Source of the DNA: Candidatus Nomurabacteria bacterium
GTDB taxonomy: Bacteria > Patescibacteriota > Minisyncoccia > Phycocordibacterales > UBA9973
Direction of reading: 5' to 3'
NCBI GenBank assembly: GCA_027347985.1
Contig: DAIEQH010000002.1
Location: forward strand, 1 to 40,387
Length of the DNA: 40,387 nt
Part shown: positions 1-40,387 of the stretch, in pieces
Layout of the letters: each line of letters starts with the position of its first letter
Position numbering within the stretch: position 1 is the stretch's first letter
The notes under the pieces: generated by a model
The model's input: the letters and a program-made list of their open reading frames with translations, nothing else
Told to the model about the DNA's origin: nothing
The model's database searches: none
Program-made: the position numbers and the translations under genes

Positions 1-2580
1 TATTCTATAGAAGAACATACTTTAATGGCAATGAATCAGTTTGAAAAATATTATTCTGACAAAGAATTGCCTATTGGAATAGAGAGAAACTTCTTTCGAT
101 TTATGCTTTCTATACATGATATTGGTAAACCAGAAGCTATAAAAACGGGTGATATAAAAAAACAGCATGAATTTACTATTAAAGAAGCTCAAGTTGGTAA
201 ATTGTCGGGTTTATGGTCACACTATTCGAAAGATAATAAATTATTTAAATCTTTAGTTGGCCAAGATTATTTGGGTACATATATCAAAGGTGGAGACATT
301 GACAGTACTTTTGTTAAAATATTAGAAGCTTCTAGAAAAACTGATTTATCTCCGAGTGATTTTCTAAAAGCTTTAGAAATATATTATAAGGTGGATGCTG
401 GAAGTTATACAGAAGATGCAGGAGGGAAAAAATCTTTAGATAGGTTATTTAATTTTGATCAAGAAAAAAAAGAACTTTCTTTTTCAAAGGAAGTTGAAGA
501 TAAGTTTTCTTTATTAAAAAACAAAATTATGGAACACGAAAATCAAGAGAATAAGTTAAAAACTGATACTTTAGACAAAAAAGACCAAAAAGAATTAAGA
601 GATTTTAGTAAAAAATATGCTCTTTCTTTTCGTAAAGAAACAGCTCAAAAGATTAATAATTTAAGGTTTGCTTATGAAAACAAGCTAGTGGAAAAGCCTA
701 AAGAAATAGAAAAATACCAAGAAGATATCTCTGTTAAAAAAGACGAAAAAGAAAAGAAAGAACAAGAACTGTTGTTGATACAGAAAGATTTAGAAGAAAA
801 AGAAAGAGAATTGGAATCATTACAACAATCTATGAATGAGTGGAAAAATGAATTTTGGGTAAAAATAAGGAGTTTTTTGTCTAAAAAGAGTGTAGAAGAA
901 GAATTGAAACTTTATACAAGTAGTATAGAAACGATTAAAAATTATATAAGCAATAAGAAAGTAGAAGGACAAACACAGGAAGAAATTTTAAATAGATTAA
1001 ACAAGGAAATAGAAGAAAAATATAGGTTAATTGAAGAAACAGAGTCATTGTTAAGTTCTGAAGAAGAATTAGAAGAGATAAAGAATGCTTCTAGTAATTT
1101 TTATAGTAAAATTAAACAGGAAAAAATAAATCTAGATTTAGATAGTAAATTTAGAGACATAACAACAATTAGCTTAAAAAACGAAGCTTTATTTTGTCAC
1201 GCTCTACCTATTGAGAGAGAATATGATAATTCATTTTCCCAAAATAATGCTTTGGTAAATACAAGAAAAATAGAAGCTGAAGAAAAGATAAAAATGATAA
1301 TTGGAATAGAGCCGACAATCTCTGTTTCAAGTATTAACAATACAAGCCAAAAATTAGTGCGAAAATTTGGAGTTATTTTAAAAGGAGGAAAGATCTTGAG
1401 TGCTTATGCAGGAGATGCGGGTACATTAATAGAAGAAAATATCAATAATCGAAAATCAAAATATGATTCAGATTTAAAACATTCTAATTTACAAAGTGGC
1501 ATAGAAGAAAAGATAAATAAAGCATTACTTCATATTAATACTAGAACTGAAGACAATAATGGTTCTATTTCTAGTATGGATCAAGGTTGGAATGAGATTA
1601 TAGTTGAAAATCCTCAATTAGCTGGTATCTACTGTCAAGATGTTGAGATTTTAAAGAAAAATATTGCAGATATTTACGGGATGAGTAAAAATTTATCTTT
1701 ACCAGTGTATTTAATTGAAGGTACAAAAATTTCTGAGATGATTTTTCCTGAAAATAGTGAACTTAGTTATCAAAAAATTATTAAGGAAGATTTAATAAAA
1801 TTTAAACAAGTTTCATTAAAGGAGGTTTTAGAAAATAAAGTAATGTTTAGCAAGAACCAAAAAGCTGATATAGCCGAAAGTGTAATAGATAGAGAAACTT
1901 TTGAAGTTAAAAAAGAAAACATATATAAATTTAATAGTTACAATATTGGTAGAGCACAATTTAATTTTATGAAAAGAATAGATGCTGGAGAAATGGTAGA
2001 AGTTCGTAGAATTGATGATGTACATGAGAATAATGAAAATTTCTTTGCGATAGTTGGAGGTGGAATAAAGATTGAAAAACTAGAATATGACGAATGGCAA
2101 TGGGAACATCATGGTAAGGAAAGTTGGGGAGAATATGGATATCATGGTTATGCTCGAAAATCTAAAGAGGATGGGAAAGTAAGGCTAGGAGGCATGGCAA
2201 GTGGGATTCCAGGATGGGAATTTTATGGTGAAATTGATAAAGAAAATGGGATTAGCTCATATCTTGATTTAGCTGAATCTAATTTAAATGAAAGAATGAA
2301 TCAAATGCGAGATTTAAAGTTAAAAAGAGAGAATACTAAAAATCTTGATTTAGTAAAAAAATCATATATTTTCAATCTTTATGGTTTTGCGGAAGAATGT
2401 AAAAAAATTGGTGATTTACTGAATTATGAAAGAGCTATAAAAATTATAGAAAAATTTGGTGATTTAAAATCTTGTCAAAATTTTGTAGAAAAAAGACAAG
2501 GAAAAGATGGGAAATTTCAAACACTAGAAGAAGATATACCATTAGAAATAAGAGAAAAAATTAAGGATTTAAAAAAGTAA
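1..2580 (+). CDS. HD-domain / long coiled-coil protein of unknown function, 5' end cut by the window edge
   Basis: The frame is open from position 1 (codons 1-24 read YSIEEHTL with no stop), so the ATG at 25 is probably internal. An H...HD signature (EEHTL ... SIHDIGKP) is typical of HD phosphohydrolases. Residues ~170-370 are K/E-rich and coiled-coil-like. I recognise no motif in the C-terminal ~480 aa. Confidence 0.6.
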   Translation, partial: YSIEEHTLMAMNQFEKYYSDKELPIGIERNFFRFMLSIHDIGKPEAIKTGDIKKQHEFTIKEAQVGKLSGLWSHYSKDNKLFKSLVGQDYLGTYIKGGDIDSTFVKILEASRKTDLSPSDFLKALEIYYKVDAGSYTEDAGGKKSLDRLFNFDQEKKELSFSKEVEDKFSLLKNKIMEHENQENKLKTDTLDKKDQKELRDFSKKYALSFRKETAQKINNLRFAYENKLVEKPKEIEKYQEDISVKKDEKEKKEQELLLIQKDLEEKERELESLQQSMNEWKNEFWVKIRSFLSKKSVEEELKLYTSSIETIKNYISNKKVEGQTQEEILNRLNKEIEEKYRLIEETESLLSSEEELEEIKNASSNFYSKIKQEKINLDLDSKFRDITTISLKNEALFCHALPIEREYDNSFSQNNALVNTRKIEAEEKIKMIIGIEPTISVSSINNTSQKLVRKFGVILKGGKILSAYAGDAGTLIEENINNRKSKYDSDLKHSNLQSGIEEKINKALLHINTRTEDNNGSISSMDQGWNEIIVENPQLAGIYCQDVEILKKNIADIYGMSKNLSLPVYLIEGTKISEMIFPENSELSYQKIIKEDLIKFKQVSLKEVLENKVMFSKNQKADIAESVIDRETFEVKKENIYKFNSYNIGRAQFNFMKRIDAGEMVEVRRIDDVHENNENFFAIVGGGIKIEKLEYDEWQWEHHGKESWGEYGYHGYARKSKEDGKVRLGGMASGIPGWEFYGEIDKENGISSYLDLAESNLNERMNQMRDLKLKRENTKNLDLVKKSYIFNLYGFAEECKKIGDLLNYERAIKIIEKFGDLKSCQNFVEKRQGKDGKFQTLEEDIPLEIREKIKDLKK

Positions 2581-2625
2581 TTTTTTTATACTAAAAAATA
2601 GAAAATGGTTTAATTAAATCTTTAA

Positions 2626-3771
2626 TTACTCTTTACTTTCAATAATAAAACTTGCTCGCTTGTATAATTCATCAAAAGTAATTATGTCTATTCCATGTAT
2701 TGATTTTCTAAACCGTTGAAATGTTTCTCTTTTGTTTCTTTCTTCACCAAATTCAGACAATGAACCAATTACAATAATTCCTTTTGGCTGAACTGTATAA
2801 ACATTTTTTTTCTCAAGTCTATCTCTATTTTCTGGTTGTTCTGAACCTTGTTTTTCCCAAGTGTAAATATTTGCTTCGATTTGGGATAGGGCATCCGTAA
2901 GATTTTTAGATAGACTCCACGCACCATTTCTAATTTGTGTAACACCTTGAAGCAAGGGGGTTTTTGGAGTTTTAATTTCCACAAGAATAGTAAAGTTGAT
3001 ATCTCCAAGAGTGGAAGTCAAATAGTCACCCTTTTGTCCACCTTTTCCATCTACTTTTTGTCCTCCATAATGTGCTTGTGTTTGTTCCTGTTTTAAAATT
3101 TGATAATTTAAACCATAACCAAAAATCCATTTATTCTTTTCAAAAAAATCTTGCCACCAATTTTCTTCTGTAGTATGTTCCGTGAGTGCTTTTTTAAATT
3201 CTGCTAATTTCTCTCTTCGTTTAATAACAATATTTAAATCATCCTGTGAAAGACTCACTCCGGGTATTGAGGAAAGCTGTTTTATAATACTGACAATACT
3301 AGCTACGTCTCTACCACGCAATGCAGAAACAATTTCTCCTTCTCCTTGTGATACAAGAGAAAATTTTCCCCTAGGTATTTCAATTTCCTGTAATGTTTGC
3401 AAAAACGAAATTAATTGCCAAAAATTATCATGGCAATCATTAAGACTAATACTAGCTTTTGTAAAATTTGCATTTTCTTCTTCCGTACTAATTATTTCTA
3501 AAATTTTACCGCTCTTGTCTCTTGTTGAAAATGCTAAACGAGGACTAAATTTGTCGCCTTTCTTGATTAGGGTTACTTGGCATATATAATCCACTCTTTC
3601 TTTTTCTTGAAGAATAAATTTTTTAATAATGCTATTATTTTTTCTATTAGAAAAGTAATAGAAACTCTGAATCGCAGTTGGATTAATTTGGAGATCAGAA
3701 AAATTATCTTCTCCAATTATAAAATCTTTATTTCTGTTAAATCCATTCATAAAAATTTTAGAGAGTTTCAT
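2626..3771 (-). CDS. sduA: Shedu-type defence nuclease (DUF4263 / SduA-like PD-(D/E)xK domain)
   Basis: 381-aa ORF with an ATG start. The C-terminal half has the DUF4263 layout: WWQDFFEKNKWIFGYGL, GDYL (Asp), ILVEIKTP (ExK), ALSQIEANIY and IITFDELY. The N-terminal domain is variable. The gene starts 4 nt after the XRE gene stop, so the two look like an operon. Confidence 0.7.
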   Translation of the reverse strand: MKLSKIFMNGFNRNKDFIIGEDNFSDLQINPTAIQSFYYFSNRKNNSIIKKFILQEKERVDYICQVTLIKKGDKFSPRLAFSTRDKSGKILEIISTEEENANFTKASISLNDCHDNFWQLISFLQTLQEIEIPRGKFSLVSQGEGEIVSALRGRDVASIVSIIKQLSSIPGVSLSQDDLNIVIKRREKLAEFKKALTEHTTEENWWQDFFEKNKWIFGYGLNYQILKQEQTQAHYGGQKVDGKGGQKGDYLTSTLGDINFTILVEIKTPKTPLLQGVTQIRNGAWSLSKNLTDALSQIEANIYTWEKQGSEQPENRDRLEKKNVYTVQPKGIIVIGSLSEFGEERNKRETFQRFRKSIHGIDIITFDELYKRASFIIESKE

Positions 3772-3775
3772 ATTT

Positions 3776-3979
3776 TTATTTTAAAAGCTCATCTATAGAA
3801 ACATTAAGTGCTTTTGCTAATTTGGTAATCGTTGAAAGTGTCGGGTTTTTATTACCACTTTCAATATTGCTTATATACGCTCTATCAACATCTAATTTTC
3901 GGCAAATATCGCCTTGCGACATTTGCTTTTCAAGACGAATTCTTTTCATATTTTGACCTAATTTTTTTGAGTTATTCAC
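3776..3979 (-). CDS. XRE-family helix-turn-helix transcriptional regulator
   Basis: 67 aa. LGQNMKRIRLEKQMSQGDICRKLDVDRAYISNIESGNKNPTLSTITKLAKALNVSIDELL is a canonical Cro/C1 HTH. The annotated start is GTG (3977-3979). An internal ATG 10 codons in is an alternative start. Confidence 0.85.
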   Translation of the reverse strand: MNNSKKLGQNMKRIRLEKQMSQGDICRKLDVDRAYISNIESGNKNPTLSTITKLAKALNVSIDELLK

Positions 3980-3985
3980 AGTTTT

Positions 3986-4035
3986 AGTATAATACCGATT
4001 GTTTTTTCTAACAATATTGTTTTATAATACAATAT
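3986..4035 (-). promoter_or_regulatory. Candidate sigma70-type promoter and operator for the XRE-Shedu operon
   Basis: On the minus strand: TTGTTA (4009-4014), 17-bp spacer, TATACT (3986-3991), 6 nt, then GTG. A perfect 12-bp palindrome AACAATATTGTT (4010-4021) overlaps the -35. The half-site ACAATAT recurs at 4029-4035. Confidence 0.45.
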
Positions 4036-4273
4036 AGAAGCCCGCATTCCTCCCCAAACCCCTCCTGCGGGCAGAATTTGAAATCTCGCCAAAAGATGAC
4101 AGCCGAAAAAAGCGAAATCCTTTTTCCCAAAATTTATGCTTTCGCTTTTTGAGTCCATTTTTAAATTCCACATTAGGAGAGCGTAGTAGATAGTTTAAAA
4201 TTATTAGAAAAGTCGAGCGTGCACTTAACCTTGATTTTGTTCAAAATAAGTTCGTGCAAAGGTAAGTAAGACA

Positions 4274-4390
4274 CCACAAAAAGAAACTTCGTCGGTGGTG
4301 AGCGAAAAATTCGAGCACGCCAAAGGCGTGCGAGGTTGTGAAAAAATTAAATCCGCCCTGCGGGCATAAATGAATTCGGTGGGTGGGCAA
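4274..4390. repeat. Left copy of a 117-bp inverted repeat (IR-L) flanking the serine recombinase gene
   Basis: Base-by-base comparison shows 4274-4390 equals the reverse complement of 5857-5973 except one position (4335 g, paired with 5912 t). Weaker similarity continues inward to ~4420 after a 9-nt indel. The repeat contains the internal hairpin GCACGCC-AAA-GGCGTGC. Confidence 0.9.
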
Positions 4391-4444
4391 GAAGCAAGAA
4401 ATGAGATTAATAATGGATTTTTTTAATATCTAAAAACAAATAAA

Positions 4445-6025
4445 ATGTTAAAACCAAAATATTTTCTTTACGCACGAAAAAGCACCGAGGATGACGACAA
4501 ACAAGTTATGTCTATCGAAGCTCAACTTTTTGAGCTTCGAGAATTCGCACGTAAAGAAAATCTTGAAATTCTTGAAGAATTTCAAGAGTCGAAAAGTGCA
4601 AAGAAACCGGGTCGTGAAAAATTTAATGAAATGATGTCCCGCATTGAGCAAATGGAAGGAGTAGGAATTTTAGCATGGCATCCCGACAGACTTGCTCGTA
4701 ATAGTGTTGATGGTGGACGTATCATTTACGCAGTGGACACGACAAAAATAGTTTCTTTACGCTTTCCGACATTTTGGTTTGAACCGACCCCGCAAGGACT
4801 ATTTATGTTACAAGTGGCGTTCGGGCAATCCAAGTATTATTCTGACAACCTTAAACAAAATGTTGAGCGAGGAATTCGCCAAAAAGTGAGACGTGGTGAA
4901 TGGCTTACCAAAGGACCCCGTGGCTACATCAATAATCCGAAAACAAAAAATATTGAACCTGATCCGGTGTTGGCAAGAATTATTGTAAAAGCATTTGAAG
5001 AATACGCCACGGGCAAACACACTTTTAGAACTCTCTCACACTTTTTGGCAGAATATGGTGTCATTACGAAAAGCGGAACGCCACTTGGCAAAGCTTCCAT
5101 TTACGAATTACTTACCAACAAGGCATATATCGGCTTGGTAAAACATCATGATGAATGGTTTCAAGGAAACTTTGTGCCAATTATTTCCATAAATTTATTT
5201 GAAGCTGTGCAGAAAAGATTGAAAGAAAAATCAAGACCTCGCAAAACAAAAGCCGGACACAATTTTCCTTTTACCGGATTATTTCGTTGTGGTGAATGTG
5301 GAAGTATGATAACCGCTCAATGGGCGACAGGAAATAGCGGTGAGCGTTATCGTTATTATCGTTGCACAAAGAAAAAGGAAAATTGTTCACAAAGATATTT
5401 ACGAGAAGACAAAATGATTTTTCAACTAAAGGAACAGCTTCAAAAGATTACGCTTCCCGACGAATGGATTAAGTTTATGGAAGAAAAAACTGACGAATGG
5501 GAAAAAGAAGTGAAAATTTCGTCAGGAAGCTATGTCGGGCAGATTAAAGACAATGAGCGAGAGACGCAGAAAAAACTAGATAATTTAATCACAATATATT
5601 TAGACGGTGATATTCCAAAAGAAAATTATCTAGCAAAGAAAAATAAATTATTAAAACAAAAAGTGTCCCTCGCTCAAAAAATGGACTCTGCCCGAGTGGA
5701 GAGAAATAATTGGGTCGAACCTTTGCGGAAATGGATTTTAGATATAAAAAAAGCCACGCAATTGATTTCAAGCGACAATTTTTTTGAAATTCGTGATTAT
5801 TTCAAAAAAATTGGAACGAACCTAAAATTGCGTGACAAATCCATATCAATCTCATTTTGCCCACCCACCGAATTCATTTATGCCCGCAGGGCGGATTTAA
5901 TTTTTTCACAATCTCGCACGCCTTTGGCGTGCTCGAATTTTTCGCTCACCACCGACGAAGTTTCTTTTTGTGGACCCTACAGGACTCGAACCTGCCACCT
6001 CCTCATTGCAAATGAGGCGCTCTAG
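4445..6025 (+). CDS. Large serine recombinase (resolvase/invertase catalytic domain, recombinase domain, zinc ribbon, coiled coil)
   Basis: The N-terminus YARKSTEDDDKQVMSIEAQ carries the catalytic Ser context, followed by HPDRLARN. A zinc ribbon (CGECG...YYRCTKKKENC) is followed by a long coiled coil. There is no stop codon until 6025, so the last ~55 codons cross IR-R and run antisense into tRNA-Ala. The functional C-terminus is uncertain. Confidence 0.85.
   Translation: MLKPKYFLYARKSTEDDDKQVMSIEAQLFELREFARKENLEILEEFQESKSAKKPGREKFNEMMSRIEQMEGVGILAWHPDRLARNSVDGGRIIYAVDTTKIVSLRFPTFWFEPTPQGLFMLQVAFGQSKYYSDNLKQNVERGIRQKVRRGEWLTKGPRGYINNPKTKNIEPDPVLARIIVKAFEEYATGKHTFRTLSHFLAEYGVITKSGTPLGKASIYELLTNKAYIGLVKHHDEWFQGNFVPIISINLFEAVQKRLKEKSRPRKTKAGHNFPFTGLFRCGECGSMITAQWATGNSGERYRYYRCTKKKENCSQRYLREDKMIFQLKEQLQKITLPDEWIKFMEEKTDEWEKEVKISSGSYVGQIKDNERETQKKLDNLITIYLDGDIPKENYLAKKNKLLKQKVSLAQKMDSARVERNNWVEPLRKWILDIKKATQLISSDNFFEIRDYFKKIGTNLKLRDKSISISFCPPTEFIYARRADLIFSQSRTPLACSNFSLTTDEVSFCGPYRTRTCHLLIANEAL
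5857..5973. repeat. Right copy of the 117-bp inverted repeat (IR-R)
   Basis: This is the reverse complement of 4274-4390 (116/117 identical). It lies inside the 3' end of the recombinase ORF. Its outer 3 nt (5971-5973, tgg) are also the last 3 nt of the tRNA-Ala gene. Confidence 0.9.
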
Positions 6026-6044
6026 CCAGATGAGCTAAGGGCCC
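5971..6044 (-). tRNA. tRNA-Ala (anticodon UGC)
   Basis: The minus-strand 74-nt sequence folds as a cloverleaf: GGGCCCU UA GCUC AUCUGGCUA GAGC G CCUCA UUUGCAA UGAGG AGGUG GCAGG UUCGAGU CCUGU AGGGUCC A. It has the G3:U70 alanine identity pair, discriminator A73 and the T-loop UUCGAGU. No CCA is encoded (the next bases are CAA). Confidence 0.9.
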
Positions 6045-6102
6045 TTTAACTACTATGCTATTTTAACTTATTTTATCAAAAATGCAAACTTTATTTAAAA
6101 AG

Positions 6103-6134
6103 AAAAGCAGTCAAATTTATTTGAGACTGCTTTT
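6103..6134. terminator. Bidirectional intrinsic terminator-like hairpin
   Basis: aaaaGCAGTC-12 nt loop-GACTGCtttttt. The stem is flanked by an A-run and a T-run, so it could function in both orientations. Confidence 0.5.
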
Positions 6135-6239
6135 TTATTTCTCCTCTCCTTTCTTCTTTTTCCTACGAAAAGGTATAAAAGGGAGGGAATAAATCATGCA
6201 CCAAAGAAAGACAAATATTATAAGTGCTGTTCTACCCAC
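6135..6239 (-). CDS. Candidate 34-aa small hydrophobic peptide (not in the ORF track)
   Basis: On the minus strand: GGAGG (6244-6248), 4 nt, GTG, then VGRTALIIFVFLWCMIYSLPFIPFRRKKKKGEEK and a stop. That is one hydrophobic helix plus a basic tail. The hairpin at 6103-6134 follows directly. The SD-start spacing is short and I have no homology support. Confidence 0.25.
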   Translation of the reverse strand: MGRTALIIFVFLWCMIYSLPFIPFRRKKKKGEEK

Positions 6240-6272
6240 AATACCTCCTTTTAACAATTTGTTTTAAAAATC

Positions 6273-6298
6273 AAGCCTGCGTATAAAACCACAGGCTT
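6273..6298 (-). terminator. Intrinsic terminator after the zinc-ribbon gene
   Basis: On the minus strand, AAGCCTG-12 nt-CAGGCTT is followed by GATTTTT and lies immediately after the stop at 6300. Confidence 0.55.
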
Positions 6299-6299
6299 T

Positions 6300-6518
6300 T
6301 TAATTTCCGCAATTTGGACACTCTCCCCCAGTTTCAAAAATTGGAGACAAACATTCAGGACAAAAAGTCTTTGCTTTTGGATACATTCTTTTTAATGTAC
6401 CAAATAACTTTGACTCTTCAGAATGTTTTTCTATTCTCCTTATTTTTTTATAATAAGGAGAAAAACCCGATAATTTGAGCTCATCAATATAACTCAAATC
6501 TATTATATTATCTTTCAT
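6300..6518 (-). CDS. Small zinc-ribbon protein, function unknown
   Basis: 72 aa with C-terminal CPEC...CPNC. A strong SD is present (GGAGG, 5-nt spacer, ATG). Confidence 0.6.
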   Translation of the reverse strand: MKDNIIDLSYIDELKLSGFSPYYKKIRRIEKHSEESKLFGTLKRMYPKAKTFCPECLSPIFETGGECPNCGN

Positions 6519-6579
6519 TTGTTCCTCCAGAACATTTATTTACTTAAATAATATAACTTTTAACACAAAAGTCAACCCG

Positions 6580-7434
6580 TTAATAGTATCTCGCAATATT
6601 CTTTTTGTGCTCTTCGTAAGTCACTGCGCAGTGTATATTTCTATTTTTATCATGCAAATAAAACATGCAATTTGTTTTTTGCGGATTAAAAGCTGCGGCT
6701 ATGGCATCGAGCCCCGGATTAGCAATCGCTCCCGGAGGAAGACCCTCGTGTAAATATGTATTGTAAGAGGATTCTATTTTTTTATCTTCAGGTGTCACAT
6801 GAGTCCACCAACCCTCTTCTTCATTCCCCTTCGCATATTGAAGAGTAGCATCAATTTGTAATTTCATACCACTAAAAATACGATTCCAGATAATTCCAGA
6901 AATTAATCTCATGTCGTTTTTGCCAGCTGCTTCACGCTGAATGATAGATGCGATTTTGACAGCGGTATCTTCATTTATTATTTGTGCAGTTTTGGGTTTT
7001 TTAATTTTTTCCGTTGCTTTATTAAATTCATCAAACATCGCATTACTCATACCTTTCGGATCTTCATCTTTAGAAACCAAATAAGTTTTTGGAAAATAAT
7101 AACCTTCTCCGTTTACGTCACTTTTTGTATCGTTCAAAGCAAGATGAGCATTAATAAAATCATTTTTTTGTACAGGTCCCCAATCTAATTTATCCGCTAT
7201 CACTTCTGCTATTTGTTCTTTACGTAATCCTTCTTGCACTCGAATAATACGCATAGAAGGATTCGCTAGGTTTTCGTAAAAAGAAAGATCTGCAAGCAAA
7301 GAAGGATCAAAACCATAGTAATAAACTACGCCAAATAAAGTACCAACTAATAAAAAAAGGACTCCGACAAGATATTTTAATTTGATTCCCCGTGAAGTTT
7401 TCTTATTGTTATTCTTTTTTATAACTTTTTTCAT
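6580..7434 (-). CDS. mltG: Endolytic murein transglycosylase MltG (YceG-like)
   Basis: An N-terminal TM anchor is followed by YceG family motifs: QIDATLQYA, YNTYLHEGLPPGAIANPGLDAIAAAFNP. Confidence 0.85.
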   Translation of the reverse strand: MKKVIKKNNNKKTSRGIKLKYLVGVLFLLVGTLFGVVYYYGFDPSLLADLSFYENLANPSMRIIRVQEGLRKEQIAEVIADKLDWGPVQKNDFINAHLALNDTKSDVNGEGYYFPKTYLVSKDEDPKGMSNAMFDEFNKATEKIKKPKTAQIINEDTAVKIASIIQREAAGKNDMRLISGIIWNRIFSGMKLQIDATLQYAKGNEEEGWWTHVTPEDKKIESSYNTYLHEGLPPGAIANPGLDAIAAAFNPQKTNCMFYLHDKNRNIHCAVTYEEHKKNIARYY

Positions 7435-7472
7435 TTCTTATATTAAGTATAACAATATCAACCGACAAAAAC

Positions 7473-7499
7473 AAAAGCCCGCCTTGTGGGCGGGCTTTT
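7473..7499 (-). terminator. GC-rich intrinsic terminator hairpin upstream of mltG
   Basis: On the minus strand, aaaaGCCCGCC-cacaa-GGCGGGC is followed by TTTTGTTTTT. Confidence 0.6.
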
Positions 7500-7591
7500 G
7501 TGGCACTTATGTTGTTTACGATTAATGTAAGTTAACCTTACACTCACAAGGCGAGTATAGCATACTTCAAATAAAAAAGCAAGTGTAACGG

Positions 7592-7619
7592 AAAAATCCT
7601 CTCGTGAGAGAGGATTTTT
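7592..7619 (-). terminator. Intrinsic terminator downstream of rnpB
   Basis: AAAAATCCTCTC-tcac-GAGAGGATTTTT lies on the minus strand about 10 nt past the RNase P RNA 3' end. Confidence 0.65.
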
Positions 7620-7628
7620 CATATATTT

Positions 7629-7930
7629 GGTCTTGTATCTATAAGCCGAATTCTGTATCCCAACTTGCGTTAGAATGATAGTTATTTGTCTAGGCCCTAA
7701 ATTACTCTAGAGCTCAAGCGATTCTCCCTGGCTTACGCCTAGGGCACGATCTTGCACACACGTAGGTATTTTGCCGTTTCACCCGAACTAAATCGGTTCG
7801 TCACTGTTCTCAACCCTATCCTTGCGGACGACGGGAATTACCCGCTACGCTTTCCCTAGCCTAAACTAGGGCTATGTGTTCGGACTTTCCTAACCCTATA
7901 AAATAGGGCTCAACTATCCAATACAGGACC
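7629..7930 (-). ncRNA. rnpB: RNase P RNA, bacterial type A, compact (~302 nt)
   Basis: No ORF is present and the region is GC-richer than its surroundings. The minus strand carries the universal P4 halves UUAGGAAAGUCCGAAC and ACAGAAUUCGGCUUAU, plus GGGUGAAACGGC, AGGCGUAAGCC and a P3 hairpin (AGCCCUAUUUUAUAGGGUU). P1 pairs GGUCCUGUAU with AUACAAGACC (9 of 10 positions). Confidence 0.85.
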
Positions 7931-7964
7931 GAGTAGATTGTAGAACAAAAAAATAAAAAAGTAA

Positions 7965-8000
7965 ATCCACACACTTATTTTATAAAATAAGTGTGTGGAT
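7965..8000 (-). terminator. Long perfect hairpin terminator after nrdJ
   Basis: ATCCACACACTTATTTTA / TAAAATAAGTGTGTGGAT. On the minus strand it is followed by a T-rich tract. Confidence 0.7.
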
Positions 8001-8003
8001 AAA

Positions 8004-10373
8004 CTAATTTTCAGGCATGCCATCTATTTTCTCTTTCTTGCCTTCTTCCGCTAGGATGTCATCAATAGAACAAACTCCAGAGACACAAGCGAATTCTTTT
8101 GCCCCGACAGTATTGTCTTCTTGTTCATAATAAATAAGTTTAGAAAAATCAATATGTTTTATTTCTTTCATTCTGTTATCATATTCTTCCTTAGAAATTT
8201 CTTCATAAGGAGCGAGCTGATAAACGTGTTCTGAACGAGGAAGGAAAGAAAGACCTCCAACAATATCCCAGTTTTCATAAATAAAGTTGGCAACTTTTAT
8301 CCATTCATCTTCACCTACATAGATAGTGACTGAAGGGTTGTGTTCAATATAATTAATTTTCAATCTTTTCCACTCATTTAGTAAATCAATTGCAGAAACT
8401 TGATCTCGAGTAACTGCCCCATCTGGTGCCTTGATTGGAAATTCAACTACGGCGACAGTGGAGTTTGCAGTAGAATATCCGACTTCTGCTTTAAATGGCA
8501 CTCCTTGATCTTTGATCAATTGGAAAAGAGGATCATTAGTAGAAATACGAACACGTCTTATATAATATTTAGCATACCATGGGTGCATACCAGAACCGAC
8601 GTATAAAAGTTGTCCAGAATTACCATGGGGTTTGATAGTCGTGATACAAGTAGAATTATTAATACCAAATTTCTTGGCATATTCTCTATTTACTTTGATG
8701 GACTCTTCACGAAGTTCTCCTAAAACTTTATCTGTTCTAATGGTTTTATTGTCATAGTAGCCAGTGATGGAAACACCGAGCAAAGCTTCTTCATCACAAT
8801 TGTTTTTCCATTCTTTTGAAAGATACCCAAAGTTGGTCAAAGTCGCTTGATAGGTGCCCAAGATGGTAGCAAGTTTAACTTTTCTTTTTAAATCTTCTAC
8901 TGTATCTCGTGGACGGACAACAATAGAGGTCAAATTACAGAATTGTTTAGAGCGAAGAGTAATCTCTCCACAAGGGTTAGAACCTGGCAACCCTACAATG
9001 ACATTTTGATCATCAATAATTCCTGCTTTTTTCCAATTCTCAATTCTGCGCTTTGGAAGCTGGGTCATGAGCCCACCTCTATTGAAAATTCCCCTCTCTC
9101 CTGTACCTGATTTAATCAATTCTATCCATTCATTCAAAAACTCTGAAGCAGAAGGCTTTTGGCTATATACAGCTGAGTTATTAGCCATAGAACGCTGTCC
9201 ATTTTCAACCCAAAACTGTCCTTGTTTTGATTTACGCATGGATTCATCATCAATATCGGAAAGAGAGATGAGAGCACTACGACGTACTCCTCCTGCAACT
9301 ACGATAAGCCCAATCTGGCAGATGATGTCGTGTAGGTCTAAGTTGGTAAGACGCTTTCCCTGCCTTGCCAATATTTTCTTTTTAGTAAAGTTTATTAAGT
9401 CAATGAGAGGTTGAGGACCTGAAGCACGACCACCAGCCACTTTCAAACGAGAACCCGATGGACGAACTTTACTATAATCAAACTCTATATCATATCCATC
9501 AGCCCAAGTCCTGCAGCCAAGTACATATGCATCTGCCCAACCTTCTTTACTATCTTCTACAAAATGAGTCGCTAATTTTTTTCCTGTCTGTCTTTTTATC
9601 TGCGGAAATTTTTGTACTGTTTCAGATTCAACAGAAAAACCTAACCCCGCACCGCACATAAGTATGTACATGATTTCTCCTAAATCTTGCCAAGCACTTG
9701 GCGCAACATAAGAACAATTGTAAGCCCAGACATTTGTTTTATCGCATGCTTCTCCTGCAGACCAAAGCAATCTCATCGATGGACAAATTTCTTGTTTTAA
9801 AATTCCTTCTTTCACATCGGCATAATCTTTGAGAGACATTTTGTCTCCGAGTTTTTTCTTCATGTAAGCCATGAATCTATCAATCGTCTCTATCCATGTC
9901 TCTCTTCTACCTAAATCATCTTGCCATTTTGAATAAGTTCTATAAAAAATAAACTCTTCATAAGAAGAAACGAAATAAGAACTAGATTCGTCGAAAACTT
10001 TTTTGTTTTCAGGGGCTATGGTGCCCACTTCACGCCTTAATTCAGCTCTTTTGGATCTATATAAAATATAAGATTTAGCTGTGGAATGATATCCTTGCTC
10101 CATAAGCTCGGATTCTACGATATCTTGCACCATTTCTACGGTCGGAACGAATTTTTTGTCTTTACTTTCTTCTTTTAGATGGACTAATTTATGGAAAACT
10201 TTTGTTGCGACATCTTTTGCTTCTCTTTTTTCTCCTTCAGCAGTTATGACGAACGCTTTATATACAGCATCCGCGATTTTATTTATATTAAAAGGAATCA
10301 CTTCTCCTTCACGATTCCTTACACTCTTAATCCTGTTCAATTCTTTCTTGCCCAAAATAAAATCTTTTTCCAT
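8004..10373 (-). CDS. nrdJ: Ribonucleotide reductase, class II (adenosylcobalamin-dependent) with N-terminal ATP-cone
   Basis: Evidence includes an ATP-cone (VRNREGEVIPFNINKIADAV), the active-site motifs SNPCGEITL and FCNLTS, and a C-terminal Cys pair (CVSGVC). It is a single ~790-aa chain. I moved the start to ATG 10373 (MEKDF...). The 23 hydrophobic codons upstream in the ORF track look spurious. Confidence 0.8.
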   Translation of the reverse strand: MEKDFILGKKELNRIKSVRNREGEVIPFNINKIADAVYKAFVITAEGEKREAKDVATKVFHKLVHLKEESKDKKFVPTVEMVQDIVESELMEQGYHSTAKSYILYRSKRAELRREVGTIAPENKKVFDESSSYFVSSYEEFIFYRTYSKWQDDLGRRETWIETIDRFMAYMKKKLGDKMSLKDYADVKEGILKQEICPSMRLLWSAGEACDKTNVWAYNCSYVAPSAWQDLGEIMYILMCGAGLGFSVESETVQKFPQIKRQTGKKLATHFVEDSKEGWADAYVLGCRTWADGYDIEFDYSKVRPSGSRLKVAGGRASGPQPLIDLINFTKKKILARQGKRLTNLDLHDIICQIGLIVVAGGVRRSALISLSDIDDESMRKSKQGQFWVENGQRSMANNSAVYSQKPSASEFLNEWIELIKSGTGERGIFNRGGLMTQLPKRRIENWKKAGIIDDQNVIVGLPGSNPCGEITLRSKQFCNLTSIVVRPRDTVEDLKRKVKLATILGTYQATLTNFGYLSKEWKNNCDEEALLGVSITGYYDNKTIRTDKVLGELREESIKVNREYAKKFGINNSTCITTIKPHGNSGQLLYVGSGMHPWYAKYYIRRVRISTNDPLFQLIKDQGVPFKAEVGYSTANSTVAVVEFPIKAPDGAVTRDQVSAIDLLNEWKRLKINYIEHNPSVTIYVGEDEWIKVANFIYENWDIVGGLSFLPRSEHVYQLAPYEEISKEEYDNRMKEIKHIDFSKLIYYEQEDNTVGAKEFACVSGVCSIDDILAEEGKKEKIDGMPEN

Positions 10374-10379
10374 AGCATG

Positions 10380-10409
10380 ATTATACTGGTAAAAAATAAT
10401 TTGTGCCAG
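10380..10409 (-). promoter_or_regulatory. Candidate promoter giving a leaderless nrdJ mRNA
   Basis: On the minus strand, TATAAT (10380-10385) is followed by exactly 6 nt (catgct) and then ATG. The -35 is weak (CTGGCA/TGGCAC at 17-18 bp). Confidence 0.4.
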
Positions 10410-10502
10410 AAAAATGAAGTGGAAAACAACCAAAAATGACACAAAAAAACAACTTTAAAAAAGTGTAAATAGCAGTTCTTTTAGAAGCTTATAGAACAAG
10501 CT

Positions 10503-11000
10503 TTAAGGGGACAAAAAATAGACTAAATCACCTACTTTCAAATTATTTTTTTTCGAAAATCCAGCATTTACCTCTAAAACGTACTTACTATCCATATCTG
10601 GTGAAAAACTTTCTGGATATGATTCCGGCATAGCATTTTCTTTTATATAAACTACATGATAATCATCTGAAATCCAAATAATATCCAAAGGAAATTTCAT
10701 GTCCTTCATCCAAAAAGAATATTTATTTATATAGCTGAAAATGAAAAGCATGCCTTCGTCTTCTTTTAAATTATCTCTACCAGAAAGTCCTTGCTCTTGG
10801 TCTTTTTCTGTTAAAGCTAGTTCAACTTTTAAAATTTTCCCAGCTATTTTTACAGACTGAATGTCACTTGGAGGCCTTGCCTCCTTGGGGAGGCAAGGCC
10901 TCCAAGTACACGGATAATTTATTAAAAAGAAACACAAAAAAATAAAAATAATAATTAATAAAATAGAAAAAATATTTTTATTTTTATTTATGATCTCCAT
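10503..11000 (-). CDS. DUF192 domain protein with N-terminal membrane anchor
   Basis: The DUF192 core is VELALTEKDQEQGLSGR...GMLFIF...FWMKDMKFPLDIIWI...YVLEVNAG. I set the start at ATG 11000 (MEIINKNKN...), which overlaps the upstream stop by 17 nt. Confidence 0.7.
   Translation of the reverse strand: MEIINKNKNIFSILLIIIFIFLCFFLINYPCTWRPCLPKEARPPSDIQSVKIAGKILKVELALTEKDQEQGLSGRDNLKEDEGMLFIFSYINKYSFWMKDMKFPLDIIWISDDYHVVYIKENAMPESYPESFSPDMDSKYVLEVNAGFSKKNNLKVGDLVYFLSP
10866..10907. repeat. GC-rich 19-bp-arm perfect palindrome inside the DUF192 coding region
   Basis: ACTTGGAGGCCTTGCCTCC-ttgg-GGAGGCAAGGCCTCCAAGT. It encodes TWRPCLPKEARPPS in the linker between the TM anchor and the DUF192 domain. 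Confidence 0.9.
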
Positions 11001-12375
11001 TCCAGCCAAAAAGTTTACCGACAGATTCTGCCGATTCATGTTTGCGAGCAATTTTTATTTCTCCATCTTTAGCAACAATTTTTGCAGGAAGAGAAAGTAA
11101 ACAATGATGTGAAGCAAGAGAATCTTGATACGCTCCTGTATCCAAAATTGCGAGGTATTGATCTTCTCCATCTATCTTCGGTAAGAGCATATAATCTCCG
11201 CCTGCAGTATATTTGTCGTCAGAGTCACAAGAACTTCCTGCAAGCCACACTCTCTTGAGTGGGGACATCATGTTGTTCGCTGGTATTACATAAAGTTTTC
11301 TATGTACTGCCCAAGTATCTTTCAAATCATTCATGAAACTTCCATCAATGATATACCAAGCTCTCGCATTTGCTTTTTCAATATATTTTTTAGAAATTAC
11401 TTTGTAAATAGTTATTTGAGCGGGATCAACAATATACCAACCCCACTCTATGGCAAGATTTGGATGTTTTACTTGAGCTTTATCGGAAAGATTTTTCAAT
11501 AATTTTATTATTTTACTAGAAACAACTTTGGCAGTATAAAATTTCTTTTTCTCATGAGAGAGACCGAAACCTCCACCGATATCTAATGTATCTAGTGAAG
11601 GATATTTTTTTTGTAATTCAATATATATACCAAAGCCTCGTTTTATAGCATCTAATATACTTTTCTGTGTCTTTATTTGTGAACCCAAATGATAATGTAA
11701 AATCTTCAAATTCTTCATTTTGGGTAGGTCAAGTATATCTTTTTCGGAAAGTCCAAAACGGTCAAACTTTTTGTCCCAGCGTGTGTCAGATTTAATAGAA
11801 AGGTCTACTCGTGCCCCTTTATCTCCTTTATATTTAGAGATTCTTTCAATTTCTTCAGGACCCTCTATTATAGGTACTATATTCATACCCTTGCCATGTA
11901 ATTCTTCTATCAAGTCTAAATATTGGTCAGTCTTTGGGCCATTACATAAAACACGGATTTTATTATTAAATCTTTCCCCTTCCCAAAGCTTTTTAACTAG
12001 CCAAAGTTCATTAGCAGAAGTCACTTCTAAATTTGCCCCTTCGGAAATGAGAGGAAGGACAAACTCTCTGTTTTGGTTTACTTTCATCGGATAGTGATAA
12101 AAGAATTTTCCTTTATATCCATAAATTTTTATATAAGCCTGAAAGTAGCCGATCAAATCTTTCAATCTGTCTTCCAAGACAAAAGGGAAAATCACCTGAA
12201 GAGGTGTTCCATATTTTCGTGCAAGGTCGTGTAAATTGTAGATATGATGACCTTCTGTGGCTGTAAGCTCTCCGTCTTTACTCATACCCAAAAACTGAGT
12301 GTTGAATTCTTCCGTACCGAGCTTCCAAAATTTCTTCCAATTTTTTCCCTGTTTTTTTGTTTTTCTCTTAGCCAT
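10984..12375 (-). CDS. PLP-dependent Orn/DAP/Arg decarboxylase family protein, arginine-decarboxylase (SpeA)-like
   Basis: Family motifs: YPMKVNQNREFV (PLP Lys context), HYHLGSQ, DIGGGFG, GSSCDSDD, DTGAYQDSL. Substrate is not assignable by eye. Confidence 0.65.
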   Translation of the reverse strand: MAKRKTKKQGKNWKKFWKLGTEEFNTQFLGMSKDGELTATEGHHIYNLHDLARKYGTPLQVIFPFVLEDRLKDLIGYFQAYIKIYGYKGKFFYHYPMKVNQNREFVLPLISEGANLEVTSANELWLVKKLWEGERFNNKIRVLCNGPKTDQYLDLIEELHGKGMNIVPIIEGPEEIERISKYKGDKGARVDLSIKSDTRWDKKFDRFGLSEKDILDLPKMKNLKILHYHLGSQIKTQKSILDAIKRGFGIYIELQKKYPSLDTLDIGGGFGLSHEKKKFYTAKVVSSKIIKLLKNLSDKAQVKHPNLAIEWGWYIVDPAQITIYKVISKKYIEKANARAWYIIDGSFMNDLKDTWAVHRKLYVIPANNMMSPLKRVWLAGSSCDSDDKYTAGGDYMLLPKIDGEDQYLAILDTGAYQDSLASHHCLLSLPAKIVAKDGEIKIARKHESAESVGKLFGWNGDHK

Positions 12376-12427
12376 TTAAATTTTATTTAGTCAAAAACTA
12401 GTATACCAAGTACTCAAAATTTGTAAA

Positions 12428-12455
12428 CCCCCACACCTATGCATAGGTGTGGGGG
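12428..12455 (-). terminator. Perfect 28-bp palindrome terminator after tgt
   Basis: CCCCCACACCTATGCATAGGTGTGGGGG is followed on the minus strand by TTTACAAATTTT. Confidence 0.65.
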
Positions 12456-12464
12456 TAAAGAGTT

Positions 12465-13784
12465 TTAACTTTCTTTCAAATAGGTCTTCAAAAATTCTTT
12501 TTTGAATTCAAAAAATTTGTCGTCTAGAATAGACTGACGAATTTGGTCTACTAAGTGCACAATAAAATATAAATTGTGAATAGAGGCGAGAGTGCCAGCC
12601 AACATTTCTTTTCCATGAAAAAGATGCGCAATGTAAGATTTCGTGTAATTTTTACAGGTATAACATTCACAATCTTTTTCTATTGGTGAAAAATCATTCC
12701 TAAATTTTGTATTAGTAATTATTATTTTCCCATTTTTTGTATAAATGGTTCCGTTTCTTCCGAGCCTTGTCGGCAAAACACAATCAAATAAATCTACTCC
12801 ATTTTCTATTCCCATAAATAAATCTTCTGGTTCTCCTATCCCAAGTAAGTGTCGAGGTTTTTCTTCCGGAAGTATTTCATTCACCCACTTCACAGCCGAA
12901 GACATATCTTCTTTCGCAAAAGAACCACCAATACCAAAACCGTCAAAATATTTTCCATCTACATTCGTCTCTGCAATAATTTTTGCAGACTTTTTTCGTA
13001 AACTTTCATCTCTCCCTCCTTGTACGATTCCGAAGAGTGCAGGAGAAAATTCCTCTCCTCCTTTTTGAGGAGAAGTGCCCTTTAGGGCGAGGTGGTGATC
13101 TTTTAAATCACCACCCCCAACCCCCTCCTCTACAAGGAGGGGAGCTAAATTTTCTCCACCTAATTTAATATGTTCGGCTAAACTCCTTTCCGCCCAACGA
13201 TGTGTGCGCTCTAGAGCTTCCTCTTGATATTTCAAGTCCTCAGTTGGACTCGTACATTCATCAAAAGCAAAAATTATATCCGCCCCTAGATTATGTTGGA
13301 TTTGGATTGATTTCTCAGGAGTAATATAGTGGATAGAGCCATCTAAGTGAGATTTGAAGGAAACCCCGTCTTGCCCTATTTTTGCTAGTCTAGGAGCATC
13401 AGAATCATCAAATCTCTCTGGTATTAAAAGTGTAGGGTCAGTGATTTTAGTAATTTTAGAAATATCTTTGCCATAAGCAGCACCGAGAGAAAAAACTTGA
13501 AAACCGCCAGAGTCTGTCATGGTTGGCCCTTTCCAATTCATAAACTTACCTATACCTCCTGCATCACGCACTATTTCGTCTCCAGGCTGTAAATATAAAT
13601 GATAAGTATTCCCGAGAACCACCTGTACTCCAGCATCTTTCACTTGTTCCGGATTTAAAGATTTCACTGTCGCTTTCGTCCCGACAGCCACAAAAGCCGG
13701 AGTTTTAATTTCTCCATGCGGAGTCGTAAGCACTCCTACCCTTCCCAAACTATTTTTTAATTTTTTTTCAATTTTAAATTGCAT
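12465..13784 (-). CDS. tgt: tRNA-guanine transglycosylase (queuine tRNA-ribosyltransferase)
   Basis: Motifs: DSGGFQVFSL, FAFDECT, LFGIVQGG, GFGIGG, LLGIGEP, FDCVLPTR, and the zinc site CECYTCKNY...H. It carries lineage-specific insertions (see findings). Confidence 0.9.
   Translation of the reverse strand: MQFKIEKKLKNSLGRVGVLTTPHGEIKTPAFVAVGTKATVKSLNPEQVKDAGVQVVLGNTYHLYLQPGDEIVRDAGGIGKFMNWKGPTMTDSGGFQVFSLGAAYGKDISKITKITDPTLLIPERFDDSDAPRLAKIGQDGVSFKSHLDGSIHYITPEKSIQIQHNLGADIIFAFDECTSPTEDLKYQEEALERTHRWAERSLAEHIKLGGENLAPLLVEEGVGGGDLKDHHLALKGTSPQKGGEEFSPALFGIVQGGRDESLRKKSAKIIAETNVDGKYFDGFGIGGSFAKEDMSSAVKWVNEILPEEKPRHLLGIGEPEDLFMGIENGVDLFDCVLPTRLGRNGTIYTKNGKIIITNTKFRNDFSPIEKDCECYTCKNYTKSYIAHLFHGKEMLAGTLASIHNLYFIVHLVDQIRQSILDDKFFEFKKEFLKTYLKES
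13091..13142. repeat. GC-rich hairpin pair inside the tgt coding region
   Basis: GGTGGTGAT-cttttaa-ATCACCACC (13091-13115) and CCCCTCC-tctacaa-GGAGGGG (13122-13142). They lie within a ~40-codon segment that I do not recall in canonical Tgt proteins. Confidence 0.8.
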
Positions 13785-13788
13785 TTAT

Positions 13789-16700
13789 TTATGGAAGCCA
13801 TACTGCGTTAAGATCTTCTTGATAAACATATCCGGCACTTAGCTCATGCTTATTTTCTAAATTAAAAGTTATATCACTACCTTCTGCATTGTGTAGAATT
13901 GATTTTTCGAGACTGGTTTGAAAAAGCCCAGAACGATTTGTTGAATGCCCATGCCTCTTATCAACCAAAATACCATCAAATTTATTTTCCTTCGCAAAAT
14001 TAATAATTTCTTTTGTAATCAATTTATAAAGTTTTTCAGCTGACACTTGAGAAACTAAATCCACAGAAGGATTTGGACAATACAAAAGATATTTTTTGTC
14101 TCCCGGTTCTTCCATTTTTAAAAGCATCGTAGTTCCAACACATTTTTTACGTTCTTCATCAAAAAATACAAATTCAAAATAATTTTTATTCTCAAGCATT
14201 TTGGGATTAACTGCAATACAGACGTCCCCTACCATGCGTGCATGTGCATTTTCCCGATTTTTAGAAAAGTATCCTTTTATAAGACGTTCTTTAGACATTT
14301 TAACCTCTCCTTTTTTATTTTCATCTATCTCTTTGATTTCTTCATATTTATCTAATTCACTTTTTATATTCTCATACGTTTTCTGACGAAGTGTCTCCAG
14401 TTGCTGAATATCAATATCAACTTCATTATTTACTTCTTGAAATATTTCTTTCATCTTCTCTCTAAAAATTTCCTGGAAAGAGGAAAAATTTTCTTTTGTA
14501 AAAGAACCTGCGAATGCTTCAGCAATATTTTTTATTGATGGGATTTGTTGAAACGTATTTATAATAGATTTCGCAACTTTCTTTTGAATTGTCACAGTTG
14601 CCAATTTGTCTTCTGGAACCTGAGAAAGCTCATTTAATATTTTTGAAGAAAGCTTCTCTCCTTTTTTAATTTCATCTCCAATATCTTTAACAAACAAACC
14701 TTTGTCTTCTGAATTACTTACTTTCTTGCCTATTTCTTTAAGCGTCTCTTTCATTAAGTCGCCATAACGTTCAGAAAGCTCTGAAAGCATCACATATTCT
14801 TTACCTTCCATTTTTTCATACATATCTGTTCTATCTACACTTTCTCTAACAAATTGATCATAATTCCCGTGCAATTGATAAGCCAATAAAAGATCGACTG
14901 ACTTCGAATCATTACGATTTTTACGTATATATTCTATTATCTTTCCCTCAAGAGTTTTTGACTCTGTTTCTGGAAAATTTTGGGAAATGAAATCTGTTAG
15001 ATTCTCATTGCTTGCGGCTAAGTTTTCAATATCTTTAATTCTGTTTTGATAATTTGAGAGCAATTCTGGATCTTTATTATAACCATCTTTAATTTTATAA
15101 CCCACAACACCAGAAAGGCGCATTTGATAACCATTTTTATCGAAATTATAAGAATCTAAATCTTCACTTCTGTCTTTGTATTGATTGATGTATGTATAAG
15201 TATTATAATTTCGAGTTGGATAAACTTCCTGACAAACTTTTATATAAATTCTATTGTCTTCAATTGAAATTGGTTTATTTTTAGTTAGATTAGAAACATT
15301 CTTTTCAAATTCTTCAAAAAAAATTTTTCTATCTTTTAATGTTGATTCATTAGAATTATCAAGGTCTTTAAATTTATTTACATAAAAAATAACCATACTT
15401 TCATTCTCAGTAAAAACTTCGGCTTCCTCTATTAATTGGATGATCTCTTTCTTTTTGGACTCCGGTTCATAAGAAAAGTTTTTAAAATAAAAAAGTTCTT
15501 GATATATTTCTTTTGATAAACCATTTTTAGAAAACCACCCTTTTTCAAATAATCCTTGCAGGAGGGGAATATTATTTTGGCTTATCAGTTTTTGAGCATA
15601 TTCCCACTGATCTTCTGGTTTTAACAAATCTAAGTATAAATTTTCTTGATTATTTTTAACCAACTGATCTCTAAACCATACATAATCATTTTTTGAAAAA
15701 TATCCAATATATTTATAAAAATTATTTAAAAAAGTAATATATCCATCTTCAATATATTTTTTAATTTTTTCTATTTTATCTACTGATAGAGATTCTATAG
15801 GGGCTCTACCCCAATCTGTATTTCCAAAAAGGTCTTTCATCTCTTCTCCTTTTTCCTTATATTCATCTAATCCATCAAATTTTGAAATTTCTTCAAAACT
15901 TCCAATTTTTTGATGTTTAAAAGCAAAATCTATTATCTCTTTTTTTATACCTTCTTCACATTTTAATCTAGTCAAAGTATACAATATTTCTTCAAGATGG
16001 TAAGGATAATCAGGTTTGTAATTAACTACAAAAAACTTCAACTGGTTTATGTTTGAGTCTTCAAATTTTTCAACATTATCTAAAACAATATATCCAGCAT
16101 TTCTTGAAATTAACTCTTTTGAAACTTCGTAACTATATTTTTTTTGTGATGAATATGTTTTAATTATATCATTTAACCAGAACGCACCAATATTTTTATT
16201 TCTTATCACTTCAATAACAAGTGACTCCGGAACATTTTCAAGATTGTCTTTAAAAGAATGTTCTGGAATCTTAGCTAATTGTTTACCAAACCCAGCTCTT
16301 ACAAGCTCATCGAGCTCTTTTTCATTTAATTTTCTTTTTTTATCACCATAAAAAAAACCTAAATAATGGGCTAAATTATCAAATTCTAATTTATCTATAG
16401 AAAATTCATTCCTGCCATCCTTATAATATTTTTCTAAATCAGACAAATCACCAGACAATAAGAGCGCTATCTTGGAACGTAAAACTAGCTCAGCATCTGG
16501 CCTTTTCTCTTGATCTTTACTTTTATATCTATACCTTTTTTCATCTTCCAAAACATTCTTAATTCTCGATATTAAAATGGCCTTGGTTTCTTCAAGATTT
16601 TTATTTTCATCATGTTCAATTAATTTTCCCTGTGCAACTTGAATTTTCTTTAAACTTTCTTCCAAGTCATTTTTTATTTCTTCTTCAAACTCTTTGAGAG

Positions 16701-16818
16701 ATTTATTGGGAGGACATAAAGCATCTACTAGTGGTAAAATTTCTTTTTCATATCTTTCTTCAAAAAGAGATGCCTCCTCTTCAATTTTATTTTCTTTTTT
16801 TACAGTTAATCCTTCCAT
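13789..16818 (-). CDS. Large (1009 aa) soluble K/E-rich protein of unknown function
   Basis: A long uninterrupted ORF with an ATG start. It is tightly packed between mreC (14-nt gap) and tgt (4-nt gap). I recognise no TM segment or catalytic motif. Confidence 0.6.
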   Translation of the reverse strand: MEGLTVKKENKIEEEASLFEERYEKEILPLVDALCPPNKSLKEFEEEIKNDLEESLKKIQVAQGKLIEHDENKNLEETKAILISRIKNVLEDEKRYRYKSKDQEKRPDAELVLRSKIALLLSGDLSDLEKYYKDGRNEFSIDKLEFDNLAHYLGFFYGDKKRKLNEKELDELVRAGFGKQLAKIPEHSFKDNLENVPESLVIEVIRNKNIGAFWLNDIIKTYSSQKKYSYEVSKELISRNAGYIVLDNVEKFEDSNINQLKFFVVNYKPDYPYHLEEILYTLTRLKCEEGIKKEIIDFAFKHQKIGSFEEISKFDGLDEYKEKGEEMKDLFGNTDWGRAPIESLSVDKIEKIKKYIEDGYITFLNNFYKYIGYFSKNDYVWFRDQLVKNNQENLYLDLLKPEDQWEYAQKLISQNNIPLLQGLFEKGWFSKNGLSKEIYQELFYFKNFSYEPESKKKEIIQLIEEAEVFTENESMVIFYVNKFKDLDNSNESTLKDRKIFFEEFEKNVSNLTKNKPISIEDNRIYIKVCQEVYPTRNYNTYTYINQYKDRSEDLDSYNFDKNGYQMRLSGVVGYKIKDGYNKDPELLSNYQNRIKDIENLAASNENLTDFISQNFPETESKTLEGKIIEYIRKNRNDSKSVDLLLAYQLHGNYDQFVRESVDRTDMYEKMEGKEYVMLSELSERYGDLMKETLKEIGKKVSNSEDKGLFVKDIGDEIKKGEKLSSKILNELSQVPEDKLATVTIQKKVAKSIINTFQQIPSIKNIAEAFAGSFTKENFSSFQEIFREKMKEIFQEVNNEVDIDIQQLETLRQKTYENIKSELDKYEEIKEIDENKKGEVKMSKERLIKGYFSKNRENAHARMVGDVCIAVNPKMLENKNYFEFVFFDEERKKCVGTTMLLKMEEPGDKKYLLYCPNPSVDLVSQVSAEKLYKLITKEIINFAKENKFDGILVDKRHGHSTNRSGLFQTSLEKSILHNAEGSDITFNLENKHELSAGYVYQEDLNAVWLP

Positions 16819-16832
16819 TTTGTTTAAAGTTA

Positions 16833-17624
16833 TTATTGTTCCACCTCCACAAATTTCAATTCTTGAATATTTACCGGGCTGGCAAGGAGCGCTTTTTGGA
16901 AAGCGTCACGAGGGTCAGAAAGAATATCTTGAACTATCGCGATAGTATAAGGAGTGAGTCCTGGCAAAGTGACTTCTGTTCCCTTTTCTAAAACAAAATC
17001 TCTCGGCATTATCATTTCAAAATTTCCTCCACCCCTACCGACTATTTGCATAAAAGTATCTTTACCTCCTATCACTACTTCTGTTTTTTCTCCAGGATTT
17101 GAATATAAAATAACTTTCGCAGTATTTGGGGAAACTTCAGCTATGCGTCCGACAGGAACAAACCCTCTCGCAAAAACTCTTTGCCCTAAAACTATTCCGC
17201 TCTTTGCTCCTATGTCTATGACTAAAGTATCGTATGGAGCCTGATTTGGTTTAGCCAAAATACTAGCTAGGATCATATTCGTTTTTTCATTTTTTCTTCC
17301 TAGAGTATCTTTCATTTTTTGATTTTCATCTAAAACAGAATTGTAATTACTCATTCTGGCTTCTTGTTCATTTAATTTATTTCTTAAGTCTTCGTTTTCT
17401 AAAGACAAAGCTCTTTTAGAATAAAAATATGCGCCAGTATTTGATAAACTTTCACCAATACTATTACCTACGACTAAAACAGGGCGAAAAATAATAGAAG
17501 ATACGTAAGACAGCCCATTAAAAACTGGGTTCTTAAAATAAAAAATAATTAATAGAAATACAACAAAAATTGAATATCTAAAAATTTTATTTCTTTTTAT
17601 CTTTTTATCTAGGAGGTAACTCAT
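16833..17624 (-). CDS. mreC: Rod shape-determining protein MreC
   Basis: It has an N-terminal TM, a coiled coil (LENEDLRNKLNEQEARM), and beta-rich MreC domains (VIDIGAKSGIVLGQRVF...VGRIAEVSPNTAKVIL). It overlaps the mreB 3' end by 20 nt. Confidence 0.8.
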   Translation of the reverse strand: MSYLLDKKIKRNKIFRYSIFVVFLLIIFYFKNPVFNGLSYVSSIIFRPVLVVGNSIGESLSNTGAYFYSKRALSLENEDLRNKLNEQEARMSNYNSVLDENQKMKDTLGRKNEKTNMILASILAKPNQAPYDTLVIDIGAKSGIVLGQRVFARGFVPVGRIAEVSPNTAKVILYSNPGEKTEVVIGGKDTFMQIVGRGGGNFEMIMPRDFVLEKGTEVTLPGLTPYTIAIVQDILSDPRDAFQKALLASPVNIQELKFVEVEQ

Positions 17625-18651
17625 CTTGATTCCTTATTAAGACTTCACTATAAAGAGGAATGTCATCTAAAATAACTCCTGTTCCCCGAGCAACAGCGGT
17701 AAGTGGATCATCTACTACATAGACAGGTATTTTAAGGACATTTTGTAAAAGCTCTCCTAGCCCCGGCAAAAGTGCGCCACCCCCAGAAAGAGTGATCCCC
17801 TTGTGCATCACGTCTGATAAAATTTCAGGAGGGGTTGTTTCCAAGACATCTTTCACTCCTTCTATAAGCTCTTTAATTGACGAAGAAAATGCTTCGCGAA
17901 TATCTGCATCGGTCACCACCACTTCACGAGGTAATCCTGTCAACAAATCACGTCCTCTCACTTCTGTCTCCATATATTCTCCCGGAAGAACGGAACCTAT
18001 AACAATCTTTACCATTTCTGCAGTAGTTTCTCCAATTAAAATTTTAAATTCATCTCGCATATAAGTGACAATATCATTATTAAATTTGTCACCTGCAACT
18101 TTTAAATTTTTTGATTTTACAATTCCTCCTAAAGAAATCACAGCAATATCTGTCGTCCCTCCGCCTATATCAATAATCATAGAGCCGACAGGATCTTTGA
18201 TAGGAAGCCTAACACCAATAGCTGCTGCCATAGGCTCCTCTACTAAATAGACTTCTCTTGCCCCAGCAGAACGAGCAGCATCATAAACAGCGCGCGTTTC
18301 TACGTTGGTCGTACCAGAAGGAACACCAACTAAAACTCTCGGCCGGATAAATTTTTTAGACATTTTGTCTGCTTTGTTTATCAAATAGGAAAGCATTTCT
18401 TCCGTCACTTCAAAATCTGAAATAACGCCATCGACAAGCGGACGGACAGCTTTGATGTGCCCCGGAGTGCGTCCCAACATTTCTTTTGCTTTTTCACCAA
18501 CAGCTAAAATTTGATTTGTTTTTATATTTACAGCGACAACAGACGGCTCATTAATCACAATGCCATGCCCTTTCAAATAGACTAGAGTATTTGATGTCCC
18601 TAAGTCTATACCTATGTCATTGGAAAATAATTTGTAAAATTTATCAAACAT
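17605..18651 (-). CDS. mreB: Rod shape-determining actin homologue MreB
   Basis: IGIDLGTSNTLVY, DIGGGTTDIAVISLGG and LSGGGALLPGL are canonical actin-fold/MreB motifs. Confidence 0.95.
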   Translation of the reverse strand: MFDKFYKLFSNDIGIDLGTSNTLVYLKGHGIVINEPSVVAVNIKTNQILAVGEKAKEMLGRTPGHIKAVRPLVDGVISDFEVTEEMLSYLINKADKMSKKFIRPRVLVGVPSGTTNVETRAVYDAARSAGAREVYLVEEPMAAAIGVRLPIKDPVGSMIIDIGGGTTDIAVISLGGIVKSKNLKVAGDKFNNDIVTYMRDEFKILIGETTAEMVKIVIGSVLPGEYMETEVRGRDLLTGLPREVVVTDADIREAFSSSIKELIEGVKDVLETTPPEILSDVMHKGITLSGGGALLPGLGELLQNVLKIPVYVVDDPLTAVARGTGVILDDIPLYSEVLIRNQDELPPR

Positions 18652-18662
18652 AAATAAAATAC

Positions 18663-18700
18663 AGGCTCTAGGCTCTAGGCTCTAGGCTCTAGGCTCTAGC
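18663..18700. repeat. Heptanucleotide tandem repeat (AGGCTCT, 5.4 copies)
   Basis: aggctct repeats five times and is followed by agc. The repeat spans the proS stop codon and the proS-mreB spacer, ending 11 nt before the mreB ATG. Confidence 0.95.
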
Positions 18701-19947
18701 TTAAAAATTTTTAATAAATCTTCCAAAGAAATAATTTTTCCTTTTTCTTCATTTCTCTTTTTTACTTCAATTCCTCCTTCTTTCATACTCCTAGAAGAAA
18801 CAACTAGACGATAAGGCATCCCCAAAAGATCTGCCTCCGCAAATTTCTCTCCCGGAGAGATGCTATCTCTGTCGTCGAAAAGTACCTCAATATTTTTTTT
18901 CATTAAAGTATCATAAATTTTATCTGCTTCTTTTTTAACACTTTCATCTTCTCCTAGCAAAAGAAGATGCACTTGAAATGGAGCGATAGATTCTGGCCAG
19001 ATTATACCCTTGTCGTCCGCCAGGGCTTCTACCACAGTGCCCATAAGCCTGCCTAGCCCAATACCATAACTACCCATTATTACAAGCTTATCTTGGCTTT
19101 TTTCGTCTTTATATTTCAAATCAAAAGGCTCTGAAAATTTGGTTCCCAAAGAGAAGATATTACCAACCTCTACAGCTCTTTTTTCAACTAATTTTTCTTT
19201 TTTAAGACCAAGCCCTTTTATTGTTTCATCATTGTAAACCTCTTTATTTATTGCAATACTAGAATCTTCATCTAAATAAATAGTGTCTTCCCCCACTGAA
19301 ATTACTGTTTGAAATTCATGAGAATATTTCGAAAAACTTCCACCAGAAGCAAAGGTCATATATGTTAAGTGTCCGATACCAGATCTTTTGAAAATATTTT
19401 GATAAGCTATTTTCATTTTTTCATAAAACTCATTGTGCTCATCTTCATTTCTAGAAAAAGAATAAAGAGCTTTCCAATAAAATTCTCTTCCTCTCATAAT
19501 TCCAGATTTGCTTCTAACTTCATTTCTAAAAATATCTTTGAAGTCATACGGATAAATTGGCAAATCTTTATAAGAAGAAACATACTGTTTCAAAATATTT
19601 GAATATGCTTCTTCATTGGTAAAAGATAAACCTACTTCTCCACCATTTTTTAGTTTTGTTTTGAACCAAGTGTCAACGATTGCATCGTCCCATCTGTTTG
19701 ACTTCTCCCAAATTTCTTTGTTTTGAAGCACTGCTGTTCTCATCTCCGTTCCGCCAACTGCATTCATTTCTTCGCGAATAATATTTTCTATTTTATTCAA
19801 AACACGTAAACCAAGGGGTAAATATGAATAAACCCCTGCCATCTCCTTATGAATAAAGCCCCCACGAATAAGAAGCTCGGCATTTTTTGACACTTCGTCT
19901 GTCGGAGCCTCTTTCTTGGTTTTAGTAAAAAGTTTAGATTGTCTCAT
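18682..19947 (-). CDS. proS: Prolyl-tRNA synthetase, short bacterial-type form without an INS editing domain
   Basis: The N-terminus is MRQSKLFTKTKKEAPTDEVSKNAELLIRGGFI...GVYSYLPLGLRVLNKIENIIREEM. Class II motifs and a C-terminal anticodon-binding domain are present. The last 6 codons lie in the heptamer repeat. Confidence 0.85.
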   Translation of the reverse strand: MRQSKLFTKTKKEAPTDEVSKNAELLIRGGFIHKEMAGVYSYLPLGLRVLNKIENIIREEMNAVGGTEMRTAVLQNKEIWEKSNRWDDAIVDTWFKTKLKNGGEVGLSFTNEEAYSNILKQYVSSYKDLPIYPYDFKDIFRNEVRSKSGIMRGREFYWKALYSFSRNEDEHNEFYEKMKIAYQNIFKRSGIGHLTYMTFASGGSFSKYSHEFQTVISVGEDTIYLDEDSSIAINKEVYNDETIKGLGLKKEKLVEKRAVEVGNIFSLGTKFSEPFDLKYKDEKSQDKLVIMGSYGIGLGRLMGTVVEALADDKGIIWPESIAPFQVHLLLLGEDESVKKEADKIYDTLMKKNIEVLFDDRDSISPGEKFAEADLLGMPYRLVVSSRSMKEGGIEVKKRNEEKGKIISLEDLLKIFKLEPRA

Positions 19948-19953
19948 AACCCC

Positions 19954-19982
19954 ATATTACCCGAAAAAAGTCTTTTTGGCAA
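19954..19982 (-). promoter_or_regulatory. proS promoter with leaderless geometry
   Basis: On the minus strand: TTGCCA (19977-19982), 17 bp, TAATAT (19954-19959), 6 nt, then ATG (19947). Confidence 0.6.
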
Positions 19983-20017
19983 AGTTATAAAAACTGCTCA
20001 TATTTATAAAGTACGGG

Positions 20018-20046
20018 TTGCAAACGGGCAACTATTCTGTTAATAT
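20018..20046 (+). promoter_or_regulatory. rpsB promoter with leaderless geometry
   Basis: TTGCAA (20018-20023), 17 bp, TAATAT (20041-20046), 6 nt, then ATG (20053). Confidence 0.6.
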
Positions 20047-20052
20047 AACCTT

Positions 20053-20802
20053 ATGCAAACTACGAACCTGAAGTCACAAAAAACTGATAATAGAAATGTG
20101 GGCCTTCCCACAAATGTAGAAAAAATGTTTGAAGTAGGAGCCCATTATGGCTACAGCAAAAGCAGAAGACACCCTTCTGTCTCTTCATATATATACGCTA
20201 CCAAGAACAATGGAGATATTATAGACCTTGAAAAAACAAGCGTTTTACTAGAAGATGCCATTTTATTTATTAAAAATTTGGGTGCTCAAAACAAGACTAT
20301 TCTTTTCGTTGGTACAAAACCTGAAGCAAGAGAAGTGATCAAAAACGCAGCTCTTTCTCTCAATATGCCATATGTCAACATCCGTTGGATTGGGGGCACT
20401 CTTTCTAACTTCACAGAAATAAAAAAGAGAATTGCAGAATTAGAAAAATACAATAAAGAAAGTATTGATGGCGGACTTGAAAAATATACCAAGAAAGAAA
20501 GAGTCGTCATGGCTAAAAAAATGGAAAAGCTTTCCAAATATTACAGTGGGTTGCTTGGTCTTAAAAAAGCCCCTGATGCTCTATTCATCATTGATTCCAA
20601 GGCGGAACACATAGGAGCTACTGAAGCTAGAAAGTCAGGTGTCCCTACTGTCGCATTAACAAACTCTGATTCAAATATTAAAGGTATTGATTATCCTATT
20701 GTTGCCAATGATTCTGGTATTCCTTCTATCAAATTCTTCACGACTGCTATTTCTAATGCTTATAAAGCAGGACAAATGTCTGTGCCTAATAAAGAAAAAT
20801 AA
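20053..20802 (+). CDS. rpsB: 30S ribosomal protein S2
   Basis: GAHYGYSKSRRHPSVSSYIY...GDIIDLEKT and the rest of the protein are S2-like. The gene is followed by tsf. Confidence 0.95.
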   Translation: MQTTNLKSQKTDNRNVGLPTNVEKMFEVGAHYGYSKSRRHPSVSSYIYATKNNGDIIDLEKTSVLLEDAILFIKNLGAQNKTILFVGTKPEAREVIKNAALSLNMPYVNIRWIGGTLSNFTEIKKRIAELEKYNKESIDGGLEKYTKKERVVMAKKMEKLSKYYSGLLGLKKAPDALFIIDSKAEHIGATEARKSGVPTVALTNSDSNIKGIDYPIVANDSGIPSIKFFTTAISNAYKAGQMSVPNKEK

Positions 20803-20806
20803 AACT

Positions 20807-21586
20807 ATGTCTATAGAAATAACTACTAAGCTGATAAAAGAACTTAGAGACGCAACGGGCGTTTCTGTGATGCAGTGTAAAAATGCATTAGAAGAAGCGG
20901 GTGGAGATATGACTAAAGCTCTCGCTATCTTAAAAAAGACAAGTTCTGATATTGCACTTAAAAAAGCGGGACGTAATGCTAAAGATGGTAGCGTTGCTAT
21001 CAAAGAAGAAAAAGGACGATCTTTATTGATTGCTCTACATTGTGAGACTGATTTCGTGTCTAAAAATGAGGATTTTGTTGCTTTACTTTCCAAGTTAGGA
21101 GATTTAGCTTTAAAAGATGGTGTAGAAAAAATGAAGATGGAAGCAAGTGATTTAATCAACCCTATCATCCAGAAAACTGGAGAGAAGATAGAGCTTGGTG
21201 AAGTGTACGAAGTAAAGGGAGATGTTTTGGGTAATTATGTACACAATAATAAAGTCGGAGTAGTTGTTTCTCTAGAAGATGGCAATCCTGAAGTTGCCCG
21301 AGATATTGCTATGCATATTACAGCCATGAAACCTGAATATATAAGAAGAGAAGATATCACAGAAGAAGTAAAGAACACAATCAATGAAATTTTCCAAAAA
21401 GAAGTCGCTACCATAGACAAACCTGAAGAAATCAAGAAAAAGATGTTAGAAGGTAAAATAGCAACTTATTTCAAAGAAAAAACATTGCTTGACCAAATAT
21501 TCATTAAGGATGGCAATCTGACTATTTCTCAATTACTAGAGAAAAACAAAGCAAAGATAAAAGAAGTAAAGCGTTATTCAATTTAA
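20807..21586 (+). CDS. tsf: Translation elongation factor Ts
   Basis: It starts at ATG 20807 with MSIEITTKLIKELRDATGVSVMQCKNALEEAGGDMTKA (UBA-like N-terminus). The ORF-track start at 20687 overlaps rpsB and is rejected. Confidence 0.9.
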   Translation: MSIEITTKLIKELRDATGVSVMQCKNALEEAGGDMTKALAILKKTSSDIALKKAGRNAKDGSVAIKEEKGRSLLIALHCETDFVSKNEDFVALLSKLGDLALKDGVEKMKMEASDLINPIIQKTGEKIELGEVYEVKGDVLGNYVHNNKVGVVVSLEDGNPEVARDIAMHITAMKPEYIRREDITEEVKNTINEIFQKEVATIDKPEEIKKKMLEGKIATYFKEKTLLDQIFIKDGNLTISQLLEKNKAKIKEVKRYSI

Positions 21587-21589
21587 ATT

Positions 21590-22000
21590 ATGTTACCTTT
21601 CATTTTATTTTTCCTGTCACTCACTGGTATCGTCATGATGATATGGCGTGAAATGATACTTGTTAAAAATGGACAGGTTGCGACAGTAAAACATTCACAT
21701 CCTTTTGTAGGAGATCTGCAAAAGATAAAGCACATAACATTTAAAAATAGCAAAAAGTTTGGTTATACGACCGTCTTTGTAACACTTAGATTCTTTATCA
21801 AGTCTTCTAATTTCATAAAAACTAGAAGCATAATGCTTGCAAAAGAAATAAAAAATGTGTTCAAAAAGAAAAATGGAATATTGATAGAAGAAAAAGAAGA
21901 AAAAAAAGAACCTTCAAAGTACCTAAAAGTCATTTCAGAATATAGGGAGAAAATAAGAGAGATAAAAGACAGAATAAAAGAAGAAGAAGGAATAAAATAA
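21590..22000 (+). CDS. Small membrane-anchored K/E-rich protein, unknown function
   Basis: 136 aa with one N-terminal TM helix. It starts 3 nt after the tsf stop. Confidence 0.5.
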   Translation: MLPFILFFLSLTGIVMMIWREMILVKNGQVATVKHSHPFVGDLQKIKHITFKNSKKFGYTTVFVTLRFFIKSSNFIKTRSIMLAKEIKNVFKKKNGILIEEKEEKKEPSKYLKVISEYREKIREIKDRIKEEEGIK

Positions 22001-22021
22001 GTGTGTTAGAATTAAATAGTT

Positions 22022-22097
22022 GCCGGCATAGCTCAGTTGGTAGAGCACTTCTTTTGTAAAGAAGATGTCCGGGGTTCGATCCCTCGTGCCGGCTCCA
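22022..22097 (+). tRNA. tRNA-Thr (anticodon UGU), CCA encoded
   Basis: GCCGGCA UA GCUC AGUUGGUA GAGC A CUUCU UUUGUAA AGAAG AUGUC CGGGG UUCGAUC CCUCG UGCCGGC U CCA. Confidence 0.9.
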
Positions 22098-22117
22098 GAA
22101 ATTAAAAATCTCAAAAA

Positions 22118-22143
22118 CACATATACACCATGGTTGATATGTG
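22118..22143 (-). terminator. Intrinsic terminator after the copper cluster
   Basis: On the minus strand, CACATAT-12 nt-ATATGTG is followed by TTTTTGAGATTTTT. Confidence 0.55.
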
Positions 22144-22146
22144 TGA

Positions 22147-22539
22147 TTAGTTAAAATTGATTACAAAGTTATACATCCCCATAGCACAGATACCTTGAAG
22201 CTTCGCACCAGCCTTCTGTGGAGGTACATCAATTGAAGTCTCTCCTGTTAAAGGAAGATTGTTGCGATAACTCAAACTCGGTATTGCGAGAGAGGAAGAG
22301 CAATCAAAACTACCATTAGTCTCCATTTTTATTACTGTCGGTATATCTGCTTTTGCGTTCGTTGTTCTAGGTGAATACCCGCCCTTAGCACTGATTGTAA
22401 TGATTTGTTTGCCATTAATAATACTTATATTATTACCTCCATCCCCTGCTTCATTTTTATTATTCGTAAAAATAAATACTCCTGCTATCAAAATGACAAC
22501 AAAAATTATTGAGAGATAAATTGATTTGTTTTTTTCCAT
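22147..22539 (-). CDS. Cupredoxin-like domain protein, membrane-anchored
   Basis: An N-terminal TM is followed by a ~90-aa beta-rich domain ending in GICAMGMYNFVINF (a C-x-M-G-M type motif). It is the last gene of the copper cluster. Confidence 0.55.
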   Translation of the reverse strand: MEKNKSIYLSIIFVVILIAGVFIFTNNKNEAGDGGNNISIINGKQIITISAKGGYSPRTTNAKADIPTVIKMETNGSFDCSSSLAIPSLSYRNNLPLTGETSIDVPPQKAGAKLQGICAMGMYNFVINFN

Positions 22540-22542
22540 AGT

Positions 22543-23592
22543 TTAAAAATTAAAAATTGGTGGAAGGATCCCCGCGCCGACTAGGGCGTTGATTAAATTA
22601 AAGAGCCCGAAGAATATCACGACTAGACCAGCTGTTTTGAAGAATATTCCAGATTGTGCTTTTTTATGAATACCAAGAGAGCTGAAAGAGAGAAGCGAGA
22701 GCACTGGAAGTGTGCCGAGTGCAAAGGCAAACATTATTAAAGAGCCAGTAATAAAGCTACCAGTCGTCAGAGAATAAATTTGCATAGATTGAGTGAAGCC
22801 ACAAGGCAAAAAGAAGGTAGCGACACCAACCAAAAGCGGAGTAAGCGTATGATTAATATTTTTCAAACCGTGAGCATATTTACCAACAAAATTTGGCATA
22901 GTCGGTTGAAGTTTTTTAGCCCATGGGAAAATATCCAAAAGGTTTATACCTAAAATAAGCAAAACGAGAGCAATAATTAAACTCAAAATAAATGTGCCTA
23001 CCGTCCCAAGTTGAAAAGCAGAACCAAGTGCTCCTATCACTCCTCCTAAAATAAAAAATGAAACCAGCCTTCCGACATGGAATAATACTTGTGGTTTGAT
23101 ACTGTCTCCTTCTTTAGAGAAATTAGCAGACATAGATAATACAAGTCCACCGACAACAGCCATACAAGTAGAAACTGAAGCAATGAGTCCAACGACAAAA
23201 GCTGTGCCAAAACTAACTTTTGATGCATTTACCAAGTTTACAATGCCAAGTTTTTGTAAAAGAATAAAAAAAGTGATAAAGCCTAAAGCGACAGGTATAG
23301 CAACGTTAAAATCGGACCAATTGATTTTTTTCTCTTCTTTTTCAAGGGATAAAGCATAGCCGTGAGGTTTTAAAACTGTAGACAAATATTCAGCCACAGC
23401 TTCTGGTGTATCTCCTCCGCCAGAGGCGGATCCGCCTATGGCGGAAAAATCACCTGTCACTTCTACACTAAAATTTTTCAGCGACGCTTTTACCTTTGAT
23501 ACTCCAAAAACTTCCGAAAGCTCACTTTCAGTCAACACCACACAAGCATTGCAATGCATTCCGTTTACGTTAAATGTATATGTTTTTTGCAT
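22543..23592 (-). CDS. HMA-domain protein fused to a polytopic DsbD_2/TauE-like membrane domain
   Basis: The N-terminus is MQKTYTFNVNGMHCNACV (MxCxxC heavy-metal-associated fold). About 7 TM helices follow, carrying conserved Cys residues (STCMAV, FFLPCGF). Confidence 0.65.
   Translation of the reverse strand: MQKTYTFNVNGMHCNACVVLTESELSEVFGVSKVKASLKNFSVEVTGDFSAIGGSASGGGDTPEAVAEYLSTVLKPHGYALSLEKEEKKINWSDFNVAIPVALGFITFFILLQKLGIVNLVNASKVSFGTAFVVGLIASVSTCMAVVGGLVLSMSANFSKEGDSIKPQVLFHVGRLVSFFILGGVIGALGSAFQLGTVGTFILSLIIALVLLILGINLLDIFPWAKKLQPTMPNFVGKYAHGLKNINHTLTPLLVGVATFFLPCGFTQSMQIYSLTTGSFITGSLIMFAFALGTLPVLSLLSFSSLGIHKKAQSGIFFKTAGLVVIFFGLFNLINALVGAGILPPIFNF
23416..23445. repeat. Two tandem 15-bp GC-rich hairpin units inside a coding linker
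   Basis: TCCGCC-aga-GGCGGA followed by TCCGCC-tat-GGCGGA. The centre forms the palindrome GGCGGATCCGCC. It encodes GGSASGGG between the HMA and membrane domains. Confidence 0.85.
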
Positions 23593-23595
23593 AAA

Positions 23596-25884
23596 TTATA
23601 TTTTTTTAATTTTTAATCTTAAAGAATTAGATACGACCGAAACACTTGAGAAAGCCATTGCAAATCCTGCAAAAACTGGCGAGAGCATCCATCCGAAAAT
23701 CGGATAAAATAATCCTCCTGCGAGCGGTATACCCACAATATTATAAATAAATGCCCAGAAAAGATTTTGCTTTATCCCTCGCATTGTCAACTTTGAAAGA
23801 CGGATTGCTTTAACTAATTTTGAAATATCTCCATGTAAAAGAGTAATACCAGCTGATTCAATAGCCACATCTGTTCCTGTCGCCATAGCGATACCGACAT
23901 CGGCTTGTGCGAGAGCTGGCGCATCGTTCACTCCATCTCCTGCCATTCCCACAACATAACCTTCTTTCTGCAGTGCTTTTATTTTATTTAATTTATCTTC
24001 TGGCATCACTTCTGCGACAACTTCATCAATACCGAGAAGTTTGCCAATATACTCTCCGGTGTTTTTATCATCCCCTGTAAGCATTATCACTTTAATACCA
24101 ATCTTATGTAAGTTTTTTACTGCTTCTTTTCCATCTTCTTTTATTTTATCTGCCACCATAAAAACACTCAGTACTTCATTTTTCGTAGCCAAGATAATTG
24201 GAGTTTTGCCTTCTTTGGTCTGTTCTTCTATCTCTTCTTTATTAAATTTAAGACCAAGATCTGCAATAAGTTTACTATTACCTGCAAAATACTCTACTCC
24301 ATCAATCATTCCCTTTAAACCTTTTCCTTTTATAATTTCAAAATTTGAGACATCTTTTATTTTTACTTTCTTTTCCTTTACATAGTTCATCACAGCACTA
24401 GCAATCGGATGTTCAGATTTATTTTCAAGTGAAGCTAATATCGGAACAAAATCTTCATTTTGAAAAGAAATAAGTTCTGGTCTGCCTAAAGTAAGTGTGC
24501 CCGTCTTATCTACCACAATAACATTTACTTTCCCGAGCTTCTCTAATGTACTTGCATCTTTTATGAGTATACCTTCTTGTGCTCCTTTACCTACTCCAAC
24601 GATAATGGCTGTCGGTGTCGCAAGCCCTAATGCGCAAGGACAAGCGATGACTAAGATACCAACAAAAGAGACTAAACCATAGGACAGTGCCTGAGAAAAG
24701 CCTAAATACCCCGTACCTATCAAAAGCCAAGATCCTAGCGCAATAAATGACAAAATTAAAACAATAGGAACAAAAATACTAGAAATTTTATCGGCAAGTG
24801 TTTGTATGGGCGCACGGCTACTCTGTGCTTCTTCTACCATTTTTATGATATGGGCAAGCATCGTTTCTGAGCCTATCTTTGTGGCTTTAAAAGTAAAAGA
24901 CCCTGTAGTGTTTATCGTACCAGTAATGACAGTATCTCCCACTTTTTTAGAGACAGGCATTGGCTCTCCAGAAATCATGGATTCATCTATGTAAGAAGAA
25001 CCTTCTACCAGAATACCATCTACTGGAATATTACTTCCTGGTTTTACAATTATTAAATCTCCGTGCAAAACTTGTTCTATTGGTATTTCTATTTCTTTAC
25101 CACCGCGAACCACCAGAGCTGTTTTCGCTTGAAGATTCAAAAGTTTTTCTATTGCATCTCCAGTTTTCACCTTAGCTCTCGCTTCTAAATATTTTCCTAA
25201 GGTAATAAAAGCGATAACAACAATGACCACATCATAATAACTTTGATTAACATTTATAAAAGATTTTAAACTTTCTTCAAAAGCACTAATTATAAAACTA
25301 TAGAGCATGGCAACAGTAGTGCCTAAACCAATCAAAGTGTCCATATTGGCCTTGCCATAACGGAAGAATCTATAGAGCCCAAGTAAATATGGCTGACCTA
25401 CAACAAATAAAGTATAAGTGGCCAATATTGGTAAAAGATGATGAAAAAATTCGCTCCAAAAATATGACATCTCTACTATGAGACCAAATTGAGCAAGAAT
25501 ATCCCATCCCATTACAAAAACACTTACCATAACAATAGGGATAAGTGAAAAAAGTTTATTGTGCATGCTTTTAATTTCTAAAAGTTTTTCTTTTTTGGAT
25601 TGATTTATTCCTAAATGTGCTCTGTGTTCATCTTCTGACATTCCCATTTCGCTCGCACTACCAGAAGAAGGAGATTTTATAACAAAAGAATAACCAAGTG
25701 GTTCTATTTTTAGAGAAAGTGCTTCTGGACTCGTCTTAGAAGAATCAAAAGAAATTTTTGCTTTTTCTGTGCCAGAATTAACTTCAATTTTTTCCACTCC
25801 TTCTACCTTCTTCAGAGTTTTTTCAATAATACTCGCACAAGAAGCGCAATGCATGCCTTTTATATTGTAAGTTTCGTTTTGCAT
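23596..25884 (-). CDS. copA: Copper-translocating P1B-type ATPase
   Basis: It has an N-terminal HMA (GMHCASCA), the TM CPC motif (ACPCALGLATP), DKTGTLT and GDGVNDAP. Confidence 0.95.
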   Translation of the reverse strand: MQNETYNIKGMHCASCASIIEKTLKKVEGVEKIEVNSGTEKAKISFDSSKTSPEALSLKIEPLGYSFVIKSPSSGSASEMGMSEDEHRAHLGINQSKKEKLLEIKSMHNKLFSLIPIVMVSVFVMGWDILAQFGLIVEMSYFWSEFFHHLLPILATYTLFVVGQPYLLGLYRFFRYGKANMDTLIGLGTTVAMLYSFIISAFEESLKSFINVNQSYYDVVIVVIAFITLGKYLEARAKVKTGDAIEKLLNLQAKTALVVRGGKEIEIPIEQVLHGDLIIVKPGSNIPVDGILVEGSSYIDESMISGEPMPVSKKVGDTVITGTINTTGSFTFKATKIGSETMLAHIIKMVEEAQSSRAPIQTLADKISSIFVPIVLILSFIALGSWLLIGTGYLGFSQALSYGLVSFVGILVIACPCALGLATPTAIIVGVGKGAQEGILIKDASTLEKLGKVNVIVVDKTGTLTLGRPELISFQNEDFVPILASLENKSEHPIASAVMNYVKEKKVKIKDVSNFEIIKGKGLKGMIDGVEYFAGNSKLIADLGLKFNKEEIEEQTKEGKTPIILATKNEVLSVFMVADKIKEDGKEAVKNLHKIGIKVIMLTGDDKNTGEYIGKLLGIDEVVAEVMPEDKLNKIKALQKEGYVVGMAGDGVNDAPALAQADVGIAMATGTDVAIESAGITLLHGDISKLVKAIRLSKLTMRGIKQNLFWAFIYNIVGIPLAGGLFYPIFGWMLSPVFAGFAMAFSSVSVVSNSLRLKIKKI

Positions 25885-25915
25885 ATTCTTTATTTAATTA
25901 AAATTATAGCTCAAA

Positions 25916-26638
25916 TCAAGAAGCTTTTTGGGTCGTAGTTGTAGAATTTTTTGCAGGCATTGTCTCTCCTGGCTTTGTTTCTAGTAGTTTAAAAGATTCT
26001 TTTACTAATGTTTCTAGCTCATCCATACCATGAAAGCCTGTTAATACATTGTCGTCTACGACCAAAGCTGGGAGTTTAGTATCTTCTATTTTGTATATTT
26101 GAAGCATTGATTTCACAGCAGAAAGATCAATACTATAATCAAAAGAATAGACTCGAAGTTCAGGATATTTATCTCGGAGTGCCGAAAGGGCTAGCCCTTG
26201 TTTTTCACATTCGCTACAATTTTGGGCTGTGGTATAAAAATAAAGAATAAAGGCAGCTTTCGTACCACAACGTTCAGAAATCTTTTTAGTTAAAAGATAA
26301 TCTTTAATTTCAAGAAGAGAATAATATTTCTTTAAATATGAAACTGTGTCGGGGGTTCCTAAATTTTGCTGTCCCCATTCCAATTTTTTACCGAGTTCGC
26401 CAAGCTCTCCAGAAAGCACGGAATCAGAAAGATTCTTGCAGGAAAGTTCTGAAAGAAGAGAAAATTGTGTTTCAGAAGAAAGAATATCTATTGATATTTT
26501 ATCTTGAATTTGTTTTAATTGGTCAATCTTTTTATTACCAAAATAATTGCTAATATAACTAGCACTTAGAAAGAGTGCAATAGTTATTAAAAAAACAATT
26601 AAATACTTTTTCCAATCTATATGATTTTCTGTGTTCAT
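25916..26638 (-). CDS. Membrane-anchored thioredoxin-like protein (CxxC)
   Basis: It has an N-terminal TM. The C-terminal region carries NCSECEKQG (CxxC) and Trx-fold-like spacing. It lies directly upstream of copA. Confidence 0.5.
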   Translation of the reverse strand: MNTENHIDWKKYLIVFLITIALFLSASYISNYFGNKKIDQLKQIQDKISIDILSSETQFSLLSELSCKNLSDSVLSGELGELGKKLEWGQQNLGTPDTVSYLKKYYSLLEIKDYLLTKKISERCGTKAAFILYFYTTAQNCSECEKQGLALSALRDKYPELRVYSFDYSIDLSAVKSMLQIYKIEDTKLPALVVDDNVLTGFHGMDELETLVKESFKLLETKPGETMPAKNSTTTTQKAS

Positions 26639-26668
26639 AATTCGTAATTGATAGTTTGTAATTGACTT

Positions 26669-27916
26669 CTATCTCCAAGCTGGTTTCTTCCTAAAAAAAA
26701 TGGTGTTATATATTGCCTTGAAAAGCCAAAATGGGCCAAGTATTGTAAATATTATAAAATAATAAATTATATTAGGAGAAAAACTTATTTTGTTTTCTAC
26801 CATTTTTCTGCCAAAAATTACTGAAAAAACAATCAAAAAGTACAATACAAAAGAAATAAAAAATATTGATTGTGTATTTATAAAGTAAGGATCTATAAAA
26901 TGTTTATTAAAATCAATATTCATGCCTATAGTCTGATATTCTATAAACTTGGAGATTAAAAAACTTCCGAGATTGTAAACCATCTTTCCTATAAGATAAC
27001 AAACAGCAATTAAAGAAATTAGAATCATTGGCAATGTAAAAAAAGAAAAATCACCATATCCTTTTTTGAAAATTAATTTTCTATAATCAATCATATTGTT
27101 AATAGAACCATAAATCCAACGTAATCTTTGTTTATAAAGTTTTTTTACTGTCGGTGGAGTATTGGTATACACATATGCGTCATTGCATTGTTCTATTTTG
27201 TAATGATTTTTTTGCATTCTATAAGCTATCTCCATATCTTCTGTATTGTGGGCATGTCTATATGGACCCAAATCATCAAAAACTTTCTTACGAAAAACAG
27301 TAAGTGGTCCTGGTGTAACATGGATACCCCCCATAAATCCGAGCATCTTTTTTAAATAAACGGCTAAATGATATTCAGCTTCTTGGGCTTTTTGAATAAA
27401 ACTTACAGAATTTACAGCAATAATAGAAGGAGCAACAGCCATAATATTAGAATCTTTTTCAAAATAACTCATGATGCGAACCAAAGACTCAGGGTCTGCA
27501 GTAGAATCAGCATCGAGACAACCTAAATAATCGGTCTCAACGTTTTCCAGACCCAGATTAAGCGCAGTATATTTTCCACCATTTTCTTTGTGAAAAATTC
27601 TAATATTCGGATACTTGGTAAACTTCTCCATGGTATTCCAAGTCTTGTCAGTAGATCCATCATCTATTAAAAATATTTCTACTCTATCTTCCGGATAATT
27701 TAAATCAAGCAAAGAGCGAACTGTCTTATATATTGTCGCTTCTTCGTTCCAAGCAGGAACAATAATCGTTACCCTAGGGTATTTGAGAAGTTCAATGGGT
27801 CCGTGTCTTATAACTATTTTTTTTCTGTTATCCAAAAAGGTAATCAAAAAAAATACCTGCACATATACAGACAAAAAAGTCAAAATGTAAAACACTATAT
27901 CTCCTACTGAATTCAT
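26669..27916 (-). CDS. Family 2 glycosyltransferase, processive membrane type
   Basis: Motifs: VTIIVPAWNEE, DDGSTD, LDADS, QRLRW. C-terminal TM helices are present. Confidence 0.85.
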   Translation of the reverse strand: MNSVGDIVFYILTFLSVYVQVFFLITFLDNRKKIVIRHGPIELLKYPRVTIIVPAWNEEATIYKTVRSLLDLNYPEDRVEIFLIDDGSTDKTWNTMEKFTKYPNIRIFHKENGGKYTALNLGLENVETDYLGCLDADSTADPESLVRIMSYFEKDSNIMAVAPSIIAVNSVSFIQKAQEAEYHLAVYLKKMLGFMGGIHVTPGPLTVFRKKVFDDLGPYRHAHNTEDMEIAYRMQKNHYKIEQCNDAYVYTNTPPTVKKLYKQRLRWIYGSINNMIDYRKLIFKKGYGDFSFFTLPMILISLIAVCYLIGKMVYNLGSFLISKFIEYQTIGMNIDFNKHFIDPYFINTQSIFFISFVLYFLIVFSVIFGRKMVENKISFSPNIIYYFIIFTILGPFWLFKAIYNTIFFRKKPAWR

Positions 27917-27959
27917 ATTCTATAATAGTAATATAACATTTTGAGCACAAAAAGCAAAC

Positions 27960-27987
27960 CCCCGCTTGGACCTAGGTCCAAGCGGGG
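27960..27987 (-). terminator. Perfect 28-bp palindrome terminator after the DUF378 gene
   Basis: CCCCGCTTGGACCTAGGTCCAAGCGGGG is followed on the minus strand by GTTTGCTTTTT. Confidence 0.65.
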
Positions 27988-28010
27988 AAGCCTTAAAAAT
28001 AAAGCCCAAA

Positions 28011-28277
28011 TTACATAGTTCCCTCTGTTTTTGGAGCTTCTTCTTTTGCACAAGATTCACAAACACCGTTTATACACTTACCACATTTGCAACCAAAAAT
28101 CATCATGACAGCTCCTACACCTACTAGGACATAAATTATAGCCTCTAATGTAGAAACAGAGCCAAAAATCATATTGACTACGTTCCACCCATCCACACTG
28201 CCCAAAAGCATACCCAATCCTATTAAGCCCCAGTTGATTCCTCCTACAATCACAAGAATTTTTGCAATTATAGCCAT
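28011..28277 (-). CDS. DUF378 family small membrane protein with a Cys-rich C-terminal tail
   Basis: MAIIAKILVIVGGINWGLIGL is a typical DUF378 N-terminus. An SD-like AAGGTGGT lies 7 nt upstream of ATG 28277. The track start at 28313 would add MCKDCCKKGGCT. The C-terminal tail is GCKCGKCINGVCESC. Confidence 0.6.
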   Translation of the reverse strand: MAIIAKILVIVGGINWGLIGLGMLLGSVDGWNVVNMIFGSVSTLEAIIYVLVGVGAVMMIFGCKCGKCINGVCESCAKEEAPKTEGTM

Positions 28278-28473
28278 AGTGCAACCACCTTTTTTACAAC
28301 AATCTTTACACATAATTTTAAAGTTAATTTATAATGTCTTCCTGCCCAAACGACGATTTAAGCAAGTTTCAATAATGACCCTATAATTATATCATAACCT
28401 CCAAAAATACAACAAGAACGAGAATAAGGGCAATAACCAACAATCTACATCTACGCCATGGCTGAGATGCGTT

Positions 28474-29706
28474 TTAATCGAAATAATTCTTAAGACGGGC
28501 GATTTTCTCATGCTGGCGGAGCTTTTCGTGCACTTTTGCCTCAATCTGACGAATACGTTCACGAGTGACGCCAAACTCTTCCCCTACTCTTTCAAGAGTG
28601 TGTTGAATACCATCAACAAGTCCATAACGCATTTCTAGAATTTTACATTCTTTAGGATTAAGTTCATTCAAGACTTCACGGATTTGGTCAGACAAAATTC
28701 TTCTGGAAGATTCTTGATCTGGACGCAAAATTTTATCATCTGGAATAAAGTTCTCTAGAGTTGATTTGTCATCATCGTCTCCAACTGGTTGCTCAAGGGA
28801 AATAGTTTCTTGGCTGATATTTTCAATCACGTGAATTTTTTCAACAGGAATTCCCATTTCTGTGGCTATCTCTTCAGCTAATGGCTCTCGGCCTAAATCT
28901 TGAGAAAGTCTTCTATATGTTTGTTTATATTTTGAAATGGTCTCTACCATGTGCACAGGAATACGGATAGTTCTAGATTGGTCGGCAAGAGCACGAGTGA
29001 TAGATTGGCGAATCCACCAAGTGGCATAAGTAGAAAATTTATATCCTTTAGTCCAATCAAACTTTTCAACGGCTTTAAATAACCCCAAGTTTCCTTCTTG
29101 AATCAGATCAAGGAGACTTAAATTAGCAGATCTCCCTACATATTTTTTAGCAATAGAAACAACTAAACGCAAATTTGCGCGTGCTAGTAAATTTTTAGCT
29201 TCTGGATCACCAAGTTCAATTCTTTTTGCTAAATCTTTTTCATCTACAGCATGAATGAGAGAATATTGCCCGATTTCTTTTAAATACATTTGGATAGAAT
29301 CATGAATAGTAGATTTGTTTAAATCCTTATCATTTATATCGTTATCTAGATTCAGCAAATTTCCACCTTCCAAGACATCGATGCCAGCCACTGCAAATTT
29401 TTCATAAAGTTCATCTAAGAAGAAAATATTATTTTCAATATCTGGAAAGGTTTTCAATATTTCGTCGTAAGTTATAAAACCTCTTTTTCGCCCTTTTTCT
29501 ATAAGGGTATCTGCCAAACGAGAAAATTCTTCTGCTTTTTTTTCTGAAATAGTCAATTTCTTCAGAGTTTTTACTTTTGCGATTTTTTTATGAGATTTCT
29601 TTAAAACTTTGCTTTTCTTTTTGATTACCTTTTTTACTATTTTTTTCTTAGTCTTTTTAACTTTAGCCTTAGAAACTTTTTTATTTGTCTTTTTTGTTTT
29701 TTTCAT
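28474..29706 (-). CDS. rpoD: RNA polymerase sigma-70 factor RpoD with a lysine-rich N-terminal extension
   Basis: Regions 1.2-4.2 are present ([62 protein letters not shown]). The track start at 29721 is TTG. I prefer the ATG at 29706. Confidence 0.9.
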
Positions 29707-29723
29707 AATTTTATTTCCCAACT

Positions 29724-31436
29724 TTACCGACCACGATTATTTTTAATTTCTTCTTTTCTCTTATTTATCTCATATATTCTTTTTAAAATATCTGCTTCTC
29801 CTTTTCTGTCTTTTAAATTTTGCAGCTCTAGCATTTTTTTGCTCATTTCTTCATTCAGATATTCTTCTTCTAAATTGAGCAACATTTCATTTACATCTTT
29901 TTCCAAATTTTCACTATTTGAATAAAATTCTTCTGCTTCATATATCAAATCTTCTTTTATATTTTTATAAATCTCTTTTGCTTTAGACAGCTTCTTGAAA
30001 ATTAATTCAGGATCTATCATCTTATTTTTTATACTTTCTTGCCAGAAAGCAATACCTAGGAGCCTACGTAGAATAGGGTCCTTCCTCATCCTTTTCTCTA
30101 CGTTTTCTTTTGCTATTTTTGTATCTTCTGTCTCTTTTTTCAATTCTGACTCTACTTTCCGCAGATCTTCTATTAAGGCACTTTCAGATATTCCTGATTT
30201 ATTACTGATAAGTTTAATAAAGTGCGATTTTTCAATCGAACTCTCGAGAGCATCAACATAAGGTAATATTTTTTCTTTTATTTCTCTTCCAACTTTGTGC
30301 ATATCTTCTTTATAAGTGTTCAAAACTTTATTTAGAAGAAACTCTATTATATGTTTTGATTCGCGGACAGCCTTGCGCCATTCATCTACACCATTTTTAG
30401 AAATTAAATCCGCAGGGTCTATTCCTTCCGGCATGGCAACAACTTTCACATCCATTCCGAAAGAAAGAGCAATTTTCCCGGCACGGGTTACAGCATTGAA
30501 ACCTGCCTTGTCTGCATCAAAAGAAAGAACAATATTCAGAGATAAACGACGGAGCAATCCTAAATTGGAAACAACATTTTCTTTAGAAACAGTAGAGTCT
30601 GAAAGGGCTGTTCCTGAGGTAGCGACAGTATTGCGAAAGCCAGCCTGATGAGATAAAACAAGATCCATTTGTCCTTCTACTAAAATAGAAAAATTATTTT
30701 TACGAATGGACTCTTTGGCTTTATCTAGGCCATAAAGAACAGCTGATTTACTAAAAATAGGGGTATCTGGGCTATTTAAATATTTAGCACTTTTGCCGTC
30801 ATCTTCAAAAATTCTTCCAGAGAAAGCAATAATACGTCCACTTGAATCAGAGATAGGAAAAATAATTCTGCCACGAAAACGATCATACATCCCCTTTTCT
30901 GTTTTTTTAGCAAGCCCTGCAAGTTCTATTTCTTTATCTGTAAAATTTTTACTTTTAAGATGAGTATAAAGCAAACGCCAATCGTTTTTTACAAACCCAA
31001 TTCTGAAATCTTTAATACTTTTGTCCTCTAATCCTCTTCCTTTTAAATATTTTATAACTTCTGGATTATCTGCAAAATTTTTCTCAAAAAATTTAGTAGC
31101 TTCTTCCATAATTCTATACAACCTTTCTTTTTCTCCTTCTTTTTCTTTATTAAAGGTGGTAAGAGTGACTCCAGCACGTTCTGCTAAAATCTTTAAAGCA
31201 CCTTTAAAATCAAGTCCTTCAAATTCTTCTACAAAACTAAAAACATCTCCTTTTGCCCCACAACCAAAACAATAGTAAGTGCCTCTGTCTACCGACACAA
31301 AGAAGGAGGGTGTCTTTTCATTATGAAATGGACACTTGGCCTTAAAGTTTGCGCCTGCCCTATCTAACTTTATGTAGGAAGAGACTACTTCTTCGATTGA
31401 AAGCCTCTCCTTAATTTGTTCTACTGGAGAGTTCAT
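29724..31436 (-). CDS. dnaG: DNA primase
   Basis: It has the zinc finger [14 protein letters not shown]...YYCFGCG and a TOPRIM domain (ILVEGQMD...FDADKAG). Confidence 0.9.
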
Positions 31437-31442
31437 AAAGTT

Positions 31443-34400
31443 TTATTCCTCTTCTTCGGGGGAAGTTATTCTGCTTTTAAATCCAGTTCCAGCTGGAATT
31501 AATCTTCCAATAATAACGTTCTCTTTTAATCCTCGGAGTGAATCTACTCCGCCTTTAATTGCATTTTCAATAAGAACACGGTTAGTATTTTGGAAGGAAG
31601 CTGCAGAAAGCCAACTCTTTGTACGAAGGGATACTTCAGTAATACCGAGTACTATTGTTTCTGCTTTTGCTTCTTTTTGATCTATTTTAGCGACTCTATT
31701 ATTTTCTTCAATAAAGGCTGTATTCTCAACAATATCTCCAACTGAGAAATTGGTCTCGCCTGCATCTTTTATTTTTCTGCGTGAAAACATTTGACGAATA
31801 ATTATTTCAGTATGTTTTCTAGAGATTGAAGCACTTTGGAGTTCATAAACTTTATTTATCTCTCGGATGATATATTCTTCAACCATTTCTTTGGTACCAA
31901 ATTTGAATATTTCAGCAATATCAGCAGATCCATCTGTCAAAAGTTCTCCCTTCTTTACCTTTTGACCAACCTTCACTATTGGAGTTCTGCGGAATGGCAC
32001 CAAATATTCTATTTCTTTAGATTTTTTATCTGTTGTTTCTACATCAGAAAGAACTTTAATTATTTTTTCTTTTCCATCTTTGTCTTTTATTTCAAAAATT
32101 TCTCCATCAGTTTCTGAAACAATAGCCGGATTTTTTGGAATTCTTCTTTCAAAGATTTCTTCAATACGAGGCAAACCTGTGGTGATATCTGTTCCTGCGA
32201 CACCTCCAGCGTGGAAAGTACGAAGTGTAAGCTGTGTACCCGGTTCTCCGATTGCTTGAGCTGCGATAATACCGACAGCTTCTCCTAGATCAACAAGATG
32301 GTTTCGTCCGAGGTCTAATCCATAACACATCTGGCAAAGTCCATGAGTGGTACGACAAGTAAGTGGAGAACGCACAAAGACTTCTTCAAAACCTGCTCCT
32401 TCAATGTTATGCGCCTCTTCTTTAGTAATCAAAAATCCTTTCTTGTAAATTACCTTTCCATCTTTATCTTTCAAGTCTGCTGCTAATACTCGTCCACGAA
32501 TATTTTTTGATAAAGGTATTTCAATTCCAGAAATATTTTCTTTAGTTACCATTTTGCCTTCTTTAGTGCCACAATCTTCTTCAGTGATGACCACATCTTG
32601 TGCAACATCCACTAAACGACGTGTGAGGTATCCAGCTTTTGCCGTGTTCAAGGCAGTGTCGGATGCACCCTTACGAGCACCGTGAGTGGTAACGAAATAT
32701 TCAATCGGAGAGAGACCTTCTTGATAAGAAGGAATAATAGGAAATTCCAGTGTTTTACCTTGATTATTTTGAATGAGCCCTTTCATCCCTATCATTTGAA
32801 TAAGAGAAGTCATAGTACCACGGGCCCCAGACATAAATAGGTCATAAGTAGAACCATTTTTATCAAGGGTTTTTGGAAGAACTTTTTCTAATTCCTTTTT
32901 GGCATAGGTCCAAACTTCAATAATTTTTTGATATTTTTCTTCTTCTGAAAGAAGACCCTCATTCCATTCTTCAATTATTTTTTCTTCTAATTTTCTACCG
33001 TCTGCAACGATTTTTGCTTTTTCGGGAGGTACTTTTACGTTATCCAATCCCCAAGTCGTACCAGAAAATGTTGAATATTTGAAACCAAAACTCTTTATTT
33101 TATCCAAGATAGGAGGAGTATTGTCTACACCATAGTGCATGATAAGTTCATCCACAAGAGAAGATAATCTCTTTTGATTCATTTCATCACTAACATAAGA
33201 GAAATCTTTTGGCAAAATACTATTGAAAAGTAATTTACCGACAGTAGTCTCAAAAAATTCTCCATCAAATTTTCTATATTTATGAGTATCCGTTCCTAAA
33301 ACTTTTATTTTAGCTCTGAAAGAGACAATTCCATATTCGTAAGCAGTGATGGCAGTATTAGGGCTAGAAAAATATTTACCTTCACCTATTTCTCCATCAA
33401 CAGATTTTGTCATCCAATAAGCTCCAAGCACAATATCTTTACTTGGATGCACAATAGGCTCTCCGTTTTGAGGTTTAAGTAGGTTTTTATTTGCAGCCAT
33501 CAATTCTCTTGCTTCAGCTTGAGCTTCTTCTAAGAGAGGAACATATACAGCCATCTGGTCTCCGTCGAAGTCGGCATTAAAAGCGGCACAGACAAGAGGA
33601 TGTACTTGAATAGCATTTCCTTCAATTAGAATCGGATTAAAAGCTTGAATACCGAGACGGTGGAGGGTCGGCGCACGGTTTAAGAGGACATATTTACCTT
33701 GAATTACTTCTTCAAGCATTGCCCAAACTTCTGGAGTACGCTCTTCTATCAATTTGTTTGCTCCACGAATATTGAAAGCAAGTTCTGCTAACAAGATTTT
33801 GGAAATAACAAATGGTCTGAAAAGTTCGAGTGCCATATGTTTCGGAAGTCCACATTGATTGAGTTTCAATTCAGGACCAACCACGATAACAGAACGACCT
33901 GAATAGTCCACACGTTTGCCAAGTAAATTTTGACGGAATAATCCTTGTTTTGATTTCAAATTATCAGACAATGATTTTAGAGGGCGTTTTTGTGATTGAC
34001 TCATTGCAGCACTATCATTTTGCTTGGCAATAGAGTTATCTATAAGAGCATCGACGGCTTCTTGAATGATTCTTTTTTCATTTCGCAAAATTACATCTGG
34101 TGCATTAATTTCCTTTAATTTCTTTAGACGATTATTTCTATTGATGACTCGACGATAAAGATCGTTCAAGTCGGAGGTCGCATGTCTTCCTCCATCAAGA
34201 GCAACCATCGGACGGAGGACTGGAGGAATAACTGGAATAACAGTCAAAAACATCCATTCAGGTCGAATATTTGCATAAGTCATAGCACGGATAAGTGAAA
34301 GTCTTTTCTGTAATTTTTCTTTTTCAATTATACTTGCTTTCTCAAGCATTTTTTCGGTATGAGCTTTTAATTTGTTTAGATCAAGATTCTTGAAAATAGA

Positions 34401-35057
34401 ATAAATAGCTTCAGCTCCTATATTAGCTTCAAAACAAGTACCGTATTTCAAAGAGTAATGATGAAAAGAAATTTCGTTTAAAACTTTACCTTCATAAATT
34501 TCCAAAATTTCTTTCTTGGTATTAGAAAATAAATTCTTTAATTTTTCTTTCGTGTCATCATCAGCCGCATTTTTTAATTTAGCTTTATATTCTTTTTCCA
34601 ACCCTTGCACAATTATATCTTTCTCATCCTCGTGAACTTTGGTGATTATGTATCCTGCAAAGTAAATTACTTTTTCTAAGTCGGAAACAGAAATATTAAG
34701 AAGAATACTCATTCTAGATGGTACTCCCCTTAAAAACCAAATATGGGCAACAGGTGTAGAAAGTTCGATATGTCCCATTCTTTCACGTCTTACGATAGAA
34801 CGTGTCACTTCCACTCCACATTTCTCACAGATAATATCTTTATAGCGAATTCGGCGATATTTTCCACAATAACATTCATAGTCTTTCTCTGGTCCAAAGA
34901 TTTTTTCATCAAAAAGACCACCACGTTCAGATCTACCTGTTCGGTAATTTATAGTCTCAGGCTTGGTCACTTCCCCATAAGACCATTCTTTTATCTGCTC
35001 AGGAGATGCAAGCTTGAGTGAAATATAATCAAAATCAGTTTTATTTAGTGTTTTCAT
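31443..35057 (-). CDS. rpoC: DNA-directed RNA polymerase subunit beta'
   Basis: NADFDGDQM, the zinc motifs CYCGKY...CEKCGV, and trigger-loop regions are present. It overlaps the rpoB stop by 17 nt. Confidence 0.97.
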
Positions 35058-38000
35058 ATTTTTTCAAGTTAACGTCTAATGCAAGTCCTCGCAGATAATT
35101 GAGCAGAACATTGAAGGAAGCTGGAGAATTTGGCGGTTTAATATTTTCATTTTTGATAATGGAATCAAATGTTTGAGATCGACCAAGAATGTCATCTGAT
35201 TTAATTGTAAGCATCTCTCTTAAAGTGTAAGCAGCTCCATAACCTTCAAGTGCCCAGACTTCCATTTCTCCGAATCTCTGTCCTCCGCCTTGAGCTTTTC
35301 CTCCTAATGGCTGTTGGGTAATGAGAGAGTAAGGTCCGATAGAACGCATATGAATCTTGTCTTCTACCATGTGGTGAAGCTTTAACATATACATATAACC
35401 AACAGCAATATCTTGGTCAAAAGCTTCACCTGTTCGTCCATCAAAAAGTTTTAATTTACCATTTTCTGGGAATCCAGCTTTTTTCAATTCTTCTTTTATT
35501 TCTTCATGACTTGCTCCTAAAAATGGCGGAACGATTGCTTGATATCCTAATGTATTGGCTGCCATACCCAAATGTATTTCAAAAATTTGTCCCAAGTTCA
35601 TACGAGAAGGGACGCCGAGTGGTGAGAGAATAATATCAACAGGGGTACCATCTGCTGCATAAGGCATGTCTTCTTCTGGAAGAATCCTAGAGATGACACC
35701 TTTGTTTCCATGTCTTCCGGAAAGTTTGTCTCCGACAGAAATATTTCTAACTTGAGCAACTTCAATAACTATTTTTTTAATGATTCCTGCTTCTAATGTA
35801 TGTCCTAAATCACGAGAAAATATTTTGACGCCAATGATACGTCCGCGCTTTCCGTGTTCCATACGAAGTGAAGTATCTTTCACATCACGTGCTTTTTCAG
35901 CAAAGATAGAACGGAGCAATCTTTCTTCTGGAGTAAGCTCTGTTTCCCCTTTTGGTGTAATCTTACCAATCAAAATATCATTTTCTCTGACTTCTGCACC
36001 AATACGCACAATGCCATCTTCATCCAAATCTTTCAATTTTAATTCTCCGACGTTTGGTATATCACGAGTAGTAATTTCAGGTCCAAGTTTGGTATCACGA
36101 ACGGTACAAACGAATTCTTCAACATAGACACTCGTAAATTTACTCTTTTTAATCAAACGTTCAGAAATAATGATAGCATCCTCGTAGTTGGAACCAGACC
36201 AAGATAAAAAAGCAACAAAAATATTTTGTCCAACAGAAATTTGTCCGTCTACAGTACTCGTGGTATCAGCTAAAACATCTCCTTTTTTAACTTTTTGACC
36301 AACGTCGACAGAAGGACGCTGATGGAAAGCAGAAAAATTGTTATTTCTCAAAAAGTTTACAAGAGTATAAGTTTTTTCTTTTTCAGATTTTCCTTTGACT
36401 ACTATTTTTTTTGCGTCTAAGTAAGAAACTACTCCATCTTCTTCGGCAAGAATAATTCTACCAGAATCACGAGAGGCTAAAGCTTCGATACCAGTCGCTA
36501 CAAGAGGTGCTTCAGGAAGTACACAAGGTACTGCCTGTTTCTGCATGTTACTTCCCATGAGTGCGCGGTTGGCATCATCGTGTTCTAGGAAAGGAATCAT
36601 AGAGGTAGCAATAGAATAGCCTTGGTTGGCTGCGATATCAATGAAATCAACATCTTCCCTACGGATCATACCTGGGTTAGTCTTGATTCTGGCAGCTACT
36701 TTCTCATCTGTTATTCTACCTTCTTTATCATAAGAAATTCCAGCGTGAGCAATGTTATATTTTTCTTCTTCTAGCGCATTTAAATATTGCACTTCATTCG
36801 TAATCTTTCCATTCTTTACTTTCATGTAAGGAGTTTCAATAATTCCAAAATCATTTATTTTGGCGTAAGTGGAAAGGTGTAAGATGAGTCCGATGTTTGG
36901 ACCTTCAGGAGTATGAATAGGACAAACTCTCCCATAGTGAGAAGGATGCACATCTCGAACTTCGAGTCCTGCACGTTCACGAGTGAGTCCTCCCGGACCA
37001 AGTGCTGAAAGCAAACGAGAGTGTTCCATTTCAGCCAAGACATTTTCCTGACTCATAAATTGTGAAAGCTGGTTAGTGGTAAAAAATTCTTTAATACGAG
37101 CTTGCAGTGGCCTCTGATTGATGATGTGAATAGGAAGTGCAGTGTCGACATCAATAATAGACATTCTATCTTGAATGTTTCTCTTGATTTGCATCATACC
37201 GGTACGAATCTTTTGCTGAAGCATTTCTCCGACGAATCGTACACGTCTTTGTCCCAAGTGGTCTATATCGTCAGATTTTGCTCCGACTGTGTTGTTCAAA
37301 ACAATAATATTTTCAATGACTGTCATTAAATCTTCTTTAGAAATAGTTCGACGAGCGAGTTCTGTCTCATCTAGTCCTTTAGCGAAACGCTGATTAAATC
37401 TATATCGTCCGACAGGAGAAAGGTCATATCTTTCAGGGGTAAATAGAGAATTGATGAATTCTTTGGCATTTTCTGCTGTGGCCATATCTCCGTCTCTTAA
37501 ACGTTTGTATATCTCAATATATGCGTCATTTAAGGTTTTAGCGACATCCTTGGCAAGACATGCCTCTATCGCTTCTTTGCAATTTGGGGTTTTATCAAAT
37601 GCTTTGAGTATAGATTCGTTTGTCTCATAGCCCATAGCGCGAAGGAGTGCTGTCGCAGGAAACTTTCTCTTTTTATCTATTCTTATGTATATTGCTCCAT
37701 CAGCTTCTGATTCTATTTCAATCCAAACTCCGCGAGCTGGAATGATTTTTGCGCCGAAAAATCTTTTACCTTTATTTTCAGATTCTGTGAAGAAAACACC
37801 AAAAGATCGTGCGAGTTGTGGCACGATGATACGTTCAACACCATTAATAATGAAAGTTCCATGTGGAGTCATGAGTGGAATCTCCGACATGAAAATTTCC
37901 TGCTCTTTAACAGTGCCTAAAATTTTATTATTTAATTTTACTCGGGCTTTCAAAAGTCCTTGGTAAGAAAGCTTGTTTATCTTCGCTTCGTTTTCACTGC

Positions 38001-38214
38001 AATTTGGTTCACTCAAAGAAAAAGATGTGAACTCAAGTTCAAACTTTTTCTGAGAGTAATCTGCAATTGGAGAGAACTCTTTGAAAACTTCTTTGATCCC
38101 CTCTTCGACAAGCCACTTGTAGGACTTGGTCTGAGCCTCGATCAAGTTTGGAAACTCAATCAACGGTTCTTTATGTCTCGCAAAATACTTCTTCGGACGC
38201 TTTTCTGTTTGCAT
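35041..38214 (-). CDS. rpoB: DNA-directed RNA polymerase subunit beta
   Basis: Motifs: GPGGLTRERAG, HPSHYGRVCPIHTPEGPNIGL, RHGNKGV, GGQRFGEMEVWALE. The start is set at ATG 38214 (MQTEKRPKK...). Confidence 0.97.
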   Translation of the reverse strand: MQTEKRPKKYFARHKEPLIEFPNLIEAQTKSYKWLVEEGIKEVFKEFSPIADYSQKKFELEFTSFSLSEPNCSENEAKINKLSYQGLLKARVKLNNKILGTVKEQEIFMSEIPLMTPHGTFIINGVERIIVPQLARSFGVFFTESENKGKRFFGAKIIPARGVWIEIESEADGAIYIRIDKKRKFPATALLRAMGYETNESILKAFDKTPNCKEAIEACLAKDVAKTLNDAYIEIYKRLRDGDMATAENAKEFINSLFTPERYDLSPVGRYRFNQRFAKGLDETELARRTISKEDLMTVIENIIVLNNTVGAKSDDIDHLGQRRVRFVGEMLQQKIRTGMMQIKRNIQDRMSIIDVDTALPIHIINQRPLQARIKEFFTTNQLSQFMSQENVLAEMEHSRLLSALGPGGLTRERAGLEVRDVHPSHYGRVCPIHTPEGPNIGLILHLSTYAKINDFGIIETPYMKVKNGKITNEVQYLNALEEEKYNIAHAGISYDKEGRITDEKVAARIKTNPGMIRREDVDFIDIAANQGYSIATSMIPFLEHDDANRALMGSNMQKQAVPCVLPEAPLVATGIEALASRDSGRIILAEEDGVVSYLDAKKIVVKGKSEKEKTYTLVNFLRNNNFSAFHQRPSVDVGQKVKKGDVLADTTSTVDGQISVGQNIFVAFLSWSGSNYEDAIIISERLIKKSKFTSVYVEEFVCTVRDTKLGPEITTRDIPNVGELKLKDLDEDGIVRIGAEVRENDILIGKITPKGETELTPEERLLRSIFAEKARDVKDTSLRMEHGKRGRIIGVKIFSRDLGHTLEAGIIKKIVIEVAQVRNISVGDKLSGRHGNKGVISRILPEEDMPYAADGTPVDIILSPLGVPSRMNLGQIFEIHLGMAANTLGYQAIVPPFLGASHEEIKEELKKAGFPENGKLKLFDGRTGEAFDQDIAVGYMYMLKLHHMVEDKIHMRSIGPYSLITQQPLGGKAQGGGQRFGEMEVWALEGYGAAYTLREMLTIKSDDILGRSQTFDSIIKNENIKPPNSPASFNVLLNYLRGLALDVNLKKYENTK

Positions 38215-38452
38215 ATTGTTTATAAAATACCAAAATAAACACAAAAAGAGTCAAAAACAAAAAGAAAAGCTAGAGCAAAAACGCTTCTTTTTATTTTCAC
38301 AATATTTTATTTATTTCGGATACTGATTAATTTAACGCTTATTAATAAAGCCTATTAATGCTACTAGGAGATACATCCGAAACTCAATCAATCTCTTATA
38401 CACTAGTATACTCATATTCCCCTTTTTGTCAAATTTATGTATAATATCTCAT

Positions 38453-39301
38453 ATGAACAAAAAATTTATCAACATTGGTTTGTTAATAATAATTATTATT
38501 TTCGTTGGTATAGTTGGATATGGGGGAATTAAAAAAATAAATAAAATTCCCCTTCTAGAGAAATCTCTTAATATTGATTCTACCCTAACACCAACATCAT
38601 CATCATCTCAAAATGAAATTAATAAAATAGATCAGGTGACCGACGAAAGAATCTGTCAAAAAGAACCACTAGAATGTCTACAATTATGGCTTAACAAAAA
38701 ATTGGGAGATGAATATGTAAAAAGCCATATATCCAACTGGAAAACATCTGGACGGAAATGGGGTCAATGCCCTATGGGGTATGAACTAAAAAATTATAAA
38801 GATAATAACAAAGATAGAACAGTAGAATGTGATAAAAAAAATGAACAAGGTAAAGTTATTTCTACTTCTTATTTTACCGACCTTTTGCCAGAGGAAAAAA
38901 TAGAATTCTTTGAAGTTTCTTTTGATTACCAAATTAACAAAGAAAATTTTTGTACAAGTGGTTGTTTTGCTGAAATAACTTTTAATACAACAGAAAAAAC
39001 TTCCGAAATTAATTATTACCGAGGTCCATTAAAACCTTATTCGGAAATAGATTTAAATAAAGCAACAGAAGAAGCAAATGTGGCATTCTCAAAGTCTTCT
39101 TGTAATAAATATTCGCCACAAAGAATATCGGTTCATATAGACGACACTTTATCTTCTAAAAATGTAATTAATACGGGAGATAGCCTATATAAAATAAACG
39201 GACCTATTATAGATGGTCTTTTTGGCGACAGATGTGGTGTAAACTGTACTTTTTATAGTACTAATAAAATACTTGAAGAAGGAAAATATTCTTGTGAATA
39301 A
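38453..39301 (+). CDS. Membrane-anchored / secreted Cys-rich protein, unknown function
   Basis: The start is moved to ATG 38453 (MNKKFINIGLLIIIIIFVG), since the track start is TTG. TATAAT (38440-38445) lies 7 nt upstream. Many Cys residues are present. I recognise no domain. Confidence 0.5.
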   Translation: MNKKFINIGLLIIIIIFVGIVGYGGIKKINKIPLLEKSLNIDSTLTPTSSSSQNEINKIDQVTDERICQKEPLECLQLWLNKKLGDEYVKSHISNWKTSGRKWGQCPMGYELKNYKDNNKDRTVECDKKNEQGKVISTSYFTDLLPEEKIEFFEVSFDYQINKENFCTSGCFAEITFNTTEKTSEINYYRGPLKPYSEIDLNKATEEANVAFSKSSCNKYSPQRISVHIDDTLSSKNVINTGDSLYKINGPIIDGLFGDRCGVNCTFYSTNKILEEGKYSCE

Positions 39302-39336
39302 TTTTCTGACTGTGTTAAATCTTATCTAACACAACC

Positions 39337-39374
39337 AATTCCTTAACATACAATATATTGTATATCAAGGAATT
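39337..39374. terminator. Nested palindrome between convergent genes
   Basis: AATTCCTT-aac-ATACAATATATTGTAT-atc-AAGGAATT overlaps the trmD stop codon. No clear T-run follows. Confidence 0.4.
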
Positions 39375-40026
39375 ACTTTTTTTGTTTCCAGTTTTCTATA
39401 AGTTTATGGTTTCCTGATAATAATATTTTAGGCACATTATATTTCTTTCCTTTATAAACTAATTTTTCTGGTCTTGTATAAACCTCACTAGAAGAAACTC
39501 TTTCTTCTTCCCTTGAATCAAAATTACCAAGTACACCTTCTATTTGTCGGGAGACACAATCGACAAGAATCATAGCTGGGATTTCTCCGCCGGTTAAAAC
39601 ATAATCCCCTATTGAAAGCTTTTTGGTTTTTAAAATCTTATCTACCCTCGCATCTATACCTTCATATCTTCCGCAAATTAAAATCACATCCGTATATTTT
39701 TTGGAAATTGTTTTCGCATAATTGGTCGTAAACTTTTCTGCACTGGGTATGAAATTTATAATTAAAATTTTCTTTTTATTTTTTATTTTAGAAATTGCTT
39801 TTTCAATTGCTTTCAAAAGTGGTTCTGCTCTCATCACCATTCCAGGACCTCCACCATATGGCTTATCGTCCACAGGACGATAGTTGTTTTTTGGTGCTTT
39901 AATGAAATCTCTGGGATTATAAAACTTCACAGAAATAAGCTTATTTTTTATGGCTCGCCCAATAATGGACTCATTCAAATATGAATCAAAAATATCTGGG
40001 AAAATTGTAATAATGTGAAATTTCAT
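39373..40026 (-). CDS. trmD: tRNA (guanine37-N1)-methyltransferase
   Basis: MKFHIITIFPDIF...IIGRA...VDDKPYGGGPGMVM...CGRYEGIDARV...SIGDYVLTGGE. Confidence 0.92.
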   Translation of the reverse strand: MKFHIITIFPDIFDSYLNESIIGRAIKNKLISVKFYNPRDFIKAPKNNYRPVDDKPYGGGPGMVMRAEPLLKAIEKAISKIKNKKKILIINFIPSAEKFTTNYAKTISKKYTDVILICGRYEGIDARVDKILKTKKLSIGDYVLTGGEIPAMILVDCVSRQIEGVLGNFDSREEERVSSSEVYTRPEKLVYKGKKYNVPKILLSGNHKLIENWKQKK

Positions 40027-40032
40027 ATATTT

Positions 40033-40387
40033 TTATTCTTCTTTTTTCTTTCCTACTAATTCTTGCCAACCCACGTAACCATCATTTTTGTATATTCTTT
40101 CAACAGAAAAAGGCCAATTAGAATGGTTTTTTTGTTCTTTACTATACCACTTACGTATATTCACCTCACCATTATATAAATTCATTACTTCATTTTTAAA
40201 ATCTTTAAAAGGTAAAAAATGTCTTTCGTTTGGATTATTTTTTTCTACTAGCTTTGAAAATCCGCTCCATCCATGTTTTTCATAAAAATCATGTGGATCG
40301 TGTGGCCAATTTAGATGATTTTTCTTTTCTTTATTATACCACTTTAACACATTACTTTGACCTTTGTATAAACTCTTTACTTCGTTT
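40033..40387 (-). CDS. Tandem-repeat protein (about 64-aa W/Y-rich repeat), 5' end cut by the window edge
   Basis: The codon at 40350 is GTG, and the frame stays open to 40387 (NEVKSLYKGQSNV...). The unit NEV-x-LY-x-G-x-N-x-KWY-x-KE-x-KNH-x-NWP...Y-x-(5-6)-G-W/F-x-x-LV-x-K occurs at least twice, plus the start of a third copy. Confidence 0.55.
   Translation of the reverse strand, partial: NEVKSLYKGQSNVLKWYNKEKKNHLNWPHDPHDFYEKHGWSGFSKLVEKNNPNERHFLPFKDFKNEVMNLYNGEVNIRKWYSKEQKNHSNWPFSVERIYKNDGYVGWQELVGKKKEE

Follow-up and report, generated by a model that had tools for sequence, protein, structure and literature searches.

A probable serine-integrase island at the 3' end of a tRNA-Ala gene in Candidatus Nomurabacteria, with an internal inverted copy of its attachment region

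Main finding

Analysis of a 40,387-nucleotide stretch of DNA from a Candidatus Nomurabacteria bacterium (contig DAIEQH010000002.1; hereafter the window) indicated that positions 1 to 5973 are the right-hand part of a genomic island integrated at the 3' end of a tRNA-Ala(tgc) gene. The explanation favoured here, with a probability of roughly 0.78, is an integrated tRNA-end island with a large serine recombinase (LSR) as its integrase, attR at the tRNA gene, attL past the cargo, and an internal inverted attP-like copy. The architecture and its conservation, the logic of the junctions, an empty site in a relative, the variable cargo and the concerted evolution of the repeat arms are all evident in the data, and such small LSR islands at tRNA or tmRNA 3' ends form a family that is widespread in Patescibacteria and apparently undescribed. 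The features of the window are listed in Table 1.

Table 1. Features of the island and its target gene in the window.
Feature	Position	Strand	Evidence or remark
Cargo ORF, 851 aa	25..2580	+	Low-GC part of island
Shedu anti-phage nuclease SduA, cargo	2626..3771	-	Pfam SduA_C E=4e-32; PADLOC SduA E=8.5e-142, full length
XRE/Cro-type HTH regulator	3776..3979	-	Pfam HTH_3 E=3.3e-17; divergent from integrase
Palindrome AACAATATTGTT	4010..4021		XRE upstream region; conserved
a-module, ~230 nt	4040..4273	+	Conserved, directly outside left arm, promoter-like
Core dinucleotide CC of internal attP-like junction (a/b)	4274..4275	+	Identical to tRNA positions 71-72
Left arm (b)	4274..4390	+	Between a-module promoter and integrase start; predicted 5' UTR
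Large serine recombinase (integrase), 526 aa	4445..6025	+	Pfam Resolvase, Recombinase, Zn_ribbon_recom
27-nt palindrome inside integrase ORF	4561..4587	-	T-run next on antisense strand; conserved
Right arm (b')	5857..5973	-	Element-side (P'-type) half of attR
tRNA-Ala(tgc), integration target, B-type half of attR	5970..6044	-	ARAGORN; Rfam tRNA 62.9 bits
Core dinucleotide of attR	5972..5973	-	CC on tRNA strand, tRNA positions 71-72; inferred crossover site

The integrase gene and its inverted repeat

The integrase ORF is the only substantial ORF between the arms; it starts between them, continues across the right arm and terminates within the antisense tRNA, with residues ~472-510 encoded by the right arm and residues 510-526 by the antisense tRNA. 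The catalytic motif YARKST and a DRLAR motif are visible in the translation, which has a resolvase-type N-terminal domain (PF00239, E=1.6e-22, residues 7-153) followed by PF07508 (E=1.2e-12, residues 177-262) and a zinc ribbon (PF13408, E=1.8e-11, residues 275-330). This set of Resolvase, Recombinase and Zn_ribbon_recom matches identifies the protein as a large serine recombinase, in agreement with the preliminary description, which had named such a gene as the only one between the repeats. The PHROG integrase profile covers residues 3-462 (E=4e-75) and the PHROG 'DNA invertase' profile residues 5-242 only, the N-terminal part. The match in the PDB was 3guv, a resolvase domain (E=3e-8), and no structural relatives beyond the N-terminal resolvase domain were found there; NCBIfam gave weak matches to CcrB and XisF, with scores far below every equivalog cut-off. 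Homologues number in the hundreds at 60-95% identity, with more than 560 tblastn-confirmed matches in each of two collection scans. A phage origin was considered and discarded, no relatives being detected in IMG/VR. The arm leaves the integrase frame open: over 48 loci, frame 0 contains 1 stop codon in the arm, compared with 21 in frame +1 and 74 in frame +2. The 27-nt palindrome inside the ORF recurs at equivalent positions in the window, L010 and L043 (L numbers denote related loci) and, from its sequence, may be an antisense terminator.

Regarding the repeat itself, an inverted-repeat search of the 40-kb window showed that the two arms, separated by 1466 nt, are reverse complements of each other at 116 of 117 positions; the lone mismatch is G at 4335 against A, on the complementary strand, at 5912. 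A 52-nt core of the arm has exactly two occurrences in the window, where none is expected by chance, and no second inverted repeat of near-comparable length was detected there. The near-perfect 117-bp repeat reported earlier is thus real, as is the degraded similarity reported further inward, which pairwise alignment recovered at ~4400-4413 against 5843-5856 (AAATGAGATT.ATA) and which resumes after a 9-nt insertion, AGAAGCAAG, at 4391-4399 in the left copy only. It had also been argued that the repeat is too long for simple serine-integrase insertion, and rightly so, as an identity of 2 bp would be expected. The left arm is an inverted duplicate of the integrase 3' end and the element end.

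A hairpin, GCACGCC-TTT-GGCGTGC, lies inside the right arm at 5916-5932. A structured RNA in the arm was considered and rejected: folding of the arm with the tRNA (z = -0.90) or of the arm alone (z = -0.34) was no better than that of shuffled sequences, and an Rfam search of 3950-4460 gave no match even at E <= 1. RNAalifold found no consensus structure among 36 arms, because the position of the GC hairpin differs between two classes of arm. Outward-facing terminators in both arms, flagged in the window, were absent in L010 and L043 and were dismissed as a general feature.

Junctions at the tRNA gene

The right arm and tRNA-Ala share 4 nt, the terminal CCAC of the tRNA gene, which is part of the repeat. 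The tRNA gene is intact through position 72, and the discriminator A and the trailer come from the element; since everything from the discriminator onward is derived from the element, the right arm constitutes the element-side half of attR. Large serine recombinases join attP to attB at a 2-nt central dinucleotide, and excision needs a recombination directionality factor. No candidate for such a factor was found in this family, and some elements, such as L019, carry no cargo. Here the crossover dinucleotide would be formed by the last two acceptor-stem base pairs. The position of the attR core was obtained by comparing three junction types and from core statistics across loci: the junction sequences appear to fit a 2-nt core at tRNA positions 71-72, except for L055, which does not fit. 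The left core equals the right core in 87 of 90 loci and varies with the target (TC in 45, CC in 29, GC in 10 and GG in 3). The arm begins with the discriminator, which is A in most elements and G in tRNA-Ser elements. A GTTCG motif is located 24 nt from the core in the a-module, compared with 18 nt in the tRNA T-loop.

An unoccupied site was detected in L175, a genus-level relative of another species (YceG 80% identical to that of the window), in which YceG, a small ORF and tRNA-Ala(tgc) stand in the same context as in the window. The tRNA is identical, retains its native ACCA and is followed by no integrase, the sequence running from ...GGGTCC directly into ACCAAAAGAGACTTCG. As the tRNA-Ala gene of a related genome is unoccupied, the element in the window is an integrated island. 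An empty site in the same species was not found, the nearest YceG homologues being only 80% identical. The flank of the L175 site equals the arm end of L001 at 16 of 16 nucleotides, and this site could carry a scar instead. The outer 16 nt of the right arm of the window, ACAAAAAGAAACTTCG on the tRNA strand, are likewise similar to the flank of the unoccupied site.

The a-module and the cargo

Directly outside the left arm, the a-module contains a C-rich hairpin block (4040-4073), two GAGCGT motifs (4176-4186 and 4212-4222), a -35-like TTCAAA (4240-4245), GTTCGTGCAAAGG (4250-4262) and a -10-like TAAGTA (4263-4268). A profile search with nhmmer placed the a-module before 100 of 107 complete left arms, and this sequence is conserved whatever the target tRNA. 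At the homologous place, L010 has the promoter-like TTGAAA-17-TACAAT (10/12) and L043 has TGGAAA-17-TATGAT, both directed into b; the hexamers of the window itself, of which the -10-like one is weak, were below the pass level in the promoter scan. From its sequence, we read the a-module as the P-type half of an attP-like junction and as the promoter of the integrase gene. Second, inverted copies of a (220-253 nt, 98-100% identity) are present beyond the cargo in L040, L044, L055 and L056. The left arm is therefore not an element boundary, because the sequence outside it is conserved and has its own inverted copy beyond the cargo.

Regarding the interior of the island, the GC content is 27-30% in positions 1-4000 compared with 34-39% elsewhere in the window. 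The 851-aa cargo ORF had no match in Pfam, PADLOC, NCBIfam or PHROG. A similar XRE gene with its upstream palindrome recurs beside the a-module in several related loci, L056 also having an XRE gene at this place, and the XRE upstream region TTATTCACAGTTTTAGTATAA...TTCTAACAATATTGTTTTATAATACAAT is conserved in L063, L013, L024, L100 and L047; the palindrome in it is probably operator-like, judging from its sequence. In relatives the cargo includes a type I restriction-modification system or an OLD/AAA_15 ATPase, and the same integrase at the same site can be accompanied by different cargo or by a different left module, cargo being variable and defence-like across the elements.

Related loci in Patescibacteria

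The right arm was detected in 129 of 159 related Patescibacteria loci and adjoins the 3' end of a convergent tRNA or tmRNA gene in 109 of these 129, with 26 gene kinds represented and tmRNA targets confirmed. The preliminary description had also considered a mobile unit bounded by the repeats and directed to a tRNA 3' end: the targeting of tRNA ends holds across these loci, whereas the arms do not bound the unit, the a-module, the cargo and the far junction all lying outside the left one. The search of relatives for the repeat that it had proposed found the repeat surrounding the integrase gene in nearly every locus with enough sequence, but beside many kinds of tRNA and tmRNA gene and not only beside tRNA-Ala. 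More than 130 independent assemblies, produced by many projects with many assemblers, show this architecture; one of them is the complete chromosome CP060229.1.

The arms are 115-152 nt long across these loci and mostly 93-100% identical. Within one locus they share 98.6% identity, 27 of 48 loci having fully identical arms, as opposed to 41-67% between loci. These comparisons of sequence indicate concerted evolution, with fast change between elements and homogenisation within each, and support the earlier suggestion that the arms are homogenised, for example by gene conversion.

Far-end inverted copies of a are present in at least 14 loci altogether: in addition to the four named above, L019, L085, L094, L100, L117, L130, L139, L144, L156 and L160. 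Identity between the far-end and internal copies ends just past the core, and beyond the far-end core at least 12 relatives have the discriminator and then terminator-like hairpins, with CCA in L144 and L156, as expected for a native tRNA trailer. L055 has not retained the core at its far-end junction. A far-end copy was found in only ~40% of loci with 5-10 kb of upstream sequence, and positions 1-4273 of the window contain no inverted copy of a. The far-end junction of this island is not visible because the island runs off the left edge, and further contigs carrying its genes are short. Island size varies, L040 having a 4.2-kb island between tRNA-Glu and tRNA-Val and L019 an element of ~2 kb without cargo. 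Tandem elements are present in a complete chromosome (L056), and some genomes have two elements with diverged integrases and different arms (e.g., L003 and L011).

Contigs with the order integrase-b'-a' are either short or, in the case of L081 (L053/L081), joined across an NN gap at the arm. L161 has a different a-type on its right side and is therefore a tandem element, and L009 and L110 are truncated at the other arm; none of these contigs was accepted as proof of a circle or an inversion. No excised circle, attP-only form or transcript was seen.

Proposed organization and mechanism

The general layout of the elements is x'/a' - cargo - a/b - integrase - b'/tRNA, with inverted b arms (115-131 bp) bracketing the integrase gene and inverted a arms (220-250 bp) bracketing the cargo. 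The left arm would then be internal and, together with the a-module (~4040-4273), would form a second, intact, inverted attP-like junction (a/CC/b). The right arm doubles as coding sequence for the C-terminal tail of the integrase. In relatives, attL would correspond to the inverted a beyond the cargo, joined at the same core to the original trailer of the tRNA. The integrase gene may draw its promoter (in a, with transcription starting close to the core) and its 5' UTR (b) from the internal a/b copy, and integration via the downstream copy would leave the integrase expressed and possibly autoregulated. Excision by recombination of attL with attR would produce a circle with two inverted attP copies; these could coexist because homologous recombination between inverted copies inverts and does not delete, and gene conversion would keep them identical.

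Canonical attP sites of serine integrases are ~50 bp long, and the role of the long duplication is therefore not explained by binding sites alone; we know of nothing that requires att regions of 115 + 230 bp. There is a small chance that the inverted duplication of the attachment region is a working part of a new recombination logic, with a 2-micron-like circle and a self-regenerating attP/attB-like pair. The integrase would in that case act repeatedly without a directionality factor, since the pair would regenerate after every exchange, and the outcomes would be flipping of its own gene, accretion of further elements in tandem, or, as a natural version of recombinase-mediated cassette exchange, the swapping of the cargo cassette that the inverted a arms enclose.

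Alternative explanations

A self-contained invertible cassette of the Hin/Gin type, in which the integrase or homologous recombination flips the 1.47-kb segment, was preferred in the preliminary description but gained little support and is considered unlikely. It would account for long, near-identical inverted repeats with a recombinase inside and for arms that evolve in concert, and the junction cores are mutually reverse complementary, as inversion demands. In one version, a/b would be attP-like and tRNA/b still attB-like, forming an inverted, self-regenerating pair that flips without a directionality factor: the outer 16 nt of the arm resemble the native empty-site flank, so that the occupied junction would be attB-like in its inner part, and tandem elements imply that hybrid sites are usable as targets; canonical large serine recombinases, however, are not known to recombine attP with attR. 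Many contigs end at or near the arms, which speaks for inversion, but such breaks arise wherever a repeat exceeds the assembly k-mer in length, and here they concentrate at the a-module and not at the b arms. Orientation, which is essentially fixed, weighs against flipping: in about 100 independently assembled loci the integrase gene is preceded by the a-module and followed by the tRNA, compared with a single truncated contig (L068) in which the tRNA 3' end adjoins the arm upstream of the gene, and the element of the window is present in three other samples (four assemblies in total), all in the same orientation. A flip would furthermore turn the gene antisense to a conserved promoter-like module; with a tRNA 3' end and the a-module as flanks, it would switch no neighbouring gene and affect the recombinase alone, and the protein matches integrase profiles and not small invertases.

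An IS-like minimal transposon, that is, a 1.7-kb unit with 117-bp terminal inverted repeats and the LSR as transposase hopping between tRNA ends, would suit the compact shape with terminal-looking repeats and one recombinase gene, the range of tRNA and tmRNA genes beside which it lies, the two copies in some genomes and the many 1.7-2.5-kb contigs with the gene alone. It is nevertheless highly improbable, as the conserved sequence outside the left arm, with its inverted copy beyond the cargo, belongs to nearly every element, and the cassette was never seen lacking a, with a tRNA on one side and unrelated host DNA on the other; the paired copies are diverged paralogues with different arms, the short contigs are explained by assembly breaks at repeats, and the arm is confined to two copies in the window. 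Inverted-repeat chimeras do occur in amplified metagenomic DNA, and the related scaffold L081 is visibly mis-joined at an arm, but an assembly or amplification chimera as the source of the inverted duplication is effectively refuted by the comparative data: independent assemblies, a complete chromosome among them, repeat the architecture, the arms differ between loci yet match within each locus, and the locus of the window was reproduced in three further samples. The integrated tRNA-end island thus remains the favoured explanation.

Comparison with known systems

The three-domain organization of the integrase is that of phiC31, Bxb1, A118/LI, SPbeta SprA, skin SpoIVCA, Anabaena XisF and SCCmec CcrAB. 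As in serine-integrase prophages and islands, the integrase gene is at one end of the island, adjoining an att junction, and junction identity appears confined to a short core, consistent with a 2-nt crossover. An offset of the zinc-ribbon domain between attP and attB has been described for LI integrase, and the 6-nt difference in motif position between the element and target half-sites of this family recalls it. Unlike in these prophages and islands, integration is directed to the outermost 3' end of tRNA and tmRNA genes and not to protein-coding or intergenic sites, the core is inside the integrase ORF, and elements can be as small as ~2 kb and cargo-free (L019). A further difference is that an intact, inverted second attP-like region (~350 bp) is kept in the integrated element, and integrase and cargo are therefore both flanked by long inverted repeats. 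To our knowledge, no characterised serine integrase has an inverted att duplication whose core falls within the integrase ORF.

Islands at tDNA are usually made by tyrosine integrases (PMC4383910). With such Islander/TIGER islands the present family shares the location at tDNA, the adjoining integrase gene, the gene 3' end restored by the element, the displaced native trailer at the far end, variable and often defence-related cargo, tandem arrays, and both occupied and empty sites. In contrast, a serine recombinase is present here, the shared block is 2 nt plus the discriminator instead of a 15-50-nt tRNA fragment, and the internal inverted att copy has no counterpart there. Prochlorococcus tycheposons, too, are small integrative elements that carry cargo and occupy tRNA genes of streamlined genomes, and a minority of them (27 of 937) have a large serine recombinase (bioRxiv 10.1101/2020.12.28.424599); unlike the present family, they mostly use tyrosine integrases and leave partial tRNA repeats, and many have replication genes. 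An inverted duplication of the attachment region is not mentioned for them in that preprint. Among the papers searched, none relevant joined Patescibacteria or the candidate phyla radiation with serine recombinases, and on serine integrases and tDNA there were only general statements.

Tn4451 and Tn5397 (TnpX, TndX) are also small elements with an LSR at one end as the sole mobility gene and with dinucleotide crossover. The joint of the circular form of Tn4451 creates the tnpX promoter, and a promoter located in a and directed over the core into b would be the analogue here. These transposons have short imperfect end repeats and loosely specific targets and lack a permanent internal copy of the joint, whereas here the promoter-core-b junction is intact when integrated and the target is a tDNA end. 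Hin, Gin, Cin and Pin also combine a serine recombinase gene with inverted repeats, and inverted cores would allow inversion in principle. Those invertases are ~190 aa long with a C-terminal HTH, act on 26-34 bp sites, occur in both orientations and switch a gene or promoter; the present system differs in its 526-aa protein, arms of 115-131 bp, essentially fixed orientation and the absence of anything switched. By analogy only, the predicted excised circle would resemble the yeast 2-micron plasmid and other circles that have two long inverted repeats, its integrase and cargo segments being split by two inverted ~350-bp repeats that would contain the recombinase's own site. FLP, however, is a tyrosine recombinase of an unrelated family, and here replication genes are absent and the circle is only predicted.

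Implications

The formation of islands at tRNA and tmRNA genes is, by textbook accounts, the work of tyrosine integrases. The loci described here belong to a large serine-integrase family, strongly conserved and dedicated to the extreme end of tDNA genes, whose core dinucleotide follows the target (CC, TC, GC or GG). In genomes with these elements, the repeats are a systematic cause of breaks at tRNA genes in short-read assemblies. Few genetic tools are available for Patescibacteria, and because the elements are compact (~2 kb when cargo-free) and have predicted att sites of a simple form that can be read off the sequence, they are candidates for such tools, possibly usable for tRNA-site integration outside Patescibacteria as well. 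The inverted duplication of the att region bears on autoregulation, directionality and cargo exchange. Regarding the biology of Patescibacteria, which have tiny genomes and poorly known mobile elements, this family appears to be a main vehicle of defence cargo, including Shedu, type I restriction-modification and OLD-type ATPases.

Inverted repeat and recombinase gene

A repeat search of the window revealed two arms of 117 nt that are complementary at 116 of 117 positions, the sole mismatch lying at 4335/5912, and that are separated by a spacer of 1466 nt; no other inverted repeat of comparable size was found elsewhere in the window, and the 40 kb contain exactly two copies of a 52-nt stretch of the arm (0 expected by chance). 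Inward of the arms, pairwise alignment showed a 9-nt insertion in the left copy followed by about 14 nt of further similarity, which matches the inward decay that the preliminary description of this DNA had reported together with the near-perfect repeat itself. Its statement that a large serine recombinase is the only gene between the arms also holds, one ORF being the sole real gene there; the three domains detected in this ORF identify its product as a large serine recombinase (LSR). From a start between the arms, the gene runs through the whole right arm and stops in the antisense strand of tRNA-Ala(tgc). Regarding the palindrome inside the ORF, the homologous place was flagged as terminator-like by a terminator scan in the window and in two related loci (L010 and L043), and the palindrome could act as a stop for antisense transcripts coming from the tRNA side.

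Features of the window at and around the recombinase gene
Feature	Position	Remarks
851-aa protein	25-2580	coiled-coil-rich, adjoins the Shedu gene
Shedu nuclease	2626-3771	island cargo
XRE regulator	3776-3979	in the island
a-module	~4040-4273	from alignment with related loci
Left arm (b)	4274-4390	117 nt
Integrase ORF	4445-6025	526 aa; Resolvase, Recombinase and Zn_ribbon_recom domains
Palindrome TCTTGAAATTCTTCAAGAATTTCAAGA	4561-4587	27 nt, inside integrase ORF; T-run next to it on the antisense strand
Right arm (b')	5857-5973	117 nt
tRNA-Ala(tgc)	5970-6044	last four bases, CCAC, part of the repeat
YceG/MltG	6580-7434	right of tRNA-Ala
Bacterial RNase P RNA class A	7626-7929 (-)	110.8 bits; 1.6 kb from tRNA-Ala
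Perfect palindromes, 28-36 nt	7965-8000, 12427-12456, 27960-27987	no similarity to arms; probably terminators

Distribution and targets of the family

A protein search detected hundreds of relatives of the integrase at 60-95% identity, and those named to organism all belong to Patescibacteria, including Paceibacteria, Nomurabacteria, Zambryskibacteria, Yonathbacteria, Kaiserbacteria and others; no relative was found among IMG/VR viral contigs. Almost all retrieved loci with sufficient flanking sequence have the gene enclosed by inverted repeats of 115-152 nt, mostly 93-100% identical. The right arm is present in 129 of 159 non-redundant loci, and in 109 of these 129 it shares 3-4 nt with the 3' end of a tRNA or tmRNA gene that runs convergently. 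The targets are of 26 kinds (tRNAs for Glu, Ala, Arg, Ile, Ser, Val, Gly, Leu, Lys, Pro and Met, and tmRNA), which shows that the element targets the ends of tDNA genes generally. Thus the pairing of the arms around a recombinase, one of two associations raised in the preliminary description, recurs in relatives, whereas the link to tRNA-Ala extends to many other targets. ARAGORN called tRNAs with the anticodon tta, read as 'stop', at 1832-1905 of locus L015 and at 7674-7768 of locus L175; the former, a putative suppressor tRNA or a miscall, is the integration target in L015.

The a-module and its far copy

Comparison of flanks showed that loci with different targets share a conserved sequence just outside the left arm, and a profile search placed this a-module in front of 100 of 107 complete left arms. 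Within it are the motif GTTCGNGCAAAGG, a pair of GAGCGT repeats, a C-rich hairpin block and a sigma-70-like promoter aimed into the arm. The promoter scan gave TTGAAA-17-TACAAT in L010, where it stops 4 nt short of the arm, and TGGAAA-17-TATGAT in L043; the version in the window, TTCAAA-17-TAAGTA, is weak and below the cut of that scan. At least 14 loci have another a-module in inverted orientation 0.2-7 kb to the left of the first, past variable cargo, and in four of them (L040, L044, L055 and L056) the far copies are 220-253 nt long and 98-100% identical to the internal copy.

Junctions, core and unoccupied site

With b for the arm, t for the tRNA end, x for the sequence beyond the far a-copy and a slash for the junction, three junction types occur: a/b, internal and upstream of the integrase; t/b, at the tRNA; and a/x, at the far end and inverted. 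Between a/b and t/b, identity starts at the dinucleotide corresponding to tRNA positions 71-72, and between a/b and a/x it stops just after the same dinucleotide. Since position 70 is mismatched, the shared core is only bases 71-72, and a core of two bases is what crossover by a serine recombinase would be expected to show. Left and right dinucleotides agree in 87 of 90 loci, and their identity differs from one element lineage to another (TC 45, CC 29, GC 10, GG 3). At the start of the x sequences stands the discriminator, with CCA directly after it in L144 and L156; hairpins with T-runs come next. A native tRNA trailer and terminator would be expected to look like this. In L040 the complete insert, 4.2 kb in length, lies between tRNA-Glu and tRNA-Val. 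Judged from these sequences, the pattern is what recombination of attP (a/b) with attB (t/x) would give, namely attR (t/b) and attL (a/x), with the departure that an extra, intact a/b junction lies inverted inside the element. For the window, the predicted attP-type junction b'/a' is ...CGAAGTTTCTTTTTGTGG/TGTCTTACTTACCTTTGCACGAAC, the predicted empty attB is tRNA-Ala ...GGGTCC with a trailer not derived from the element, and the far end of the island would be an inverted copy of 4040-4273 ending ...TGTCTTAC-rc/GG, with a trailer that would begin A(CCA) and lead into a terminator.

An unoccupied counterpart was found on JAPLXV010000016.1 (L175), which carries a YceG/MltG homologue with 80% identity next to the same small ORF and to a tRNA-Ala(tgc) identical to that of the window, and lacks the integrase; its tRNA ends ...GGGTCC/ACCAAAAGAGACTTCGCTAAAT, followed by a convergent host gene. 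The unoccupied tRNA-Ala encodes CCA (TCC-ACCA, L175 4706-4716) and the occupied one reads TCC-ACAA (window 5968-5973), the element replacing the native end; CCA is therefore not encoded in the tRNA-Ala of the window and must come from CCA addition. Over its first 16 nt, the native flank agrees with the outer end of the arm at 14 of 16 positions in the window and at 16 of 16 in L001, the closest relative of the window's element, the stretch common to the latter and L175 4709-4724 being ACCAAAAGAGACTTCG. We read this match as a putative recombinase-binding half-site common to target and element; it could conceivably be the scar of an older element in L175. The motif GTTCG occurs at a distance of 24 nt from the core in a and of 18 nt in the T-loop of the tRNA (80 of 81 cases). 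A difference between attP and attB has been described for the LI integrase, and the 6-nt offset of GTTCG may resemble it, as a lead only.

Integrative island or invertible cassette

The locus is an integrative island with an LSR as its integrase and the end of tDNA genes as its target, the right arm being the element end at attR and the left arm belonging to an internal, inverted duplicate of the attachment region. The main rival, a cassette that flips its own recombinase gene as in Hin/Gin-type systems, was put forward in the preliminary description and has some plausibility, given that the inner half of the occupied junction is still target-like and that the cores are in inverted orientation. 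However, orientation is essentially fixed, about 100 loci having the standard order and one, the truncated contig L068, being flipped, and flipping would cut the gene off from the promoter-like module while switching nothing else. An IS-like unit bounded by the arms, also proposed initially, is contradicted because the a-module is conserved outside the left arm, so that the repeat is not the element boundary. An assembly artefact, including the assembly or amplification chimera considered at the outset, is excluded, as the repeat architecture recurs across related loci, among them L056 from a complete chromosome (CP060229.1).

Contigs with the order integrase-b'-a' were considered as proof of a circle or an inversion and rejected, being a gap-joined scaffold, tandem elements or truncated at the other arm. 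In L081 (public scaffold DMQX01000045.1) an NN join at 3004-3006 falls exactly at an arm and the integrase block is opposite to its neighbours; the arm repeats can thus mislead scaffolders.

Evolution of the arms

The arms of 36 elements align without gaps over 119 columns, with conservation at the outer end (NN-ACA...GAAAC) and in an inner block (GCGAATTCGGTGGGTGGGCA); each arm has a GC-rich hairpin, the sequence and position of which differ between two arm classes. Within elements, arm identity is 98.6% on average (27 of 48 fully identical), whereas between elements it is 41-67%, even with integrase interiors 50-90% identical. Arm evolution is therefore faster than that of the gene but concerted, which calls for gene conversion, as had been suggested in advance, or an equivalent copying process. 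The contig L173 (ENA ERZ27237538 k141_1506180), from another sample, agrees with the window in integrase protein, right arm and tRNA flank, but compared with window 4040-4390 the left arm has 6 differences and the a-module has diverged; thus the arms are not always identical and the left part was exchanged by recombination. Through the right arm, 48 loci have 1 stop codon in the integrase frame versus 21 and 74 in the others and, as known LSR profiles end at residue 462, the arm encodes a family-specific C-terminal tail, its last residues set by sequence beyond the core.

Cargo and mobility

In the island of the window, the genes for Shedu, the XRE regulator and the 851-aa protein lie in a low-GC stretch extending past the left window edge. 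Pfam, PADLOC, NCBIfam and PHROGs gave no match for the 851-aa protein, whose gene may serve the island in defence or in an accessory role not yet characterised. Cargo in relatives includes type I restriction-modification, OLD/AAA_15 ATPases and surface proteins, and L019 has none at all. An identical 514-aa integrase (P0045; L163, L164 and others) occupies the same tmRNA-SmpB site with different cargo between samples, an OLD/AAA_15 ATPase block in some and an XRE gene alone in another. In L056 (1-1524, 1475-1711) a second, divergent LSR runs into the far-end junction, forming a hybrid a/b2, and a hybrid junction of this kind is present at L161 4810-5033; these sequences indicate elements stacked in tandem at one tRNA, in which case hybrid sites can serve as targets.

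Proposed mechanism and comparison with known islands

The internal copy would give the integrase its promoter, with a transcript start predicted at about 4274-4276, its 5' UTR and possibly an operator, and integration via the downstream copy would leave the integrase joined to its own control region. Excision by attL x attR would yield a circle in which two inverted attP copies separate integrase from cargo. The duplicated region is about 350 bp, against about 50 bp for a site; the inverted arrangement would let two such long copies coexist without deletion, and homologous recombination between them would keep them identical.

Neither an LSR-island family of Patescibacteria nor an inverted internal copy of the attachment region was found described in the literature searched. 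LSRs are a small minority among tRNA-associated elements (27 of 937 tycheposons; bioRxiv 10.1101/2020.12.28.424599), and tDNA islands are, in the account of PMC4383910, normally made by tyrosine integrases. The system in the window works like such a tDNA-integrating genomic island but differs in its enzyme, which is an LSR and not a tyrosine integrase.
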